Shown: positions 1 to 64,000 of the stretch, in pieces
Layout of the letters: each line of letters starts with the position of its first letter
Numbering within the stretch: position 1 is the stretch's first letter
IMG/VR virus record: IMGVR_UViG_3300035180_001778
Location: 62,001-126,000 of that record
Direction: 5' to 3' (one strand)
DNA length: 64,000 nt
The notes under the pieces: model-generated
Databases searched by the model: none
Seen by the model: the letters and a program-made list of their open reading frames with translations, nothing else
Told to the model about the DNA's origin: nothing
Program-made: the position numbers and the translations under genes

Positions 1-199
1 AGGCTCGCAGTCCAAAGCCCTCGTTCGACCAGCCATCGGAAGAGACTGATACCCTCAAGAATAGAGATCCCCACAGGGTGGGAACAGCAGGCGGAGCACT
101 TCACGACACACGAGATTACCCGTCCGAGATCCTCTGCCGTGTCACGAACCGAAGCCTCGAAGGCCCCAGCTCGCTCGAAGCGTTGAGCTTCGACCTCAT
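1..199 (-). CDS. Hypothetical Cys-rich protein, 3' partial, probable frameshift at C4 run 164-167
   Basis: ATG at 199 with GGAG upstream reaches a stop after 27 codons; the -1 frame stays open to the window edge (..FEASVRDTAEDLGRVISCVVKCSACC..). Confidence 0.35.
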
Positions 200-238
200 G
201 TGTGTCTCTCTCCAAAAGAAGGGGGAGCGACCGTCGGG

Positions 239-757
239 TCATTCGTCGAACTCGGCGTCATCGAGAAGATGGGTATAGGCGTTCTTCTCGGGTTTCGGCT
301 TGACGGCGACGTGGGCGATTCGTTGCTTGACCGTCTTGAATTGCGCGGTGATGTCGATCCGCGAGCGGCCTTTCTCGTGAACGGCCACGAGGAGGTTCCC
401 AGATTGCAGCCCCAACATGGGCGAGAAGAACACGGGCCCACCCATTCGAGCGGGGTCGCTCGCCACCCAGTCAACGTACAACCTCAAGGGTTCTTCCGTC
501 GGAGTTGCCAGAGGCCCGATGATGCGAGCGATGTACTGCAACCGGCCCAAGCTGGGCCTGGACTGCATGACCACGAACGGCCACTCCGTCTGCGGGTTGG
601 AGAGAACCGTCGCCTCTCCCTTGAGATCCGCATCGAAGCGAATCTCCTTCACCTGCCCGGAGGCTGCGAGAAGCTCCGACATGTGCGTACGCTTCAGGTC
701 GTACTTGCGGACAATCCAGTGCTGCCCATCGTGCAGAAGAAGGTCTCCGAGCTTCAT
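239..757 (-). CDS. Hypothetical protein (172 aa) with acidic C-terminal motif NAYTHLLDDAEFDE
   Basis: ORF with ATGA overlap to the upstream gene and GC3-rich codons. Confidence 0.8.
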   Translation of the reverse strand: MKLGDLLLHDGQHWIVRKYDLKRTHMSELLAASGQVKEIRFDADLKGEATVLSNPQTEWPFVVMQSRPSLGRLQYIARIIGPLATPTEEPLRLYVDWVASDPARMGGPVFFSPMLGLQSGNLLVAVHEKGRSRIDITAQFKTVKQRIAHVAVKPKPEKNAYTHLLDDAEFDE

Positions 758-1125
758 GCTTCCACCACTGCCGGAATCAGGAGGTCTTGAGGCGTGAACT
801 GCTCCTCGAACTTCTTGAGGATGGGGAACGCCGTTGCTGCGTCATCTTCGAACGACCGACGCACGTCGTAAAGCGCATTCCGGAAGGAATTCTCTATGAC
901 GTGCGTCAGGATGGCTTTTTGAGGAGGATCCGAGAGATCCCAGGTCTTGAGGTGCCCCACCCACTCGGCGTGAGCGGACTTCTCGATGTCGTCTTCCAAC
1001 CCGAGCATGCGATGGTAGGGACCGATGTCCCCCTCCTCTCGACTTCTCGGGAGGTAGACAGTCCTTCGAGCCAGACTGCGAAGAAGGCGTTGGGCGAGGT
1101 GTTGAGCGAGAAGAGCGGAGGGCAT
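754..1125 (-). CDS. Hypothetical protein (123 aa)
   Basis: ORF; GGTGTC variant of the promoter motif 10 nt upstream of ATG. Confidence 0.75.
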   Translation of the reverse strand: MPSALLAQHLAQRLLRSLARRTVYLPRSREEGDIGPYHRMLGLEDDIEKSAHAEWVGHLKTWDLSDPPQKAILTHVIENSFRNALYDVRRSFEDDAATAFPILKKFEEQFTPQDLLIPAVVEA

Positions 1126-1170
1126 CGCCTATACTGACACCGAATCCGCTCCCAAGCAGAGAGGGATCGT

Positions 1171-1965
1171 TCAGCCGCCGAAAGGACCGCCGAGTTCGAG
1201 GCCGGCATCCTTGAGGACGTCGTCCGTGCTCTTGCGCTTCACGACGGACGCCTTGGGAGTCGTGGCGGGAGCCTCGTCTTCGACGGGAGCTGCCTTCACT
1301 TCCGATTCCGCCTTCTTGTCTTCGTCCGAGGACGCCTTGACAGGCTCGACGGCAGCCTTGGGCGAGCTGCCCTTGGCGAGCTTCTGCGCGACGAGGGCAG
1401 GGGGAGCCTCGTACGAGGACACGACGCGATAGAAGCCGCGTCCCTTGGCCGGGACCTTCTCGAAGGTCTCCTTGGCCGAGGAGAGGGTGTACGAGATGTA
1501 TCCTCGCGGGTTGTCCGAGAAGGGCAACCAGCCCATCTCCTTCATCTCCGTGAAGAGGGTGTCCGCGTTCACGATGCGATCCCCAGCCGTGACTGCCATG
1601 GCGTCGTGCAGCTTGGGACGATCCCCATTGGCCACCTGGCGACGGCCTTCCGCGGCTCGGCTCATGCCCGCCACCTTGGGCTTCGGGTCTGCGGCGGACT
1701 CGTCCTTGGCCTTCGGCTTGCGACCCGGCTTGCCCTTCGGCTTCACAGGTTCCGGAGTGCTCGTGGCATCCTCCGTTGCAGCCTTCGGCTTGCGGCCGGG
1801 CTTGCCCTTGGGGGCCGCTGCGGGAGCTGCTGAGGCCGACGATCCGTCACCGAAGATTTCGACGAACTTCGTCACCTTGTCCGCGGCCTTCACCGCTTCG
1901 GCCTGCTTCGTGGCAACTTCGGCCTGAAGCTCGGATAGGGTGCTCTCGTACGTGATCTTGTTCAT
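1171..1965 (-). CDS. Histone-H1-like/AT-hook-like DNA-binding protein with central winged-helix-like domain
   Basis: Lys/Ala/Pro-rich; two KGKPGRKPK repeats; globular segment LHDAM..GWLP..YISYTLS..RGFYRV. Confidence 0.6.
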   Translation of the reverse strand: MNKITYESTLSELQAEVATKQAEAVKAADKVTKFVEIFGDGSSASAAPAAAPKGKPGRKPKAATEDATSTPEPVKPKGKPGRKPKAKDESAADPKPKVAGMSRAAEGRRQVANGDRPKLHDAMAVTAGDRIVNADTLFTEMKEMGWLPFSDNPRGYISYTLSSAKETFEKVPAKGRGFYRVVSSYEAPPALVAQKLAKGSSPKAAVEPVKASSDEDKKAESEVKAAPVEDEAPATTPKASVVKRKSTDDVLKDAGLELGGPFGG

Positions 1966-2069
1966 ATTGGGATGATCTCCAGATGCACATGCCGTCTCTC
2001 GGTCCCTTTGGGGTATGCCGAAGACGGTAAGATGGTTCCCTGTGATAGGACCCTAACCTGGAGGATCTG

Positions 2070-2602
2070 TCAAGGATATATTTTGGGGTCGGTTCCAATT
2101 CGAGAATTCAGGACTCTGAGATGCTTTTTGGAAACGTCCTCTTCACGAACGTTTCCAAAATTGCACTTCTTGATCTGGAAACACGTTGCAACCACGCCAG
2201 GCCCAGCCTTGAGCCCTTCACAACGTTCGCAGATAGCTGTCCCAAAATTCAGACGGAACCGTAGCCGAGCACCTTCCGCGAGAAGCTCGTGGTAGGCCTC
2301 AGAGAGCTTCTCAACGGCGGCAAAGACCTGGGTGGGGTCTCCGGTCGAGAAGCTCTGGAGAGCTTCGTCAGCAGGGTCTACTTCTTGGGGAACTCCCGCT
2401 CGATGTCCGCCTGGCAGATGATCCCCATCCGACGGAGAGCTTGCTCGGTCTGCCCCTTCGACACGGCCATTCGTAGACCGGGAAGATGACGGGAGTCGAT
2501 CGTCTGAGCGGAGGTGAGGACCTGCGTCATCAGCCTGTGCCACTCGATTGCGTTCTTCGGAGCCAAGGACTGCGTCTGCGTCTCCAGTAGGCGGGTCTTC
2601 AT
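2070..2602 (-). CDS. Hypothetical protein split by an apparent -1 frameshift near 2387-2390
   Basis: GC3-rich frame 2602-2378 (MKTRLLE..EREFP) joins the frame ending at 2070 (QEVDPADEAL..CERC..C..KC) if one C is added to a C4 run; 533+1 nt = 178 codons. Confidence 0.55.
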
Positions 2603-2950
2603 TCACGACCCCACCCAGGGAGAGATCCCCTTGAACGTCGAGTAGAGCACGTTCGTCTTGGGGCCCTCCCGGTTGAAGTCGCTCTGCATCGCGTCCATCA
2701 GCTCCACAGTCGGGAGCCGTGTGACCGTGGCAGCCAGCTCCAGGAGGTCCGGGTTGGATGTGATCCGTAGGAGGTCCGCTCGGGACTTCTCATCGTGCTC
2801 CAGGCAGTAGATGACCTGCTCTCGGGTCATCGTGTCGAGGAGGCAGATACCGATCGCCCCCGGCGTGCCTCGCTCCAGCCACACGTTGTTCTTCGTGTCC
2901 CGATCGCAGTTGGTGCATCGGGGCTCCTCATCGCAACAGTTGTCGCTCAT
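2603..2950 (-). CDS. Hypothetical protein, Cys-rich N-terminus (115 aa)
   Basis: ATG at 2950 overlaps the upstream stop (ATGA). Confidence 0.7.
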   Translation of the reverse strand: MSDNCCDEEPRCTNCDRDTKNNVWLERGTPGAIGICLLDTMTREQVIYCLEHDEKSRADLLRITSNPDLLELAATVTRLPTVELMDAMQSDFNREGPKTNVLYSTFKGISPWVGS

Positions 2951-3216
2951 CGTCCGATCCAATCCGTCTGGAAAACCAAGATCCGCTCGTGTCCCTCAAG
3001 GCAGCGTAACCCCACCTTCCAGTAGAAGTGGGAGGCCTTTCGACGAAGGGCGTACGAGGTGGGCTCCGGTCGAGCCGCACAAGAGCAGCATGACAAGTTT
3101 TTCAGCGCTTGGACAACATCGTCGGCTCCGCCTGTCGGTTGAGCTTGACGGATATCTTCGTCCGTGAGGTCGGGGGAGTCTTCGTCCAGAGTACGGATAG
3201 ATATGTCAGGAGTCAT
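2947..3216 (-). CDS. Hypothetical protein (89 aa), possible Zn-binding (CCSC..C..H)
   Basis: 3' part of ORF 2947-3393; start placed at MTPDISI. Confidence 0.6.
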   Translation of the reverse strand: MTPDISIRTLDEDSPDLTDEDIRQAQPTGGADDVVQALKNLSCCSCAARPEPTSYALRRKASHFYWKVGLRCLEGHERILVFQTDWIGR

Positions 3217-3637
3217 CGTCGAGATCATCCTTCCCCAGAAGAGCTTTCGCCATAGCCGTCTTGAACTTGCGCGACTTGACGGGCTTGGGGATCTTGACGA
3301 TGGCATCCCTTCCTCGGGGGTCCGGCTGCAACCCTTTACTCTTCTCGAAGAGTTCGTACGCCGCGTCAAAGAGATAAGGCAACAGCCCGCCAATCAACTT
3401 GAGGGCTGTAACATGCCCCAACTCATAGGCATGCACCCTTTGTTCATCCCGCCGATACTGTATGTGCTTTTCACCGTTGACCCAACGATACTCCCCCACC
3501 TCGTAGGCCAAGCAAATCGTCGATTTGTATTCGATGTGTTGGACCCCCGGCAGCCTGCGCCGGCTGAATACCTTCCATTCGGTCGTGCGGGGCTTGTCCT
3601 TGGGGAGGGGTTTCCCCTTTTTCTTGGCTGGGGTCAT
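3206..3637 (-). CDS. Hypothetical basic protein with acidic tail (143 aa)
   Basis: ATG at 3637 overlaps the DUF1848 stop. Confidence 0.7.
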   Translation of the reverse strand: MTPAKKKGKPLPKDKPRTTEWKVFSRRRLPGVQHIEYKSTICLAYEVGEYRWVNGEKHIQYRRDEQRVHAYELGHVTALKLIGGLLPYLFDAAYELFEKSKGLQPDPRGRDAIVKIPKPVKSRKFKTAMAKALLGKDDLDDDS

Positions 3638-4476
3638 CGCACGAGAGGAAGAGACCTCTTGGTTGTGTTGCGCTTCTTGTCCGCGAGGTTCACGTCTGCC
3701 GCGTAGCAGTACTTGCACCCCATCGTACAGGTCTCGTTGATGGTGAACGGGTCGACCATCAGGACGCAGCCACAGCCCTCCGAAGGGGCCTTTTCCCGAC
3801 CTGCGAGGAAGAAGTCTTCCGGCGGAGCACAGATACCCGAGGCGAGGTTCGCATGGGCATCCGGATGTCCGATGAGAAGCCGGTCCTCATTGCAGAGGAG
3901 GACCTTGACGCCGTGCTTCTCGCCCAGCTCGGCAATCTGCACGAGGATGTTGAGGCGATCGACGTCGGTCCGGGTTTCGGCCATGAGGTCGTTCGTCTGG
4001 AGGAAGGACAGGAAGACGCTCTTGAGCCCAGCATCCGCCGCGTGAACGAGGATCCGGCCGAACCGCTCGACGACGTTGGGGACCAGCGGGACGGGCGAGA
4101 AACGCCAGGTGACGTTCTCAGGGCCATAGATGACTGAGGCAGCTTTCAGTCCCGATGCCCCCTGGAGAAGGGTCGGGGCTCCCTTCTCCACTTCCTCCCA
4201 GCCCGTGACGGTGACGTGGATCTTGACCTTGAAGTCCCGGGGGAGACGCTGATCCATGACCAGGTTCCAGGGGTCCTTCGTCCAGAAGACGAGCCCGAGA
4301 GTATCTTCGGGCGCGAGAGACCACTTCGAAGGGACGCCGGTCCGCGGGTCGAAGCCCTCCATGAAGCCTTCCCGGAGGCTTTCCTTGAACCAGTCCCACT
4401 TGGCGGCCGGGACATCCGTCCACCGGCTGAGGCTGTAGGGGAGATTTTCTTCGCGACCGCTTCTGAGATTTCTCAT
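3634..4476 (-). CDS. DUF1848-family radical-SAM-like protein
   Basis: SLSRWTDVP..WF, LVFWTKDP and a C-terminal CxxxCxxC (CTMGCKYC); CGTGTA motif 9 nt upstream of ATG 4476. Confidence 0.75.
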   Translation of the reverse strand: MRNLRSGREENLPYSLSRWTDVPAAKWDWFKESLREGFMEGFDPRTGVPSKWSLAPEDTLGLVFWTKDPWNLVMDQRLPRDFKVKIHVTVTGWEEVEKGAPTLLQGASGLKAASVIYGPENVTWRFSPVPLVPNVVERFGRILVHAADAGLKSVFLSFLQTNDLMAETRTDVDRLNILVQIAELGEKHGVKVLLCNEDRLLIGHPDAHANLASGICAPPEDFFLAGREKAPSEGCGCVLMVDPFTINETCTMGCKYCYAADVNLADKKRNTTKRSLPLVR

Positions 4477-4511
4477 CGTCGTCTCTACACGCGTCGAGGG
4501 TCTCGGATCAA

Positions 4512-5024
4512 TCAGGCGCGGTACAAACCCACACCCAGGCCGGTGAAGAACCCAATCGCCGAGATGACGCCCCACCAAAAGTAGAACTGGACATTCGGGA
4601 AGAGCGTGATGCCCGAAGGGACGGTCACCACTTGCCCATCGAGCAACGTCTCCCGGAGCTTGAGCAGCATGTTGCTCCGCTCCAGCATGGCGGTCTCGGG
4701 CGTCACCTTGGCCAACTCCGCCTGGGAAGCGCTGAGGTTCGTGAACCAGAAGCCGATGTCGTTGTTCGGGGTGTCGAAGAAGACCGACGTGTTGCCAGAC
4801 GTGAGCCCCGCCCACTTGATGTACTGGAGGGCCGTCCCCAGCTCCGTGTATGCCAGCTCGACCGTGTTGGCGTCAGCGGCTCGCTTGAGATGCCCCTCGC
4901 AGTTCTGATCGAACCGGAGATCCTTGCACCCCGCGGTGATTCCGAAACCGAGGAGGAGGATGAGAAAGAACACTCCGAGGATGAGGGGGTTCTTGGGGGA
5001 GGGCTTATTTCCGTAGGTGGGCAT
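4512..5024 (-). CDS. Membrane protein with N- and C-terminal transmembrane helices
   Basis: Hydrophobic LILGVFFLILLLGFGITAG and FYFWWGVISAIGFFTGLGVGL; GGTGTA-N10-ATG. Confidence 0.75.
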   Translation of the reverse strand: MPTYGNKPSPKNPLILGVFFLILLLGFGITAGCKDLRFDQNCEGHLKRAADANTVELAYTELGTALQYIKWAGLTSGNTSVFFDTPNNDIGFWFTNLSASQAELAKVTPETAMLERSNMLLKLRETLLDGQVVTVPSGITLFPNVQFYFWWGVISAIGFFTGLGVGLYRA

Positions 5025-5051
5025 GTCCCCCAAGTACACCAACTGGAGGGA

Positions 5052-6311
5052 TTACTCTGAGTCCATTTCCTTGAGGGCCGCCTCGATCGCGTCCATGTCG
5101 AGGTCCTGGATCTGCTTGGCGACCTTGGCCATGACGAACTTGGCGATCCCCTCGTCCACCTTGGCGTCCTCATCCGATGCGAGGAAGTGGTGAACATGCT
5201 TGTGAATGCCCTCCCCAATCTCGATGTACTCGCTGAGCCCGTCGATGTGTCCCAGGATGTCGGCTGCCGCTCGTGCTGCCAGGTTCTTGGTGAGGGTCTT
5301 TCCGAAGGCCCCTGCAAGAGCGAGAGGCCCACCACTGACTGTCAGAGCCGTTGCCGCAGCGGTGATGGCCATGTGCTTGGCCAATGTCTTGAAAGCGTGC
5401 TTCTGCTCGGGGGTCATCGAACCCCCCTTGATGACAGCCTTCACCCCGGCTGCCGCTTCCTTGTACTCCTTCACCTCGTTCTTCACGGTGGTGATGGCAT
5501 GCTGCACGACGTTGTGCGGGGCGTCCATCAGCTTCTTGTGGGCCCCCATGAGGGCCGTTCGACGATAGGCATCGTCGGTGAAGAACTGCTTGACGGCCGC
5601 GGGCGCATCCTCGTAGAACTTCTTCGCTTTGGCCCCGAGTCCTTGCAGGCGCTCCTTCCAGGACTTCTTGGGTGCATCATGCTCATGCTCCCCGCCACCC
5701 CCATGATCTTCCTTTTTGGTGACGGTGTGATTCGCAGGGTCGGCTTGAGGGTGCTCGTGCAGGTACTCTTTCATTTCCTCGGGCGATGAGTGCTCCATCG
5801 CAAGCTGCATCTGGAAACGAGCGACAACGCGGAGAAGTGTGCGGGATTGCGTCATGTGAGGCCTCGGTCGAAAAGTAGGGAGCATCAGTCGTCGGTCGTA
5901 GCGATCTCGCAGCTCTTTCCAATCGTTCCCCGAGGGGATCAACTGGGCCAGTTGCTTCGCTTCTTTTTCAGCGAGCTGCCAGGCATGCGGTCCCAACGTC
6001 GTCAGGATCTTGTTGGGGTCATGGGGCCATTTCTTCCGCATCATGTCCAAAATGGGGGTCTTCATCCAGACCTTCCCCAAATCACTGAGGTCGTAGATGA
6101 CGAACGCGCTCAGCTCGTTAATCTGAGCGTAATTGGCCATGCCCTTGTGGTAACTGGCCCCATCCGTTTCCTGAATCCCAGTGAACCCCGTGTCTTGGAG
6201 AGAGTGCAGGCACGCGAGGATCTTCGACATGGCCTGACGAAAATCCTCGGGCAAGGCTGAAGCCCAAGATGCTTGAAAGCTCCGCGCGACACGATAGACG
6301 ATGGGTAGCAT
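5052..6311 (-). CDS. RVA-leader protein(s); 419-aa ORF that may be two genes (second start ATG 5855)
   Basis: MLPIVYRVARSF at the start; MTQSRTLLRVVARF at 5855 preceded by GAGG; YLHEHPQADPANHTV motif. Confidence 0.7.
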   Translation of the reverse strand: MLPIVYRVARSFQASWASALPEDFRQAMSKILACLHSLQDTGFTGIQETDGASYHKGMANYAQINELSAFVIYDLSDLGKVWMKTPILDMMRKKWPHDPNKILTTLGPHAWQLAEKEAKQLAQLIPSGNDWKELRDRYDRRLMLPTFRPRPHMTQSRTLLRVVARFQMQLAMEHSSPEEMKEYLHEHPQADPANHTVTKKEDHGGGGEHEHDAPKKSWKERLQGLGAKAKKFYEDAPAAVKQFFTDDAYRRTALMGAHKKLMDAPHNVVQHAITTVKNEVKEYKEAAAGVKAVIKGGSMTPEQKHAFKTLAKHMAITAAATALTVSGGPLALAGAFGKTLTKNLAARAAADILGHIDGLSEYIEIGEGIHKHVHHFLASDEDAKVDEGIAKFVMAKVAKQIQDLDMDAIEAALKEMDSE

Positions 6312-7102
6312 CAGGCGTACTCGGTGGAAAGTCGGTCAAGGACGGTATCTTTGACGTCGCCGATGGCCCAGTAGGTCGCCTGGTTGTCTTCGTGGGGGGA
6401 ATGCACGTTGATCCCCATGTGGACCAGAGCTTCCTCAACCTTCGCGAGGTCCAACTCCCTCTTGAGGACCATACCCACGTTGTAGCCGATAGCTTGGCTC
6501 TGTGTGGATCGATGGGGGCTATCGTAGGGCTTGAACCCCAAAGGAATGGCCCCGTTCAACACATCAGAGATGGCCCGGTCCACCTTCGGCTTGACGTACT
6601 TGGCGTAGTACTCCTGAACGCCTGCATTGACCTTCTTTTGGAAGTCGCTGTCGTTCTGCTCGAAAAAGGTCTTGAGCCCAGACACGGTCTCATCGTAGAC
6701 CCGCTCCATCCTCTTTTCGAGGTCGTGGTACTCTTCGTGAGTGACCCGGTTGAGCTGGCCCTTCTTTTCGAGATGCACGATCATCGAAGCGAAGTGTCCC
6801 GAGGGACCATGGATCTTCAGGTCCCCCTCAGAGACCTGCCACATCGCCACGATCTTCTTCTCGGCATCGAACACCCACAGGTATCTCCAGGGGGTGTTGC
6901 TCGGGAGGTGAATGTAGCGAGCATGTCCCGTCCCCGGGCCGCCCTCATCGACCTTTTCCGAGACGTCCATCCCCTCTCCACGGAACGTGCTCAGCACGTA
7001 CTTCCGACCCCCAATGGTGGCCGTCGGGACCCCAGGTTTGGGTTTGAAGGGGATGACCACCGCTGCATAGCGGGTCGCAACACGATGGACGAGGTCACTC
7101 AC
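6311..7102 (-). CDS. RVA-leader hypothetical protein (263 aa)
   Basis: GTG start then SDLVHRVATRYAA; long GC3-rich ORF. Confidence 0.75.
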   Translation of the reverse strand: MSDLVHRVATRYAAVVIPFKPKPGVPTATIGGRKYVLSTFRGEGMDVSEKVDEGGPGTGHARYIHLPSNTPWRYLWVFDAEKKIVAMWQVSEGDLKIHGPSGHFASMIVHLEKKGQLNRVTHEEYHDLEKRMERVYDETVSGLKTFFEQNDSDFQKKVNAGVQEYYAKYVKPKVDRAISDVLNGAIPLGFKPYDSPHRSTQSQAIGYNVGMVLKRELDLAKVEEALVHMGINVHSPHEDNQATYWAIGDVKDTVLDRLSTEYA

Positions 7103-7129
7103 ACTGAGGGGAGGGCACAAGAGAAAATG

Positions 7130-7480
7130 CTACCGGGGGAGGGGATTCTTTTCCCGGTACTCCTTCGAGTGAAGGACCATCTCCAGGAACTCCTCGACCG
7201 ACATCTTGCGAATGTCGTGATCGTAGTTGATCGTTCGAGCGTCCCCGTACTCATGCCGCCCGCGGTCGTTGGGCAGGGTGAAGTACACAGACTGCGCCTT
7301 GAACCAGAGCTTGAACTTGCCGTCGGGTGAGGTCGCGTGGGGCACCTTGAGCCCTTCCGTGACCTTCCAACCCTTCGTCTTGAGGAAGGCGAATATCTCG
7401 GCTTGAGCTTGCGGGTAGGTGCGTTGCTTGGCTGCCGCTGCCTCCAAAAACCGAGCCACCACGCGCTTGTTCAGATCCAT
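7130..7480 (-). CDS. RVA-leader hypothetical protein (116 aa)
   Basis: MDLNKRVVARFLEAAA. Confidence 0.75.
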   Translation of the reverse strand: MDLNKRVVARFLEAAAAKQRTYPQAQAEIFAFLKTKGWKVTEGLKVPHATSPDGKFKLWFKAQSVYFTLPNDRGRHEYGDARTINYDHDIRKMSVEEFLEMVLHSKEYREKNPLPR

Positions 7481-7503
7481 GCCCACACCCCCCTACAAGA
7501 GGA

Positions 7504-7962
7504 TCAATCCTGTTTCACTTCGACATCCATGTCGCTCTCGAATGCACTGGCCAGTCGAGCGATGTCCCGAGAGATGTGATCCACTCGTTTCTTCTGACCA
7601 GCTCCGTAGGGGACCTTGAAGTGCGCTCCCAGAAAGTTGGTCGGGTCCGTGTAATTCCCCGCGTGCAGCGACCCAAGGAACTTCTTCAAGCTGGCGACGG
7701 GTTCGCAGTAGGTGACGGAACCCTCAACCCCATGCTCCTCGAAGAACTTCTTCAGGGAGTCCCGAACAGTTGCGGCCAATGCAGCCACCTGCTCCGGGAT
7801 CTCCGGATCGAACTGAGGGCGAGTAACCCCATTCCCCCCACCTGATGGGTCCTTACCCAAGGGTGTTTTTTGGTTCAAGATCACAGACGCCGTGATGTTG
7901 ACCTGAGCGTAGGGCTTGGCGCTGGAAGGCTTCCCGATACGGAAAATGCAGGTGGGCTTCAA
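7504..7962 (-). CDS. Hypothetical protein (152 aa)
   Basis: ORF in the co-oriented array; TTG start uncertain. Confidence 0.65.
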   Translation of the reverse strand: MKPTCIFRIGKPSSAKPYAQVNITASVILNQKTPLGKDPSGGGNGVTRPQFDPEIPEQVAALAATVRDSLKKFFEEHGVEGSVTYCEPVASLKKFLGSLHAGNYTDPTNFLGAHFKVPYGAGQKKRVDHISRDIARLASAFESDMDVEVKQD

Positions 7963-8036
7963 GCGAGACTCTTGAAACCTTCGGAAAACCTCAAATGCCA
8001 GACGATCCCTGCCACAGCCGCCATATCAAAGAACTC

Positions 8037-8756
8037 TCAGACTTCGACCGTCAGCTCGAAATTGAACTTGGGGTTCTCTTCTTTCCGCGCGTACCCGAAC
8101 GGGTTGCAGAGCACTCGGGTTTTCCCAAGCTGGTAGTCGAAGGACCCGTGGGTATGGCCGTGCATACAAATCGCAGGCTTCTTCGCGAGGATCAACTCCT
8201 CCATGTTGCAGACGAAGAACGAGTTGATCTCGGATCCCTTGTACTGCTCTGGAGTCGACCGCGGAGAAGGGAGATGATGGGTGACGACGATGTCCCCCTC
8301 TCGCACCTCCTTCTGGAAGAAGGCAAGGGTGGCTGCATTGTCCTGGTACACCCAGGACTCCAGCTCGGGGATGAGCTTGAAATCCCACATCTCATCCTTC
8401 GGGGCAATGGGGTCGTGACGAAACCACATCGTACCCCCAAGGAAGCGCTGCCCTCCGAGAACCACAGAGCTGTTGTCCAGCCAGTGGAAATTCTTGTGTC
8501 GGCCGGCGAAGTTGTGCAGCCGTTTGCGAAGCTCCCCACGAGTCATCCGGTAGTACTCGTGGTTTCCAGGGACGTAGACCACCTCCGTGTACTGGTGGCA
8601 GAGGAGACTCAGCGCCGGGATCAGCTCGGCTCCCACCGTAAGGTCTCCCGCCACAACGAGCACATCGCAACCATCGGGGAGGATGCTCTCCAGAAGAGAG
8701 CGTCCCGAGTCCCGTTGGAACTCGAAGTGAAGATCCGAGATGATGCCGACTTTCAT
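8037..8756 (-). CDS. Calcineurin-like metallophosphoesterase
   Basis: SDLH, AGDL, PGNHE, THH and HGHTH motifs. Confidence 0.92.
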   Translation of the reverse strand: MKVGIISDLHFEFQRDSGRSLLESILPDGCDVLVVAGDLTVGAELIPALSLLCHQYTEVVYVPGNHEYYRMTRGELRKRLHNFAGRHKNFHWLDNSSVVLGGQRFLGGTMWFRHDPIAPKDEMWDFKLIPELESWVYQDNAATLAFFQKEVREGDIVVTHHLPSPRSTPEQYKGSEINSFFVCNMEELILAKKPAICMHGHTHGSFDYQLGKTRVLCNPFGYARKEENPKFNFELTVEV

Positions 8757-8759
8757 GGG

Positions 8760-9029
8760 TCAGATATCGAAGACTGCGCCGGGTTCGTACGGGTCCCATC
8801 CCTTTGCAATGCCTTGCCGGATGGCATTGATAATGAGGGAGGGAGTCACACTCTCGATCACCATTGAGGTGCGGAGTATTTGTCCAGGCTTTTCCGTGTC
8901 AGCCTGGATCAAGATGAGCCGACCCCCCGCATGACGTTGGGGGTCGGTGTTGGTAGGGGTCTTCACCAGATAGCGATAGGCCCTACCCTCTACCTGAATA
9001 CGCCTGCTCTTCTTCTTGGGGAAGCTCAT
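8760..9029 (-). CDS. Small hypothetical protein, paralog of 9033-9329
   Basis: PKKKSRRIQVEGRAYRYLVK..TPSLI..AI..GWDP. Confidence 0.75.
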   Translation of the reverse strand: MSFPKKKSRRIQVEGRAYRYLVKTPTNTDPQRHAGGRLILIQADTEKPGQILRTSMVIESVTPSLIINAIRQGIAKGWDPYEPGAVFDI

Positions 9030-9032
9030 GGG

Positions 9033-9329
9033 TCACTCGTCGATCGAGTCGCCAACGTAGAAGGCGATACCCCTGGCGCTGGGGTCCCAGCCTCGCTTCA
9101 GCGCCTTCGGGATCATCTCCGCAACCAGGCGAGGCGTGATGACCCTGTAGTAGGACAGGCGGCGAAAAAGAACCCGACCGGGTTTCGGCGTCACCTCCTG
9201 GACGATCAGGACCAGCTCTTTCTGGTCTCGCTCCTCAAAGCGATGGGAAATCTTCACGAGGTAGCGGTAAGACTTCCCATCGACCACGATAGGGCGGCTT
9301 CCTTTTCGAGGGATGCCCATCTCGATCAC
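9033..9329 (-). CDS. Small hypothetical protein, paralog of 8760-9029
   Basis: PRKGSRPIVVDGKSYRYLVK..TPRLV..AL..GWDP. Confidence 0.75.
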   Translation of the reverse strand: MIEMGIPRKGSRPIVVDGKSYRYLVKISHRFEERDQKELVLIVQEVTPKPGRVLFRRLSYYRVITPRLVAEMIPKALKRGWDPSARGIAFYVGDSIDE

Positions 9330-10576
9330 CCCACCGCTTCTGCCGGGACATCCCGGCGGAGGATGACAGCTTGACCCTTCCCCATGGCCGCTTCCTCCGT
9401 GATCCGGATCGAGACGATCGTGGGGTCGCTCGGCGAGATGTAGGCGTACGGAGCCAGGATGCTCTCGACGACGGACCGAAGCCCGCGGGCTCCCGTCGGC
9501 CGCTTCTTGGCCTCCTTGGCGATGTGCCGGAGGGCAGCATCATCGAACTGGAGATCGATGCGGTCCATGTGGAAGAGGGCCTTGACCTGCTTGATGATGG
9601 CGTTGCGGGGCTCCGTGAGGATCTTCAACATCTCCTCTTCCGTCAGCTCGATCACCGTCGTGAGCACCGGGACGCGCCCCATCAGCTCGGGGATGATCCC
9701 GAAGCTGAGAATGTCGTCTTCCTTCACCTCCAGGTAGGTCTCCGTCTTGGAGAGCTTCTTCTTGTCCTCCGCTCCGAATCCAAGGCTCGACTTGTGGTTC
9801 ACCCGCTGCGAGATGATGTCCTCGATTCCGGCGAAGGACCCGGCGCAGATGAAGAGCACGTTGGTGGTGTCGAACGGGTCCGATTCCCCACCTGACGTGA
9901 CCATCTTGCCCTGCCCGCGGGGCACGTTGATCTTGTTCCCTTCGAGGAGCTTGAGGAGGCTCTGCTGAACGCCTTCCCCCGTGACGTCGCGATAGCCGGT
10001 CGACCCGCGGCCCGACTTCCTCGCCAGCTTGTCGAACTCGTCGATGAAAATGATCCCCCACTGAGCACGCTCGATGTCCCCGTTGGCATCCGCGATGAGC
10101 CCCTGAATCAAGCTCTCGACGTCATCCCCGACGTAGCCCGCTTGCGTCAGCTTGGTCGCGTCCGCGTTGAACATGGGCACGCCCAACATCCGGGCGAGGG
10201 TTCGAGCGATCTCGGTCTTGCCGCAACCGCTCGGGCCGATGACCATCATGTTGCTCTTCTGGATCTCGACCCCAAGATCCAGGTTTTGACGGACGGCATC
10301 CCGCCGCTTGTAGTGGTTGTAGACGGCCACCGCCATGTCCACCTTCGCCCGTTCCTGCCCGATGACGTACTGATCCAGGAAGGCCCGGATTTCCATGGGC
10401 TTGCGAAGGACTTCCTTCTTGTCGGCGTTCTTCTTCAGCTCCGCTTCGCCGAAGGCTCGACCGATCTGCCCCACACACTTGTCACAGATGAGGGCGCCCC
10501 CCTCAACCCCCGCGAGGGCTTTCACCTCATTGCGGGGTTTTCCACAGAACGAGCACTTGGCGATGTTTTGGGCCAT
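9326..10576 (-). CDS. clpX: ATP-dependent Clp protease ATP-binding subunit ClpX
   Basis: N-terminal C4 zinc finger (CSFC..CDKC), Walker A GPSGCGKT, GYVG pore loop, IFIDEFDK, RDVTGEGVQQSLLK, LGF loop, GARGLRS. Confidence 0.95.
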   Translation of the reverse strand: MAQNIAKCSFCGKPRNEVKALAGVEGGALICDKCVGQIGRAFGEAELKKNADKKEVLRKPMEIRAFLDQYVIGQERAKVDMAVAVYNHYKRRDAVRQNLDLGVEIQKSNMMVIGPSGCGKTEIARTLARMLGVPMFNADATKLTQAGYVGDDVESLIQGLIADANGDIERAQWGIIFIDEFDKLARKSGRGSTGYRDVTGEGVQQSLLKLLEGNKINVPRGQGKMVTSGGESDPFDTTNVLFICAGSFAGIEDIISQRVNHKSSLGFGAEDKKKLSKTETYLEVKEDDILSFGIIPELMGRVPVLTTVIELTEEEMLKILTEPRNAIIKQVKALFHMDRIDLQFDDAALRHIAKEAKKRPTGARGLRSVVESILAPYAYISPSDPTIVSIRITEEAAMGKGQAVILRRDVPAEAVG

Positions 10577-10586
10577 GTTGATCTAG

Positions 10587-10592
10587 TACACC
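10587..10592 (-). promoter_or_regulatory. GGTGTA element 10 nt upstream of clpX ATG
   Basis: TACACC on + at 10587-10592, ATG at 10576. Confidence 0.6.
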
Positions 10593-10593
10593 A

Positions 10594-10623
10594 CAAAAGC
10601 CCAAAATGCCGAATCATTTTGGG
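10594..10623 (-). terminator. Intrinsic terminator
   Basis: 9-bp stem CCCAAAATG/CATTTTGGG with a 6-nt loop, followed on - by CTTTTGT, just after the 10625 stop. Confidence 0.65.
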
Positions 10624-10624
10624 G

Positions 10625-10957
10625 TCAGTCGACGTACTTCCGGTTCGCGATCATGTCCGCGAGCAGCGGGCCCATGGCGTCGTCAAAGAAGACCCGGACG
10701 ACGCCTTTGTAAACGGCACGCTTCACCGCTTCCTCTGTGACCTGGACTCCGTCCATCTCGACACTCTTCTCGGCTTCTGCAAGAGCAGCTCGGAAGAAGT
10801 CCGAAATTGCCTGTCCCTGTTTGATGTACTCTCGAAGGTAGGCCTCGATTTCCTTCTTCACAGACTTACCGTCGTGTTTCTGGTCCAACACGTTGTCGAT
10901 CACCCAGTCGACAGCCGAGGTAGGGTCAGACGCGCGACGATCGTAGGAGTAGCTCAT
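10625..10957 (-). CDS. Hypothetical protein with MSYSYDRRA leader (110 aa)
   Basis: ORF with ATGA overlap; helical. Confidence 0.75.
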   Translation of the reverse strand: MSYSYDRRASDPTSAVDWVIDNVLDQKHDGKSVKKEIEAYLREYIKQGQAISDFFRAALAEAEKSVEMDGVQVTEEAVKRAVYKGVVRVFFDDAMGPLLADMIANRKYVD

Positions 10958-11555
10958 GCCGGGATCTCCGCGTTTTTCTTGATCAGAGCCCGCTGAACGG
11001 ACTCACAAGACCTGCAACGACGCTGTACACCATAGGGTAGGCCATCGTACCGTCGATACTCCGAGCACTTTTTCGGTGTCTTACATTTACTGCAAGCCTT
11101 CACAGCACTCGGGTCGTACACCCCAAGCCATTTGGTACGCGTACGAGCATGGTGCGCTTGAGCTTCGGCCCGTTCACGTACCACAGTCTGAATTGGATCT
11201 TGTGCTCCAACTTTGTTGAGGGTTGGTATTTGGCGATTGCGTCCATTTCGTACTTCCTGGCATCCCCATCACTCGCTACCAACCAAACCTTCAAAAGAAG
11301 GCCTTGCTCTCGCACAGCTTGACCAATTCTCCGATCATGCTTGCATGTGGTTTGATTCGGTTCCCGGCGGTATTGCAGAATTCGACGCCAAACCCCAACC
11401 CCATTTGAATGTACCGCACACCCCGACCCAATGTAGCTAGGGCTTCCCGTTTTGGGATCGTAAAAACAGTAGACGCCGATACCTTCGGGTATCGATTTGC
11501 GTCCAAAATCAATCGCCCACATGTTCAACCCTTCTGCGTCAGGCGTGGTCAACAT
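10954..11555 (-). mobile_element. GIY-YIG endonuclease with C-terminal zinc-ribbon, frameshifted near 11220
   Basis: GVYCF..YIGSG..RRI..E..I..YQP, then in the -1 frame LNKVG..CSKC..CRSC; lower GC than flanks; 602+1 nt = 201 codons. Confidence 0.7.
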
Positions 11556-11587
11556 GAGATCGGTTACAGGTAGTGCAGGAAGCATCT

Positions 11588-12361
11588 TCAGGTAGGAATA
11601 TCGCAGTAAACAACGCAGTCCTGGAGCCAGTGCCCCTTGAGGCCGTCGCAGTGGACCTTCCCCGAGGGCTCGATGACGCAGATGCCGCCCTCGCCGAAGT
11701 CGTTCGGGACCTCTTTGCCGTAACGGTTCGCGACGATGAGCCAGGTGTTGTTGTCCTTCGCGAAGTCCCACCACGTCGTTGAAGGGAAGCCCCCGTTGCC
11801 CCAGTTGGCCGAGAAGCACACGACGTCAGCATCCCCCGATTCGTAGAAGTCGGTCCACTTGTCGTCCTTCTTGTTTCGGACGTCTCGGCAGATGAGAAGC
11901 CCGACCCGAAGCGTGGTGGAAGGCTCTCCAATCCCTGCCTCGAACTTCGCTCGGATGACGGGTGGATTCCCCTTCCCCTCGTGCGCCCAGAGGATGTCGT
12001 TCCCCCACAGGTTGACCTTGCGATAGGACTCGAAGTAGCCCGTGGGGTCGATGTAGACCTGGCTGTTGTAGAGCTTGTTGGTGCCCACCTCGCGCTCGAC
12101 CATTCCCCAGACGAGGTGGACGTTGTAGGCGGACGCGAGCGCGTGCATCGCCTTCATCGTCAGGCTGTTGAGGGATATCTCCTCAGCCACGGGGATGGCA
12201 TCCTCCTCGCCCATGAAGCTGTACCCCGTGGTGACCAGCTCCGGGAGAACGATGAGCCGGGCCCCGTTCTCCGCCGCGTGGAGAACGAGCCTGGCGACTT
12301 TGCGGAGATTTCCGAGCTTGTCCCCATACGTGGGGGCGAATTGAACAGCGGCGACCTTCAT
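11588..12361 (-). CDS. Carbon-nitrogen hydrolase (nitrilase superfamily)
   Basis: MKVAAVQ, LPEL (Glu), YRK (Lys), LICRD (Cys) catalytic triad, ANRYG. Confidence 0.9.
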   Translation of the reverse strand: MKVAAVQFAPTYGDKLGNLRKVARLVLHAAENGARLIVLPELVTTGYSFMGEEDAIPVAEEISLNSLTMKAMHALASAYNVHLVWGMVEREVGTNKLYNSQVYIDPTGYFESYRKVNLWGNDILWAHEGKGNPPVIRAKFEAGIGEPSTTLRVGLLICRDVRNKKDDKWTDFYESGDADVVCFSANWGNGGFPSTTWWDFAKDNNTWLIVANRYGKEVPNDFGEGGICVIEPSGKVHCDGLKGHWLQDCVVYCDIPT

Positions 12362-12390
12362 ACCAGAGGCCCCGATATGAGAAGAAACCG

Positions 12391-12956
12391 CTACTCTGCC
12401 TGAGCCCCTTTGGGGGACTCGTCGTTCTTGAGGGTCACCTTGAAAAGGGACGAGGAAGCCGTGTGGAAGATGACCACGCCTTCGGGGTCCATGTAGCCAG
12501 GAGCTGCCTGGCTCCCCTTCTCGCGAAGAAGGGTCAGAGCGTTCTCCGTGACGACTCGGATGTCCGTGCCGCGCCCGAGAACGGGAACGACGTGGCAGCA
12601 CTTCGGGCGAACCGCATCGTCACCCCAGATCGCGGTGTTGAAGAGGGAGAAGCGCTTCTCCTTGAGACCGTAGCCTCGACCGAGACCCGAGCCCCACCAC
12701 TCTCCGTTGTGACGCCCGGGGCCGAGCTTGAGGACCTCTTCCCGGTTCTCCTCGATCCAGCGGGCGAAGCCCTTGTAGTCGTCCTTGTAGGAGATGTACT
12801 TCGTGCGGGAGTTGACCCGGTAGGTCTGGAAGTCGTCGGCGATGGTGATCCCGACGTTGGCCCCGTCGAGCTTCTCCGTGGCGACACACTCGCGGTTCAA
12901 CCGGCTGATTTTTGGAAGGGATCGAAAGCGGTCTGGAGAAGTTCTTGAGCGTCCAT
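12391..12956 (-). CDS. RNA ligase-like nucleotidyltransferase (Rnl2-type), apparent -1 frameshift at A5 run 12909-12913
   Basis: TEKLDGAN (motif I), NSR, GEWWG, RFSLF, PEGVVI; true start inferred at ATG 12956 (GGTGTA-N10-ATG); 566+1 nt = 189 codons. Confidence 0.75.
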
Positions 12957-12965
12957 GTGGACTCT

Positions 12966-13355
12966 TTACACCGAGAACTGGTCCTCCCAGCTCTTGATCT
13001 TGGTCCCGCGGTACATGCGCTGGTTCCCCGGCTTGGGTTCCGCGTGCATCGTCAGCGTGTTCATGGGTCCCGAGCGGCCCCCAGGGAGCTTCACCACGTA
13101 GGTCTTCCCCTGGCACTCGATGACGCCCCGACCGCCCGCCAAGAGCGCACCGAAGACCGCTCGGGGCGTCCCGAGGTCGGCCCGGAACCGGATGAACGTA
13201 GAGGTTCCGACGCTCATCGTGTCGAGGCTTTCCAACCTCCGGAAGAGCACCTGTGCTGTCTTGGAGGCCATCATCACCGCTTTTGCCACGTCATGCGACG
13301 TCTCATAGCGCGTGGACTGAACTGCGAAGTATGTCGAGAGGTCGATATCATCCAT
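12966..13355 (-). CDS. Hypothetical protein (129 aa)
   Basis: ORF; start at MDDIDL. Confidence 0.7.
   Translation of the reverse strand: MDDIDLSTYFAVQSTRYETSHDVAKAVMMASKTAQVLFRRLESLDTMSVGTSTFIRFRADLGTPRAVFGALLAGGRGVIECQGKTYVVKLPGGRSGPMNTLTMHAEPKPGNQRMYRGTKIKSWEDQFSV
12967..12972 (-). promoter_or_regulatory. GGTGTA element 10 nt upstream of RNA ligase ATG
   Basis: 15-nt GGACTCTTTACACCG identical to 23994-24008. Confidence 0.6.
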
Positions 13356-14619
13356 TGAGGATCGCTTCAATCAAAGGGATTTGAACTTTGGGCAGCTTGC
13401 CCAGTGCGTAGTAAGACACCATCTCACAGAAGTTTTCGTCGGGGTCCGTTGCGGCGTATTGCGTCACAAACCCCTTGAATTCTTCCGGGGGGACAACTTG
13501 AATGTTGTTGACCCGACACCAAGCATCAATCTTCATCGAGAGCAAGGACTTGGGGTCGTCTGCGATGGCCAGATTCACCTTCGACTTCATGAAGTCGACA
13601 CCCGTGACGACCAAGTTCTCCCCCTTGAACACCAATTTATCCCCTGCGTTGGGGTAAAGGGCCAAGGGGATCTGAATGTCATTTTGGTGGTTCTGAACTG
13701 TCCGAAAAAGGTTCCGGATCTCAGCCTTTTTCGAGGCTAGGAACTTGTGAATGAGCCGGTGCGTCAGCTCGTGACAGACGGTCTGAACCGTATCCCACCC
13801 AGGCCGAATATTGGCCCTGACGAACATCTCGTCATTCTTGATGAGATAGAACGCCATGATGCGAGAGCTTTGGCTGATGGTCTTCGTGACCAGTATGTCC
13901 CCGTAGCACACCTTTGCAAGTCCGATCTCACGGAGAGCCCGCTCAGCTTTGGCGACGACCTCTTTGTTGGTGGCCATCACCTTCTCGTCGAAGTTGCCTG
14001 TGTTGACCAGCGTGAAACTACCCACAGGGATCCGGGTAGTCGCTGCGACATCAGGGTCACTGTGAAGCTTCGCCGTGGCAAGGACTTTCTCCCCAAGTAC
14101 CACTTGAGCGTTTAGAAGGTCCATCACCTCAACATAGGCATCGAGGTACTCGATCCACGCCGCCCACCCGAACTTGTAATCGCTCTTGAGACGAACCGTT
14201 GTACGGGTCTTATCCCAGAATCGAGTGGCTGCTTCTACCCCCTTTGAAAGGGCAGGGAGGATTGCGTACTGTTGTAGGAGAGAGAAGAAGAGAGAGGTCG
14301 CCAAAGGCTTGGCTCTCTTGTACCAATTCCCCATGCCCATCGTAGACACGATGTCTCGGATGCCTTTAGCGTAAGGCTCCAGATTGGGGGGCATGGGGGC
14401 TCTGTATCTGTCTCGGTCCTCGTTGAGGGGCAACTTGTCAAGCGCCTCCCGCAACAAGGTCGAAGACGTCATGGCAAAGTCTCCGTTTTCAGCGAATAGA
14501 GAGACCCATTTTTTGAACTGAGCCAGGAGTTCAACCGGATCGCCAATGGCGTCAGCCATGAATCGACGGTAAACCCTACGGGCGATGTTCGTAGCGTTGG
14601 ACGCGAAGTCGGGGGTCAT
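13348..14619 (-). CDS. RVA-type-leader protein with C-terminal zincin metallopeptidase motif
   Basis: IARRVYRRFMA leader; CHELTH (HExxH) and downstream YAATDPDENFCE; start at 14619 or 14631. Confidence 0.7.
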   Translation of the reverse strand: MTPDFASNATNIARRVYRRFMADAIGDPVELLAQFKKWVSLFAENGDFAMTSSTLLREALDKLPLNEDRDRYRAPMPPNLEPYAKGIRDIVSTMGMGNWYKRAKPLATSLFFSLLQQYAILPALSKGVEAATRFWDKTRTTVRLKSDYKFGWAAWIEYLDAYVEVMDLLNAQVVLGEKVLATAKLHSDPDVAATTRIPVGSFTLVNTGNFDEKVMATNKEVVAKAERALREIGLAKVCYGDILVTKTISQSSRIMAFYLIKNDEMFVRANIRPGWDTVQTVCHELTHRLIHKFLASKKAEIRNLFRTVQNHQNDIQIPLALYPNAGDKLVFKGENLVVTGVDFMKSKVNLAIADDPKSLLSMKIDAWCRVNNIQVVPPEEFKGFVTQYAATDPDENFCEMVSYYALGKLPKVQIPLIEAILNG

Positions 14620-15100
14620 CGGTGAGGGCACTCTCTCTCACCATCTCCCAGTCCGAAAGAAGATCAGTGGGAAATCGGGTCACAGAAGCGCCGGGCGGGA
14701 TGTCCACAGGAGGGACGATCGTGAGATCGATGAAGTCCACCCGACGTCCCTCCAGTGCCAGCCGGTAGATATGTGCTCCCCCGGCGATCCAGATCGCGTG
14801 GGTGTCTGCGATGTTCTCCGCCGTCAGGATGGCCGACTCCAGGCTCTCGCAGACAAGATCAGGTTGTACTTTGTCCGCCCTCATGTCGCCACGGCTCACG
14901 ACGAAGTGCGTCCTTCCATGGAGCAGCCCCGGGAGAGACCGGAAGGTCTTGCTCCCCATGACGAGGACGCCACCCATGGTGACCTGCTTGAACCGTCGGA
15001 AATCTGCCGGGTACTTCCAGGGCATCTTCCCGTCGATGCCAATGACTCCGCTGGGGTCCATGGCTGCGATCAGCGCCACAGCAATCGAGCTATCTTCCAC
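14576..15100 (-). CDS. folA: Dihydrofolate reductase
   Basis: LIAAM..GVIG..GKMPW..DFRRFK..TMG..VMGSKTF.SL..L.GR..VVSR, IAGGA.IY; GTG start with GGAG upstream. Confidence 0.92.
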   Translation of the reverse strand: MEDSSIAVALIAAMDPSGVIGIDGKMPWKYPADFRRFKQVTMGGVLVMGSKTFRSLPGLLHGRTHFVVSRGDMRADKVQPDLVCESLESAILTAENIADTHAIWIAGGAHIYRLALEGRRVDFIDLTIVPPVDIPPGASVTRFPTDLLSDWEMVRESALTDDPRLRVQRYEHRP

Positions 15101-15338
15101 CTGATCCTCTCCTTCAGCCAGGACTGTGTTTGAGGGTACGGGCATCGAGTGCGCCCACGCGAGGAATACTTCGTCGTACGTGCTCATACGAGGAACCCCA
15201 GGACTTCGGCTTGCCCAACGGCTCGCGCGCGACGTTTTCCAGCTCGCTCTTCCCGAAGACGACCCGCTCGAAGTCTTCGTCTCCGGTAGCGACGAAACCG
15301 ATCCATGAGACACTGCTCGGGTCGTCCGCTATACGTTT

Positions 15339-15809
15339 TCACCCGAGCATCTCCTTCGGGATGTTCCACGCACTCATGTACCCCACAGCCCGATCAAGAC
15401 GCAGCTTGAATTCAGCCTCGTCTACCTCACTCATGACCGGATCCCCGTGAGCATGCCTGTACCACTTCTGGTATGTGTCCAGCCTCTCGGGGACACCTTT
15501 CCAAGAACCAGGGAAGCCCTCATCAGAGCAGAGGCCCTGGAAGTACTCCGCCAGTGATTCCTGAATGTACCCCGGAGCCCATTCCGTCAGCGGCCATGAC
15601 GCAGGGCGAAGGCTGATCCTTCGAGGATTCCTCAGCTCAACCGTCAGGCTGAGAGCCCCTTGCAGCTCGATCACCCACCACTCATTCCCGTTGTAGGTGA
15701 CGGTGACCTTGTCACCCCACTTCCTCTGAACGAGCTGAATGAGGAAGTGGTTGATCTTCCCCGCGCTGAATCGACCTCCAGCAACAGTCACGAAAGCGTT
15801 GTTGGACAT
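15339..15809 (-). CDS. Hypothetical protein (156 aa)
   Basis: ATG at 15809 with TGATG overlap. Confidence 0.7.
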   Translation of the reverse strand: MSNNAFVTVAGGRFSAGKINHFLIQLVQRKWGDKVTVTYNGNEWWVIELQGALSLTVELRNPRRISLRPASWPLTEWAPGYIQESLAEYFQGLCSDEGFPGSWKGVPERLDTYQKWYRHAHGDPVMSEVDEAEFKLRLDRAVGYMSAWNIPKEMLG

Positions 15810-16116
15810 CAGAAGGTCACCCAGTCGGGCTTGGGTTTCGGGATGTGGCCTGCCCACAGAGGCCCCGTACCGTAGTACCGTTCGAGGACTTTACCACAGA
15901 CGGCACAGGAGAAGAGACGATGCGTGTTCGGTTTATTGAACCGAGCGGCCCACCCATCCCAAGCGAGGTCCCGCATGCAGACCGGCGTGTGCTCGCGACC
16001 CTCATGGCCGCCGCACCAACGCTTCTTGTCCTTCTTTGCAGGGATCGACCGAGGAGCATCAGGCCGGGAGCTTGACGCTCTGCCTTCTTCGCCGCCAGCT
16101 CTTCCTTGTAGCTCAT
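15809..16116 (-). CDS. Small Cys/His protein split by an apparent -1 frameshift at 16066-16068
   Basis: ATG 16116 (ATGA overlap) MSYKEELAAKKAERQAP joins RPDAP..KKDKKRWCGG..REH..C..CAVCGK; 308+1 nt = 103 codons. Confidence 0.6.
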
Positions 16117-16496
16117 CGTCGGGTCTTCTTCCTGACCAGCTCGTACTCGCCCTCGAAGAGTTCTTCGACGAACGCACGGCGGTTGTCTTCGTTTCCGAGG
16201 AGCGCGGGGCCGTAGATGCAGTTGAGCTTCTCGGCGAGGTACGTCAGGTTGTGAGGGTGGACCGGAAGTGCCTGCCCCGAGTGGGTATTGGCCATCGTGA
16301 AGTCTTGGCCGGCGCTCTGGGCTCTTTCGCAGACCTGTATGAACTCGTTCATCAGCCCGTTGAACTCGATGAAGGCGTGGACGCCCGTCCCCACTGCATC
16401 CCTGTAGTAGGTGCCCGACGCGAGCTTCATCTTGAGGATCATCACCGCCCGCTGTTCGGGGGTGTAGGCGTCGGGATCGGACGGGGGATTCTTCAT
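16113..16496 (-). CDS. Hypothetical protein (127 aa)
   Basis: GGTGTA-N10-ATG; HAFIEFNGLMNEFI..C segment. Confidence 0.8.
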   Translation of the reverse strand: MKNPPSDPDAYTPEQRAVMILKMKLASGTYYRDAVGTGVHAFIEFNGLMNEFIQVCERAQSAGQDFTMANTHSGQALPVHPHNLTYLAEKLNCIYGPALLGNEDNRRAFVEELFEGEYELVRKKTRR

Positions 16497-16517
16497 GGAG
16501 TCCTAATACACCAGGAC

Positions 16518-16985
16518 CTACCCGATATCCTCTTCCTCGTCATTCTGATTGAGGATCGCCGCCACATTTGAAGGGTGATACTTCAAGCAGGCCGCACAGA
16601 GAAGCGTACCCCCAAAAGGACGGACTTCTGCCGCTCGGGCACTGCACTGGCTTTTTCGATGCCCTGCCGTACAGGTGACGCACAGGCATCGAACCTTCGG
16701 GATCTTCTGCCCGTTAGTGTAGAAAGAGAGGTCTTGGAAGGCGAGGCCGATGTTCCGGTAGCTGTGCAAGAGCTGTTGCGCCGCCGAGTCGTAGGACTCG
16801 GTGCTGCCCGTGCTGCAAATCTGGAAGAGCACCGAGTTCTGCTCGTTCTCTGCGAACATGACAATTCGCACGATGTAGTGATCCCCGGCAGAATTGAGGA
16901 TCGCCCCCACGCGGGCCGGCTCGTTGAGGACCTGCTTGTAGAAGTGGATCAACTCCTGAACCGCGGAGGGGTCTTTCTCAGCCAT
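16518..16985 (-). CDS. Hypothetical protein with Cys-rich C-terminus (CLCVTC..C..CAAC)
   Basis: GGTGTA-N9-ATG at 16985. Confidence 0.7.
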   Translation of the reverse strand: MAEKDPSAVQELIHFYKQVLNEPARVGAILNSAGDHYIVRIVMFAENEQNSVLFQICSTGSTESYDSAAQQLLHSYRNIGLAFQDLSFYTNGQKIPKVRCLCVTCTAGHRKSQCSARAAEVRPFGGTLLCAACLKYHPSNVAAILNQNDEEEDIG

Positions 16986-16993
16986 ACCCCAGA

Positions 16994-17479
16994 TTACACC
17001 GGGTCTTCTTGAGGGATCCCCCATTTGATGAGGTTCACGTTCTGGTAGCGCGCGTCGAACGTGACTTCCTTCCCGAGCCAGGCGGGGTGCTCGATGTACT
17101 CCGTCGAGTTCTTCAGCTCAACCTCCGCAAGCCAGAGCCCTTCGAGGTGGCCCCCAAAGCGGTCGACCTCCCAGAGATGCACCGCAGTGTACACCTTGAA
17201 CCTGACCTTCGTCAGGGTGGCCGGGCACATGGCGAGCAACGAAACTCCGTCCTTGTAGGGAATTTCGTACTCGAACTCGGGACGTTCGAGTAGACCCGGA
17301 CCTTTGACGGTGAGGAAAGCCTGGAATGCGTTGGGAGCTTCCAGCGTGGTACGAACCCGCACGCAGGGTTTCTCCGAGAGGTAGCCCTGGACGATGTTCG
17401 TCCCACCACCCCGATAGGCCTCGGGGTGGAAGTACTCGGTGGTGGTGAGGAGGAACTTGCGCTCGAATTCAGTGCCCAT
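16994..17479 (-). CDS. CYTH (triphosphate tunnel metalloenzyme) domain protein
   Basis: EFERKFL, VRVR, LTVKG, EFEYEIP, WEVDRF, LAEVEL, WLGKEVT; GGTGTA-N10-ATG. Confidence 0.9.
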   Translation of the reverse strand: MGTEFERKFLLTTTEYFHPEAYRGGGTNIVQGYLSEKPCVRVRTTLEAPNAFQAFLTVKGPGLLERPEFEYEIPYKDGVSLLAMCPATLTKVRFKVYTAVHLWEVDRFGGHLEGLWLAEVELKNSTEYIEHPAWLGKEVTFDARYQNVNLIKWGIPQEDPV

Positions 17480-17502
17480 ACGGGCATAGTACACCGAAAG
17501 CG

Positions 17503-17745
17503 CTACCCGGTCTTGACGGTCCTGGTAGGCGCCCACGGGTCGAAGTCGCCCTGCATGGGGATGATGGGGTTCGAAACGATCACGGTCGTCGTTTCGTCGA
17601 AGCTCAGCTCGATGTAGACGTCCATCTCCTTCAGCTTGAGGAGAGGGAATTTGGGGTCATTCAGGGTGGCCGAGATCTCGTGCCAGGCCTTCTCCATCGT
17701 GTCGAGGAAGCGCTTCCTGTGCGCCGCCAGTTCTTCAGGACTCAC
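17503..17745 (-). CDS. Hypothetical protein (80 aa)
   Basis: GTG start VSPEEL; GC3-rich. Confidence 0.6.
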   Translation of the reverse strand: MSPEELAAHRKRFLDTMEKAWHEISATLNDPKFPLLKLKEMDVYIELSFDETTTVIVSNPIIPMQGDFDPWAPTRTVKTG

Positions 17746-17944
17746 TGGAGAATCCCCCCTTCGAGGGCCTCTTGATGGTGTCGAGAGCCTCTTCGGGGAA
17801 GCTATGCGTGACCACATTGGCCCCGTCGAACCAGACGCATTTGAAATAAGGGGGCCTCACGTCGGAGGGGGAGGAGGCCCCCTTATCCACCACGGTCATC
17901 TCGGGACCGCCGGACTTGAGCTGAACCACATCACCGATCTTCAT
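17735..17944 (-). CDS. YodC/DUF2158-family small protein
   Basis: MKIGDVVQLKSGGPEMTV..CVWFDG..FPEEAL. Confidence 0.85.
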   Translation of the reverse strand: MKIGDVVQLKSGGPEMTVVDKGASSPSDVRPPYFKCVWFDGANVVTHSFPEEALDTIKRPSKGGFSSES

Positions 17945-18498
17945 AGGTCGTCTCCAAGTTTGTCCCACAGGGTAGGACGTGCGTTTATGACTTCTACAGT
18001 ATCTCCAATCCTCACAACCCCCTTGAGGTTGAACAGGAGAAGGTTTCTGGCGGCTGGCGTGTCTTGCACGTTATCAGACATGATGTACCTCCCGAGAGTT
18101 TCGGGGGTAGCCACAGCCAATTCACAGCCCTTGTAGGCTATGCGACTCCCCTGGTAGTCGAGGTCCTGCGATTCAAACCAGGTTGCAAGAGTGTCTTCAG
18201 GGACCCGAGCATTCGACAATGCCGCTCTCCACAGCATCTCAATCGCGCGATCCTCAAGTATCCTATCAAAGATCGCGACGGGCTCGCACAAGACACGACG
18301 AGCCCTGTCCTTGACTTCCCCTTCCATGATGAGAGGGTATCCGTGAGCCGGAGACTCCCCCAGCCGATAGTACAACCCTGGGTCCAAGTCGAAGTACGCA
18401 GGGACCCCCATGGGGAGAAGTTCAGGAAGGAAGCAGTCGAGAGCCTGCATCGCCCAGAGACCTACACCGCGAATTTGAGATTCAAGTTTACGGGCCAC
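17941..18498 (-). CDS. Hypothetical protein with tail RPTLWDKLGDDL (185 aa)
   Basis: ORF with ATGA overlap to the downstream gene. Confidence 0.65.
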   Translation of the reverse strand: MARKLESQIRGVGLWAMQALDCFLPELLPMGVPAYFDLDPGLYYRLGESPAHGYPLIMEGEVKDRARRVLCEPVAIFDRILEDRAIEMLWRAALSNARVPEDTLATWFESQDLDYQGSRIAYKGCELAVATPETLGRYIMSDNVQDTPAARNLLLFNLKGVVRIGDTVEVINARPTLWDKLGDDL

Positions 18499-18803
18499 CC
18501 ATTATCTCGGAGAAGATTGTCGACCGCCTCTTTTGCGGATTCGATGGACGTGTATTTTTTGGGAGAGACCGCAGAGGAGTCCAGTTGACGGGACAAATTA
18601 CCATTGTACCCGTCAGTCACATACCAGTATCGGGGTTTCCCTTCCTCCCCGCACTCCTTGACACGAACGAGGTCTTCCCGCATGAGATGGACACCATCTT
18701 CCCCCAACTCGAATAGCTGTCTACGATGGTAGTTGTGGTGAGGGCGGTATTCCCACCCTCCAACCATAAGGGCCGGGTACCTATCTCGCTGTAGTCGTTG
18801 CAT
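18462..18803 (-). CDS. Hypothetical protein (113 aa)
   Basis: ORF directly after the HNH stop. Confidence 0.55.
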   Translation of the reverse strand: MQRLQRDRYPALMVGGWEYRPHHNYHRRQLFELGEDGVHLMREDLVRVKECGEEGKPRYWYVTDGYNGNLSRQLDSSAVSPKKYTSIESAKEAVDNLLRDNGWPVNLNLKFAV

Positions 18804-18804
18804 C

Positions 18805-19665
18805 TCAAGTACTCCTGTAGTTCTTTTGGTAGTTGCCCGCGTAAGAGGGCGTCTTCTTGTGACACGAAATGCAGAGCGTTCGACCGTTGGTCAAGTCCCA
18901 GAGGGCGGGACAGTTGAACGCATCTTCGAGGGTCTTGATACGATGCTCGTCGAGGAGTCCCGCAAGAGGTTTAATGTGGTCCGCCTGTAGTTGACCCCCA
19001 ACTTGACCACATCCCTGGCAAGTATAGGCGTCCCTCTTGAAGACATCCTTTCGCCATCGGATAGCCGGTTCGGAGTTCCGAATCAGAGCTGAGAGGCGAG
19101 TTTTCCCGCCCTTCCAGTTGGACCCCTTCTCCCCTAGAAAACGACCTCGGTTGGCTTGAGCTATTTTCTGCTTGATCTCGGAGCTATGCTCACGCCCAAA
19201 GAAGGGATTCTTCTCCCCCACTCGTTGGGAGGCGCTCTCCGAGAGAGCTTGGCGAACCTCCAGTCGTTGCATTGCAGCTTTTTGAGCTGCCACAAAGTCT
19301 GGTGTGTGTCGTATAGAATTCAGCCTTGTGTGTGCGGCTTCCTTCACCTCTTCTGTATGCGTTCTCCCATACATGGGATTTCGGATCCCCGAAGTTGAGG
19401 CACTTCGGCGGGCCTTTACCTCGGGATCCTTATTTGTGACTTGAAGGGTCTCTGAGGTTTTCCGCCGGGTCGCGTCTGACTTCGTCTTCCCGTGCATGGG
19501 GTTTTTGTCCCCAGAGAGCGCCTCGGATTTCGTTCGCCTTGGAATTCCGTAGCGCGCCATGTGGTAGCGGATCGTGCTTGCGGACTCACCACAAAGAGAA
19601 GCGATCTGCCGAAGGGACAGCAGATCGCCAAGGTACTTCTGTCGGAGGAACTCTTCAGTTACCAC
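18805..19665 (-). mobile_element. Free-standing HNH endonuclease with NUMOD3-like repeats and N-terminal HTH
   Basis: Repeated NP(M/F)(H/Y/F)G(K/R)..S/T motifs; RDAYTCQGCG..ADHIKP..NGRTLCISCH. Confidence 0.85.
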
Positions 19666-19689
19666 GTCCAGGGCGTAGCACAGTGAACA

Positions 19690-20817
19690 TCAGACTGCAA
19701 CTTTGAAGTTGATGGCCGGGTGCGGATTGTATCCTTCCAAGCGGAAGAGACCCATGATTTCCTCTGTAGTGACCGAGGGATCCATCAGGCGTTCGATATC
19801 GCTGAGATCCTTGATGCTGTCATCGATGATGAGACGAGGAAGAGGACGAGGCTCTCTGGTAAGTTGCTCGCGAGCCCCAGGGGTGTGGTCGTATTCGGCC
19901 ATAGACCCATCGGGCTTGGCACAGTAGATGTGCATGTCGACCACGGAATGCCCAAAAATCCCAGGCTTGATCCCCGTAAACCTGCTGAAAAGCTCGATGA
20001 GAAGAGCGTAGCTGGCAAGGTTGTACGGTGCGCCAAGCATTACATCCAGCGATCTTTGGGTCAAATGAAGACAGAGGCGACGCGGGTCGTCCCCCACAGG
20101 AGGATTCTTGAAGACATCCCCCCCACGCGCTCCGTTGAGAATGACCTGGCAGTCAGGGCACCACGCCTCCCTGTACTTCATCCCTTCCCCGTGCGGAAGA
20201 ACCCGTCGGCCGTCCTTGTAGTTGCCGCACACGGGGTCCTCTCCCCTGTTGTGCCCGTAATGCACGTACCTCGGCGTCGGGTCCTCGTTCTGCACGTTGA
20301 ACACGTAGAGGCAGTGGCAGGGCGGGAGCTTGCTCGTCTGAGCGTTCTGGGGAGCCCAAGCCGAGACGACCATCCGCCGGCTCATGGGGTTCTTGCGCAT
20401 CTCGGCGAGCACCCAGGCGATCTGGTCGTTGAAGGTTGCCCAGACGCCCTGGGGGAGCTGAAAGCCGCCAGGGGTGTTTTCGAACATCGTCTGATTGTAT
20501 GTGTGAACCGGGAAGTTGCGCCAGAAGTTCCCATAGGCGCTCGGGACCTTGCCCGTGACGGGGTCGGCCCATGCGTCCCAGAACTTGCACCCGTGGCGCT
20601 TGAGGATCGCGATGTCCGTCTGGCCCGATAGGAACCACAACATTTCAACAACGATATGAACCCAGTTGACCTTTTTCGTCGTGAGAAGGGGGAAGCCCTC
20701 ACTCAAGTCGACCTCGTAGTAATACCCAAATGTGCTCAACGTATCCACACCAGTACGGTTTTCCTTCCTGGTCCCGTTGCTGAGCACATGGTTCACCGCG
20801 TCGAGGTATTGCTTCAC
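19690..20817 (-). CDS. thyA: Thymidylate synthase with a 70-aa insertion
   Basis: NRTGVDT, FPLLTTKK, EMLWFLSG, LPPCH, QRSLD..LGAPYN, DMHIY; GTG at 20817 with GTGA overlap. Confidence 0.95.
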   Translation of the reverse strand: MKQYLDAVNHVLSNGTRKENRTGVDTLSTFGYYYEVDLSEGFPLLTTKKVNWVHIVVEMLWFLSGQTDIAILKRHGCKFWDAWADPVTGKVPSAYGNFWRNFPVHTYNQTMFENTPGGFQLPQGVWATFNDQIAWVLAEMRKNPMSRRMVVSAWAPQNAQTSKLPPCHCLYVFNVQNEDPTPRYVHYGHNRGEDPVCGNYKDGRRVLPHGEGMKYREAWCPDCQVILNGARGGDVFKNPPVGDDPRRLCLHLTQRSLDVMLGAPYNLASYALLIELFSRFTGIKPGIFGHSVVDMHIYCAKPDGSMAEYDHTPGAREQLTREPRPLPRLIIDDSIKDLSDIERLMDPSVTTEEIMGLFRLEGYNPHPAINFKVAV

Positions 20818-20984
20818 GATTCCATTCTTTCGCGTTCGTGAGGGCACATTCCGTAGAATCCGCGTGCCATGTTGCAGTTGTGGCAGAGAACCCGGAATCC
20901 TCCCGGGAGCCCTTGCCAGTAATTGAAAGAAGATCCACTTCGGACCTTGTCTTTCTTCCTTTGCTGGTTCCGGCGTCTTCTCAT
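20814..20984 (-). pseudogene. C-terminal remnant of a small HNH-type endonuclease (56 aa)
   Basis: MRRRR..GLPGGFRVLCHNCNMARGFYGMCPH; lacks the N-terminal Cys and DH half; below the 60-aa cut-off of the ORF track. Confidence 0.55.
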
Positions 20985-21008
20985 CCGGTGCGTCTACACC
21001 GGATGAGA
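20979..21008. repeat. 12-bp perfect inverted repeat enclosing a GGTGTA promoter motif
   Basis: TCTCATCCGGTG-cgtcta-CACCGGATGAGA. Confidence 0.8.
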
Positions 21009-21009
21009 C

Positions 21010-21234
21010 TCAGTATTCTCCGGGAGGAAGCTGAACGAGTGGTTCAGGCTCGGACAGGTTGTTGACCTGGCGAACCTCAACCCGAGCTTCCCTGAGACAG
21101 GCAAGGAACCCATCCAGGTCTTCCAGTTGAGCGTTGAAGGCGTTCATGCCAGGTTCGAGGAGCAAGAGGTGCTCCGGAAGCGGCACCTCTTCCACAGCCC
21201 AGACAACGAACGAGTAAAAGCCGCCGGTATTCAT
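21010..21234 (-). CDS. Hypothetical protein (74 aa)
   Basis: ATG 21234 with ATGA overlap. Confidence 0.65.
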   Translation of the reverse strand: MNTGGFYSFVVWAVEEVPLPEHLLLLEPGMNAFNAQLEDLDGFLACLREARVEVRQVNNLSEPEPLVQLPPGEY

Positions 21235-22415
21235 CGGACGATCTGAACCTCGACGGGAAGGTCTGTCAACATCATGCCCTTGACGTGACGCCAATCGACC
21301 CAGAGTGTGTACTCGAAGGTAGCCACCACATCCCAGCGATCGTGAACCTCGCGAGCCTCGATTGTGAACGAGTCCGGGTGGATGACGATGACCCCCGCGG
21401 GTCCCTCGATCTCAGTCAGATTCCCCCCCTCAACAGGCATGATAAACGCCCGTTGTTGAAGGGGCCCGAATTGACTTCGGATAACGTCTTTTTGATGGGG
21501 ACTCGCCAACCAAAAAGAGTCCTCCGAATATCCTTCCAGGGGGATCGCAAAGACAGGGTCCAAGTATGATATCTTCTTGGAGTTTCTTCCTTGTGCAACC
21601 ACCGAAAGCGTTCGAGCGATCTCTGCCACCCACTGAGCGGCGATTCGAGCCGTGATGGCCGTCGTCTGATGGAAGTTGAGGTTGATGGTTGTCGGATCGG
21701 CGATGTTGGATCGTCCCGACGCAACCCCGATGCTCCGAACCAGGGGTGTGAGCTTGGATTCTTCCGGATCTGTGTCCCGCAGCTCGAAGCGAGCCAAGAA
21801 CGCTCCCATGTTCCCCCGGACGCGGTTGGGAATCAAGGACGGGAGCTGCTCCCGGATATCTTCGACGATCGTCTTCCTCCCCCGTTTCGTGATGGGAAGG
21901 AAGCGCGGGTCGTCTTCGACGTGGGTCCCCTTGGCCGCAAGACGTCGATAGGTGTCTCGCAGGACGTTCGTCTCCCGAGCTTCATCGAAGACCCATTGGA
22001 CCAGGAAGCCTTCGAGAGCGGGCCGAAGACGACGGAGCGGGGTAGACATCCCCCCGCTCTCACGAGGCACGTCAGGAGGCTGCCAGATGTCCTCCTCCGT
22101 GACCTTGTAGATGGCACGCCCCGTCGTTGACGAGATGATGAGCATCCCGTCGCCGAGCTGGAGGTACTCATCGGCGAGGTAGGCCGCAGCCGCCTGGATC
22201 TCTGCGTTGTTGCCTTCGACATGGTCGAAGAGCACCTCAGCAAGGTCCGAGGCAAACCGAGATGAGTCTTGCTTCTCGTCTCGGGCTCTGCGGAAGAGCT
22301 GTTGAAGGGCAGGGTTGCGTTGGATCTCTTGCCGAGCGGCGAGAAGATCCCCCGAGGCCGGACAAGCGAGTGTCCGGACCTCGGGGATCAGCGGGACCAA
22401 AGAAGAGCTGGGCAT
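21231..22415 (-). CDS. Hypothetical protein (394 aa)
   Basis: Long ORF starting 1 nt after the AAA stop. Confidence 0.8.
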   Translation of the reverse strand: MPSSSLVPLIPEVRTLACPASGDLLAARQEIQRNPALQQLFRRARDEKQDSSRFASDLAEVLFDHVEGNNAEIQAAAAYLADEYLQLGDGMLIISSTTGRAIYKVTEEDIWQPPDVPRESGGMSTPLRRLRPALEGFLVQWVFDEARETNVLRDTYRRLAAKGTHVEDDPRFLPITKRGRKTIVEDIREQLPSLIPNRVRGNMGAFLARFELRDTDPEESKLTPLVRSIGVASGRSNIADPTTINLNFHQTTAITARIAAQWVAEIARTLSVVAQGRNSKKISYLDPVFAIPLEGYSEDSFWLASPHQKDVIRSQFGPLQQRAFIMPVEGGNLTEIEGPAGVIVIHPDSFTIEAREVHDRWDVVATFEYTLWVDWRHVKGMMLTDLPVEVQIVR

Positions 22416-22416
22416 G

Positions 22417-23991
22417 TCACTCGACGAGCTTGAAGCTGCTTCCCTTGCTCGGGGCCGAAGCCAGGCGAGCCTTGATCCCTTCGTTGGCTTCCGTGTCGAA
22501 GCCAACCCACTCGACCAGCTCGCGGATCTCGTCGACCATCGTCTTGAGGATCCGGGGCTTCTTCACCGCGATGTCCAGAAGGATGGTCTCGTCGAGCTTC
22601 TTGCTTCGAGCCTTGAAGCTCTTCCGCATACCCGCGCCGACCGCCTGCTCGATCTCACGACCGACCATGCCCTTGCAAGCATCGGACAGAGCGGCGAGCT
22701 GGTAGTCACTCGGGTTCTGCCCCGCCTTGCGGAGGTGGATCCGGAGGATCTCGATCCGCTCTTCCTCGCTCGGGATGTCGAAGAAGAACCGCTCGTCCAT
22801 ACGGTTGACGAACTCGATGGGGAGCGTCTTCAACGAGTTCGCCGTGAGGGCGAGGCAGATCGGAGACGTGGTCTCCTGGAGCCAGGTCGAGAGGATACCG
22901 ATCGTGCGGCTCGTCGTTCCTGCATCGGAGGCCGCCGAAGATGCCCCGCCGCCGAGGCTCTTCTCGGCCTCATCGATCCACACCACACAGGGAGCGATGG
23001 ACTCGATGTGCCGGATGGCCTTGTAGACGTTGGCTTCGGACTGGCCGACGTTGGCCGACCGGAGCTTGCCCATTTCGAGCTGGACGACCGGCATGCCCCA
23101 CTCACGAGCCATCGCCTTCGAGGCGAGCGACTTGCCACAGCCCCAGACGCCCACGAGGAGGACACCCTTCGGGGGCTTGAGCCCGAAGGCCCGCCCTTCC
23201 TCCGACCAGGAGTCCTTCGTTTCGATCGCCCACTCCTTGAAGCGATGGTTGCCGCCGAGCTGATCGAAGGACACGTTGTCGACGTCGAGAAGCTGGAGAA
23301 GGTCCGTCTTCTTGAGATGGTTCCGGCGATACTTCGTGATGTGCGCCGGGTCGATCCGCTTCGGAGCGGACTCGTCCTTCTTGGTGGCCACGATCGACTT
23401 GGCCACGGCCATATCGATCTGGTAGCTGTTCATCCCAGCGAAGAGCTGCGCACAGTTGGGCGGGGGCTCGACTCCGGGGAGGTGCTTGCAGGCCGCCTCG
23501 ACCGTCGACATGATCTCTTCCGACGTCAGCCCGGTGTCCTGGATGACCTCGACGTAGGGTTCGAGGCAGGCCGGGATCTGCTTGCGGGTCCCGACGAAGA
23601 TCAGGATCTTGAGGGTGCGGATGTCCTGGTGGACCTGGTGAATGATGTTCATGAACCGGCGGTTCACATGAGCATCGTTGAGCCAACGCTCCGGGTCCGT
23701 GAAGACGTAGAAGTTGCGCTCGTCCTTGGGGTCATCCTTGTAGATGTGCTCCAAAGCACTGTGAATGTCCGCCTGCTCCCGATTGACCGCGTGCTGCTTC
23801 GAGGTCCAATCCGTGATCAGGTTCTTGAGCGTCACCAACCCGAGGGTTGCGTTGAACACCCAGCACCGATCGGCGTGCTTCTTGAGGGTGTCCCGCAGCT
23901 TCACGAGGAACCGATCTTCCTCGTCGGTGACGTAGTAAATCACGCGGCTCAGGCTGCGAAGGTGGAAGACGAGTTCTTCGTGGGATGACAT
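22417..23991 (-). CDS. Ycf46-like AAA+ ATPase (degenerate N-terminal plus active C-terminal ATPase domain)
   Basis: YYVTDEEDR N-terminus, PKGVLLVGVWGCGKS, VVWIDEAEK, LTAN, RMDERFFFDIP. Confidence 0.85.
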   Translation of the reverse strand: MSSHEELVFHLRSLSRVIYYVTDEEDRFLVKLRDTLKKHADRCWVFNATLGLVTLKNLITDWTSKQHAVNREQADIHSALEHIYKDDPKDERNFYVFTDPERWLNDAHVNRRFMNIIHQVHQDIRTLKILIFVGTRKQIPACLEPYVEVIQDTGLTSEEIMSTVEAACKHLPGVEPPPNCAQLFAGMNSYQIDMAVAKSIVATKKDESAPKRIDPAHITKYRRNHLKKTDLLQLLDVDNVSFDQLGGNHRFKEWAIETKDSWSEEGRAFGLKPPKGVLLVGVWGCGKSLASKAMAREWGMPVVQLEMGKLRSANVGQSEANVYKAIRHIESIAPCVVWIDEAEKSLGGGASSAASDAGTTSRTIGILSTWLQETTSPICLALTANSLKTLPIEFVNRMDERFFFDIPSEEERIEILRIHLRKAGQNPSDYQLAALSDACKGMVGREIEQAVGAGMRKSFKARSKKLDETILLDIAVKKPRILKTMVDEIRELVEWVGFDTEANEGIKARLASAPSKGSSFKLVE

Positions 23992-24001
23992 AGGGACTCT
24001 T

Positions 24002-24007
24002 TACACC
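24002..24007 (-). promoter_or_regulatory. GGTGTA element 10 nt upstream of AAA ATG
   Basis: TACACC at 24002-24007, ATG at 23991. Confidence 0.6.
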
Positions 24008-24045
24008 GTTGGGGCCTAAACCCCATCTTGATTGAACTTCTACCC

Positions 24046-24096
24046 CTGAAATGCGAGTGCCCTTCCTCTTGTGAAGGAAGGGCACTCGCATTTCAG
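24046..24096. repeat. 22-bp perfect intergenic inverted repeat, 7-nt loop
   Basis: CTGAAATGCGAGTGCCCTTCCT-cttgtga-AGGAAGGGCACTCGCATTTCAG. Confidence 0.9.
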
Positions 24097-24133
24097 TTAC
24101 CGGGGACTCACCCGGCCGCCGAAGGGAACCGGA

Positions 24134-24457
24134 TCAGGCGCTCGCGCACATCAGGGTGATGGTGCCGTCCTTCTCGACGGTGCGGCTCTCGATCGTGATG
24201 CCCTGCTTCAGGCACTCGAAGCGGTAGGACACCTCTCCATAGGCCTGCTTGATGGCACCCAGCGTCGAGGCGCTGTGGCGATCGGTGTCGCCCGTGATCG
24301 TCCCCGTGGTGAGGTCGAGCGAGGCCGTGTTGAGGGGCCCGCTCGTGAAGCGGATGGTGTTGCCGGTCTCCTGGAAGGTGACGCCCTGCTGCTTGCAGGC
24401 CTCCTTCACGTTGGCGGCATTCTTCATCTCGGTTTGGGTCGTGACGCGGTGGGACAT
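24134..24457 (-). CDS. DUF1257 (Ycf35-like) protein
   Basis: MSHRVTTQTEMKN..V..AC..QG..; KQAY..; GITIE..DGTITL; sits upstream of the Ycf46-like AAA. Confidence 0.7.
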   Translation of the reverse strand: MSHRVTTQTEMKNAANVKEACKQQGVTFQETGNTIRFTSGPLNTASLDLTTGTITGDTDRHSASTLGAIKQAYGEVSYRFECLKQGITIESRTVEKDGTITLMCASA

Positions 24458-24496
24458 GTTCTGGGATTCCTCTCGAAAGGGTACTTCTGGTGAGGC

Positions 24497-24679
24497 TTAC
24501 AGCGAAGAGTCGCTGTTGACCTCGGTCTGCGGATCGCACTCGGGGCCGATCTCGTCGTCGCTGAGCTGCTTGCCGATGGCGTTGGTCACCTTGTAGATTT
24601 CGCTGCAAAGGTGGTTCTCGCGGGCGAGAACTTCGGTGACGACCTTGCCGTCGGTCTTGATGGAGGCCTTGAATTTCAT
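24497..24679 (-). CDS. DUF2997-like small protein (60 aa)
   Basis: MKFKASIKTDGKVVTEV..C..T.AIG; adjacent to DUF1257. Confidence 0.65.
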   Translation of the reverse strand: MKFKASIKTDGKVVTEVLARENHLCSEIYKVTNAIGKQLSDDEIGPECDPQTEVNSDSSL

Positions 24680-24732
24680 GTCTTGTCTCTCCGGTAGCTC
24701 CGGTAGCTTCGGTGGTGTGGGGGACAGCCTAT

Positions 24733-25278
24733 CTATACACCAGAACCGCGGAGCTTGACCGTGCCTCCAGGTGAAATAGTCGGATCCGTTGTGGGAGGAA
24801 GAGAAGAAGCGGCCCACGGATCTCTTGAAGGAGTGACGGGGGCCCCTACCATTTTTCCCGATTGATCCGGGGCATTTGCCAGGGACAACCGGCGCGGGAG
24901 GACCAGCTTGGAGCTGGGAACGGGCGGAACCGAAATGATGGAAGCCGGGGAAACGGGAGCCGTCTCCAGCTTTTCAGCTTCCGCCAGGGGGTCGATCCAC
25001 CCCGAAGAGCGAATCTCAGGGGTGCGCCCGACATACAGGGTCAGGAATCGTTGACCCTGGATCTTCATGTAGCGGGGATCTTGGGGATCCATCTGCGGGG
25101 GGTTGTTGAACAATCGATCCTCCCAGCTCTGGATTCGACGCTCGAATTTAACCCCACTCAAAAGGCTACGAGAACACTCCGAAGTCATGCAACGGGAGCA
25201 GCACTCGGCCGTGAACTGGTCGAGCGACGCCCCGTCCACGTTGCATTCCCCGTACAAATCTCGACGTTCCGAAGCCAT
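24733..25278 (-). CDS. Hypothetical protein, Cys-rich N-terminus (CCSRC..C) and Pro-rich tail
   Basis: 181-aa ORF between polA and DUF2997. Confidence 0.75.
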   Translation of the reverse strand: MASERRDLYGECNVDGASLDQFTAECCSRCMTSECSRSLLSGVKFERRIQSWEDRLFNNPPQMDPQDPRYMKIQGQRFLTLYVGRTPEIRSSGWIDPLAEAEKLETAPVSPASIISVPPVPSSKLVLPRRLSLANAPDQSGKMVGAPVTPSRDPWAASSLPPTTDPTISPGGTVKLRGSGV

Positions 25279-25318
25279 GAGTGAGGATAATACCCGAACG
25301 TTTCAGTATATGCCAGGA

Positions 25319-28183
25319 TTACGAGCTGGGAAGATACTGTCCGTCGGAAAGATGCATCTCCTTGAGAGCCCCCGCGACCATCTCGGGGTTGATCTTGACT
25401 CCGAGCTTGGGGTCAATGATCGTCTTCCCCGACATCGGGTCAATCAACCGGAGGATCGATCCGTTGTCGGGATCGATGTACTGCGCGCACACCCCACGGA
25501 CTTGCCGAAGCGTGGACGGGGACAGTTCTCGAAGCCGAATCGTGACGACCTTGGGCGGCGGACCATCCTGCTTCAACGTCTGTTGAGACAAGGGAGCCAT
25601 CGGCGAAGAGGGAGGCGTCTCCTTCTCACGACCACCCGAGGACGGGGGAGTTGAAGGGGGCGGTGAGCTGGAGCCCCCCTTGAGCCACGGGGGGTCGATC
25701 TTCAACCGGATGGTGAAGACCTTCTTGCCGCTCTTCTCCTCCGTCTTGACGATGACTTCCTCTTCCAGGATCTCAGCTTCCTTCTCGACCACACGGGTGA
25801 GAGAGTAGACGAATCCGCCGAGGAGCACTTCGAACTCCTTGAGGACATACCCTTCCTTGAAAAGAACGACACCATAGCCCGCGCCCCAGTTGAAGCCGAT
25901 CAAGGGCTCGACAATAAGAGGGACCTGCCAGATAGGCGAGTAGGGAGGACGAGCCATCTTCGTCGGCATCTCCATCTGCTCGACGATGAGGGGGATGGCT
26001 TCCGCCACACGATCGAAGCGAATCTCGAAGACAAGCTCGTCGTGAACCGTGAGGAGCATCCGAACCGAATCGTCACCCCCATTTCGGAGCCAGCCCCGGC
26101 GGTGGAACTCCTTGTGGAGCAGAACCATCGCGATCTTCATGATGTCCGCGCCGCTCCCCTGAATCGGGTAGTTCGTCGCGTGACGCTCACAGGCAGCTCG
26201 GATCATGTTCGCGTCTTGCGACGACAAGATCCGACCGTTGTGCATCTCCCCTTCCATCACGTTGGCATCGGGGATGGCAATCCAACGACCGAAAGCCGTC
26301 CAGACGCCCTTGTCCCTCTTGACCTTCGTGTGTTGCTGCTTGACCCACTTCGCGAAGGTCGGGACCGCCTTATCGAAGGCCGCCTTCCGGCGTTGCCCCT
26401 CGACCTTGTCACAGCCCGTCGCCCGCATGATGGCCGCCGGCCCACCACCGTAGACGAGAGTGAAGTTGGCAATCTTGCCCATCTTCCGCTCGTCCTTGGT
26501 GATGTCCGCCTTGTTGAAGAAGGCCCTGGCGGTGATGCTGTGGAGATCGCCCGACCCTTCCTTGAACTCCTTGATCCAGACGCCTTCGTTCGAGAGGTTC
26601 GTGACGATCCGCAGCTCTTGGCCTGCGTAATCGCACTTGCACATCGCATAGCCCGGCCGGGCCTCGAAGCACGTTCGAATGTCGGACGTCGAAGGAATCC
26701 CGTGGCTGGGGACGCCACTGAAACCATGGTCGAGATGGTCCTTCCGGCTCGGAGCCGAGAAGCGCCCTGTGGCCGCTCCCGTCTGCTTCCAGTCGAACCG
26801 CATCTCCGACAGAGGCATCGCGTGCTTGTCGTAGTTCTCGTAGAGGTTGTGCAGGTAGGTCCCGAGGAGCTTCTCTTCACCCCGGAGCTTGACCATCCAT
26901 TGGAGGATCATGGGGGCATTGGGGCCCATGTCCTTCGTGAGGGTTTCGAGAGTCTCCCCGTCCGTCTTGTACTGCTGAGACTTCTCGTTCTTCTCGGGCT
27001 TGGGGGAGATGTCCAGACCCTTCTCCCCGAAGAGGAACTCTCCGAGCTGCTTGGTGCTCGCAGGGTCGAAGCTGTGGAAGCCCTTGCTCTTGGCGAGAGC
27101 GTCGATGAGAACGAGAAGCTCATCGCGCTTCTTGGTGTGCCTGTCCAGGAGGAGCTTGACCTTGCCCCGGTTCACCATTGCGCGGTTGCGTTCCATGACG
27201 CGAACCACCTGGGATACTTGCTTCTCCAGGCGGTAGGTGAAGCCGTACTTGTCCCGGCTCAGCTTCACGAGGTCGTCTCGTAGGCAGAGGAGGTTCGTGC
27301 AGATAGCGTCGGAACAGGCGTATTTGATCACGCCCGGCTCATCCGGCGAGAGCGAATCGAACTTGATCGGGCGGCCCTTGAGGAACAGCTCCTTCAGCTC
27401 GATCATCTCGTAGGCGTACTCGACCCTCAACCGCTTCCCGTCCGATCCCGTGACCTCTTCCGAGACTCGGAGACGAGACTTCGAGTTCTCCTTGAGACCA
27501 AGCCAGTCGTCGGAGTAGACCGTGAAGGCCGCCAGGCAACCATCCTCGAAGGAGTCGGGGTGCCACCAATCGATCCCCGTGATGGGGTAGAGGAACTCCT
27601 GATCGAACTTGGCGTTCCAGAAGTTGATGACGAGCTGCGGTCCCTCCTCGAACTCCTTGAAGGATAGGAGGTCCTTGGGGGTGCCCTTGGGGGTCGGCTG
27701 CGAGGCGAGACACAGTCGACGGATTTCCGCTTCGACCTCGCTCGGCTTGACGTTCAGATCCGGCATCCCTTCGCCGGTCTTGTGGCGGACAGGGATGTAG
27801 TAGCCCGTCTTGGAGTCGACCGAGATGCAGAACCCCACGATCTTGTGGACCGTCTGAGGCTTGCCCTCCGCATCGTAGAAGATGCGGTTGTCGAGGCCCT
27901 GGGTTTCCAGGTCGAGCGAGCAGTTCTTGGCAGCGATGGCCGCATCGACGATCGTTCGAACCTCTTCGATGGCCTTCACGAGCACGAACTCGTGAAAACG
28001 CATCCACGGCTTCGTCGGGTCGGGGACATCGCGTTCCCTGACCATCCCGGTGTTCGACATGAAGTCGTCGAGCCCACCCTCATCCTCGAAGGACTCGATG
28101 GGGCGATCCTTCTCCTTGCGTCCGAGAGGAGCCGGGGAGTTCAAGAAGTCAATATCGTCGTCATCGAACTCGTCAGCCATCAC
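25319..28183 (-). CDS. polA: Family A DNA polymerase with 3'-5' exonuclease and C-terminal extension
   Basis: ExoI DLET, ExoII NAKFD, ExoIII YACSD; motif A CDYAGQELRI; motif B RKMGKIANFTLVYG; motif C VHDELVFE. Confidence 0.95.
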   Translation of the reverse strand: MMADEFDDDDIDFLNSPAPLGRKEKDRPIESFEDEGGLDDFMSNTGMVRERDVPDPTKPWMRFHEFVLVKAIEEVRTIVDAAIAAKNCSLDLETQGLDNRIFYDAEGKPQTVHKIVGFCISVDSKTGYYIPVRHKTGEGMPDLNVKPSEVEAEIRRLCLASQPTPKGTPKDLLSFKEFEEGPQLVINFWNAKFDQEFLYPITGIDWWHPDSFEDGCLAAFTVYSDDWLGLKENSKSRLRVSEEVTGSDGKRLRVEYAYEMIELKELFLKGRPIKFDSLSPDEPGVIKYACSDAICTNLLCLRDDLVKLSRDKYGFTYRLEKQVSQVVRVMERNRAMVNRGKVKLLLDRHTKKRDELLVLIDALAKSKGFHSFDPASTKQLGEFLFGEKGLDISPKPEKNEKSQQYKTDGETLETLTKDMGPNAPMILQWMVKLRGEEKLLGTYLHNLYENYDKHAMPLSEMRFDWKQTGAATGRFSAPSRKDHLDHGFSGVPSHGIPSTSDIRTCFEARPGYAMCKCDYAGQELRIVTNLSNEGVWIKEFKEGSGDLHSITARAFFNKADITKDERKMGKIANFTLVYGGGPAAIMRATGCDKVEGQRRKAAFDKAVPTFAKWVKQQHTKVKRDKGVWTAFGRWIAIPDANVMEGEMHNGRILSSQDANMIRAACERHATNYPIQGSGADIMKIAMVLLHKEFHRRGWLRNGGDDSVRMLLTVHDELVFEIRFDRVAEAIPLIVEQMEMPTKMARPPYSPIWQVPLIVEPLIGFNWGAGYGVVLFKEGYVLKEFEVLLGGFVYSLTRVVEKEAEILEEEVIVKTEEKSGKKVFTIRLKIDPPWLKGGSSSPPPSTPPSSGGREKETPPSSPMAPLSQQTLKQDGPPPKVVTIRLRELSPSTLRQVRGVCAQYIDPDNGSILRLIDPMSGKTIIDPKLGVKINPEMVAGALKEMHLSDGQYLPSS

Positions 28184-28605
28184 GCCTCCTGAACCAACAC
28201 GATGTACACACCCTCACGCCAGAGCCGAATGATCTCGGCCGCGAGGGGCCCCGTAAAATCATCCGTTCCTTCGGGCTGAAAACACCAAGGCATCTTCTTG
28301 GCCGACGGGACGCAGTAATGGGGGATGTAGAGGCTACACCGCTTCCTCTGGACACACTGAGAATGTGTCTCAGGGAGCTTGCGTAGAAGTAGAGCTGGCG
28401 CCGGGCCTAGCTGGTCGAGGAAGGGGCGGGTCCAACCTCGAAGGGCATGGTCCATCGTCGCCTTCGAGACTTGAGGGATGTTGGCCGTGATCGGCTGGCC
28501 TTGAAGCTGGAACCATTCATCTTCCCAGGCCTCGCCGTAGACGTAGATGAGGAACAGCTCCAGGAAGCCCAGCTCGTTGGTCCGGATCTTCAGACGTCGG
28601 GACAA
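28180..28605 (-). CDS. Hypothetical Cys-containing protein (141 aa)
   Basis: C..RKRC..YC..PWCF; ATGA overlap with polA. Confidence 0.75.
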   Translation of the reverse strand: MSRRLKIRTNELGFLELFLIYVYGEAWEDEWFQLQGQPITANIPQVSKATMDHALRGWTRPFLDQLGPAPALLLRKLPETHSQCVQRKRCSLYIPHYCVPSAKKMPWCFQPEGTDDFTGPLAAEIIRLWREGVYIVLVQEA

Positions 28606-29216
28606 GCCCGTTCCCTCTGGCCGATCTTGTCGAGCACGAGCCGGATGGTCTCCTTGGCCTTGAGCGGGAGCACCCGACGATCGTCGAGAGAGCCGTAGAG
28701 CCGATCGAGGATCGTCCCGAGGACCAGATAGGCCTTCATGTCGAAGAGTTCCTTGGCGGCGAGGAGGCGGCGTTCGCAGATCCCGAGAAGGCTGTGAACC
28801 TCAGCGTCTTGAGCCAGAGCTTCTTCGTCTTCCCCGTGAGCTTCCGGCGGAGGACCTTCAGGCGCGGTGAGCCCGTTGTCCCGCTCGATCATCGCGAGGA
28901 GCTGGGTGAACTTGCCCTCGAAGCCCTCGAACTTCTTGTAGAGCGCGATGCAGTCCCAGCGCTCCTGGCACACGAAGCACCACGCGTGAGAGGGGCCGCG
29001 GTTCGACTCCGGGTGATACCGAACGGAGGGCTTGTTGTCTCGCCCGTGGAAGGGGCAGGCGAACTGCTCCTCGCGAGCACCACCGTTCCGAAGGCTCACC
29101 CCGTTCCGTCGGAGCACGTCATAGGCCGTCACCTGGCGGTGAATAGCCTCGATGCGAGCCTGGATCCATCGTCGGAAGACTTCCTTCCGCTCGTGGTCTT
29201 GGGGTTCAAATGCCAT
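28590..29216 (-). CDS. CHC2 zinc-finger protein (primase-type zinc-binding domain without TOPRIM)
   Basis: CPFHGRDNKPS..AWCFVCQ..WDCI. Confidence 0.8.
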   Translation of the reverse strand: MAFEPQDHERKEVFRRWIQARIEAIHRQVTAYDVLRRNGVSLRNGGAREEQFACPFHGRDNKPSVRYHPESNRGPSHAWCFVCQERWDCIALYKKFEGFEGKFTQLLAMIERDNGLTAPEGPPPEAHGEDEEALAQDAEVHSLLGICERRLLAAKELFDMKAYLVLGTILDRLYGSLDDRRVLPLKAKETIRLVLDKIGQRERACPDV

Positions 29217-29376
29217 CGTCGTCATCCTCCAAAAGGTGAGTCCAAAAGACCGGGAGGTTCGCTCGTTCTCGTTGCTTCTCCTGAACGAGAAGCGCGAACA
29301 TCTCATAGACCTTCAAGGTCGCAGGTCGGAGCCAGGCCCAATCCGCCTCCCAATCGTCAGATGTGCGTTCGTTCAC
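29206..29376 (-). CDS. Small protein with tail VFWTHLLEDDDDGI (56 aa)
   Basis: GTG 29376 overlaps the upstream TGA. Confidence 0.6.
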   Translation of the reverse strand: MNERTSDDWEADWAWLRPATLKVYEMFALLVQEKQRERANLPVFWTHLLEDDDDGI

Positions 29377-29603
29377 AGGTCGTCCTCCAGGTAATACCAC
29401 ACTGTCTTATGGGTCGGAATCGCACAAGACAACGCATACCCATGTCGAGTCATGGGCTCCAGGTCTTCCGGCTCCAGGTCCAAAAGGGCCATGGCCGTCT
29501 GTTCTTTCCCCTCTTGAGACAGATGAGGGAAGAGATTATGCACCACCCGCACAACCAGGAGCGCGTGAACCCGAAACTTTTCTTCCGTCTCGATTTGGGG
29601 CAT
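29373..29603 (-). CDS. Small protein with tail TVWYYLEDDL (76 aa)
   Basis: Starts 1 nt after the helicase stop. Confidence 0.7.
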   Translation of the reverse strand: MPQIETEEKFRVHALLVVRVVHNLFPHLSQEGKEQTAMALLDLEPEDLEPMTRHGYALSCAIPTHKTVWYYLEDDL

Positions 29604-29604
29604 C

Positions 29605-31068
29605 TCACACGTTGAACATCTCGTCGAGCACTTGCTTGTGCTCCTCGACGCTCATCCCCTTGCCCTGGTACATATCCATGTTGTAGATCCGCTTCGAGCT
29701 GAAGTGGACCGACGCGAGGAAGGGCTCGAAGATCGGGTTGTCCCGATTCTTGAGGTTGCAGAACAGGGTGGTGCCGTTCGCCCGATGGTTCTCATCCAGG
29801 TAGGTTGTCGTCAGCACATCGGCCGACTTCTCGACCTGGTTGGCGTAGGCCACGGCGGACATCTTGTATTTGCCCTCGTTCTTGGACGCCTCGTCCTTGC
29901 CTTGCCGGTTGATCTGGAAGAGCATGAGGACAGGGATCCGCTCCCCGTGATTGAAGTGCAGAGCGAGACGCTTCGCATCCCGAACGACAGAGTTCAGCTC
30001 GACGCCGTAATCCTTGGACCTCTTGGTCTTGCGGGCCTCGACCTCTTGCCCGTGGTCGATGACGATCAGCCCCACTTCCATCTGCTTGTGGAGAAGCTCG
30101 CACTCCAGGCGAATGTCATCCATGGTCACCTCCCGGTCAGGGGAGATGATCTCGCAGTGGCAGTAGTCCGGGTTGTTGGCGAAGTCGTCAACAACCCTCT
30201 CGTAGAAGGCTTCCTCCGCGGGGGATAGCTCCCCATCCCGGACCTTCCGGTAATCGAGAGGCACGTACCCCATGGCCCGCCACTTCATGTTGGCCGAGTG
30301 GAGCACGTAGAACTGGAGGCGGATCTGCTCGTAGGGCATTTCCAGCGACCAGTAGACGATGTTCGTCCGATACCGGGTGACGAGGTTGTAACACCAGTTG
30401 AGCGAGAACGTGGTCTTCAGCTCGCCGGGGAAGGCCGCGTGAACCCACAGCTCTCCGCGCTTGATCCCGTGGGTGTTCTTGTCGATCTCGTTGAGCCCGC
30501 AGAACTTCCCCCAGGTCTTCTCCTTGTTGACCTTGGCGTCCTGGTATTGATCGAGGATGGCTTGGCCATCCTTCCGGATGTCCCCCGAGGTCCTCGCGTT
30601 GTACTCCGGGATGATCAGGTCGTGAGACTTCGAGGTGAAATGCACGAGAGCATCTCGAACCCCGTGCTTCCGGATCTTCTCGCGCCCCTCGACGATCTCC
30701 AAACCGCGGGTGACGATCTCGTGCGTCTCCTTGAGGAGGGCGATCGTCTTGTTCGTGTTCTGTTGCTCCAGGATCGTTTGGAGCAGGGCGGCGAAGTTGG
30801 TTCGGACGTAGGCCGGCGAAGCCTCGATGTCCGGGATGCGCTCCTGGATCTCGACGTCGTCCATGCGGACGAAATAGTCCCGGATTGTCTGGACAGCGGG
30901 GATCTCCAACCGCTGTTGGAAGTACGACTTGACGTACTCGAAGATTTTCTCGTCGTCGGGACGATTCCAGCCGATCTGAGCGGCAATGAGCCGCTGGAGG
31001 TTCTGCGTCAGGTGCTCTTGGGGTGTCTGCCCATCAAAATCGATGATGGATCGAAGTAGGCGCTTCAT
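29605..31068 (-). CDS. dnaB: DnaB-like (SF4) replicative helicase
   Basis: RGELWVHAAFPGELKTT, SLEM, LIVIDH, MLFQINRQG, EKSADV, KNRD. Confidence 0.88.
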   Translation of the reverse strand: MKRLLRSIIDFDGQTPQEHLTQNLQRLIAAQIGWNRPDDEKIFEYVKSYFQQRLEIPAVQTIRDYFVRMDDVEIQERIPDIEASPAYVRTNFAALLQTILEQQNTNKTIALLKETHEIVTRGLEIVEGREKIRKHGVRDALVHFTSKSHDLIIPEYNARTSGDIRKDGQAILDQYQDAKVNKEKTWGKFCGLNEIDKNTHGIKRGELWVHAAFPGELKTTFSLNWCYNLVTRYRTNIVYWSLEMPYEQIRLQFYVLHSANMKWRAMGYVPLDYRKVRDGELSPAEEAFYERVVDDFANNPDYCHCEIISPDREVTMDDIRLECELLHKQMEVGLIVIDHGQEVEARKTKRSKDYGVELNSVVRDAKRLALHFNHGERIPVLMLFQINRQGKDEASKNEGKYKMSAVAYANQVEKSADVLTTTYLDENHRANGTTLFCNLKNRDNPIFEPFLASVHFSSKRIYNMDMYQGKGMSVEEHKQVLDEMFNV

Positions 31069-31958
31069 CCGAGCGGTCCCCCTCCCCCGCCGCCATTCCC
31101 GAACTTCTTCGGCTTGAACTTCGACTTGTAGCCGCCGTTATCCCCCAAAGCCCCGTCTGAATTGTTGCTGGGGTAGCTCCGAGCTTCGAAACGAGGCTTC
31201 GGGGCTGCTTCCCAGGTCTTCTCCGTCACGATCTGTGTCTGTGGCGCAGAGTCCATATCCACGTCAACAGGCCCCGAAGGAACGTAGAATCCTTGAGGTG
31301 CTTCTTTCGGCCGATGCTTGTTCGTCAAGTCCATGATCGTGAATCTCTTTTCGATGTACTCAGCCACGTTCTCATCGTAGGAGAAGTGACCGGGACCGAA
31401 AAAGCTATCTGGAGTCTCGTTGATCCATGTAGCCTTTGAGGCAGCTTCACGAAGCATGAGAGCTTCCTTGAGAATCCCGGGCATGGCTTTATTGGGGTAC
31501 CCCAATTTGCCAATACGGAGGATCACAAGGTCGACATCCGGCCCCAAGATGTCGGTCAACGAGTTGAACGTCGGGGCCTCATCACGCTTGCTTTTGGAAC
31601 GAGCCTTGTAGCTCTCATCTCCGACGTAAACGATCTTGAGTCGCTCGTCGGTCAGGACTCGGAAAGAGAAGAAGAGCCCTTTCCCAACCAGAGCGCATTT
31701 TAGATGAGGGAGAAGGTCTTCCCATGCCCCCTTGAGGAAGAGGTTCTTGGCGGTCAGGTCGGTCTTGGGGTCCTTGTCAACGCCTCCCATCTCGAACAGA
31801 GGGCTCGACGTGAGGGAAGGGGCGAGAGCGATCTCTGCCCCAAGGTGTTCCTTCATCGCTCGGGCGAACGCGCAGATGCACTGGCGGACCGTGAGGTCGT
31901 CCACTTCGATCCGCCCCGTCCCCCCACACTTGGAGCAGACCTTTTTCTCGTCAGTCAT
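31065..31958 (-). CDS. DnaC/IstB-like helicase-loader homologue with degenerate ATPase motifs
   Basis: N-terminal CSKC..QCIC; no GKT; VDLVILRIG in place of Walker B; directly upstream of dnaB. Confidence 0.5.
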   Translation of the reverse strand: MTDEKKVCSKCGGTGRIEVDDLTVRQCICAFARAMKEHLGAEIALAPSLTSSPLFEMGGVDKDPKTDLTAKNLFLKGAWEDLLPHLKCALVGKGLFFSFRVLTDERLKIVYVGDESYKARSKSKRDEAPTFNSLTDILGPDVDLVILRIGKLGYPNKAMPGILKEALMLREAASKATWINETPDSFFGPGHFSYDENVAEYIEKRFTIMDLTNKHRPKEAPQGFYVPSGPVDVDMDSAPQTQIVTEKTWEAAPKPRFEARSYPSNNSDGALGDNGGYKSKFKPKKFGNGGGGGGPLG

Positions 31959-31977
31959 TCGCTTCGTCTCTACACCG

Positions 31978-32685
31978 CTAAATGTCCGACTCGAAGTCCA
32001 GGATGTCCCACGACGTCAGGCGTCCGTAGGTCCTGGGGGTCTCTTCCACAGGAGGGGCCAACGCCACAAATGGATTCGCATCAGGGTTCTCTTGCCCCAC
32101 CCTCATCTCCCCATTCTCTCGAAGAACGTAGTCGACGGGCACTTGGGGCTGGGGCCCATTCTCGACACGTACCGGAAGTGCTCGTTGCTCTTGTGCCTGA
32201 GCCAAGAGGGTTTCTTCTTGGCTTGCTACTCTATAATTACGTAAAATCATCGAGTAATTGACGCCATAGGATTCCCACCTCCCTCCTTCTTGAGGGAGGG
32301 ATATCAGCATCACTTCAGAGTTGTCGATCTGCGTGATTCTTCGGAGGGAATTCCCCGTGTCCCCTCCGAAGTTGTCCGTAGGTAGACGGAACACCCAGGA
32401 GTTCCGCCGTACGAAACTCAACTGTTCGGCCGTCCCAATGTAGTTGAACGACGAGAAATCAGAGAGCATACCCTGTGTAGGCACCCACACCTTCTCGAAC
32501 TCTTCTTGGAAGAGAGTCCCACACAATAGTTGGGACTCACCCACATGAAGAACCTCTACCACTCTCGTGTAGGTATATTCTCGTACCGCACCGTCATCTG
32601 TGGCGCGGTAGTCTTGGGTCCACCGCGTGCCCACGAGAAGTTGGGGGTTGGCTCGAAAGGAAGCACCGAGGTCGGAGGGAACCAT
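31978..32685 (-). CDS. Hypothetical protein with tail TSWDILDFESDI (235 aa)
   Basis: GGTGTA-N10-ATG; lower GC. Confidence 0.7.
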   Translation of the reverse strand: MVPSDLGASFRANPQLLVGTRWTQDYRATDDGAVREYTYTRVVEVLHVGESQLLCGTLFQEEFEKVWVPTQGMLSDFSSFNYIGTAEQLSFVRRNSWVFRLPTDNFGGDTGNSLRRITQIDNSEVMLISLPQEGGRWESYGVNYSMILRNYRVASQEETLLAQAQEQRALPVRVENGPQPQVPVDYVLRENGEMRVGQENPDANPFVALAPPVEETPRTYGRLTSWDILDFESDI

Positions 32686-32702
32686 GTGCTTGACCTACAC
32701 CG

Positions 32703-34463
32703 TCATTCGCCGGAACGCATTTGCTTGAGCAGCTCCTTCGTCCCCGCCCCAACGCCGTCCTTCTTGAAGTCGAGGGCCCCAACGGCGGCCTCCCCGAGAA
32801 CCTTGTCGACGAGGTTCTTCTTGCCCATGAGGAGGGTCAGGATGTGGTGGTCGATCGTCTTCTTGTTCTTCCCCGACGCCTTGGGACGAACCGCCACGAT
32901 GTGGTAGGCGCACACATTGGGGTGAGGGCTCCCGATGCGAATCGGCCTCCCAAGGGTCTGCACGTAGTTCCCCCAGCTCCAGGGGGCATCGTAGAACACG
33001 AGAGCGCTGGCCGCCTGGAGGTTGATGGCCTCGCTTCCGGCGTCCGTGATGAAGATGACCTTCATGTCCGAGTCGAGGTTCTGGAACTCCTTTTGATGGT
33101 CCCGGCGAGCCGAGTCCGAGTCCTTCCCCGTGATGCGCCCGCTCTTGATCCCCTTCTCCTTGAGAATGGCCTGTAGGCGCCCCACAAGAGACTCGAAGCG
33201 GGTGTAGACGATGACCTTCTCGCCATCCAGCTCGTCAAGGATGAGGTCCTGGAACGCCTGCTCCTTGCTTCCGAGCTTCGCGATCGTGTGGCTGGCGATC
33301 TCGGCGTCGAGCCGTTCATGACCCCCAGGGAGCAGCTCGTCCCCCGCCTTGTACTTGAGCAAGGTGAGAGAGTCGACGACCTGTTGGCAGTAGCAGAGCG
33401 AGACGAAGGCCTTGTGCTCCTCGTAGTCCTTGGTGGACCCGTCCCCCATTTCGAGGACACCCGAGAGGGCCTCCTGGTACTTCTGGTCTTCTGCGGCCGA
33501 CAGTTCCACGATGATCTGCTTCGTGGTGAGCACGGGTAGCTCGGCAGACACCGCGTGCTTCGGACGCCCAAGGAAGTAGGGGTCGATCCTCTCCCGGAAC
33601 ACCTCCAGGTTCTTGTACCCCACGACCATGGGGATCTTCCGGTTCCCTGCCACCCTCTTCTGCTCGACGATACAGAAGGATGCCAGGAAGGCGGTCTTCG
33701 TCGCAAAGAGACGAGGAACGATCACCTTGAAGATCGAGAAGCCCTCCATCAAGTTGTTCTTGAGGAGCGTCGCCGTGAGCCCGTAGCACCTCTTCGCTCG
33801 ATCCGAGAGGTAGCGACACGTCTGCCACGTCTTGGTAGAGTGGTTCTTGAATGCCGTCGCCTCATCGTAGATGACGACCAGATCCATCCCCCGAGTGAGC
33901 CCGTCAAGATAGCCAGGCAACACGGTCGGCTTCTCCTTGGGGGTCTTCCCAGGGATAGACTGGCTCCCCTGGTCCCAGTCCCGAACGATGATCGCGTAGT
34001 TGACGATGAGCACAGAGAGAGGAGCGTCCTCTCCGAGGGGTGCTTTGGCCCACTTCTCGTAGACCGCTTTGCGTTCTTCGAGAGACCCGCTGACGACGTA
34101 GCACTTGACGCCCGTCGTGAAGCGTTCGATCTCTTCTCCCCACTGGCGTAGGACGCTCTTGGGGGTGACGATGATGACCCGGTTGTTGGGCTCCCGGGGA
34201 CGTAGGTAGCAGAGGGCGGCGATCACCTGGATCGTCTTCCCGAGCCCAGTCCCATCCCCCAAGATCATCCGGGTCATGGTCAGAAGGTGGAAGACCCCCT
34301 GAACCTGGTAGTACCGTAGGCGGAAGTCCTGCGCTTGCCCGTCAAGGCCGAGGATGCTCGCCCTGAGCATCGGGGTGGGCTTCAGTGCAACAGTCGTTGA
34401 AGCCCGAACCTTCTTCAGCGTTTCGTAAGCTGTCGTGTCTTGCGGCGATAGAGCGGTCGTCAT
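32703..34463 (-). CDS. SNF2-family helicase
   Basis: LRYYQVQG, ILGDGTGLGKT, IYDEAT, LTATLLKN, KVIVYTRF, AGSEAINL, QTLGRPIRIG; GGTGTA-N11-ATG. Confidence 0.92.
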   Translation of the reverse strand: MTTALSPQDTTAYETLKKVRASTTVALKPTPMLRASILGLDGQAQDFRLRYYQVQGVFHLLTMTRMILGDGTGLGKTIQVIAALCYLRPREPNNRVIIVTPKSVLRQWGEEIERFTTGVKCYVVSGSLEERKAVYEKWAKAPLGEDAPLSVLIVNYAIIVRDWDQGSQSIPGKTPKEKPTVLPGYLDGLTRGMDLVVIYDEATAFKNHSTKTWQTCRYLSDRAKRCYGLTATLLKNNLMEGFSIFKVIVPRLFATKTAFLASFCIVEQKRVAGNRKIPMVVGYKNLEVFRERIDPYFLGRPKHAVSAELPVLTTKQIIVELSAAEDQKYQEALSGVLEMGDGSTKDYEEHKAFVSLCYCQQVVDSLTLLKYKAGDELLPGGHERLDAEIASHTIAKLGSKEQAFQDLILDELDGEKVIVYTRFESLVGRLQAILKEKGIKSGRITGKDSDSARRDHQKEFQNLDSDMKVIFITDAGSEAINLQAASALVFYDAPWSWGNYVQTLGRPIRIGSPHPNVCAYHIVAVRPKASGKNKKTIDHHILTLLMGKKNLVDKVLGEAAVGALDFKKDGVGAGTKELLKQMRSGE

Positions 34464-34473
34464 TGAGTCCTGT

Positions 34474-34494
34474 CTACACCGAGCTTTGGTGTAG
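34474..34494. promoter_or_regulatory. Divergent pair of GGTGTA elements
   Basis: CTACACC-gagcttt-GGTGTAG between SNF2 (-) and the 34546 gene (+). Confidence 0.6.
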
Positions 34495-34545
34495 GAAATC
34501 GGAGAGCGGTTGATCCGGGGGGAACCATCGCTGTAGGGCCAAAAT

Positions 34546-34935
34546 ATGAAAAGCATCGACACCGAGGTCATCGACGCGGAGTGGCCGGAGGTGCCTCCGC
34601 TGGCTTCTCCGACCCTGAAGGTCTCTCAGGCTGTCCTGGAAGAGCTGTGTGCTCCCCTGGTCAGGCTGGCCCGCGAGCGCAAGGAACGACGTGGGGCAAC
34701 CCCCTGCGCGGCCGAGATCCAAGCTCGGAGCTTCGTCATCTCAGTCCTCGAAGGACTCGGGGTCGAATCCGTGGTGGGCCCCGGCTGGAAGGTGACCTGC
34801 GTCCCGACCCGCTTCCGCCAGGTGGGGGATGAGCTGATTCCGATCGCGGATGCTGGCCTCCGGGTCACGATCGCAAAGGTTCGTGCTCGCTTCCAAGTCG
34901 AGCACGAACACGAGGTTTCTGCCATCATTCACTGA
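34546..34935 (+). CDS. Hypothetical protein (129 aa)
   Basis: GC3-rich plus-strand ORF. Confidence 0.7.
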   Translation: MKSIDTEVIDAEWPEVPPLASPTLKVSQAVLEELCAPLVRLARERKERRGATPCAAEIQARSFVISVLEGLGVESVVGPGWKVTCVPTRFRQVGDELIPIADAGLRVTIAKVRARFQVEHEHEVSAIIH

Positions 34936-34974
34936 AGGGGTTGATCCCTCCCCCTTTCATCTTGTAGGACCCCC

Positions 34975-35475
34975 ATGGCTACCAAGAAGAAGCTGCCGCC
35001 CAAAGCTGTCCGCGATGATCGCTACCTTGTCCTCACGCGAGGTCTGAGCGGGCTGACGGGCTACCCCGGCCCTCGTGAGGGGTACGGACCGATCACGGTA
35101 TCCATCCCCCACGACGACTTCGAGAGGGAGCTGGAGAACGTTGTCGACGACGTCGACAACCTCGACAACGACAACATCGTTCGGGCTGTTTTCGCTGCCC
35201 CCATGCTCGACACGCGGATCCCGAAGGACGAGGTCAAGGCCTGCCCCGACATCCCCGACTACATGGCAAGGGGCTTCGAGGGCGGGTATGCCGACTTGAT
35301 TGCGCTGAAGATCGCGCAGCCCGCCTGGAAGGGCCTCGATTTTGTAGGCGTCGAGATGTTCGTCGCCTACTGGAGGGCGAACGGGGCCAAGATCGGCCGG
35401 AAGGTGGACGGGCTTCGTCTGGGAGACGAAGCCCGTCGAGAAGATCGCCGAGCAGCTCTCGCTCTTCTAGGTTGA
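34975..35475 (+). CDS. Hypothetical protein; the +1 frame from 35411 ends at 35470 with QLSLF
   Basis: GC3-rich codons switch to the +1 frame at G3 run 35410-35412. Confidence 0.75.
   Translation: MATKKKLPPKAVRDDRYLVLTRGLSGLTGYPGPREGYGPITVSIPHDDFERELENVVDDVDNLDNDNIVRAVFAAPMLDTRIPKDEVKACPDIPDYMARGFEGGYADLIALKIAQPAWKGLDFVGVEMFVAYWRANGAKIGRKVDGLRLGDEARREDRRAALALLG
35407..35437. repeat. 14-bp perfect inverted repeat, 3-nt loop
   Basis: GACGGGCTTCGTCT-ggg-AGACGAAGCCCGTC. Confidence 0.9.
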
Positions 35476-35505
35476 TCGGCGGGGGGTCCGGTCTGTAGGA
35501 CCCCC

Positions 35506-35796
35506 ATGCTGAACATCACCAACGAAACGGGCTGGGTTCTAGTCGATGACAACTTCGTCCAGTTGACCGACAACGGTCAAGACGGCGAATTTCGAGTTCG
35601 GATTATCATGGGGGAAGGAGTGTGGGGCTCCAAGAGGAGCAGCACCTTCCGTGAAGACATGGTCCTCTTCTTCAAGGACACTGCGGAAAGTATGCTGGAA
35701 GGGTGGGATCCTGTGATTCACCCCCAGTGGGAGTTCCTCGGAAAGGGTGACCCCAAGCTCCTCGCGTTCGTCCGCGAGTGCATCATTGAGTCCTAG
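35506..35796 (+). CDS. Hypothetical protein (96 aa)
   Basis: Shares TGTAGGACCCCCATG with the 34975 gene. Confidence 0.75.
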   Translation: MLNITNETGWVLVDDNFVQLTDNGQDGEFRVRIIMGEGVWGSKRSSTFREDMVLFFKDTAESMLEGWDPVIHPQWEFLGKGDPKLLAFVRECIIES

Positions 35797-37172
35797 AGCA
35801 GGTTGCCGGGTCCGATGGCGGGCCCGATGATGCGAAGGAAGCCGGTGAAGAGGGTTCGCGCTGCGGACGCTTGACCGGCTTCTTGCATCAGAGCCACACC
35901 AAAGGCCGCCGTCTCGTAGACAGCGAAGCTGATCTCATCCGAGACCTGCCCTCCGAAGTCCTGCACGACATCGTCGGGAGGGTTCTTGGTGGCGATCGAC
36001 TTGAGGGTAGACTCGGCGAAAGAGGACGCCTCGCTGTAGTTCGCCTGGTCGAGAGCGTACGAAACAACCAGCGCAGCCACGCCGGGATCCTTGATCTGGC
36101 CGTAGAGCGTCTTCGCGAACGGAATCTGGTCCTTCACCATCTGGAGGAAGGTGTCCTTCGCCGTCGGGGTCTTCCCTTTCTCTTCAGGAGGCCCGGCCAT
36201 GTCGATCGAGGACTTGAGCGCGTCCCTCAAGATGACGTTGGCTCGCTGAGCCTTGGTCGGCTGCTTGGAGCGCTGGAGAAGCGAGATCCCAACGGCTGCC
36301 GCCTGAACCTTCCCCTTGTCCCCATGGTCAAGGTGGGGCGTGATTCGCCAGACGAGCTTGTTGATCGCAGCTCCGACATCGAGCCCCGCGGAGGAATCGA
36401 GGAGATTCCAGAGCTTGTCCGCAACGGCCTTCCCAGCCTTTTCCTCCATGAGGAAGTACAAGACCCCGCCGCAGATGCTCTTGATGTCCCCCTTCTTGAA
36501 GGTGTCGGCCGCTGCCATCTTCTTCGCGGCGAGGAGGATCTCTTTCACGAGGTTCTCCTTCGAGCCGAGCATGTCCGGGAGCCACACCCCTCTGTCATCG
36601 GCTGTGACAATTGAAGGGTCCATAAACCGAGCTGCAACGCGAAGAACGAGATCCGAGTACATGTCTACTCCGTTGGAGAATACAGAGCTGTTGTGCCACT
36701 TGTTGAAGGTGGTGATGAGGTCCACGGTGCCAGGTCCGATGGTGGCGAACACGATCTTGAGCCCCGTTTTCGGGTTCACCCATTCGATCTTGTCCCCTGA
36801 GCCGAGCGTCGAGAGCATCCGCTCGTAGGCAGGGCTCTTCAACGCTTTCCAGTTGTTGAGCTGTGTCACGAAGTGTTTGAGGACATCCTGGACATCCTGG
36901 ACAGACACCCCTCGGAGATCCATCCGGTATTGGGCGTGCGCTGTGATCTGGATCCGCTTGATCAGGCCGATCCCAGGCTCGATGTCCAGGTGATAGACCT
37001 TCGAGGCGTCAGCGTTCGAGAGGTCCTCCCCCTGCTGAACCTCGTCAACGAGGTCATGCTGAAGATGGGGGTTTTGCACCCTTTGAAGGATGCGCTGCAC
37101 GACTGACGAGGGCCCCCCGGGCTTCCCGAGAGGCGGATTCAAGTCCGCCTGATGTGAGCCCTCGTTACTCAT
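35793..37172 (-). CDS. Hypothetical virion-type protein(s); internal RVA-leader start at ATG 36662
   Basis: ADLNPPLG..HAQYRMDLRG module followed by GGAG-N5-ATG MYSDLVLRVAARF. Confidence 0.7.
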   Translation of the reverse strand: MSNEGSHQADLNPPLGKPGGPSSVVQRILQRVQNPHLQHDLVDEVQQGEDLSNADASKVYHLDIEPGIGLIKRIQITAHAQYRMDLRGVSVQDVQDVLKHFVTQLNNWKALKSPAYERMLSTLGSGDKIEWVNPKTGLKIVFATIGPGTVDLITTFNKWHNSSVFSNGVDMYSDLVLRVAARFMDPSIVTADDRGVWLPDMLGSKENLVKEILLAAKKMAAADTFKKGDIKSICGGVLYFLMEEKAGKAVADKLWNLLDSSAGLDVGAAINKLVWRITPHLDHGDKGKVQAAAVGISLLQRSKQPTKAQRANVILRDALKSSIDMAGPPEEKGKTPTAKDTFLQMVKDQIPFAKTLYGQIKDPGVAALVVSYALDQANYSEASSFAESTLKSIATKNPPDDVVQDFGGQVSDEISFAVYETAAFGVALMQEAGQASAARTLFTGFLRIIGPAIGPGNLL

Positions 37173-37347
37173 CAGGTGTCCGAAGTACGCTTGATGGCGT
37201 CTTCTCGTGCCTTGTCCATCTCCGCGAGGTCCGGAAGAGGGGTTGTCACAAGCTCAGGATGCTTTCCCTGAGCCACAGCGACCATCTTGCCTCCCAGCTC
37301 GAAGAGGTCATCAAGAAACTGGAGAAGAACGAGAACTTCCTGAGTGC

Positions 37348-37716
37348 TCATTGCATTTCCCCCGCGATCTGCTGGAGCTTGGCGAGAGTCTCACCCAACT
37401 CCCGACCTGCATCGTTGAGTTCTTGAATCGTCACCGTCCCGCTCTTCGCAGCGTTGAGAAGAGTGAGCATCTGGCCCCAAGCCGCCTTGGTGGACACATA
37501 GGCGGCTTCCGCCGGCAGACACAGCTTGTCGACATCCTTGACTTCCGTCGGAGTCGATGCCGCCTTGTACCGAGGAACACAGTAGTCGAGGATGACCTTG
37601 TGCTCGGTGGCGGCGATGTCTCGGGTTTCATTTGCTGCCAGAGTTGCGGCATCCTTCGCCGACAACTGGCAGCCCATGAGGCTGAGAGGGAGAACGAGGT
37701 AGAGGTACTTTTTCAT
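37348..37716 (-). CDS. Lipoprotein (possible spanin-like)
   Basis: MKKYLYLVLPLSLMG-C signal peptide with lipobox; helical C-terminus. Confidence 0.65.
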   Translation of the reverse strand: MKKYLYLVLPLSLMGCQLSAKDAATLAANETRDIAATEHKVILDYCVPRYKAASTPTEVKDVDKLCLPAEAAYVSTKAAWGQMLTLLNAAKSGTVTIQELNDAGRELGETLAKLQQIAGEMQ

Positions 37717-37721
37717 GGGTA

Positions 37722-38186
37722 TCAGTTGAGGTTGTCGGTCTTGCTGCTCAGGGTGGTGGTTGCGAGCTTTGCATCGAGGAGCTTCTCCCCAGAGGGGTCG
37801 GCCGGCGTGGGGGTCGGCTCCGGATCCTTGGCCAACTCCGCCAAGAGCTTCTTGATGGCGAGTGCTTTGAGGGTCGACTGGAAGCGCCCGTAGACCCATG
37901 CCGATCCGATCCCACAGAGGCCGCTGTAGGTGAGCCGAACCCAGATCCCGTAGGTCTCCACAGTCGCCGGCCACGGGAAGGACTTCCCGATGAGTGCGAA
38001 CAGGAGACCCGTCCCGATCGGCCCGAGGGGAAGACACACCTCCGTCCAGAGGAGCTTGGTCTTCACCTTCGGGAAGACCCCCTCAATCGACGTCCTCACG
38101 AAGTAGGTCGTGAGGTAGATGCCGAGACAGAGGAAGAGAGTGGGCCAGAAGTAGACGTCGAGAAGGTGGTCAACCTGTGTGCTCAT
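37722..38186 (-). CDS. Holin-like membrane protein (3 predicted TM helices)
   Basis: Three hydrophobic segments and a charged C-tail; next to the lipoprotein. Confidence 0.5.
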   Translation of the reverse strand: MSTQVDHLLDVYFWPTLFLCLGIYLTTYFVRTSIEGVFPKVKTKLLWTEVCLPLGPIGTGLLFALIGKSFPWPATVETYGIWVRLTYSGLCGIGSAWVYGRFQSTLKALAIKKLLAELAKDPEPTPTPADPSGEKLLDAKLATTTLSSKTDNLN

Positions 38187-38400
38187 GGGAATCGCCTCGA
38201 TTATCGAGAGGTATAAGGGGATCAAGATCCCCCCGTTCCCACTGGTCGATACGACGGATCTGATCTTGGAGGGCCTTCACCTGGTCCGAAGAAAGCAGCG
38301 GCGTCGAGAGGAGGGTCTGAATCCTCCTCCGAGCCTCTTCCGACGCCTTCTGTCGCTTCTCGGGCGGGATGTCGAGATACGAAAGGTGTTGGACCGCCAT
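38170..38400 (-). CDS. Hypothetical protein (76 aa)
   Basis: Starts 1 nt after the stop of the 1435-aa gene. Confidence 0.65.
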   Translation of the reverse strand: MAVQHLSYLDIPPEKRQKASEEARRRIQTLLSTPLLSSDQVKALQDQIRRIDQWERGDLDPLIPLDNRGDSHEHTG

Positions 38401-38401
38401 A

Positions 38402-41400
38402 TCAACCCTTCAGAGAAATCGTGAGCGGGATGGTCGACGGGTCGATCGTGTACCGACTGTTGTTCGAGACGAGGGGGTGACCCTCAATGCGGTAGAGGTC
38501 CGCCGCCGAGTACCCTTCCCCAGTCCCATTCGTTCCGATGACGACGAGCCCCGGGTGACTGTTCGTATCCGAGATGAGGATGGCCGTCGTGACCACCACC
38601 ATCATCAGCTCATCTCCCGCAGAGACTTCCGTCGAGCCCACCAGAGTCCCCGTGTTCCGCACGAGGAAGGCCCGTGCCGTGAGCACGTTCGTTCGGCCCG
38701 ACGGAGCGAGGACCGTGGGATGCACGACCGCCATCTCTCCCCCAGGGTGCGATCCCGAGGCACAGAAGAGGCTCCCACCCCGGTAGGTCCGGAAGTTCGT
38801 GAGGAGAGAGTAGTTACCCTGCTCCCCATCCACATGGACCCCCATATCACCCGCGGTCCCCGAGATGATGGAGGCAGACGAGACGTTGACCTCCGTCTGC
38901 TCCAGCTTCTTGGCGTTGCCCTGACTTGCCAGGAAGCCCACCCCACAGTCCTGGAGGTAGATGAAGGGCATGTCCACCGTGGAGTTGAAGGTTCCTCCTC
39001 GGAAGTCCTTGTCTCGGCACAGCGCCCCAAGGGGTAGACGCTCGGTGCAGCCGTGATACTCCGTCCCGATGTTCACCGTGTTGGACTCACTGCTGAATGC
39101 CGCCGGGAAAATGGTAGGACGGGCAGCAATCGACGAAACGGGAGGGAAGGTGGAAGTGTCCTCGTAGCTGACATTCCGCAGATCGATGACCTGTGAAATG
39201 GCGTCCCCCGAGAGACGCCCCGTACCCAGCGTCGTCGTGAAGCCGATCGAGGCGAGCACCTCGAAGACCTTCTGATTCGGCCGCGTCAAGTTCGCTGCGT
39301 CGAGAGACGTGGAGGCTACCTGGAAGGCAGACCCCGACGGAATGGGCCCCGGGGCGTACCCGATGTCCGTGTAGCTGGTCTGCGACCCCCAAGCATCGCC
39401 CTGGTAGACCGTCCTGGAGTAGTTGGCCACAATCTGGTCCGAGACCGTGGCGGGCCCCGGGAGAACACCAACAGGACCCGCCACAACGACCCCCACGTTG
39501 TTGGCCCGGGTGACCGTATCCGCCGCCTGACTCCGCATGAGACCCGCGCTCGTCGGCCGGGTCATCACCAACCGGAAGTCCTTCGTGATGTCGAAGGACC
39601 CACGGTCGAAGCCGAAGATGTTCGTCTCGATGACGTAGTTGCCAGAAGCGAAGGTGGCAATCGTGTTCGGCGACCGTGCGAGGTCGATCACCGCAGCGTT
39701 GAGGATGAACGTCGAGTCCCCATCAGCATCCAGCTCGACCCAGAAGGTCGGACCTGCGAAGTTCTGCCGAAGGAGGTTCGTTGCTCCGCTGCCCGTGAGA
39801 TTTCGCGTGGTTGCGTCGTACGCCGACCCGTTGAGCTTGTAGTCGTTCGCTTCATAGACCGCGAACAGCCGAGTGATCCCATAGAAGGGAGGCAGCTCCA
39901 GGCCTTCTCGACCAAGGCCGCGGGTGTCGGTGAAGAACCGCATCCCTGCGAAGGTCTTGCCGCCGAACGAGAAGGCCGCGTTGTAGGTCGCCGTCACCGC
40001 CGGGGGGTTGAAGTTCAACGTCGAGAAGGCCGCGTACGTCAACGGCCCGTTCGAGTAGGGGCAGTAGTTCTTGTCCGAATCCGCGAAGGGCGATCCACCC
40101 TTCCGGCTGATCAACATGAAGTCGACGCCTTCTGCGAAGACCCCGTTGTCCTGCCAGAGGACCGGCACGTAGTACGCGCCCCAACCGGGCACCATGTGCC
40201 GAGGAATCGTGACGTAGATGTTCTTCGTCGCAGCCGTCGACTCAGTTGTACCCGAGAAGAGCTGAAGCGGGTCCGTCGTAGTCCACTTCGCCGTGACGCC
40301 GTCCGGCTTGAGGAGAGGCATCAACCCCTGCGTATGGGCGACCTCGTAATCGAACGGGAACCCCGAAGCAAAAGCCCTGTTGAGGACAATCTTCGAGACA
40401 TCCGCTCCAGGGGCCACTGCCGTGACCACATAGTGTCCCTTGCGAACACCATGCGGCATGTACACGGAATCCCCGACGAGTACCCCCAAAGAGACGAAGT
40501 CTTGGAAGGCATCGGTGAGCGTAGTTCCACCCGTGCTCGAAGCCTGGCTGCCCACCCAGAACGCGACGTTGGGATTCGCGATCGTCCCATCCATCGTCCT
40601 GAACTCGTCAGGCCAATCGATGCGACGGAACGGAGTGAGAGCCACCGTCTTGCTCCCAAGGTCGGCATAGGCTTCCGCCGTCACCGGGAGAAGACCCTGA
40701 TAGGTCGCCCCACGGAACTTGCTCCAGAGCGCCAACCAAGAGGTTCGAAGCGTCTGGTTGGCCATCGGGACCGCCGAGGTCTGAAGGAGAAGCTCCGTGC
40801 TCGGGTTGATGAAGGCGAGCGAGTGTAGAGCATCCGGGCGACGAGCCAACCCGCGCCCCGGCCCATACTGAACGTGGGCCGTGATGTATATCTGATTTGT
40901 CGTTGAAGGGAAGCTCGATCCCAGCGTGATGATCAGGTTATCCGTCGGCGTGGGCGTGTTGGGGGTCACCGTGTAAAGGCTCGGGTCAACGGGATCCTGT
41001 GACCCATCGATCCGAAGAACCACAGCCTCATTTTGGAAGTCGGTGAGCCACCGAATCTGGTCCGCGTCGCTCCCAGAGAGACCCGCCTTGAGCTGGGACA
41101 CCGGAAGCGAGATGACGTCGTTCGCGCTGAACGTGTTCGAGACCGAACGAGTCGTGTGGTTCGCGTTCATGGTCAACGACCACGCGACGTTCACAGCCGC
41201 CGGCAAGGAAGCCGAGTTCGCCTTCACCACGAATTCGACGGCTTGAGTGACAGCGGCATCCGAGAAGACCGTTCGGATGTTGTCCGGCCCGTCGAGCTTG
41301 GTGACCCCGAGAGCCGAAGACCCGTTGACGATCTTGTCCTGGTAGAAAACGAAGGGGCCTTGCGGACCCGCTCCCGAACGCTTCCAGTTCGCCCTCATCT

Positions 41401-42709
41401 GCCCCCGGAGCATCTTGTCCAGGTTCGTCCTGAGAAGGACGTCGTAGTTGAACCCGTTGGGATTCACGACATGACGGAGATCCAGGATGTCCGTCGCCGC
41501 GATCTGATCCGAGAAGAGCCCGTCAGGTCGTCCCGAAAGAATGGTGACGACGGTCCCGGCCTTGTGGGTCTCCGCCCGCGAACCATTCACACCCCGAGTC
41601 AGGCCTCCCAGAATCGGGGGTGATCCCGAGACAGAAGAGTAGGTGAGAATCTCGTCGCCGATCTGAATGAGAACAGGGAGCGTCGGGGCGAGAGGAAGAG
41701 GGATGTTCGAGGAAGACACGAGCTGGATCGAGACGGCCGAAGCCGAGAGGTCCAACGCCAGCGTGGCCGTCGTCGAGAAGGTCCGAATCCCCGTCCGATC
41801 AACCGCCGTCGTGTTGCGGTTGAAGGCTCCGTTGAGGTTCTGAGACGGGTCCCCGTTCCAGGCGACCGAGTTGCGACGGAAGATCGACGCGATGGGGATC
41901 GCGTACACATAGCCGTCGATCGTCCCGAGAGCATTGGAGGGCACCCCATCCCCAGCTCGCCACAGGCCCGCGTCTCCGAGAGTCTTCCGCATGTTCGAGA
42001 AGACATAGCTCGAAGGCGTCGTCGCCCCACCCTGAGCCTTCACGACCACAGGATCGAATCCCGACGGGTAGCTCGTGAGCCCCACGAGCCCCTTGACCAC
42101 CCGAATCCGGTACTGAAGCTGGACACGCTGCGTGATCTCGAACCCGAGAGCCGGGTCGATGAGATCGTCCGTGAGGAAGGTGAAGCCCCCTTCCACGTTG
42201 CCATAGCGGTAGACCGAGTTCGCAGCGGGCTTGTTGAGCGTCGAGGGGTTGGGCGGGATTCGTGCCTGCCACACTTCCAGGAAGACGTAGTCGATCCTGA
42301 AGTCACCCGAGTTCGAGGGAGGCGGATCCAGAGCGATGACATTCCAGGTGTCGACGTCATCCGGATTCCCTGGCGGAGTCCCCGTCTTCGTGCCCATGAC
42401 CGGCACAAGCCAGCCGTTGACGGCCGCCCACTCGATGGCCGCTTTCTCCCCCGTCCTCTGCCGACCGAACTGAAACCAGTTCGACCAGATCGGGCTGGTC
42501 ACGTAGTCTTCCGTCGCGTTGGTCTCATTGCTGAGCCACCCGCTCGGCGTGCCACGCATGACGATCTGCCGGCAGAAGTTCTGAGAAAGCTCCTGGAGGA
42601 GGTTCAGATCGGCATCCATCGGGGGCTTCCCCTGTTGCCAGATCACCTCTGTGTAGGAAGTTCCAGTGGGGTCCAGAACCCGAGAGACGCCGCTGCCAAG
42701 GTTTGTCAT
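38402..42709 (-). CDS. Large virion structural protein (1435 aa), paralog of 45481-48066
   Basis: QQGKPPMDADLN; RVQLQYRIRV; GTIDGYVYAIP; RPDGLF; beta-rich composition. Confidence 0.75.
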   Translation of the reverse strand: MTNLGSGVSRVLDPTGTSYTEVIWQQGKPPMDADLNLLQELSQNFCRQIVMRGTPSGWLSNETNATEDYVTSPIWSNWFQFGRQRTGEKAAIEWAAVNGWLVPVMGTKTGTPPGNPDDVDTWNVIALDPPPSNSGDFRIDYVFLEVWQARIPPNPSTLNKPAANSVYRYGNVEGGFTFLTDDLIDPALGFEITQRVQLQYRIRVVKGLVGLTSYPSGFDPVVVKAQGGATTPSSYVFSNMRKTLGDAGLWRAGDGVPSNALGTIDGYVYAIPIASIFRRNSVAWNGDPSQNLNGAFNRNTTAVDRTGIRTFSTTATLALDLSASAVSIQLVSSSNIPLPLAPTLPVLIQIGDEILTYSSVSGSPPILGGLTRGVNGSRAETHKAGTVVTILSGRPDGLFSDQIAATDILDLRHVVNPNGFNYDVLLRTNLDKMLRGQMRANWKRSGAGPQGPFVFYQDKIVNGSSALGVTKLDGPDNIRTVFSDAAVTQAVEFVVKANSASLPAAVNVAWSLTMNANHTTRSVSNTFSANDVISLPVSQLKAGLSGSDADQIRWLTDFQNEAVVLRIDGSQDPVDPSLYTVTPNTPTPTDNLIITLGSSFPSTTNQIYITAHVQYGPGRGLARRPDALHSLAFINPSTELLLQTSAVPMANQTLRTSWLALWSKFRGATYQGLLPVTAEAYADLGSKTVALTPFRRIDWPDEFRTMDGTIANPNVAFWVGSQASSTGGTTLTDAFQDFVSLGVLVGDSVYMPHGVRKGHYVVTAVAPGADVSKIVLNRAFASGFPFDYEVAHTQGLMPLLKPDGVTAKWTTTDPLQLFSGTTESTAATKNIYVTIPRHMVPGWGAYYVPVLWQDNGVFAEGVDFMLISRKGGSPFADSDKNYCPYSNGPLTYAAFSTLNFNPPAVTATYNAAFSFGGKTFAGMRFFTDTRGLGREGLELPPFYGITRLFAVYEANDYKLNGSAYDATTRNLTGSGATNLLRQNFAGPTFWVELDADGDSTFILNAAVIDLARSPNTIATFASGNYVIETNIFGFDRGSFDITKDFRLVMTRPTSAGLMRSQAADTVTRANNVGVVVAGPVGVLPGPATVSDQIVANYSRTVYQGDAWGSQTSYTDIGYAPGPIPSGSAFQVASTSLDAANLTRPNQKVFEVLASIGFTTTLGTGRLSGDAISQVIDLRNVSYEDTSTFPPVSSIAARPTIFPAAFSSESNTVNIGTEYHGCTERLPLGALCRDKDFRGGTFNSTVDMPFIYLQDCGVGFLASQGNAKKLEQTEVNVSSASIISGTAGDMGVHVDGEQGNYSLLTNFRTYRGGSLFCASGSHPGGEMAVVHPTVLAPSGRTNVLTARAFLVRNTGTLVGSTEVSAGDELMMVVVTTAILISDTNSHPGLVVIGTNGTGEGYSAADLYRIEGHPLVSNNSRYTIDPSTIPLTISLKG

Positions 42710-42731
42710 GTGGATCTATTGGGGGATCGAA

Positions 42732-43349
42732 TCAGTACACTAGCGACCAAGAGCCCAGATTGAGCCTTGAGCTATAGCCGTAGATTTGGATCACGAGGGT
42801 CGACCCCTGAGACACGGGGGGGATTTGGAAGGGGATGCCGGAGAACACACTTGTATAGGAGGCACCCCCATCGAAGCTCAGAAGAGCCGAGAAGAGAGCC
42901 GGGTTACCCTCCCCATACGACAACACGAGATTCTCGGAGGCGAAGTCAAGAAGGTTGTACCCAAAAAGCTCCCACGAGAAAATTGCTTCGGTCGGTTGAC
43001 TATTCAAAGTCACGGGGACGGTCCGGAAAATCGACGAGTTGTCACGAAGAGACACCGCTCCCCGTTTCCCGACATAAATCCCCCTCGAATTCAGGAGGTC
43101 AATCCCGGAAGTGTCGAAGAGGTCATCGTAAGCGATGTTTTGATACCCCGGGTACTGAGCCAGTTGACCTGCGTGCTTTTGGCTCAGCACATCAGAGGCG
43201 TACACAGCGTACGTGATAGGAATCGAATCCGGGACTCGGATCACCATCGAGCCGGTCGACACAACCGGGCCCGAGATCACGGTACGGACGTCCCGTACCA
43301 GACCGAACGAAGTAGAACCGAAGTAGTCGATGAAGTAGAGGGTGCTCAT
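42732..43349 (-). CDS. Putative virion structural protein (205 aa)
   Basis: ATGA overlap; lies in the tail module. Confidence 0.65.
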   Translation of the reverse strand: MSTLYFIDYFGSTSFGLVRDVRTVISGPVVSTGSMVIRVPDSIPITYAVYASDVLSQKHAGQLAQYPGYQNIAYDDLFDTSGIDLLNSRGIYVGKRGAVSLRDNSSIFRTVPVTLNSQPTEAIFSWELFGYNLLDFASENLVLSYGEGNPALFSALLSFDGGASYTSVFSGIPFQIPPVSQGSTLVIQIYGYSSRLNLGSWSLVY

Positions 43350-45481
43350 GACGCCGTCCATTCGAGTTCAGTCAGAATTCGCCCGTTACCCGTGCTCTTG
43401 ATGTAGCTCACTCGAACGAAGATCAAGTATTGACCGCTCCCATTGTTCACGGTGGGAAGAGACGTGTCGTATTCCACATACGCATCAACCCCAATCGTGG
43501 GGGAGATGGTGAGCCGGGTACGACACCCATGGAAGTCCACCGTGGTGAGATCCGGGTCTCCCTTTGCTCGACCCACGTCCATCCACCCAGTGACCCCAGG
43601 AACCTTGACCTGGACGATGGCACCCCCCAGGTGGTCTGCGACCTCGGCTCCGGTGTACGTGACGCCCCCCGAAGCGAAGTCTGCCGGGTTCAGCCCTCGT
43701 AGCCTGAGCTTGCCCGTGCTGGTCGGGAATCCTGTATCAAATGCACGGATATACCGGCGGATATGGGTCGAAGAATCCCCTGAGAAGACCGTCGAGTAGT
43801 CCGGCCCCGTCGCCGGAAAGTACCCTGTCGAGTAGTTCACGCGGGGGTAGGTCAGATACCCAAGATGGCACTGGAGTTCGCCATTATTGGCCGTGAGTGC
43901 AGTCGCAGAAACGAACTTGTTACCACCCACCGGGATGATGGGAGTAGTAGACGAAGCTGCCGTGAACGAACCCACATGACGATAGGTTTCGTCGCTGAAA
44001 AGCTCCAGGGTGTTCGTTGACGCCAGCACCGAAAGGGCGTTGTACATGTACTTCTCGGTGCTTTGCACCACCAAGGCGGACCGAAACAACGCCTGATATT
44101 GAATTCGGATCACGGAGTGAGGCCATACCGGACCTTCCCCAAGAACCGGAAGTGCATTGGCCTGAAACTTCACGACCGTGCCAGGCATCGGAGGGGACCC
44201 ATTGGAGAATGACGAAGAGGTCCCGTTATTGAAGATGTTGGAGGGCGACGCGAAAAGGTCGAACGTCTGAACGGCCCCCCCGAAGTCTGCCCAGTCGATC
44301 GTGATCGGAGTGGTAGCCGAGGTGTACCCATTAGGCACCGACCCCGTCACATGGGTGTTCGTGTAGTACGAGTTCGCGAACAAGTTGTTCGCAATCCCCG
44401 TGATCGAGAACGCGAGACCCGTGCTGTTGTAGTAGGGCACCCCCGAAGACTTCGAGGTCGTCACCGTACCTGCGGGAGCCGTGGTGAGAGAGACACTTGT
44501 CGGAAGGGTGGCCGTCGTATCTGCGTAGATGCTCGTCCGAATGACATTCTCGAAGTCAGGGGACGAAGGAGTCGCCGAGTAGCAGTTGGCAGCAACAAGG
44601 GTCAAGGGCGTGATCCCCGCCGGCTGAATTGCCGCAAGGGTGGTCGCGTAAGACTCCTTCCAGTGAACCAGGAGGTAACTCCCATTGTCCCCTGAAGCGA
44701 TGGTGAAGGTGTACCCGTATTCGGCGATCTGATACGCCGAGAAGTTTTGGGGATACCCCGAAAAGGAGCCACCCATGGATGCCGTGCTCTGTGGACCACG
44801 GTACTGCAACATGAGATTGTCGATACCCGAGAGCGTGGGGTTGTAGTCCGCTTGCCCCACCGCTCGGAGAGACTCATCGAAGTTCGAGTAGGGGACGCTG
44901 TACGAAGGAGGCGCGGACCCCAACCAGAGAGCCCCGACCAACGTCGTGTTGGCGCTATCGGAAAAGTCGGTCGCCGTCGTCTTGTAGATTGCGAGAACCC
45001 CACGATCTGCGGGGTAGAGAAACCCCGTGATGGTGTTCGACAACCCGAAGGTGTGCATCAAGGACTTGGTCACTCGACCGTGAGTCGAATCTTGAGACCA
45101 TGCCCCGTTAACGCCCGTGTTTGAGATCGGGACACCCCAGTAAGGGATCCCCGAATTGACGGTGAGGCCGTTGTCCGACCCCAAGGTGTTGGGGGGAGGC
45201 GGAGCAAGATCCTTGAACTGCCGGATGAAGTCGAAGACACTCTCGCCGCGAATGACCCCGCCAGCACTCTCCAAAAGGGGAGCTGAAGTCAGGGGGTCAA
45301 TCGGAGCCACCCCGATTGCGGACGCCATGTGTGCGTCAGTCGGATCCGCGATGTGACTGGAGAGAACCACCCCACCCCCCTCACCCACCGGAAAGAGTAG
45401 TGACGAGGCATTGGCCACGTTTGCCGGGAGCTTGCCGGAACCAGGGGCGACGGTGACGGTCGGATTCTTCGAGCTGGGCAT
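43346..45481 (-). CDS. Putative tail/baseplate structural protein (711 aa)
   Basis: Ser/Thr/Gly-rich; HIADPTDAHMASAI motif. Confidence 0.7.
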   Translation of the reverse strand: MPSSKNPTVTVAPGSGKLPANVANASSLLFPVGEGGGVVLSSHIADPTDAHMASAIGVAPIDPLTSAPLLESAGGVIRGESVFDFIRQFKDLAPPPPNTLGSDNGLTVNSGIPYWGVPISNTGVNGAWSQDSTHGRVTKSLMHTFGLSNTITGFLYPADRGVLAIYKTTATDFSDSANTTLVGALWLGSAPPSYSVPYSNFDESLRAVGQADYNPTLSGIDNLMLQYRGPQSTASMGGSFSGYPQNFSAYQIAEYGYTFTIASGDNGSYLLVHWKESYATTLAAIQPAGITPLTLVAANCYSATPSSPDFENVIRTSIYADTTATLPTSVSLTTAPAGTVTTSKSSGVPYYNSTGLAFSITGIANNLFANSYYTNTHVTGSVPNGYTSATTPITIDWADFGGAVQTFDLFASPSNIFNNGTSSSFSNGSPPMPGTVVKFQANALPVLGEGPVWPHSVIRIQYQALFRSALVVQSTEKYMYNALSVLASTNTLELFSDETYRHVGSFTAASSTTPIIPVGGNKFVSATALTANNGELQCHLGYLTYPRVNYSTGYFPATGPDYSTVFSGDSSTHIRRYIRAFDTGFPTSTGKLRLRGLNPADFASGGVTYTGAEVADHLGGAIVQVKVPGVTGWMDVGRAKGDPDLTTVDFHGCRTRLTISPTIGVDAYVEYDTSLPTVNNGSGQYLIFVRVSYIKSTGNGRILTELEWTAS

Positions 45482-48066
45482 CAGAACCTCCGAGAGAGCG
45501 GGTTGCCCTTGATGCGGACTACACCTGCTGTCGTCGTATTCAGAGAGAGATTGGGGTCAAACGCCACCCAATTCCCATCGTCGAGCGTTGCATTCCGAAC
45601 GAGCATCACGAGAACGAGTTGCCCCCGGAAGCCCAACGGAGAATCAGAGGAAAGCTCCGCAAGCACAGGGAGGACATTCCTGTGCGTCTTGGAATCCGAG
45701 AAGTTCTGAGCGTAGGCATTGGGGGTATACCCACTGGGCACGGATTTGAAGAAGCTTCGTCCCTCGATATCCGTGTCGACCAGCGCACGATCGAACGTCA
45801 TGGCTTCAGGACTCGGGACGAAAGGCACGTACAACGGCAACTTGAGGAAGCCCGTCTGCGAGCTGAAGTTCATCACCGAGAGCTGCTTCGACCCCGTCAG
45901 CTCATGGTCCCCGTTGAAAGAACTGCTGTCCGTCGGGTAGATGCCCCCCACCTGGACGTAGGCAAAGGGGAACGGATACCCCTCGTCCTGAGACCCGCTC
46001 CCCGTGGAGAAAGTGAAGAGAGACTCCCCGACATGCCTCGGGGTCAAAGTCAGGGTCATCCCGATCAACTCGGATCTCGCCGTTTGAGGAGCCCTCGCTT
46101 CGTAGTAGACCGTCAACTGCTCCCCATTCTGAGGGAGCGGTCGAATGGCGACGTAGGAGATGTCGAGCACATCTCCCGGGGTGGTCGAATCCGCAGTGAG
46201 GTCGAAGTAGCGACCGCTGAAGTGCAACGAAGTCGTCCCCGCGATCGGAGACCCGTTCTTGAGCACTGACACGATGCTATCTGCGCGTTCCGGAAGTCGG
46301 TAACGCGTGGCGATCTGAGTCCTGTCCGCGTCCATCGTCAGCGTGATCGTTGACGTGTTGTACTGGAGGCGAACCTCTCGATGGGGGGCATCAATGTCAT
46401 TCGTTGACGCCAGAGCCGAGAACGAAATGGGCGAGGATCCCGGTAGGGCCCCGGGATTGTTCACCTCAACAGAGGCAGCCCCAAACGTGGTGGTGGGCGT
46501 CTTCGAGAGTCCCACCCCAGCCGGATATGCCACCAAGAGATCCACGTATAGGGTTTCATCCGTCAACCCAAACCCAAAGAGAATCCCCATCTTGATCGTA
46601 AGGGTATTCACAGGGATTTCGCCGAGTCCCGTCACGAGATAGACCCCGTTGGCGGCATCTCGCGTGACCTTCCCGCTCCCATCCCCAATCCATTGGGCAC
46701 TCAGGTAGTCCACGAAGGCCACGGTGGCAGGGTTGTAGGAAGCCCAGTTGAAGGCAGCGTAGGGGTAGATGGCCAGAGCTGTGGGGTCAATGGTGACCAC
46801 TGACCCATCAACCCAGCCACCGCCGGGTGCGGGCACAGCAACCGTGATGACCTCGTAGACCACACGATCCGAGAACGACCTACGAGCAGCATCGAACTCC
46901 CCGATGAACGCCGCTCCCGGGGTGTTCCCCGTCGTTGTCCCATCCCCACCGTTGGCGTTCGAGACCCCAATCGAGTCAGCCCAGAGAACCGTGTGCCCAT
47001 TGGACCCGCCGCCGATTGTAGTCGACGTCCAGTCCGTCTGAACCGAGTTGTCGAGGAGCGCGTTGAAGCTCTTCTCCAGGAGTTCGCGGTAGTCCCAGCC
47101 CGTCGGACTGACCGCATGACGGAGGTCGGCGATATCCTTCGCTGCAAGGATGTCGTGAAAAAGCCCGTCCGGCCGATCACTCGGTCCCGGGCTGGCGACC
47201 CCTCCGTTGTGATTCGTGTTGCGAGCGAACGCCGTGGTGTTCCGCCGGAACACGGCAAGGAGAGGGATGGCGTACATGTAGCCATCGACCGTCCCCAAGG
47301 TGTTCGATGTGGTGCCGTTGCCAGCGACCCAAAGACCAGGGTCACCGCTCGTCGACTGATTGACGTAGGGGAAAAGCGTGGCAACACCATCCGGGGTGGC
47401 CGCGTTGGTCGGGATTGAATTCGCGACCACAGTCGGGTCATCAAGACCGTAGGGCGTGGCGAAGAGGTCGACCCCATGAAGGACCCTCAGCCGGTATTGG
47501 AGCTGTACCCTCTTGGTGGTCTCGGATCCCACGTTGGTGTCCAAGATGTCGTCGGCGTAGTTCAATGCCAGGTCGTTGGCGGAAGCGACCTTGACGTTGC
47601 CATTCCTCCAGATGCGACCCGCGGGGCTCTTGTTCGTTGCATCGGGGGATGCCGAGATGAGAGCCCTCCAGACTTCCAGGACAACAAGGTCCGTACGGTT
47701 GGCCCCAGCTCCAGCGGGAGCCGCCCCCATGTTGAGCTTGTTGGACCCGTTCGCGTTGGTGTGGGCGACGAGGAACGTCCAGCCGTTGACCTGTGCAACG
47801 AGATTGTTGGGCATCGCGAGCTGGTTGGCGACCACGCTCGTCGTGAAGATGCCCGAGGAGGCGCTACTCGTCCCCAAGAAGTCATCCGCAATACAGCCCG
47901 AAGGCATGCGTTGAGCAAGCCCTTGCGAAAAGCCCTCTGCGAGGTCCTGCGAAAGGTTCAGCTCCTTGTCGAGAACCGGCTTCCCAGCCTGGCTCACGGT
48001 CGACTCGAAGTTGCGGCCCGACGGATCCAGATAGCCGCTCACCGCGGCTCCGAAGTACTTGTTCAC
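45481..48066 (-). CDS. Virion structural protein (861 aa), paralog of 38402-42709
   Basis: QAGKPVLDKELN; RVQLQYRLRV; GTVDGYMYAIP; RPDGLF. Confidence 0.75.
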   Translation of the reverse strand: MNKYFGAAVSGYLDPSGRNFESTVSQAGKPVLDKELNLSQDLAEGFSQGLAQRMPSGCIADDFLGTSSASSGIFTTSVVANQLAMPNNLVAQVNGWTFLVAHTNANGSNKLNMGAAPAGAGANRTDLVVLEVWRALISASPDATNKSPAGRIWRNGNVKVASANDLALNYADDILDTNVGSETTKRVQLQYRLRVLHGVDLFATPYGLDDPTVVANSIPTNAATPDGVATLFPYVNQSTSGDPGLWVAGNGTTSNTLGTVDGYMYAIPLLAVFRRNTTAFARNTNHNGGVASPGPSDRPDGLFHDILAAKDIADLRHAVSPTGWDYRELLEKSFNALLDNSVQTDWTSTTIGGGSNGHTVLWADSIGVSNANGGDGTTTGNTPGAAFIGEFDAARRSFSDRVVYEVITVAVPAPGGGWVDGSVVTIDPTALAIYPYAAFNWASYNPATVAFVDYLSAQWIGDGSGKVTRDAANGVYLVTGLGEIPVNTLTIKMGILFGFGLTDETLYVDLLVAYPAGVGLSKTPTTTFGAASVEVNNPGALPGSSPISFSALASTNDIDAPHREVRLQYNTSTITLTMDADRTQIATRYRLPERADSIVSVLKNGSPIAGTTSLHFSGRYFDLTADSTTPGDVLDISYVAIRPLPQNGEQLTVYYEARAPQTARSELIGMTLTLTPRHVGESLFTFSTGSGSQDEGYPFPFAYVQVGGIYPTDSSSFNGDHELTGSKQLSVMNFSSQTGFLKLPLYVPFVPSPEAMTFDRALVDTDIEGRSFFKSVPSGYTPNAYAQNFSDSKTHRNVLPVLAELSSDSPLGFRGQLVLVMLVRNATLDDGNWVAFDPNLSLNTTTAGVVRIKGNPLSRRF

Positions 48067-48076
48067 GCGGGTGCCT

Positions 48077-48745
48077 TTAGGTGGTCAAACGCCACACGAT
48101 GGTCATCGTGGAAGTGGCCGGCTTGTTGATCACGGGGAACGTCAGGTAGTTGATCAGCGTCTCTTTGGTCGTGAGGTCCACCGTCGGGTCATACGCCCCA
48201 TTGGGAGGGGAGACGGGGTTCTTGATCGCGAGGTTCGAGGAGACGTTGCCCCCAATGAGGCCCATCTCGACCAGGGGCCCCACAGCCTCCGACTGCGTGT
48301 ATGTGGTCGTGTAGTCCACCACCTTGGTAGGGATGGCCGAAGGAAGACCCCCAGCGTCGATGTAGGTCGTCGTCGTGAACGTCTTCCGCGTCAGCTCGGA
48401 GAAGAGCGCCCGTTGGGTGTTCGTCGCCGCCGGGGGGCTCATCGGGTTCCAGCCGACGTCCCCCGTCCCAACCGCAAGAGCGAAGATGCCCGTGGGAGGC
48501 TCCTGGCTGTTCTTGAGGAGCCTCGCGATCAGGATCGAAGCGTCGAAAACGACAAGGTTCCGAACTTCCCGGTGATCTTGGACCTCGTCGGTCTCCCCGT
48601 CGCGGAGGGTGATGAAGACATCGCCTCGGATCCAGTGCCCTTTTTCAGCAGGATCCGCGAACGTCTCGCAGAGCTGATTCAGAGCATAGGTCTGCGGAGG
48701 GGCCGCGAAGAGCTGAGCGAATTCGTCCACATTGAGTGCCATCAC
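48077..48745 (-). CDS. Baseplate/tail-fibre attachment-like protein (222 aa)
   Basis: NLVV..LAVGTG..L..EL.RK..EMGLIGG..F..INK pattern. Confidence 0.55.
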   Translation of the reverse strand: MMALNVDEFAQLFAAPPQTYALNQLCETFADPAEKGHWIRGDVFITLRDGETDEVQDHREVRNLVVFDASILIARLLKNSQEPPTGIFALAVGTGDVGWNPMSPPAATNTQRALFSELTRKTFTTTTYIDAGGLPSAIPTKVVDYTTTYTQSEAVGPLVEMGLIGGNVSSNLAIKNPVSPPNGAYDPTVDLTTKETLINYLTFPVINKPATSTMTIVWRLTT

Positions 48746-48768
48746 TCGTCCCCACGGATAAGAGAAAA

Positions 48769-49290
48769 CTAGGGTTCGAGAGTCACAACTGTCGTCGTCC
48801 CCGGACCGATTGGCGCCAGGTTGGCCGCTGTGATGAAGGGGTGCCCGATTCCGTTGAACAACGTCCAGTAGACGTTGTTCAACAATGAAACCTTGGTCGG
48901 GTCCATGGGCTCAGTGAGGGTCGCAATTGCGCGAGAGCTGGTTGCTCCCCCGATGGTGTCGGAGTTCTTGTAACCGAAGTCGAAGGTGGCTTCCGAGAGC
49001 CTCGACGCCGGAGCCCAGAGGACAGATCCCACCCCAAGCAGCGACGGGGTGAAGGTCATCCCAGGGTTCAAGGGGTACGTGAAGAGGGGGACAGGGTCGA
49101 CCAGCGCGGGGAACTTGTAGGTGTCGTACGCCTTCGTGCAAACGTCGACCTCATCGATCTGAATGACCGAGTTCGCCGCCGCCGCTTCCATGGCCGGCGA
49201 AAAGAAGACCCGTCCCTCGGAGGACCCGTAAAATAGCCCTTGAGCAACCCCTGAGAAGGCGCTCAGCTTGACGATGATCGGGGTTCCCAT
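48769..49290 (-). CDS. Putative structural protein (173 aa)
   Basis: ORF in the baseplate module. Confidence 0.65.
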   Translation of the reverse strand: MGTPIIVKLSAFSGVAQGLFYGSSEGRVFFSPAMEAAAANSVIQIDEVDVCTKAYDTYKFPALVDPVPLFTYPLNPGMTFTPSLLGVGSVLWAPASRLSEATFDFGYKNSDTIGGATSSRAIATLTEPMDPTKVSLLNNVYWTLFNGIGHPFITAANLAPIGPGTTTVVTLEP

Positions 49291-49295
49291 GTGCT

Positions 49296-52200
49296 TTACC
49301 CGTCGATGTAGATGGTGACAGTACCCTCGCCCGGACTACGAACGAGACGGTACGTGTGGAACTCCCCATCGAGGAAGTCGAAAGGAGCACCCCCAACCAC
49401 CGTATCCGAAGCCACATCTTTGACCAAGATGTACCGCTCTCCAAGGGATGAGGTGACGAAGGCCAACGAGAGGGTCATCCCGGGAGCTGAGAAGCCCACT
49501 CGAATTTGGGAGTCCCCCGTCCCGCCCGTCGAGTCGCTGAGGACCTTGAATCGGAACTTGAACTCGGTCTCCAAGCTCGGGGAATTCGGAAGAGGCGTGG
49601 CGTTCCGATAGATGGTCCGAGTCCCAGTCCCATCCGTCCCGTAGGTGAGGATCCCAGAGAAGGACGACCGGGTGACATGGGAGGCATTGTCTGAGGCGAT
49701 TACCCATGGAGTAGGAGCTGTTGCGTCCAGCTCCGGAAGGACATCCCCCGTGTACACCAGACACACCTCATCCTGCCAGTTGAAGGCGCCGATGTCTGAG
49801 AGAAGGTCGTCCACCGGAGCGATGAGGTTCGGAAGCCCCGTGGTGGTTTCGATGACCTGGAGAGAGTTGTACAGAACGTCATCCGGGACAGCGTAACGGA
49901 ACCGGAAAGCCCCATCGTTGAGCTTGAAGTCGGAGTCCGTGTTGAGCACGTCCTCGGGCTTGTTGAGCCCCGAGATGGGTTCCACGACGGTCACAGGGTG
50001 ACGGACCTCTGCGGTCTGTGTCGACGGGACCAGCGGGGTCTTCTCGTTCAGCAGAGTGAAGGCGATGAGCCCTGCATTCTGTAGGAAGTCCGGATCGATC
50101 GCCGGAGGGATGCCCGTCGAGCTGCTCCAGAAGTCCGTGTGCGTGTGCGGAAGATTCATCGTCAAGTGCTCCGGGGAGGCCATGACGTTCCGCTGGTTCA
50201 AGACTTGGTGGTGGGGGACAATCCTCAGCTCGGTGGGCGAGCGAGTGATCCCATAGCGAACGAAATCCCATGACGATTGGGAGATGTTCGTCGGGTCGAA
50301 GGCCCCGAAAACGATAGACGGAAGTCCCCCTGCCAGGATCCTGGGGATTCCGACGGTGTTCGAGGGAAGGTCGATCGTGTTGTACCCCAGCTCGATGAGC
50401 TGGGTCATCCCCTGGTAGACTTCAACGTCTCCAGCCGGGCTGCGCGTGACCCTGTACTTGCTGGCGACCGACCAATCCGTTTCCTTGGGGATTCGGTAAC
50501 TCGCCGTCGAGGGTTGGTTGACGATGATCGAGGCCAAGGTGAGGGTCGTGGAGTTCGGCACGGCCTGAATCGTGTAGACCCCCTTGTTGGGGCCTGCGTC
50601 GATGATGAGGCGATCTCCGGTCACCACCCCCAAAGCGAAGAAGTCCGTGAGGGTATCCGTGATGACGTTCCCGACGACGTGGACATCCCTCCCCAAGCCC
50701 TTGAGGGGAAGATGGTAGCCCGTCAAGGCATCCGAATCGAAGCCCTTCCAGACCCCCACATAGCGACGGTAGCTTGAGAGCACCCGCCAGGCATTCGTGT
50801 ACACCCAATCGACCACGGAGGTGGACTGCATCGAAGCCGGGGACGAAGACCCGAAGGAGATGGTGCCGTCCGTAACGGGAGGCCCCACAGCCACAGGGAA
50901 CGAGCTGTAGGCGACGGTGCCCGTGAAGATCCCATCGACGAACAGAGTGACGAGGTCACCCCCAAAGCTCTTGACAAGACGGTAGGTGTGGAACGCTCCG
51001 TCCTTCCACTCGAAAGCAAACTGCCCGCCCACAACAGGGGCGCCGTCCGAGTGCAACGTGATGTAGCGGATCCCGCTGGCTTCCTGGAGGAAGAAGCCAA
51101 GGGAGCGAGAGCCGTCGTAGACTTGAGCCGTCGCTCCAGCGAATCCGCCCCCATCGGGGATGAAGGAAAGGACCTTGAGTCGTGACTCAAGGATGAAGTC
51201 CGAGGTGGCGTCGACAACACGATCGGGAGATCCTGTGGGAGCCGTGTCGTCAACGAAGTAGACCCGAGCGTCATTCGTATCTGCGTCCGAGATCCGAAGT
51301 ACCTGCCCCACCATTCGCACGGGAGCTGTACCCATCGAATTCCAGGGGACGGGCTGCGCCTGGTCCGGGTAGGTCCGCCCGCCGTAGCTGAGCTTTGGTG
51401 CTGCCACATCCGAGAAGAAGCAGAGCTGGACAAGACGATCCCCGTCGTCGATAGCTGCCATCAAGGCGTTGGGGGTGATTCCGTGGGTGAACGTCCGGAG
51501 CTGCACATTCACGTCGAGAACCACATCCGCGGCCGATGACAGAAGAGGCTCAATCCGAACGAACCCTCGGAAGTCTCCGTCAATGAGCCCCGCAAGAGCT
51601 TCCACAGAAGGCGTCGTCGCACTCGTGGAGTCGAGGAGCAGGAAGTCTCCCCCAAGAATCGTCTCCGTCCCATGGGCCCCAACAGGCGTCCATGCTCCCG
51701 GTGCCACCTCGGGGATCTTTGTCCCCTCGTAGGAGACGAAGATTGAAGGAGCCGTCTGAACAGGGTTCGTCGGAAGAATCAGGTAGCGGACGAAATCCCA
51801 GGTTGATGTGCTCGTGGCCACGATCGACAGGGACCCGAAGAACACCCCCTCCAGATTCACGAACGGCGCATGAAGGCTACTCAGGAACGGGAAGCTCCCT
51901 TCCCCGAGCTTCAACGTCTCCAGCACCGCGCCATCAACGAAGAGGCGGACAACCTGGTCTTTCCCTCGGAAGATGCGGTAGGAGTGAAGCACCGCCCAGT
52001 CGAAAACAACCGGGCTGCCCGTCGGGTTTCCGTTCACATACAGGCCGCCGGCCCATGACGTGATGAGGCTCGGGTCCTCCCCATCAACGAGGAACCCAAT
52101 CTTGAGGGTTCCCGCATCATTCAGGTAGCCCACAACCATCGCCCGCTCGGAGTCCGAGTAGCCAGCGACCACACCCGAGAACACCCCTTCCAACGTGGGG

Positions 52201-53216
52201 GTCGCGTTGATGTACATCTGCCACGTCGCAGCGAAGACGTGGGGGAACGTCAAGTCGATCGAACGCGTCCAGAAGATGGGCTGCCCCCCAGGGAAGACAT
52301 CCCCCAACGTGTCGCCAACGACCAGCTCATGGGCAACGATAGCTGCCGTCCCCGAACCCATCCGAGCCCAAGGGTTGACGTCGTTCTCTGGGAGGACAAG
52401 CGCCTGGTATGGGACGAACGTCGAGTTGATCACCCTTTGAAGCGGAGGGAACGCGATCTTGTGCGTCGGGGAATTCAGGAGTAGCAGGTTGGGATCGTTC
52501 AAGACTGGCGTGTAGGCTCGCTCGAACGCTCGGTACTTGAGGTCTCGCTGAAGAGGCTGGTCCAACACCGCCTGCATGTCCGCTGCCACATAGTCGCCCG
52601 GGACAAGAAGCACGTTGTTGTAACGGTACTTGTGTCCATTCCCCATGGGGGGCTGCCCGTTGTCTCGATTCCAGTTGTTGAGCTTGAACTCCTTGGAATT
52701 GAGACCCCGAACCTCAACCGTAGGATTGTGGATCCAGGAGTAGCCGACCTTGACGTCATCTCCGTGAGCAGGGACGAAGGGAAGAACAATCTGCCCGAGG
52801 AGCCCTGCGACCGCGTCGGGGATGACAGGAGAGCCGTTGACGTGAACAGTCACATCGCTGGGGTCATCGGCAATCTGCCCATCTCGGGGGTCGATGATCT
52901 GCCAGGCAATCGTCCCGGTCTCCACATTAGGAAGCGTGAAGCACACCTGAAGACGAACCTTGGTGGCGCTGATCCTTGCTGCGATACGGTACGACCCCCC
53001 ATTCAACGTCGAGGTCAACTTGACGTCGAGGCCGACATAGGAGAGAAGGACATTGGCCCCCGGCAACGTCACGGTCGTGTACGAATCGAGGGTAGCCCCT
53101 GTCCCCGTTGCAAGAACGAGCGGGGGCTTGGAGATGGGCCCTCGGTCCGTGTAGATGCTCTGCGCGTCAATCCCTGACGACGACGTGTAGAGAACCTGGT
53201 TCAAGGTCGTAGACAT
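49296..53216 (-). CDS. Large structural protein with about 4 ConA/LamG-like repeats (1306 aa)
   Basis: Repeated (F/W)..(F)H(T/S)YR..R....V.L(F/Y)(V/I)DG segments. Confidence 0.7.
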   Translation of the reverse strand: MSTTLNQVLYTSSSGIDAQSIYTDRGPISKPPLVLATGTGATLDSYTTVTLPGANVLLSYVGLDVKLTSTLNGGSYRIAARISATKVRLQVCFTLPNVETGTIAWQIIDPRDGQIADDPSDVTVHVNGSPVIPDAVAGLLGQIVLPFVPAHGDDVKVGYSWIHNPTVEVRGLNSKEFKLNNWNRDNGQPPMGNGHKYRYNNVLLVPGDYVAADMQAVLDQPLQRDLKYRAFERAYTPVLNDPNLLLLNSPTHKIAFPPLQRVINSTFVPYQALVLPENDVNPWARMGSGTAAIVAHELVVGDTLGDVFPGGQPIFWTRSIDLTFPHVFAATWQMYINATPTLEGVFSGVVAGYSDSERAMVVGYLNDAGTLKIGFLVDGEDPSLITSWAGGLYVNGNPTGSPVVFDWAVLHSYRIFRGKDQVVRLFVDGAVLETLKLGEGSFPFLSSLHAPFVNLEGVFFGSLSIVATSTSTWDFVRYLILPTNPVQTAPSIFVSYEGTKIPEVAPGAWTPVGAHGTETILGGDFLLLDSTSATTPSVEALAGLIDGDFRGFVRIEPLLSSAADVVLDVNVQLRTFTHGITPNALMAAIDDGDRLVQLCFFSDVAAPKLSYGGRTYPDQAQPVPWNSMGTAPVRMVGQVLRISDADTNDARVYFVDDTAPTGSPDRVVDATSDFILESRLKVLSFIPDGGGFAGATAQVYDGSRSLGFFLQEASGIRYITLHSDGAPVVGGQFAFEWKDGAFHTYRLVKSFGGDLVTLFVDGIFTGTVAYSSFPVAVGPPVTDGTISFGSSSPASMQSTSVVDWVYTNAWRVLSSYRRYVGVWKGFDSDALTGYHLPLKGLGRDVHVVGNVITDTLTDFFALGVVTGDRLIIDAGPNKGVYTIQAVPNSTTLTLASIIVNQPSTASYRIPKETDWSVASKYRVTRSPAGDVEVYQGMTQLIELGYNTIDLPSNTVGIPRILAGGLPSIVFGAFDPTNISQSSWDFVRYGITRSPTELRIVPHHQVLNQRNVMASPEHLTMNLPHTHTDFWSSSTGIPPAIDPDFLQNAGLIAFTLLNEKTPLVPSTQTAEVRHPVTVVEPISGLNKPEDVLNTDSDFKLNDGAFRFRYAVPDDVLYNSLQVIETTTGLPNLIAPVDDLLSDIGAFNWQDEVCLVYTGDVLPELDATAPTPWVIASDNASHVTRSSFSGILTYGTDGTGTRTIYRNATPLPNSPSLETEFKFRFKVLSDSTGGTGDSQIRVGFSAPGMTLSLAFVTSSLGERYILVKDVASDTVVGGAPFDFLDGEFHTYRLVRSPGEGTVTIYIDG

Positions 53217-53221
53217 GAAGG

Positions 53222-54040
53222 TCAGAAATCCTTCGAGTGATCTTCCGCGGACACGGCTTGATTTTGCTTCATTCCAAGCCGATCACGATTCCGAACTCCA
53301 CCCCAATAAGACCTGAAGTCCTCGTAGTAGTAGTTCGCGAGAGCCCAGCGCATGCTGTCGATGATGGTGCCTGTGGTATCCCCATTGGGGATGATCGGAT
53401 CCTGGAAGATGTACCGGATCTTGAAGAGGGTGTGCGCCGGCCGGATGATGTCGAGGAGCATCCTCAGCGTGGCATCGACCTGGAACATGTTCGTCGGAAG
53501 CTGTCCCCCAACAGGGATGACCACGTCAACGTTGAAGCCGAACTGGTCCGAGATATCCAGGCCCGAAGCCCCTTGACGAACGAGGAGGAAGTTCTCCGTC
53601 ACTCGCACGTCCCCCGAGAGAAGGAGCTTCGTCAAGTCCGAAATCGATTTGGGGGTCGACCCTTGGAAGTAGATTCGGATGAGGTTGATGACAAACTGCC
53701 GGAACTCCTCGTCGGAGAAGTCCATGGGCGGGAGCCGCCCATTCAAAAAGAGGAGGTAGCCGACGATCGAGTAGAGGAAGTCCGGCCGCGTCGTGTCGAC
53801 GGAGCTGTCTGTGTTGACGTCCTCCAGGGCCAGCTCGATCCGCGCCAGCTCGACGGCCACAGCCTTCAGCTCCAGCGTGTAGTTGGGCCCCTGAATCGCC
53901 GAGATGTACGTGCTCGGGAGCAGGTTGAGCAGGGTCGTGAAGATGGCCTGCCCTCGTTGCTGTAGACGTAGGTTGAACTCCCGACCCGTCTGGGAGACGG
54001 TCGTGTTGAGCCGATTGGGGTCAGGAGTAAAACGCGGCAT
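53222..54040 (-). CDS. Baseplate wedge protein (P2 gpI-like)
   Basis: LLPSTY..FLYSIVGY..FRQFV..GST..IRPAHT; directly downstream of the J-like gene. Confidence 0.6.
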   Translation of the reverse strand: MPRFTPDPNRLNTTVSQTGREFNLRLQQRGQAIFTTLLNLLPSTYISAIQGPNYTLELKAVAVELARIELALEDVNTDSSVDTTRPDFLYSIVGYLLFLNGRLPPMDFSDEEFRQFVINLIRIYFQGSTPKSISDLTKLLLSGDVRVTENFLLVRQGASGLDISDQFGFNVDVVIPVGGQLPTNMFQVDATLRMLLDIIRPAHTLFKIRYIFQDPIIPNGDTTGTIIDSMRWALANYYYEDFRSYWGGVRNRDRLGMKQNQAVSAEDHSKDF

Positions 54041-54043
54041 GGG

Positions 54044-54193
54044 TCACTTGTAGGGCTTGGCAGTCCAGTCGTGAATGGCGTCGATCTTCTTGCTGAGCTT
54101 CTTGAAGCCCAGCTCGTCCAGAATGTCTGCGTAGAACAGCCACTTGTGGGCGATGCAGTTGTGGACGTAGCTGATTGCAAGGCGGCGGATCAT
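54044..54193 (-). CDS. Small hypothetical protein (49 aa)
   Basis: MIRRLAISYVHNCIAHKWL..IHDWTAKPYK; ATGA overlap; GC3-rich. Confidence 0.6.
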   Translation of the reverse strand: MIRRLAISYVHNCIAHKWLFYADILDELGFKKLSKKIDAIHDWTAKPYK

Positions 54194-54471
54194 GATCGCG
54201 AACTCCTGTTTTGAAGAGCCTTGAAGTCGGCCTCTCGAATCCGTTTCCCCCCGACATAGTACCAGCGCGAGCCATCGGGGTCATAGTCACAACCCCCACA
54301 TCGAACGGGGGAGACCATGTGCGATGCGATGAGCTTCCTCATTTCGGGGTCTTGGATCATCCTCCGGAGTTGTTCTGCCGGGTAGTCCCCACTCCCAACT
54401 CCTTTGGGGGGTTGAACCATGGCTGCGGCCAGAAGCTTCTTTGCTTCGGAAGGATCTTTTTGAATGCTCAT
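54190..54471 (-). CDS. Hypothetical protein (93 aa)
   Basis: ATGA overlaps on both sides. Confidence 0.6.
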   Translation of the reverse strand: MSIQKDPSEAKKLLAAAMVQPPKGVGSGDYPAEQLRRMIQDPEMRKLIASHMVSPVRCGGCDYDPDGSRWYYVGGKRIREADFKALQNRSSRS

Positions 54472-57400
54472 GTGGTGGCTTCCCGGTAGGTGATGGTGAA
54501 GGCCCCCAGATCGATGTACTCGACCTGAGTCGTGAAGATGTCGTGTGCGTTCTTGTCGCCTCGGATGACGTAGCTCGCGGAGTAGGTGTGCTTCCCAGGG
54601 TCGTCCGTGGGAAGACTCGCCCCAAGGAGGGAGACAACAACATGATTTGCTGTCCTCCGTAGCCGTTCGGTCGTCCGGGCATCTACCGTGAGGAAGCCGG
54701 CTGCCGTCAGGGTGGCGTCGTCCGAGTAGCCCGTGATGTCAGCCCCCGTCGCGCCGATGATGAACGCCTGGTTGGAGGCACCACCAACCATGAGAAGGGA
54801 CGATGAGAGCGACATGCTCTCATCGTCCTGGAAGACCCCTCGGTGTTCCGTGTCGAGCCCGCCGCCATCCGTCGTGGGGGATTGGAGGGGGTTGAGCAGC
54901 ATGTAGACGATGTTGCCCACGATATCGAGAATAGGGAGAGGGACGAAGTCCGAGAGAATGGTCTCCCGGAGCTTCCGGGACCCATCTGCGTAGGCCATCT
55001 TGGCGAGCGGCACGATCTGGTAGTCGACCCCTTGCGTCGAGTCGACCGCGTTGATGATGTCGCTTTGGGCGGAGCCCTGCCCAATGAGCTTCTGGTTCAG
55101 CTCCAGGCTCACAGAGGTGTGAATGGCCGGATCCGTCGTGTCCTTGGTCGCCCCTCGCTTGAGCTGAACCGTGGTCTCGATGTCGATCTGGTTCAGAACC
55201 GCCTGCTTCACGAGAACATCTGCCGTCGTGTGCCGGCGGTTGTTCACCACATGCTGCAAGTCCTGAAGCAGGTCGTTGATCACATAGGTGACCGTGAAGT
55301 TCTCGTCGTGTGTGTAGTCGACGCTCACGGACTGCCCATTCTTGATCAGCGAAGAGGCCGTCCGAACGATCTTCGCGGGGGACGTGGGGGTTCCCACGAT
55401 GATCTCGAAGTCAGGGAGAAGCGTCCCCGGACCATCGTATTCCACCGTCCGAGCCTGGTTGAAGACACGGATGGTCTTGGTGTTGACTCCGATGGTGTCC
55501 AGAGGCTCCTGGACGAAACCAATGAGGACGTGGGTCTCATTGTTGATCTGAATGGTGTTCCCCGAGGGCTTGCCATTCGCTTGGAGGATCGAGAGGTAGT
55601 CCTTCGCGATTGTGCTCTCGCCCGTCAAAAGAGGATCGTCGTTCTTGTAGAGGAGGTAGTTCACGGAGGGGTCGAGAGGCCCTGCAACCTCCCCGACCAC
55701 CGACACGACTCGACGCACCGGCTGTAGGGTGAACCGGAACTGGTTGACGACTCGGAAACGGTAGTCCGCGACAATCGAGTCATCGAGATGAGTGACAGGT
55801 TGCGCAAGGGTGCTGTCGATCCTGAACGTCTGGTAGTCGAGAATCACGACCCCAGTGAGGTCGTAGTCCTGACCCGCCGAGACGTTGTGAACCCCCAACC
55901 CCTGAATGGAGTTGTTGAGGATCTCGACGATGGGGGTAGAGAGCGTCACTCGGGAGTCGAGCACCCGGAAGGTGAGCGTCGAGAGGTCGATGATCTGAAC
56001 GAGGACATCCCTGGCAATCTCGAAGGTGAAGGCGAACTTCTCCGTCACTTCGCGCTCGCGAATGCCTTGCACCCAGATGTCGACCTTGCCTCCGATGTGC
56101 TTGTGTCGAACCGGATCGTAGTCGCGCATCATCAGGGCATCCCCCGACTTCACGATCTTGGACTTGACGATGCCGACCTCTTCCGCCGCCGTGGCTGCGT
56201 ACCCACCCTCGGTCCCCGTGTCGACCGAGGAGGGCCCCAACATGGTGCGCTCTGCGAGCCCAGCGTTCGACTCCTGGTTGGTGCCGAAGGTTGTGGCCGC
56301 ACGGTTCGTCACTCGAACCCCAGGGACCCCCTGGATGTTCTTGATGGCCGTCGCCGAACGGTTCCCATCCGTGCCGATCGTCTCCGCGATGATGTCGACC
56401 GTCAGCTCATATTGCTTGGTGTCGAAGTTGAAGTAGGCGTCCGCATTGGCCGCCGGGAGAACGAAGGTGCCACCCACACGGAAGCGCACGGAAGGCGTGT
56501 TGGTGTTGCTGTCCGTGTCCGTCGAGACGAAGGTGCCAGCGGGGACAGGGATGTTCTTGAGGGGCCTCGTCGGCGTGTAGATGACCGCCTGCCCAACAGC
56601 GGGCCGACCCGGGAGCCGAGTCTTCCCATGGTTCCTCGCCAGCTTGTCGAACTGGGTGTCGAGGAGATGCTGAACTGCGGCATCCGTCGTGAACCCGAGA
56701 GCGTCCTTCAATGCTGTCTTGTAGGCGGAGGAGGCGACGTCATCCGAGATCCCATCTCCGTTGGCGTCGTCGATCTGAAGAAGCGTCAGGAAGCTCTGGC
56801 TCCTGTGGACGAAGTCCAGAAGGAACCAGATGCGCTCCGCTTCCGAGGTGAACGGGTCGATCGAGACATCTCGCGTTGTCGAGCCCGGGATGAGAGCGAT
56901 CTCCGAGTTGACCCGTTGGACGGCTCGAACGTAGTCGACAAGGATCTGTTGCTCGACACGACCAGGCAAGTCTTTGATCGCCGTGTCGATGATGAGAGGA
57001 GACCCCACAACCTCTTGGCTCGTCGGGGTTTCCACTTCCTCGCCGGTCAAGTTGTTGTAGTAGATCGCCGACACCACGTAGTAGAGCGGGTCATTGTTCG
57101 AGATGCCCGCGAACTGCTCCGAGTTGATGAGCCCAGTCCCGCCAGCTCGGTTGTGCCGGAACGACACGAACTGGTTCAAGCGATACTGCTCCAGAGAGCC
57201 TCGAAGCCGAACCCGATGAAAAACAGTGTTGACGTCTCGGCGATCATCTAGCCGAACATTCAACTCGTTGCCGAACTCGTCTTCTTCCGTGACTCGAATA
57301 CGAACGAACTTCCGGGCTGAGTCCGGCCACGAAGCGATGATGTCATCCTGGATCAGGATGTCTTCTTCAACGGCAGTCACCACCGGCTGAATGATCTTCT

Positions 57401-57938
57401 CGTTGATCCGGAAGAGCCCCGAGACACCCGCGGGACTTGTCGAGGCGTAGACGTGGAACCCGAGGAACTTGACCGGGTAGACGATCGGAAGACCCGTATC
57501 CTCGGACTGCTCGATGATGTCGGCGTCAGGAGTCGCAGCGAGGATGGTCACGGCATTTCGCATCCGCCGAAGCCGGATGCCCGACGGAATCCGAGTCCAC
57601 ACAAGATCGATCGCCTGGACGCGCGAGATGGTGGCCGTTGAGGCACCGCTCACTCCGCCGACAATGTCAATCGCCCGAACCTGAATGACGTTGTCCCCGA
57701 ACTCCAGAAGGAGCCCCGAGGGATAGGTCGTCAGGTTCGGGATGGTGAAGGTCCCGAGATCGATCTTGACGAGCGTCGGGTCTGAAACGAAGGGCCCCCC
57801 GTTGATCGATACCTGAACCGCAGACGTGTTGACGTCGATCGTCCCCGAGAGGACAACCGATCCTTGGTTTGTCGTGAAAACGAGGTTCTGAGTGAACCCG
57901 AGGCTGTCGCGACTTTCGAATAGGGGTGCTGTGGCCAT
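54468..57938 (-). CDS. Baseplate J-like protein (1156 aa)
   Basis: IPGSTTRD, LDTQFDKLARN.G.TR, A.G, IIAETIGTDGN, GTNQESNAGLAER, GT..GY, GGKVDIWV. Confidence 0.85.
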   Translation of the reverse strand: MATAPLFESRDSLGFTQNLVFTTNQGSVVLSGTIDVNTSAVQVSINGGPFVSDPTLVKIDLGTFTIPNLTTYPSGLLLEFGDNVIQVRAIDIVGGVSGASTATISRVQAIDLVWTRIPSGIRLRRMRNAVTILAATPDADIIEQSEDTGLPIVYPVKFLGFHVYASTSPAGVSGLFRINEKIIQPVVTAVEEDILIQDDIIASWPDSARKFVRIRVTEEDEFGNELNVRLDDRRDVNTVFHRVRLRGSLEQYRLNQFVSFRHNRAGGTGLINSEQFAGISNNDPLYYVVSAIYYNNLTGEEVETPTSQEVVGSPLIIDTAIKDLPGRVEQQILVDYVRAVQRVNSEIALIPGSTTRDVSIDPFTSEAERIWFLLDFVHRSQSFLTLLQIDDANGDGISDDVASSAYKTALKDALGFTTDAAVQHLLDTQFDKLARNHGKTRLPGRPAVGQAVIYTPTRPLKNIPVPAGTFVSTDTDSNTNTPSVRFRVGGTFVLPAANADAYFNFDTKQYELTVDIIAETIGTDGNRSATAIKNIQGVPGVRVTNRAATTFGTNQESNAGLAERTMLGPSSVDTGTEGGYAATAAEEVGIVKSKIVKSGDALMMRDYDPVRHKHIGGKVDIWVQGIREREVTEKFAFTFEIARDVLVQIIDLSTLTFRVLDSRVTLSTPIVEILNNSIQGLGVHNVSAGQDYDLTGVVILDYQTFRIDSTLAQPVTHLDDSIVADYRFRVVNQFRFTLQPVRRVVSVVGEVAGPLDPSVNYLLYKNDDPLLTGESTIAKDYLSILQANGKPSGNTIQINNETHVLIGFVQEPLDTIGVNTKTIRVFNQARTVEYDGPGTLLPDFEIIVGTPTSPAKIVRTASSLIKNGQSVSVDYTHDENFTVTYVINDLLQDLQHVVNNRRHTTADVLVKQAVLNQIDIETTVQLKRGATKDTTDPAIHTSVSLELNQKLIGQGSAQSDIINAVDSTQGVDYQIVPLAKMAYADGSRKLRETILSDFVPLPILDIVGNIVYMLLNPLQSPTTDGGGLDTEHRGVFQDDESMSLSSSLLMVGGASNQAFIIGATGADITGYSDDATLTAAGFLTVDARTTERLRRTANHVVVSLLGASLPTDDPGKHTYSASYVIRGDKNAHDIFTTQVEYIDLGAFTITYREATT

Positions 57939-57941
57939 CGA

Positions 57942-59075
57942 TTACCCAGCGAAAACGGGGTTGAGGAGAGACTGTCGAATGTTGCCCTGTTGAAAGGACT
58001 TGATATCGAATGCTTGTGGCAAACGAAGGCCCCGCTCCAGCACAATGGGCTTTTGTGAACGATTCTGAACCGTGACCCGAAGGAAGACCACGGTCACATC
58101 CTGTTTGCTCGGGACGATGTTGACCCCCAACATACGGTAGGGGAACTCGGAGTCCGACACGTACTGCCCGACCTTCTCCTCCTGTCCTCGCTTGATGTCG
58201 TTCCACGCCTTGAAGGTCTGGTAGATGTCCGTCTCAAGGAGACTCTGCATAAGACCTCCCGAGACGATCTTCTTGCCGATGGCCTCGATGAGTGTCGAGC
58301 CGTAAAATGGGTGGAAGCTGTTGCTTCCCCGGATGGTGAGGAAATTCTTCTGTAGCTCCTGAATGAGAAGAGCCTCATCTCGAACCTGAGCAACCTCACC
58401 TGTCTGCCCGTATCGCCAGTCATTCTCGACGCCGATACCCCCACAACGCCGGCAGTCCTGCTTGACGGTCGTGTAGCTGATCTCGACGAAGTCTCCGAAG
58501 CTCCGAAGGGGCTCGTCGAAGATGATGAGCCGGGTAGGCCGATCCGCGAGAGACTTGAGATCCCGAACGAGGGTCCACCCAGGAATGCTTGTCTGCCCTC
58601 GGAACTCTCGGGGAGTCGGGACCCCAAGGAGCGTCGTCATCGTGCTGGTCGCATCGAAGAGGACGCTGGCTCCACGGCCTTCTGAAGCGGTCCTGAACTG
58701 GAGACGCTTTCCCACCCCTCTGAAGGTGACCCCCGTGAGCTGGCGGTTGAGCTGATAGGCAAGGCGATCCGGGGCAAGAGCGGAAGCCGGAGGCAGAACG
58801 ACCGTCTGCAACGGCCCCTGATCGACTCGAACCGCGAGTTTGTCGTTCACCCCTGCGAGGAGGGTAAACGGCCCCTCTTTGCTTCCTGTGGCGGCACCCG
58901 GGAGCTGCAACCCAGATGAGGGGATCAGAGCCTCTCCGTTGAACCGCAGCAAGACAGAGTCCGCCGAAGCAATCGGACGCATCGGCCGAATAGCCCGGCG
59001 ATCCGCTCCGATGTAGAGAGCTTCCTCTGCAACCAGATGGGGGCAGACCTGGTCAATTTGCCGGTCGTAGCTCAT
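57942..59075 (-). CDS. Baseplate protein with C-terminal gp25/gpW-like domain
   Basis: LIQELQKNFLT.RGS..FHPFYGSTL pattern; upstream of J. Confidence 0.7.
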   Translation of the reverse strand: MSYDRQIDQVCPHLVAEEALYIGADRRAIRPMRPIASADSVLLRFNGEALIPSSGLQLPGAATGSKEGPFTLLAGVNDKLAVRVDQGPLQTVVLPPASALAPDRLAYQLNRQLTGVTFRGVGKRLQFRTASEGRGASVLFDATSTMTTLLGVPTPREFRGQTSIPGWTLVRDLKSLADRPTRLIIFDEPLRSFGDFVEISYTTVKQDCRRCGGIGVENDWRYGQTGEVAQVRDEALLIQELQKNFLTIRGSNSFHPFYGSTLIEAIGKKIVSGGLMQSLLETDIYQTFKAWNDIKRGQEEKVGQYVSDSEFPYRMLGVNIVPSKQDVTVVFLRVTVQNRSQKPIVLERGLRLPQAFDIKSFQQGNIRQSLLNPVFAG

Positions 59076-59815
59076 GACCCTTGCTTCTCCCCAGGCGTTG
59101 TAGCCCCGCGCTCGTCGCGGCCGTAGACGTTGTTGGCCTCCCGTGCCGTCCCGCTGGAGAAGGGCAAGAAGGGGGCGTAGACGAGCTTGCCGAACTTGTC
59201 CTTGCCCTGGTCATCCCAGATGGCACGGAACGACGGGTCCCCGAAGAGCTGCTCGACCCTGTCGGCCACATACTCGAAGGAGTCCTCGATGTCCTTGTCC
59301 GCCTTGATGAGGGACAGAAGGTCGATCTCTCCCTGAAGGGAATCGGAGTAGTCGATGGCCCGGCGAATCTTCCTCTCCAGATGATCCAGGCGATAATCGA
59401 GGACCGGACGAACCCACTCACGGGCTTGAGACATCAGCTCTGCGGATTCCCCATCGGCGAGTCCGGGAGCCCCCACGACCTCCCCATTGCTCATGAGCTG
59501 GGCCGGCGTCGTCTCGTCGGTCTTCATCAGGAAGACCGGCTGGTTCATCGACCGCACATGAAGGTCGAAGAGCACGTCCCCGCCAAATACTTCGTAGACC
59601 CCCACAAGCTTCCCGATGTAGGAGTCTGCGGGCTCGGCGACGAACCCCACAGGGACACCTCCAGCATCGTAGGAGAACAGAAGCGACCCCACACGCCCCT
59701 GCTCCGCCGAGAGATGGGTGATTCGGGCGTCAACAACCGTGAGCTGGCTTCGAGCAAACGCCACGAAGCGTTGGAACTGGCTCCTATTAAAAGTGCCTTT
59801 GAAATCGAAGCTCAT
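59072..59815 (-). CDS. Putative structural protein (247 aa)
   Basis: ATGA overlap; lies in the baseplate operon. Confidence 0.7.
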   Translation of the reverse strand: MSFDFKGTFNRSQFQRFVAFARSQLTVVDARITHLSAEQGRVGSLLFSYDAGGVPVGFVAEPADSYIGKLVGVYEVFGGDVLFDLHVRSMNQPVFLMKTDETTPAQLMSNGEVVGAPGLADGESAELMSQAREWVRPVLDYRLDHLERKIRRAIDYSDSLQGEIDLLSLIKADKDIEDSFEYVADRVEQLFGDPSFRAIWDDQGKDKFGKLVYAPFLPFSSGTAREANNVYGRDERGATTPGEKQGS

Positions 59816-60391
59816 TTATGAACCCCCAAATAGGCCACTGCCGACAAGAGAACTCAGGGGAATCCTTGAAGTTGCCGAGACCCCTGTTGCAATTTGAGCA
59901 CAGCAGGGCTCGAACCTTGCCCGTGAGATGGTCGTGGTCGGCATGTACTGAAGTGCTGCCGCGGCCCTTCTTGGCCATTTCAATGTGGCATATTGCACAC
60001 TTCCCAGCCTGTATCTGCCACATGGCCTCGAAGTGCCCGTCGTCCACCCGCTGCGTCGTCGCCTCTCATCCTCAAGATGAGCTTGTCGAAAAGCAGGGTC
60101 GTTTTGGTATCGGTCCTTCTGCTTCTCAGATAGACATCCTGGACACTCCGAGCTTTTCTTCTTGAAAGAAGACCTTGGGAAAGGATTCTGACAAGTCGTA
60201 CAGATTCGCGTCTCAGGTAGAAGCTTTGTTCGCGGGCCAGAAGGCTGCAAAGGAGTGCCACGTCGGAGCAACGTGTTTCGGACCGCCCCCACAGAACACC
60301 CATTGAGGATTGCTAGACCCCCCAATGAGGAACCGCCGAGGTACGCCAACACAAGCGTCCCCTCCTGTTCGGGTGTGAGTACCTTGGCCAA
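59812..60391 (-). mobile_element. Endonuclease VII-type HNH gene with two apparent -1 frameshifts
   Basis: CTTC..CPGC; then Q.GKCAIC..HADHDH.TGKVRALLCSNCNRGLGNFKD; then L.SAVAYL in the third frame; 580+2 nt = 194 codons. Confidence 0.75.
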
Positions 60392-60418
60392 AGTTCTTCT
60401 CCTACAAGGGGGAGAACT

Positions 60419-62590
60419 TTAGAAGATGAGCTGGAGAGCTAAGACGAGATCCGCAACATCCGGAGCGAGATAGGCCAGAGCGATCCCCGCCGCGTACCCT
60501 TGAGGTCCGCTCGTCGGCTGGTTCTGAGCCCCATCAAACGCCGCGATCCAATCCCCAACATCACCCGAGACCGACGGGATGAAGAGGACGGCGAAGTCAA
60601 TCTGGAGGCTCTCGATAAAGTCAAGAATCGACAGGAGGAACTTGATGAATTTCTCCAGGGTGTCGATCTTGCGAATGAGCAGGTCGATGAAGGCCTTGAT
60701 CTCGTCGACCACCCCTCGGAAGGCGTCCACAAGAGCCTGAATCTTGGCGATGATGTCGTAGAGGAACTGCCCCGCCCACGGGATGATGTCTCGTAGAAGA
60801 GAGACCTGGATCCAGTCGGGACGCGAACCCCCCAACGTGAAGGTCCTCAGATAGTTGACCACTGCCAGGACGTTGAGGCGCACCTGAGGGTTCGCAAAAG
60901 CCAGCTTCCAGGCTTTTGCCGTACCATCGCTCACATGCCCTTGGTCGACCCTCGTGAACGCCAGAACGAGCTTCTCCAGGGTGTCCGTGGGGGTCGGCCA
61001 TGAAATGCTGATCGTCCCCTTGGGGAGCGGACCCTGCATGAGGCCTCGGAAGCCCTCGACGAAGGAACCCCCAGCATCGAGCATCGCCGACGTGATCGCG
61101 ATCGTCAGCCGCGAAGACTGAAAACGAACCGCCTTCCGCTGCCAGGGCATCGACAGAGGATTCCCCGTCACAGGGTTCGAGCTGGTCGTCAGAGACGTTG
61201 CTTGGCTGAGCAGGTTCAGAATCGGGACAGAGGAGAATGCTGCAAGAGATCCCGCCTGACTCGTGAGGGACCCCATACCGATATGACTCGCCAACGTCGA
61301 GTCATCGAGGGGGAGCCCCTGCGAGTTGAATTTGTCTCCAGGGTTCGCCGGCAAATGGAAGTCGAGGGAGAAGGCCGTGAGATAGACGGCCTTCAAAATC
61401 CCAATGACATCGAAGTTGGGAGGGAGCTTTGGAATCCTACCCCGAAGGATAGATGACCCCCGTCCGACGATGGGGGGATTTGTAGTGCTCTTGCCCGGCC
61501 AACGTAGGAAGTACTTTCCCCCATCGTTCAAGTTCTGAGAGGGCTTCTCGAAGGTGATAGTCTTGCCGGTGATAGCCAGTTCACCTGAAAAGGCTCGAAC
61601 CCTGTAGAAATAGGCCTTATCGGGCTCAACGTTCTTGTCGATATACCGGAAGGTGCCTAGTTGCCCGAGGAAGAAAGACAGGGAGTTGACCGAAGCGTCA
61701 ACAACGATGTATTCCTGCATCTTGACGAAGGGGTCCCCGTATTCGTCCTTGAGCTTGATCTTCCGCTTGACCGGCAGATTGTTGTTTCGGGGGTCGATAT
61801 AGTTGGACTCGATTTGCGTCGTGACGTAGCCCGCAAGGGAGTTGTCGCCGAGCTGGTCATCCGGGACTTCTTGAACCGGAGGGGTCGTGCTCTTTTCGAT
61901 GAGCCACTTCGGAGGGTAGAACTCCGTGCTGATCTGGGATGTGACCCCCGAGAACCCCGGGTCATGACCCGGGGTTGTGGAAGGAAGAGACCACTCGATG
62001 GCAAGGGCCGTCGGGGGCGTCGTGAAGATTTTGGAGGTCGCCAGAATGGGGTCTCCCTTCGCGCCCACAGGGAGGACCCTCACGTTCGACGGAGCTGCGT
62101 AATGGGGGTTCAGGAACTCCTGTCCGAAGAGACGAAGAAGAACCTGGATCCGCGTCAACAACTGAACCGGCCCGTCCACGTCAACGAGGAGGACGACGTA
62201 GCCTCCCGTCAAGAAGCCCGAGATGGGCTGAGGGCGGTTGGGGTCCTTGCTGTCGACGAGGGAAGACTTGAAGCGCTGGGCGAACCCGCGGTAGCCTCCG
62301 ACCTGCCTCTTGAAGCTCGGGTCCTTCGAGGGGTCCGGGATGTCCAGGTAGAGGTAGAAGCCCGACCGTTGCAGCGTCTTGAAGAGCTTCGTGACGAGGT
62401 CGATCAGGGCTTGAACAATGGCCTTGATGGGGTTCCCGAAGTCGATCAGGAAGACCTTGACTGTCTCCAGAATGGCCTTGAGGACGTCCAAGAGGGTGAC
62501 GAGCGTCTCCAGCGCCGTACTGATTTTCTTCAGTAGGGGCTCGCCGGGCACCTGTAGCTTGTACGACTTCCAGTTGGCCTGAGCAGCCAT
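60419..62590 (-). CDS. Putative structural protein (723 aa) with FN3-like central region
   Basis: Helical termini; YIDKNVEPDKAYFYRVRA segment. Confidence 0.7.
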   Translation of the reverse strand: MAAQANWKSYKLQVPGEPLLKKISTALETLVTLLDVLKAILETVKVFLIDFGNPIKAIVQALIDLVTKLFKTLQRSGFYLYLDIPDPSKDPSFKRQVGGYRGFAQRFKSSLVDSKDPNRPQPISGFLTGGYVVLLVDVDGPVQLLTRIQVLLRLFGQEFLNPHYAAPSNVRVLPVGAKGDPILATSKIFTTPPTALAIEWSLPSTTPGHDPGFSGVTSQISTEFYPPKWLIEKSTTPPVQEVPDDQLGDNSLAGYVTTQIESNYIDPRNNNLPVKRKIKLKDEYGDPFVKMQEYIVVDASVNSLSFFLGQLGTFRYIDKNVEPDKAYFYRVRAFSGELAITGKTITFEKPSQNLNDGGKYFLRWPGKSTTNPPIVGRGSSILRGRIPKLPPNFDVIGILKAVYLTAFSLDFHLPANPGDKFNSQGLPLDDSTLASHIGMGSLTSQAGSLAAFSSVPILNLLSQATSLTTSSNPVTGNPLSMPWQRKAVRFQSSRLTIAITSAMLDAGGSFVEGFRGLMQGPLPKGTISISWPTPTDTLEKLVLAFTRVDQGHVSDGTAKAWKLAFANPQVRLNVLAVVNYLRTFTLGGSRPDWIQVSLLRDIIPWAGQFLYDIIAKIQALVDAFRGVVDEIKAFIDLLIRKIDTLEKFIKFLLSILDFIESLQIDFAVLFIPSVSGDVGDWIAAFDGAQNQPTSGPQGYAAGIALAYLAPDVADLVLALQLIF

Positions 62591-62591
62591 A

Positions 62592-62768
62592 TCAGCTCCC
62601 GTACGTCAGGCGTCGAACCTTACGTTGCAGAGCAGACAGCTCCTTCTCGGAAGCCTCGATGGTCAACTTGATGACCTCTCGCATGTGCTTCTGGATCCCA
62701 AGCTCCTGACGGTGCTCCCAGCCGGGAGCCGGGGCGGGAGTTTCTTCCGGTGCTTTTTCGTCAGACAT
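62592..62768 (-). CDS. Small coiled-coil protein (58 aa)
   Basis: MSDEKAPEETP..ELSALQRKVRRLTYGS; TGATG overlap. Confidence 0.65.
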   Translation of the reverse strand: MSDEKAPEETPAPAPGWEHRQELGIQKHMREVIKLTIEASEKELSALQRKVRRLTYGS

Positions 62769-64000
62769 CAGCCGCCTCCTTGCGTTGCCAGGATCTTGTA
62801 GAGCTGTTTCACAAGCTCTAGTTGCGTCTTTTGGCGATCGGACACGGCTCGGGCCTTCTTCGGGAGGTAGCCCTTCGTGAGGTTGAGACGAGCATCGAGC
62901 CAGGCGTACCTCTTGTCGTAGAGCTTCTCGATGCTCTTGAGGATGTTCTGGATCGTGTTGATGGGGCCCGAGGGGTCCGTCAGCCCCGTGAGTCGAGCGT
63001 CGACCACAGCTCCCCGAGCGAGCACGTCGGAAGGTAGGATGCTGTTGGCGTACATGTTGTGGTCGACGACAGGACCAGGGACAACGACAGAAACCGTTGC
63101 CTGCACGAGCGCGTTGAAAGTGTCGAACCCCGCTGCATAGGCCACCGAGTTCTTGAGGATGGTGAAGAGATCCGAGAAGCTCTTCTTGATCGTCACCCCA
63201 AAAGGCCTCGTGACGCGGAAAGTGACCGCGGCATTGACAGCAAACGCCACATCGACGTTGAGGGTGGTGGTCGTCGGAGGGGGATTCACGACCTTGTAGA
63301 ACCCGTCGTTCCCATTGCCATCCGTCGGGATGTAGACGAGGTCTCCAGCTTGAACCCCGGCTGCAACGAAGTCCGTGGTCCCCGTCAACACCGTGCCCGC
63401 GGCCGTCCCAACCTGGGTTGCAGGGGAAAGGAGGTCGGTCAACACGTATTCGAAGAAGGCCTCGATCGCGACCTTCTCCGAATTGACGGGGGTGATTGCA
63501 GGGAGAGCCGGCGCCACATTGGTGAGAATGAGGGCCTTTGCTGCCGTCAAGGACGACGTGAGATGCGCGAGGTCACTGAAGGTGTTGAGGGCATCGTCGA
63601 TACGATACTGGAGGATGATCCCATCCGTTGTGAAGGGGTGGTCCACAGTCAAGTCATTTGCTGTGAAGGTGACGATCTGCCTTCGATCCCCGACAGAAAC
63701 TCCTGACGCGATCACGACAGTATACCCCGCTCGAACGCCACCTGTGGTGAAGTCTGCGGACGGATCCGTCATGACATTTCCCACGCTGCTCACCAGAATA
63801 CCCCCTGTGGTGGTCCGATTGCTCACCGTGATGGTGAACGGGAAGCCGGCATCCTGGGTGGTGAACGCCGTGTCCACCGTCACCGTGTTGGCTGTGACGG
63901 CTGTGATTCGTCGGTAGCTGGTCGCGCCATTGAGCCCACCCGTGATACGCACGAGGTCATACACCTGGGGGACAGGGCTCGGGAAGTTGACGGCCGCCGT
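62768..64000 (-). CDS. Large structural protein, 5' partial
   Basis: Frame open to the window edge; repeated DF...GV..G...I beta modules. Confidence 0.75.
   Translation of the reverse strand, partial: TAAVNFPSPVPQVYDLVRITGGLNGATSYRRITAVTANTVTVDTAFTTQDAGFPFTITVSNRTTTGGILVSSVGNVMTDPSADFTTGGVRAGYTVVIASGVSVGDRRQIVTFTANDLTVDHPFTTDGIILQYRIDDALNTFSDLAHLTSSLTAAKALILTNVAPALPAITPVNSEKVAIEAFFEYVLTDLLSPATQVGTAAGTVLTGTTDFVAAGVQAGDLVYIPTDGNGNDGFYKVVNPPPTTTTLNVDVAFAVNAAVTFRVTRPFGVTIKKSFSDLFTILKNSVAYAAGFDTFNALVQATVSVVVPGPVVDHNMYANSILPSDVLARGAVVDARLTGLTDPSGPINTIQNILKSIEKLYDKRYAWLDARLNLTKGYLPKKARAVSDRQKTQLELVKQLYKILATQGGG

What the first reader, a model, noticed from the sequence alone, without database searches (positions are those of the whole stretch)
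22417..24679. Phage-encoded DUF2997-DUF1257-Ycf46-like AAA+ trio next to the DNA polymerase
Seen: a 60-aa, a 107-aa and a 524-aa gene in that order, with motifs matching the DUF2997, DUF1257/Ycf35 and Ycf46-type AAA families. Knowledge: these three families co-occur in cyanobacteria, plastids and other bacteria, and their function is poorly understood. Here they sit in a phage replication region, with a 22-bp hairpin and a dedicated GGTGTA promoter decoupling the ATPase from the two small genes. Inference: a remodelling machine (small heterodimer as adaptor or substrate plus unfoldase) used during infection, possibly together with the flanking 394-aa and 181-aa proteins.
Basis: partly seen in the sequence, partly recalled or inferred. 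Interest (0 to 1): 0.7.

Follow-up and report, generated by a model that had tools for sequence, protein, structure and literature searches.

The report
Jumbo-phage Ycf46-like ATPase with two partners
A giant phage from sediment and microbial-mat metagenomes carries, next to its DNA polymerase, its own copy of a three-gene set (an ATP-driven protein-remodelling enzyme and two small partner proteins) that also occurs in cyanobacteria, plastids and many other bacteria and whose job is still unknown.

Summary
On the minus strand lie a 60-aa gene (24497-24679), a 107-aa gene (24134-24457) and a 524-aa AAA+ gene (22417-23991). They sit between a 181-aa gene with PolA upstream and a 394-aa gene downstream, in a 350-kb IMG/VR phage record. 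The ATPase is Ycf46-like: its five best Swiss-Prot fold matches are plastid Ycf46 over the full length. The 107-aa protein is a divergent DUF1257, below Pfam's cut-off but clear by profile and fold. The 60-aa protein gets no Pfam hit; its family matches an independent DUF2997 alignment (hhalign 90.7%, E 1e-6). The order PolA-181-60-107-AAA-394 recurs in about 49 of 54 related IMG/VR loci. A strong hairpin followed by GGTGTA before the ATPase recurs in 34 of 40 loci. The trio alone also occurs in Rhizobium, Pseudomonas, Aeromonas and Rhodobacter siphophages. DUF1257 lies beside 42 of 80 cellular Ycf46-like genes, and both small genes beside 18. The heterodimer prediction gave weak support only. 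Function stays inferred: most likely a hexameric remodeller with the small pair as cofactor or client. GGTGTA is a genome-wide gene-start signal (80 sites), not special to this gene. This is a new member of a known but uncharacterised kind.

The parts
25319..28183 (-). Family A DNA polymerase (954 aa), the upstream neighbour of the block
   Evidence: Pfam DNA_pol_A E 9e-65 and phrog_17 E 3e-93. It precedes the block in nearly all related loci.
24733..25278 (-). 181-aa protein. It has an N-terminal 4-Cys motif, a Pro-rich linker and a conserved C-terminal GSGV. It is specific to this phage clade.
   Evidence: No Pfam, PHROG, NCBIfam or PADLOC hit. Relatives are 36-42% identical. It is present in 52 of 54 IMG/VR loci. 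hhalign finds no similarity to the neighbours of the siphophage trio.
24736..24741 (-). GGTGTA motif P1. It overlaps the last two codons of the 181-aa gene (GGT GTA TAG) and lies 56 nt before the 60-aa ATG. It is a putative promoter of the small-gene pair.
   Evidence: GGTGTA lies upstream of the 60-aa gene in 34 of 41 unique related loci, and in 17 of them it overlaps the end of the 181-aa gene.
24497..24679 (-). 60-aa protein, a divergent DUF2997-like protein with an SD-like GGAGAG 9-14 nt upstream
   Evidence: No Pfam hit for this protein itself. Its family has 70 representatives. Of 61 members scanned, 20 touch PF11211, best E 8e-5. hhalign against an independent DUF2997 alignment gives 90.7% and E 1.2e-6, while cross-controls give 0.7-2%.
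24134..24457 (-). 107-aa protein, DUF1257 / Ycf35-like
   Evidence: PF06868 scores 18.9 bits against a cut-off of 22.2. 13 of 25 homologues hit it. An independent DUF1257 HMM gives 38.5 bits, E 1.9e-12, and hhalign gives 98.3%. The AF2 model has pLDDT 86, and its best AFDB clusters are DUF1257/Ycf35 with TM up to 0.84. The N-terminal MSH is shared with the family.
24046..24096 (-). Perfect 22-bp stem with a 7-nt loop between the 107-aa gene and the ATPase gene. It is a putative terminator or insulator with no T-run in this genome.
   Evidence: dG -46.4, z -9.9. Most related loci have a hairpin in the same position with a different sequence, often followed by a T-run. L047 (94% identical ATPase) shows compensatory changes in the stem.
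24002..24007 (-). GGTGTA motif P2, 10 nt before the ATPase ATG. It is a putative promoter or start-linked signal.
   Evidence: It is present in the 107-aa to ATPase gap in 34 of 40 unique loci. Genome-wide there are 210 copies, 80 followed by ATG at 8-12 nt and 47 at exactly 10 nt. 74 of the 80 precede an ORF of at least 50 aa.
22417..23991 (-). 524-aa Ycf46-like AAA+ ATPase. Residues 1-230 form a degenerate AAA-like domain with no P-loop. Residues about 230-460 form an active classical AAA domain, followed by a C-terminal helical tail.
   Evidence: PF00004 E 9e-21 and phrog_8638 E 1e-85 over the full length. The AF2 model has pLDDT 83. The top five Swiss-Prot fold matches are Ycf46, TM 0.71-0.80 over residues 1-512. 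The PDB profile search matches Cdc48/p97 D2 at E 1e-40. Walker A GKS, Walker B DEAE, N385, R397 and R401 are invariant.
21231..22415 (-). 394-aa clade-specific protein. Its ATG lies 1 nt after the ATPase stop codon, so it is probably co-transcribed.
   Evidence: Relatives are 33-38% identical. It follows the ATPase gene in 51 of 54 loci. No family hit.

Best explanation
This is the phage copy of a conserved three-gene module: a Ycf46-type AAA+ ATPase, a DUF1257 (Ycf35-like) protein and a DUF2997 protein. It is fixed as a core gene block beside the replication genes of a large clade of jumbo phages. Shown: the homology of all three genes; the two-tier build of the ATPase (a pseudo-ATPase N-domain and a catalytically intact classical AAA domain); conserved linkage of the three genes in jumbo phages and in four of the five siphophage genomes checked, and beside 18 of 80 cellular Ycf46-like genes (DUF1257 alone beside 42); and a conserved arrangement of motif, small genes, hairpin, motif, ATPase. 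Inferred: the ATPase forms a hexamer that uses ATP to remodel or extract a protein target. The two small proteins form a heterodimer that works with it as a dedicated cofactor or adaptor, as Ufd1-Npl4 does for Cdc48. The small-gene pair and the ATPase (with the 394-aa gene) are separate transcription units that carry the same YGGTGTA signal. They would therefore be made at the same time but in different amounts, with the hairpin limiting read-through. The target is unknown. My estimate is about 0.9 for the identity of the module and about 0.4 for the cofactor-plus-remodeller mechanism.
For: ATPase identity. Catalytic motifs invariant in 37 homologues. The ATPase is the most conserved gene of the block (median 54.6% identity, PolA 49.2%). 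Inteins sit just after Walker B in two relatives, as is usual for essential conserved proteins. DUF1257. DUF2997. Synteny in jumbo phages. Trio in siphophages with a different gene order (ATPase, about 200 aa, DUF1257, DUF2997) and Pfam hits over the cut-off in 4 of 5 (DUF2997) and 3 of 5 (DUF1257) genomes. Cellular loci: DUF1257 next to 42 of 80 Ycf46-like genes and both small genes next to 18 of 80. Pair prediction for the 107-aa and 60-aa proteins: weak support, score 0.44 against a best control of 0.02. That mark was reached by 58 of 80 solved complexes and 2 of 110 mismatched pairs, but at 0.60 or under by only 7 of the 80 solved complexes and by both mismatches. The runs agree in at least 85% of contacts and the partner's pLDDT is at least 52. 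An AFDB cluster labelled DUF2997 (228 aa) aligns to the DUF1257 model over its residues 58-164, which suggests a natural fusion. Regulatory layout.
Against: No experiment or transcript data exist, and no RNA run was listed. The pair prediction is weak, and no ATPase-partner contact was tested. Pore loop 1 in the jumbo clade is S-G/N/A-V-G with no aromatic residue, whereas the siphophage homologues have F, L, W or Y. Classical substrate threading is therefore less certain. One sub-lineage keeps 181-AAA-394 but has no detectable 60-aa or 107-aa gene anywhere in a 301-kb genome with terminal repeats, so the ATPase can apparently do without them. The window's hairpin lacks a T-run. The window's own 60-aa protein scores only E 0.12 against the independent DUF2997 HMM.
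Confidence: 0.6

Rival explanations
1. The two small proteins are clients, not adaptors. The ATPase assembles, disassembles or activates a DUF1257-DUF2997 complex that is itself the effector, for example a metal- or nucleic-acid-binding particle.
For: The N-terminal MSH and an Asp/His-rich GDTD..H block are invariant in the 107-aa family, and a Cys is conserved in the 60-aa family. This suggests an activity of their own. Separate dosage control by the hairpin suits an abundant client. In cyanobacteria DUF2997 and ycf35 also cluster with a ferredoxin gene, away from ycf46 (PMC4284462).
Against: There is no structural or family clue to an enzymatic or binding activity. No solved relative of the DUF1257 fold exists (Foldseek best E 0.15, VIA-align Z 6.1). 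A lineage without the small genes keeps the ATPase.
Confidence: 0.25
2. The ATPase is a replication factor in the strict sense (a clamp loader, helicase loader or origin factor), and its place beside PolA reflects that role. The small genes would be incidental.
For: It lies between the PolA-primase-DnaB genes and thymidylate synthase. There are weak hits to clamp-loader PHROGs (E 2e-6) and to RFC large-subunit models (E 2e-4).
Against: The best matches by far are classical-clade AAA proteins: Cdc48 D2 at E 1e-40 and Ycf46 folds at E 1e-37. In siphophages the trio sits near lysis and tail-fibre-assembly genes, not near a polymerase. Cellular homologues keep the small partners without replication genes nearby.
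Confidence: 0.07
3. GGTGTA is not a promoter but a translation or mRNA-processing signal, and the hairpin is a stabiliser or RNase site rather than a terminator. The five genes would then be one operon with PolA.
For: The distance to the ATG is sharply fixed: 47 of 80 sites at exactly 10 nt. There is no -35-like element. No phage RNA polymerase or sigma factor was found in the 350-kb record. The window's hairpin has no T-run (one search lists no terminator there).
Against: In relatives the same motif lies 7 to 75 nt from the ATPase ATG and 9 to 56 nt from the 60-aa ATG. The longer leaders checked carry their own SD-like sequence. That fits a promoter better than a ribosome-binding signal. In the relatives inspected by eye the hairpins are often followed by T-runs, as in intrinsic terminators.
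Confidence: 0.25
4. The module is a host-takeover or counter-defence device. The ATPase extracts or unfolds a host protein, such as a defence complex or nucleoid protein, with the small pair as the targeting subunit.
For: This is a special case of the best explanation. The module is carried by unrelated phage lineages infecting different hosts. The AAA domain resembles the defence ATPase IetA/IteA (E 3e-14 and 9e-13).
Against: The IetA similarity is limited to the generic AAA domain (residues 267-478). Counter-defence genes are usually variable, whereas this ATPase is more conserved than PolA. Free-living bacteria keep the same module.
Confidence: 0.15

Closest known systems
Ycf46 (plastid and cyanobacterial AAA protein) with its Ycf35/DUF1257 and DUF2997 neighbours
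   Same: The architecture matches over the full length: TM 0.71-0.80 and 26-27% identity to five Swiss-Prot Ycf46 models. DUF1257 lies directly downstream of cellular Ycf46-like genes in 42 of 80 loci, and DUF1257 plus DUF2997 in 18 of 80. The N-terminal MSH of DUF1257 is shared.
   Different: This copy is phage-borne. Its gene order is reversed (DUF2997, DUF1257, ATPase). The small proteins are too divergent for Pfam thresholds. Pore loop 1 has no aromatic residue. The ATPase has its own start-linked motif after a hairpin. The cellular function is itself unknown: the literature reports only a KaiC interaction, effects on carbon concentration and stress induction (PMC13683863).
The same trio in cultivated siphophages: Rhizobium RHph_I4 and vB_RleS_L338C, Pseudomonas PA_L9 (Samunavirus), Aeromonas HJ05, Rhodobacter RcKickapoo
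   Same: The ATPase is homologous (24-27% over the full-length alignment; 29-32% in tblastn segments). DUF1257 and DUF2997 genes lie within 2 kb, and RHph_I4 is annotated that way in GenBank.
   Different: The order is ATPase, a gene of about 200 aa, DUF1257, DUF2997, and there is no polymerase nearby. Their flanking genes are unrelated to the 181-aa and 394-aa proteins. Their pore loop has the usual aromatic or hydrophobic residue.
Cdc48/p97 with Ufd1-Npl4 (a type II AAA+ unfoldase with a heterodimeric cofactor)
   Same: The C-terminal domain matches Cdc48/p97 D2 (E 1e-40). The whole model aligns to D1 plus D2 (E about 1e-20). The idea of a small heterodimer acting as adaptor comes by analogy from my own knowledge of that system.
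   Different: The N-tier here has no P-loop (VTDEEDRF in its place) and there is no N-domain of the Cdc48 type. The small proteins are unrelated to Ufd1 and Npl4. The analogy is functional only and was not tested.
IetA/IteA anti-phage AAA ATPase (IetAS system)
   Same: The AAA domains are similar: PADLOC IetA E 3e-14 and NCBIfam IteA E 9e-13.
   Different: The match covers only residues 267-492, with scores far below the family cut-off (48 against 510 bits). There is no IetS protease partner. This ATPase is not a member.

Membership tests
Ycf46-type AAA+ ATPase | Classical AAA domain (PF00004) above the curated threshold | tested here: met
   75.2 bits against a cut-off of 21.2, residues 277-405.
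Ycf46-type AAA+ ATPase | Full-length architecture shared with reviewed Ycf46 proteins: an N-terminal alpha/beta domain followed by one active AAA domain, about 490-520 aa in all | tested here: met
   The top five AFDB Swiss-Prot matches are all Ycf46. They align residues 1-512 to 1-490 with TM 0.71-0.80 and E 1e-33 to 5e-37. The next matches (Cdc48, PEX6) have E about 1e-20.
Ycf46-type AAA+ ATPase | Intact Walker A, Walker B, sensor 1 and arginine fingers | tested here: met
   G284, G286, K287, S288, D340, E341, N385, R397 and R401 are invariant in 37 homologues. G284, G286, K287, D340, E341, N385 and R397 are also invariant when five siphophage homologues are added.
Ycf46-type AAA+ ATPase | Orthology with the cellular clade | tested here: inconclusive
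   In a rough FastTree the jumbo-phage proteins form their own clade (support 0.99), separate from the cyanobacterial and verrucomicrobial group. Some cellular rows may be wrongly chosen ORFs.
DUF1257 (PF06868, Ycf35) | Pfam gathering score | tested here: not met
   18.9 bits against 22.2, and 18.3 bits in the six-frame search.
DUF1257 (PF06868, Ycf35) | Profile-level homology and shared fold | tested here: met
   13 of 25 close homologues hit PF06868, best E 3e-6. An independent HMM gives 38.5 bits, E 1.9e-12, and hhalign gives 98.3%, E 1e-14. The best AFDB fold clusters are named DUF1257 or ycf35, with TM up to 0.84.
DUF2997 (PF11211) | Pfam gathering score | tested here: not met
   No hit even at E 10 for the window's protein and none in the six-frame search of the genome.
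DUF2997 (PF11211) | Profile-level homology to verified members | tested here: met
   hhalign of the 61-member family against 24 independent DUF2997 sequences gives 90.7%, E 1.2e-6 over 50 columns, with the DG and Cys aligned. Cross-controls give 0.7-2%. 20 of 61 members touch PF11211. The window's own protein scores only E 0.12.
DUF2997 (PF11211) | Gene lies next to a DUF1257 gene | tested here: met
   The two genes are adjacent in the window, in about 49 of 54 related loci, in four of five siphophage genomes and in 18 cellular loci.
Threading AAA+ unfoldase | Aromatic-hydrophobic-Gly pore loop 1 | tested here: not met
   The window has A-N-V-G and the jumbo-clade consensus is S-G-V-G. The siphophage homologues have F-I-G, L-V-G, W-V-G or Y-V-G.
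Intrinsic (rho-independent) terminator | GC-rich hairpin followed by a T-run | tested here: inconclusive
   The hairpin is strong, but the window has no T-run and the consensus scan lists no terminator there. Hairpins at the same position in relatives, read by eye, often have T-runs.
Promoter | Transcripts start at the motif | not testable with these tools
   No RNA run was listed for this sequence. The only evidence is conservation and positional enrichment.

The most novel reading that the evidence does not exclude
The Ycf46-like ATPase with DUF1257 and DUF2997 is an essential, replication-linked protein-remodelling machine of a widespread clade of 300-500-kb phages, for example one that loads, recycles or clears replisome or nucleoid proteins. 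Because the module is homologous to plastid and cyanobacterial Ycf46/Ycf35, working out its target in a phage would reveal the long-unknown biochemical role of those conserved genes.
Probability: 0.15. Interest if true: 0.8.

Novelty: new member of a known kind. Interest (0 to 1): 0.55.

Why it matters
Ycf46 and Ycf35 are among the conserved plastid and cyanobacterial open reading frames that still have no biochemical function. In the paper library searched, only three papers mention DUF2997, and the two listed do not discuss phages. This work shows three things. The three genes form one linked module in bacteria, archaea and at least five phage lineages. In one clade of giant phages the ATPase is more conserved than the DNA polymerase. 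Cultivable phages of Pseudomonas, Rhizobium, Aeromonas and Rhodobacter carry the same module. A small, knock-out-friendly system therefore exists in which to find the target of this ATPase family. The side finding of a YGGTGTA-N10-ATG signal at about 80 genes gives a handle on gene expression in an uncultivated jumbo-phage clade.

Tried and rejected
1. Direct Pfam and NCBIfam calls for the 60-aa protein gave nothing. hhalign of thin profiles against single DUF2997 proteins was not significant. Only a deeper, independent alignment gave a signal.
2. The 181-aa and 394-aa proteins had no hit in Pfam, PHROGs, NCBIfam, PADLOC or the ESM Atlas. They showed no profile similarity to the genes flanking the siphophage trio. 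I therefore reject them as universal parts of the module.
3. The DUF1257 fold has no convincing solved relative: Foldseek best E 0.15 and VIA-align best Z 6.1 to KA1- and TBP-like alpha+beta domains, below the tool's own caution level.
4. Apparent ATPase-DUF1257 fusions in two cellular loci turned out to be artefacts of stop-to-stop ORFs in another frame. Rejected.
5. Conserved extra neighbours of the cellular trio (TPR protein, ECF sigma factor, T2SSE ATPase) are lineage-specific only.
6. RNA evidence: no RNA run was listed, only DNA runs from sediment and microbial-mat metagenomes.
7. A phage RNA polymerase or sigma factor that could read GGTGTA was not found with PF00940, PF04542 or PF00562. 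The PF00940 search also rang in no control genome, so that result is uninformative.
8. The hairpin inside the start of the 394-aa gene is not general in relatives: median z -0.5, with 7 of 45 below -2.
9. The pair prediction for the 107-aa and 60-aa proteins gave weak support only (score 0.44, best control 0.02).
10. The PADLOC PbeC hit of the 60-aa protein (18.9 bits, E 1e-4) was not pursued. It covers 42 residues of a 660-position model.
Full report
WHAT IS THERE. All genes in this part of the window lie on the minus strand. In the direction of transcription they run as follows.
- A family A DNA polymerase, 25319-28183 (954 aa; DNA_pol_A E 9e-65).
- A 181-aa gene, 24733-25278.
- A 60-aa gene, 24497-24679.
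- A 107-aa gene, 24134-24457.
- A 142-nt gap.
- A 524-aa gene, 22417-23991.
- A 394-aa gene, 21231-22415, whose ATG lies 1 nt after the previous stop codon.
Further upstream are a primase-like gene, DnaB and an SNF2 helicase. Downstream are thymidylate synthase and an HNH/NUMOD3 endonuclease. The window is part of a 350,469-bp IMG/VR virus record that CheckV rates 73% complete. Its DNA is held in sediment and microbial-mat metagenomes.

THE ATPASE. The 524-aa protein has a clear AAA domain (PF00004, 75 bits). It also matches phrog_8638 over its full length (E 1e-85). A profile of 37 homologues matches the D2 domain of Cdc48/p97 in the PDB at E 1e-40. An AlphaFold2 model has mean pLDDT 83. Its five best matches among reviewed UniProt models are all plastid Ycf46, aligned over residues 1-512 with TM 0.71-0.80. 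After these come Cdc48, PEX6 and AFG2, aligned over their D1 plus D2 domains. So 'Ycf46-like' is correct. The N-terminal 230 residues form an AAA-like alpha/beta tier without a P-loop: the invariant stretch VT(D/E)EEDRF sits where the P-loop would be. Walker A, Walker B, sensor 1 and two arginines are invariant. One departure stands out. Pore loop 1 reads A-N-V-G here and S-G-V-G in the clade consensus, with no aromatic residue. Homologues in siphophages have F, L, W or Y at that place.

THE SMALL PROTEINS. The 107-aa protein scores 18.9 bits on DUF1257, below the 22.2 cut-off. Other evidence supports the assignment.
- 13 of 25 close homologues hit the family.
- I built an HMM only from Pfam-verified siphophage proteins and their cellular counterparts. 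It gives the window's protein 38.5 bits (E 1.9e-12), and hhalign gives 98.3%.
- The model (pLDDT 86) matches AFDB clusters named DUF1257 or ycf35 best, with TM up to 0.84.
- The N-terminal Met-Ser-His is shared with the family.
The 60-aa protein has no Pfam hit at all. A profile search of 1.84 billion representatives found 70 relatives. Of the 61 scanned, 20 touch DUF2997, and no other family recurs. hhalign of this family against an independent alignment of 24 DUF2997 proteins gives 90.7% and E 1.2e-6 over 50 columns, with the conserved Asp-Gly and Cys aligned. The two cross-controls give 0.7% and 2%. I take it as a divergent DUF2997. The call rests on the family, not on the single sequence.

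SYNTENY. Four relatives fetched through the 107-aa protein show DnaB, primase, PolA, a gene of about 190 aa, one of about 60 aa, one of about 108 aa, a gap, the ATPase, and where the contig continues a gene of about 400 aa, NT5C and ThyA. A scan of IMG/VR gave 54 loci on contigs of up to 529 kb. With my own HMMs the order PolA-181-60-107-AAA-394 is seen in about 49 of them. Two further loci have an unrecognised 61-62-aa ORF in the 60-aa slot. Measured against the window, the ATPase is the best conserved gene of the block. Median identities are ATPase 54.6%, 60-aa 50.9%, PolA 49.2%, 107-aa 41.3%, 181-aa 35.4% and 394-aa 32.5%. Two relatives carry inteins directly after Walker B. One sub-lineage (L062, L067) has 181-AAA-394 but no detectable small genes anywhere in a 301-kb genome with terminal repeats.

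REGULATORY ANATOMY. The 22-bp perfect hairpin (24046-24096) is the longest inverted repeat in the window. It folds at -46.4 kcal/mol, z -9.9. It has no T-run, and the consensus scan does not list it as a terminator. In related loci the same gap usually holds a strong GC-rich hairpin of unrelated sequence. In the loci I read by eye this hairpin is often followed by a T-run. A near relative (94% identical ATPase) shows compensatory changes in the stem.
GGTGTA follows the hairpin in 34 of 40 unique loci. It also lies upstream of the 60-aa gene in 34 of 41 loci. In 17 of these it overlaps the last codons of the 181-aa gene, whose conserved C-terminal Gly-Val is written GGT GTA.
In the whole genome there are 210 copies of GGTGTA. 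80 are followed by ATG at 8-12 nt (47 at exactly 10 nt), and 74 of those 80 open an ORF of at least 50 aa. A pyrimidine precedes the motif, and there is no -35-like or SD-like element.
In relatives the distance from the motif to the ATG varies from 7 to 75 nt, and the longer leaders I checked carry their own SD-like sequence. This fits a compact promoter better than a translation signal. No transcript data could be found, and no phage RNA polymerase or sigma factor was detected.
The motif is therefore not a promoter dedicated to the ATPase. It is the standard start signal of this phage, and both units have one. The hairpin most plausibly sets the ratio between the small proteins and the ATPase rather than their timing.

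BEYOND THIS CLADE. tblastn finds ATPase homologues in 101 phage records. In Rhizobium phages RHph_I4 and L338C, Pseudomonas phage PA_L9, Aeromonas phage HJ05 and Rhodobacter phage RcKickapoo, the ATPase is followed within 2 kb by DUF1257 and DUF2997 genes. The Pfam models pass their cut-offs in 4 of 5 genomes (DUF2997) and 3 of 5 (DUF1257), and RHph_I4 is already annotated that way. Mycobacteriophage Firecracker has the ATPase but no detectable partners. The gene order differs from the jumbo clade, and the flanking genes are unrelated to the 181-aa and 394-aa proteins.
Among 80 cellular loci encoding Ycf46-like proteins, DUF1257 lies just downstream in 42 and DUF1257 plus DUF2997 in 18. These loci come from cyanobacteria, Verrucomicrobiota, Planctomycetota, Myxococcota, Chloroflexota and some archaea, at 28-36% identity. 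The three genes are thus a linked module across cells and phages. The polymerase neighbourhood and the two flanking genes are features of the jumbo clade only.

INTERACTION. The verdict was weak support, with score 0.44 against a best control of 0.02. That mark was reached by 58 of 80 solved complexes and 2 of 110 mismatched pairs, but at 0.60 or under by only 7 of the 80 solved complexes and by both mismatches. The runs agree in at least 85% of contacts, and the partner's pLDDT is at least 52. An AFDB cluster labelled DUF2997 (228 aa) aligns to the DUF1257 model over its residues 58-164, which hints at a natural fusion. I did not verify this. Apparent ATPase-DUF1257 fusions were artefacts.

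MECHANISM. What is shown is homology, an intact catalytic site, strong purifying selection, conserved linkage and a conserved motif-genes-hairpin-motif layout. What is inferred is that the ATPase is a hexameric remodeller with the small heterodimer as its cofactor or adaptor, and that its target is a phage or host protein. I put this at about 0.4. The main alternative, at about 0.25, is that the small pair is the client or effector. A strict replication-factor role is unlikely (0.07), because the domain belongs to the classical clade and the trio travels without replication genes elsewhere. The missing aromatic pore residue and the lineage without small genes are real cautions.

COMPARISON AND NOVELTY. 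The closest known relatives are Ycf46 with Ycf35/DUF1257 and DUF2997, whose function is unknown. The literature links Ycf46 to KaiC, carbon concentration and severe-stress arrest in cyanobacteria (PMC13683863). It also notes a DUF2997-ycf35-fed7 cluster (PMC4284462). In the library searched, three papers mention DUF2997, and the two that were listed do not treat the phage module. This is a new, divergent member of a known but uncharacterised kind, not a new kind of system.

Noticed in passing
Whole genome G000 (350 kb). In the window, for example 10587-10592, 12967-12972, 16507-16512, 20995-21000, 31971-31976, 32696-32701 and 34475-34480 (minus strand).: YGGTGTA followed by ATG at a nearly fixed distance. 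There are 210 copies in the genome, 80 with ATG at 8-12 nt (47 at exactly 10 nt), and 74 of these open an ORF of at least 50 aa. There is no -35-like element and no SD-like element in the spacer. It looks like a compact phage promoter giving very short leaders. No phage RNA polymerase or sigma factor was found that could read it.
   Followed up: partly
L059:5007-7925 and L060:4992-7049 (relatives). PolA of L009:1179-5219.: The ATPase gene of some relatives is interrupted by an intein just after Walker B: one with a LAGLIDADG domain and one mini-intein. In L009 the called PolA gene (1,346 aa) carries a faint LAGLIDADG hit between two DNA_pol_A hits. In many other loci the PolA match is split into two or more pieces, whose cause I did not check.
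   Followed up: partly
L062 and L067 (IMG/VR contigs of 301,550 bp and 159,228 bp): A sub-lineage keeps 181-aa, ATPase and 394-aa genes directly adjacent. It has no detectable DUF1257-like or DUF2997-like gene anywhere in a 301-kb genome with terminal repeats.
   Followed up: partly
window 24733-25278 (minus strand): The 181-aa protein has a conserved Cys-x(18-24)-Cys-x2-Cys-x4-Cys motif, a Pro-rich low-complexity middle and a conserved C-terminus ending GSGV. Its last codons, GGT GTA TAG, coincide with the promoter-like motif of the next gene in several relatives. It has no known family.
   Followed up: partly
window 22352-22388 (minus strand): An imperfect 15-bp hairpin lies inside codons 10-21 of the 394-aa gene, just after the ATPase stop (dG -35 kcal/mol, z -3.6). 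A similar hairpin is seen in some relatives (L006, L016) but not generally: 7 of 45 have z below -2.
   Followed up: partly
G000:C1:5379-5819 (outside the window): A second, weak match to residues 33-181 of the ATPase (its pseudo-ATPase N-tier) lies in a 271-aa open frame elsewhere in the genome (E 2e-6, 25% identity). It may be a stand-alone paralogue of the N-domain.
   Followed up: no
window 18805-19665 (minus strand): An HNH/NUMOD3 homing-endonuclease-like gene lies directly downstream of thymidylate synthase (19690-20847). The thymidylate synthase Pfam match is itself in two stretches.
   Followed up: no
window 24497-24679 (minus strand): The 60-aa protein gives a weak PADLOC hit to PbeC (18.9 bits, E 1e-4) over positions 399-440 of a 660-position model. 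It is probably spurious.
   Followed up: no
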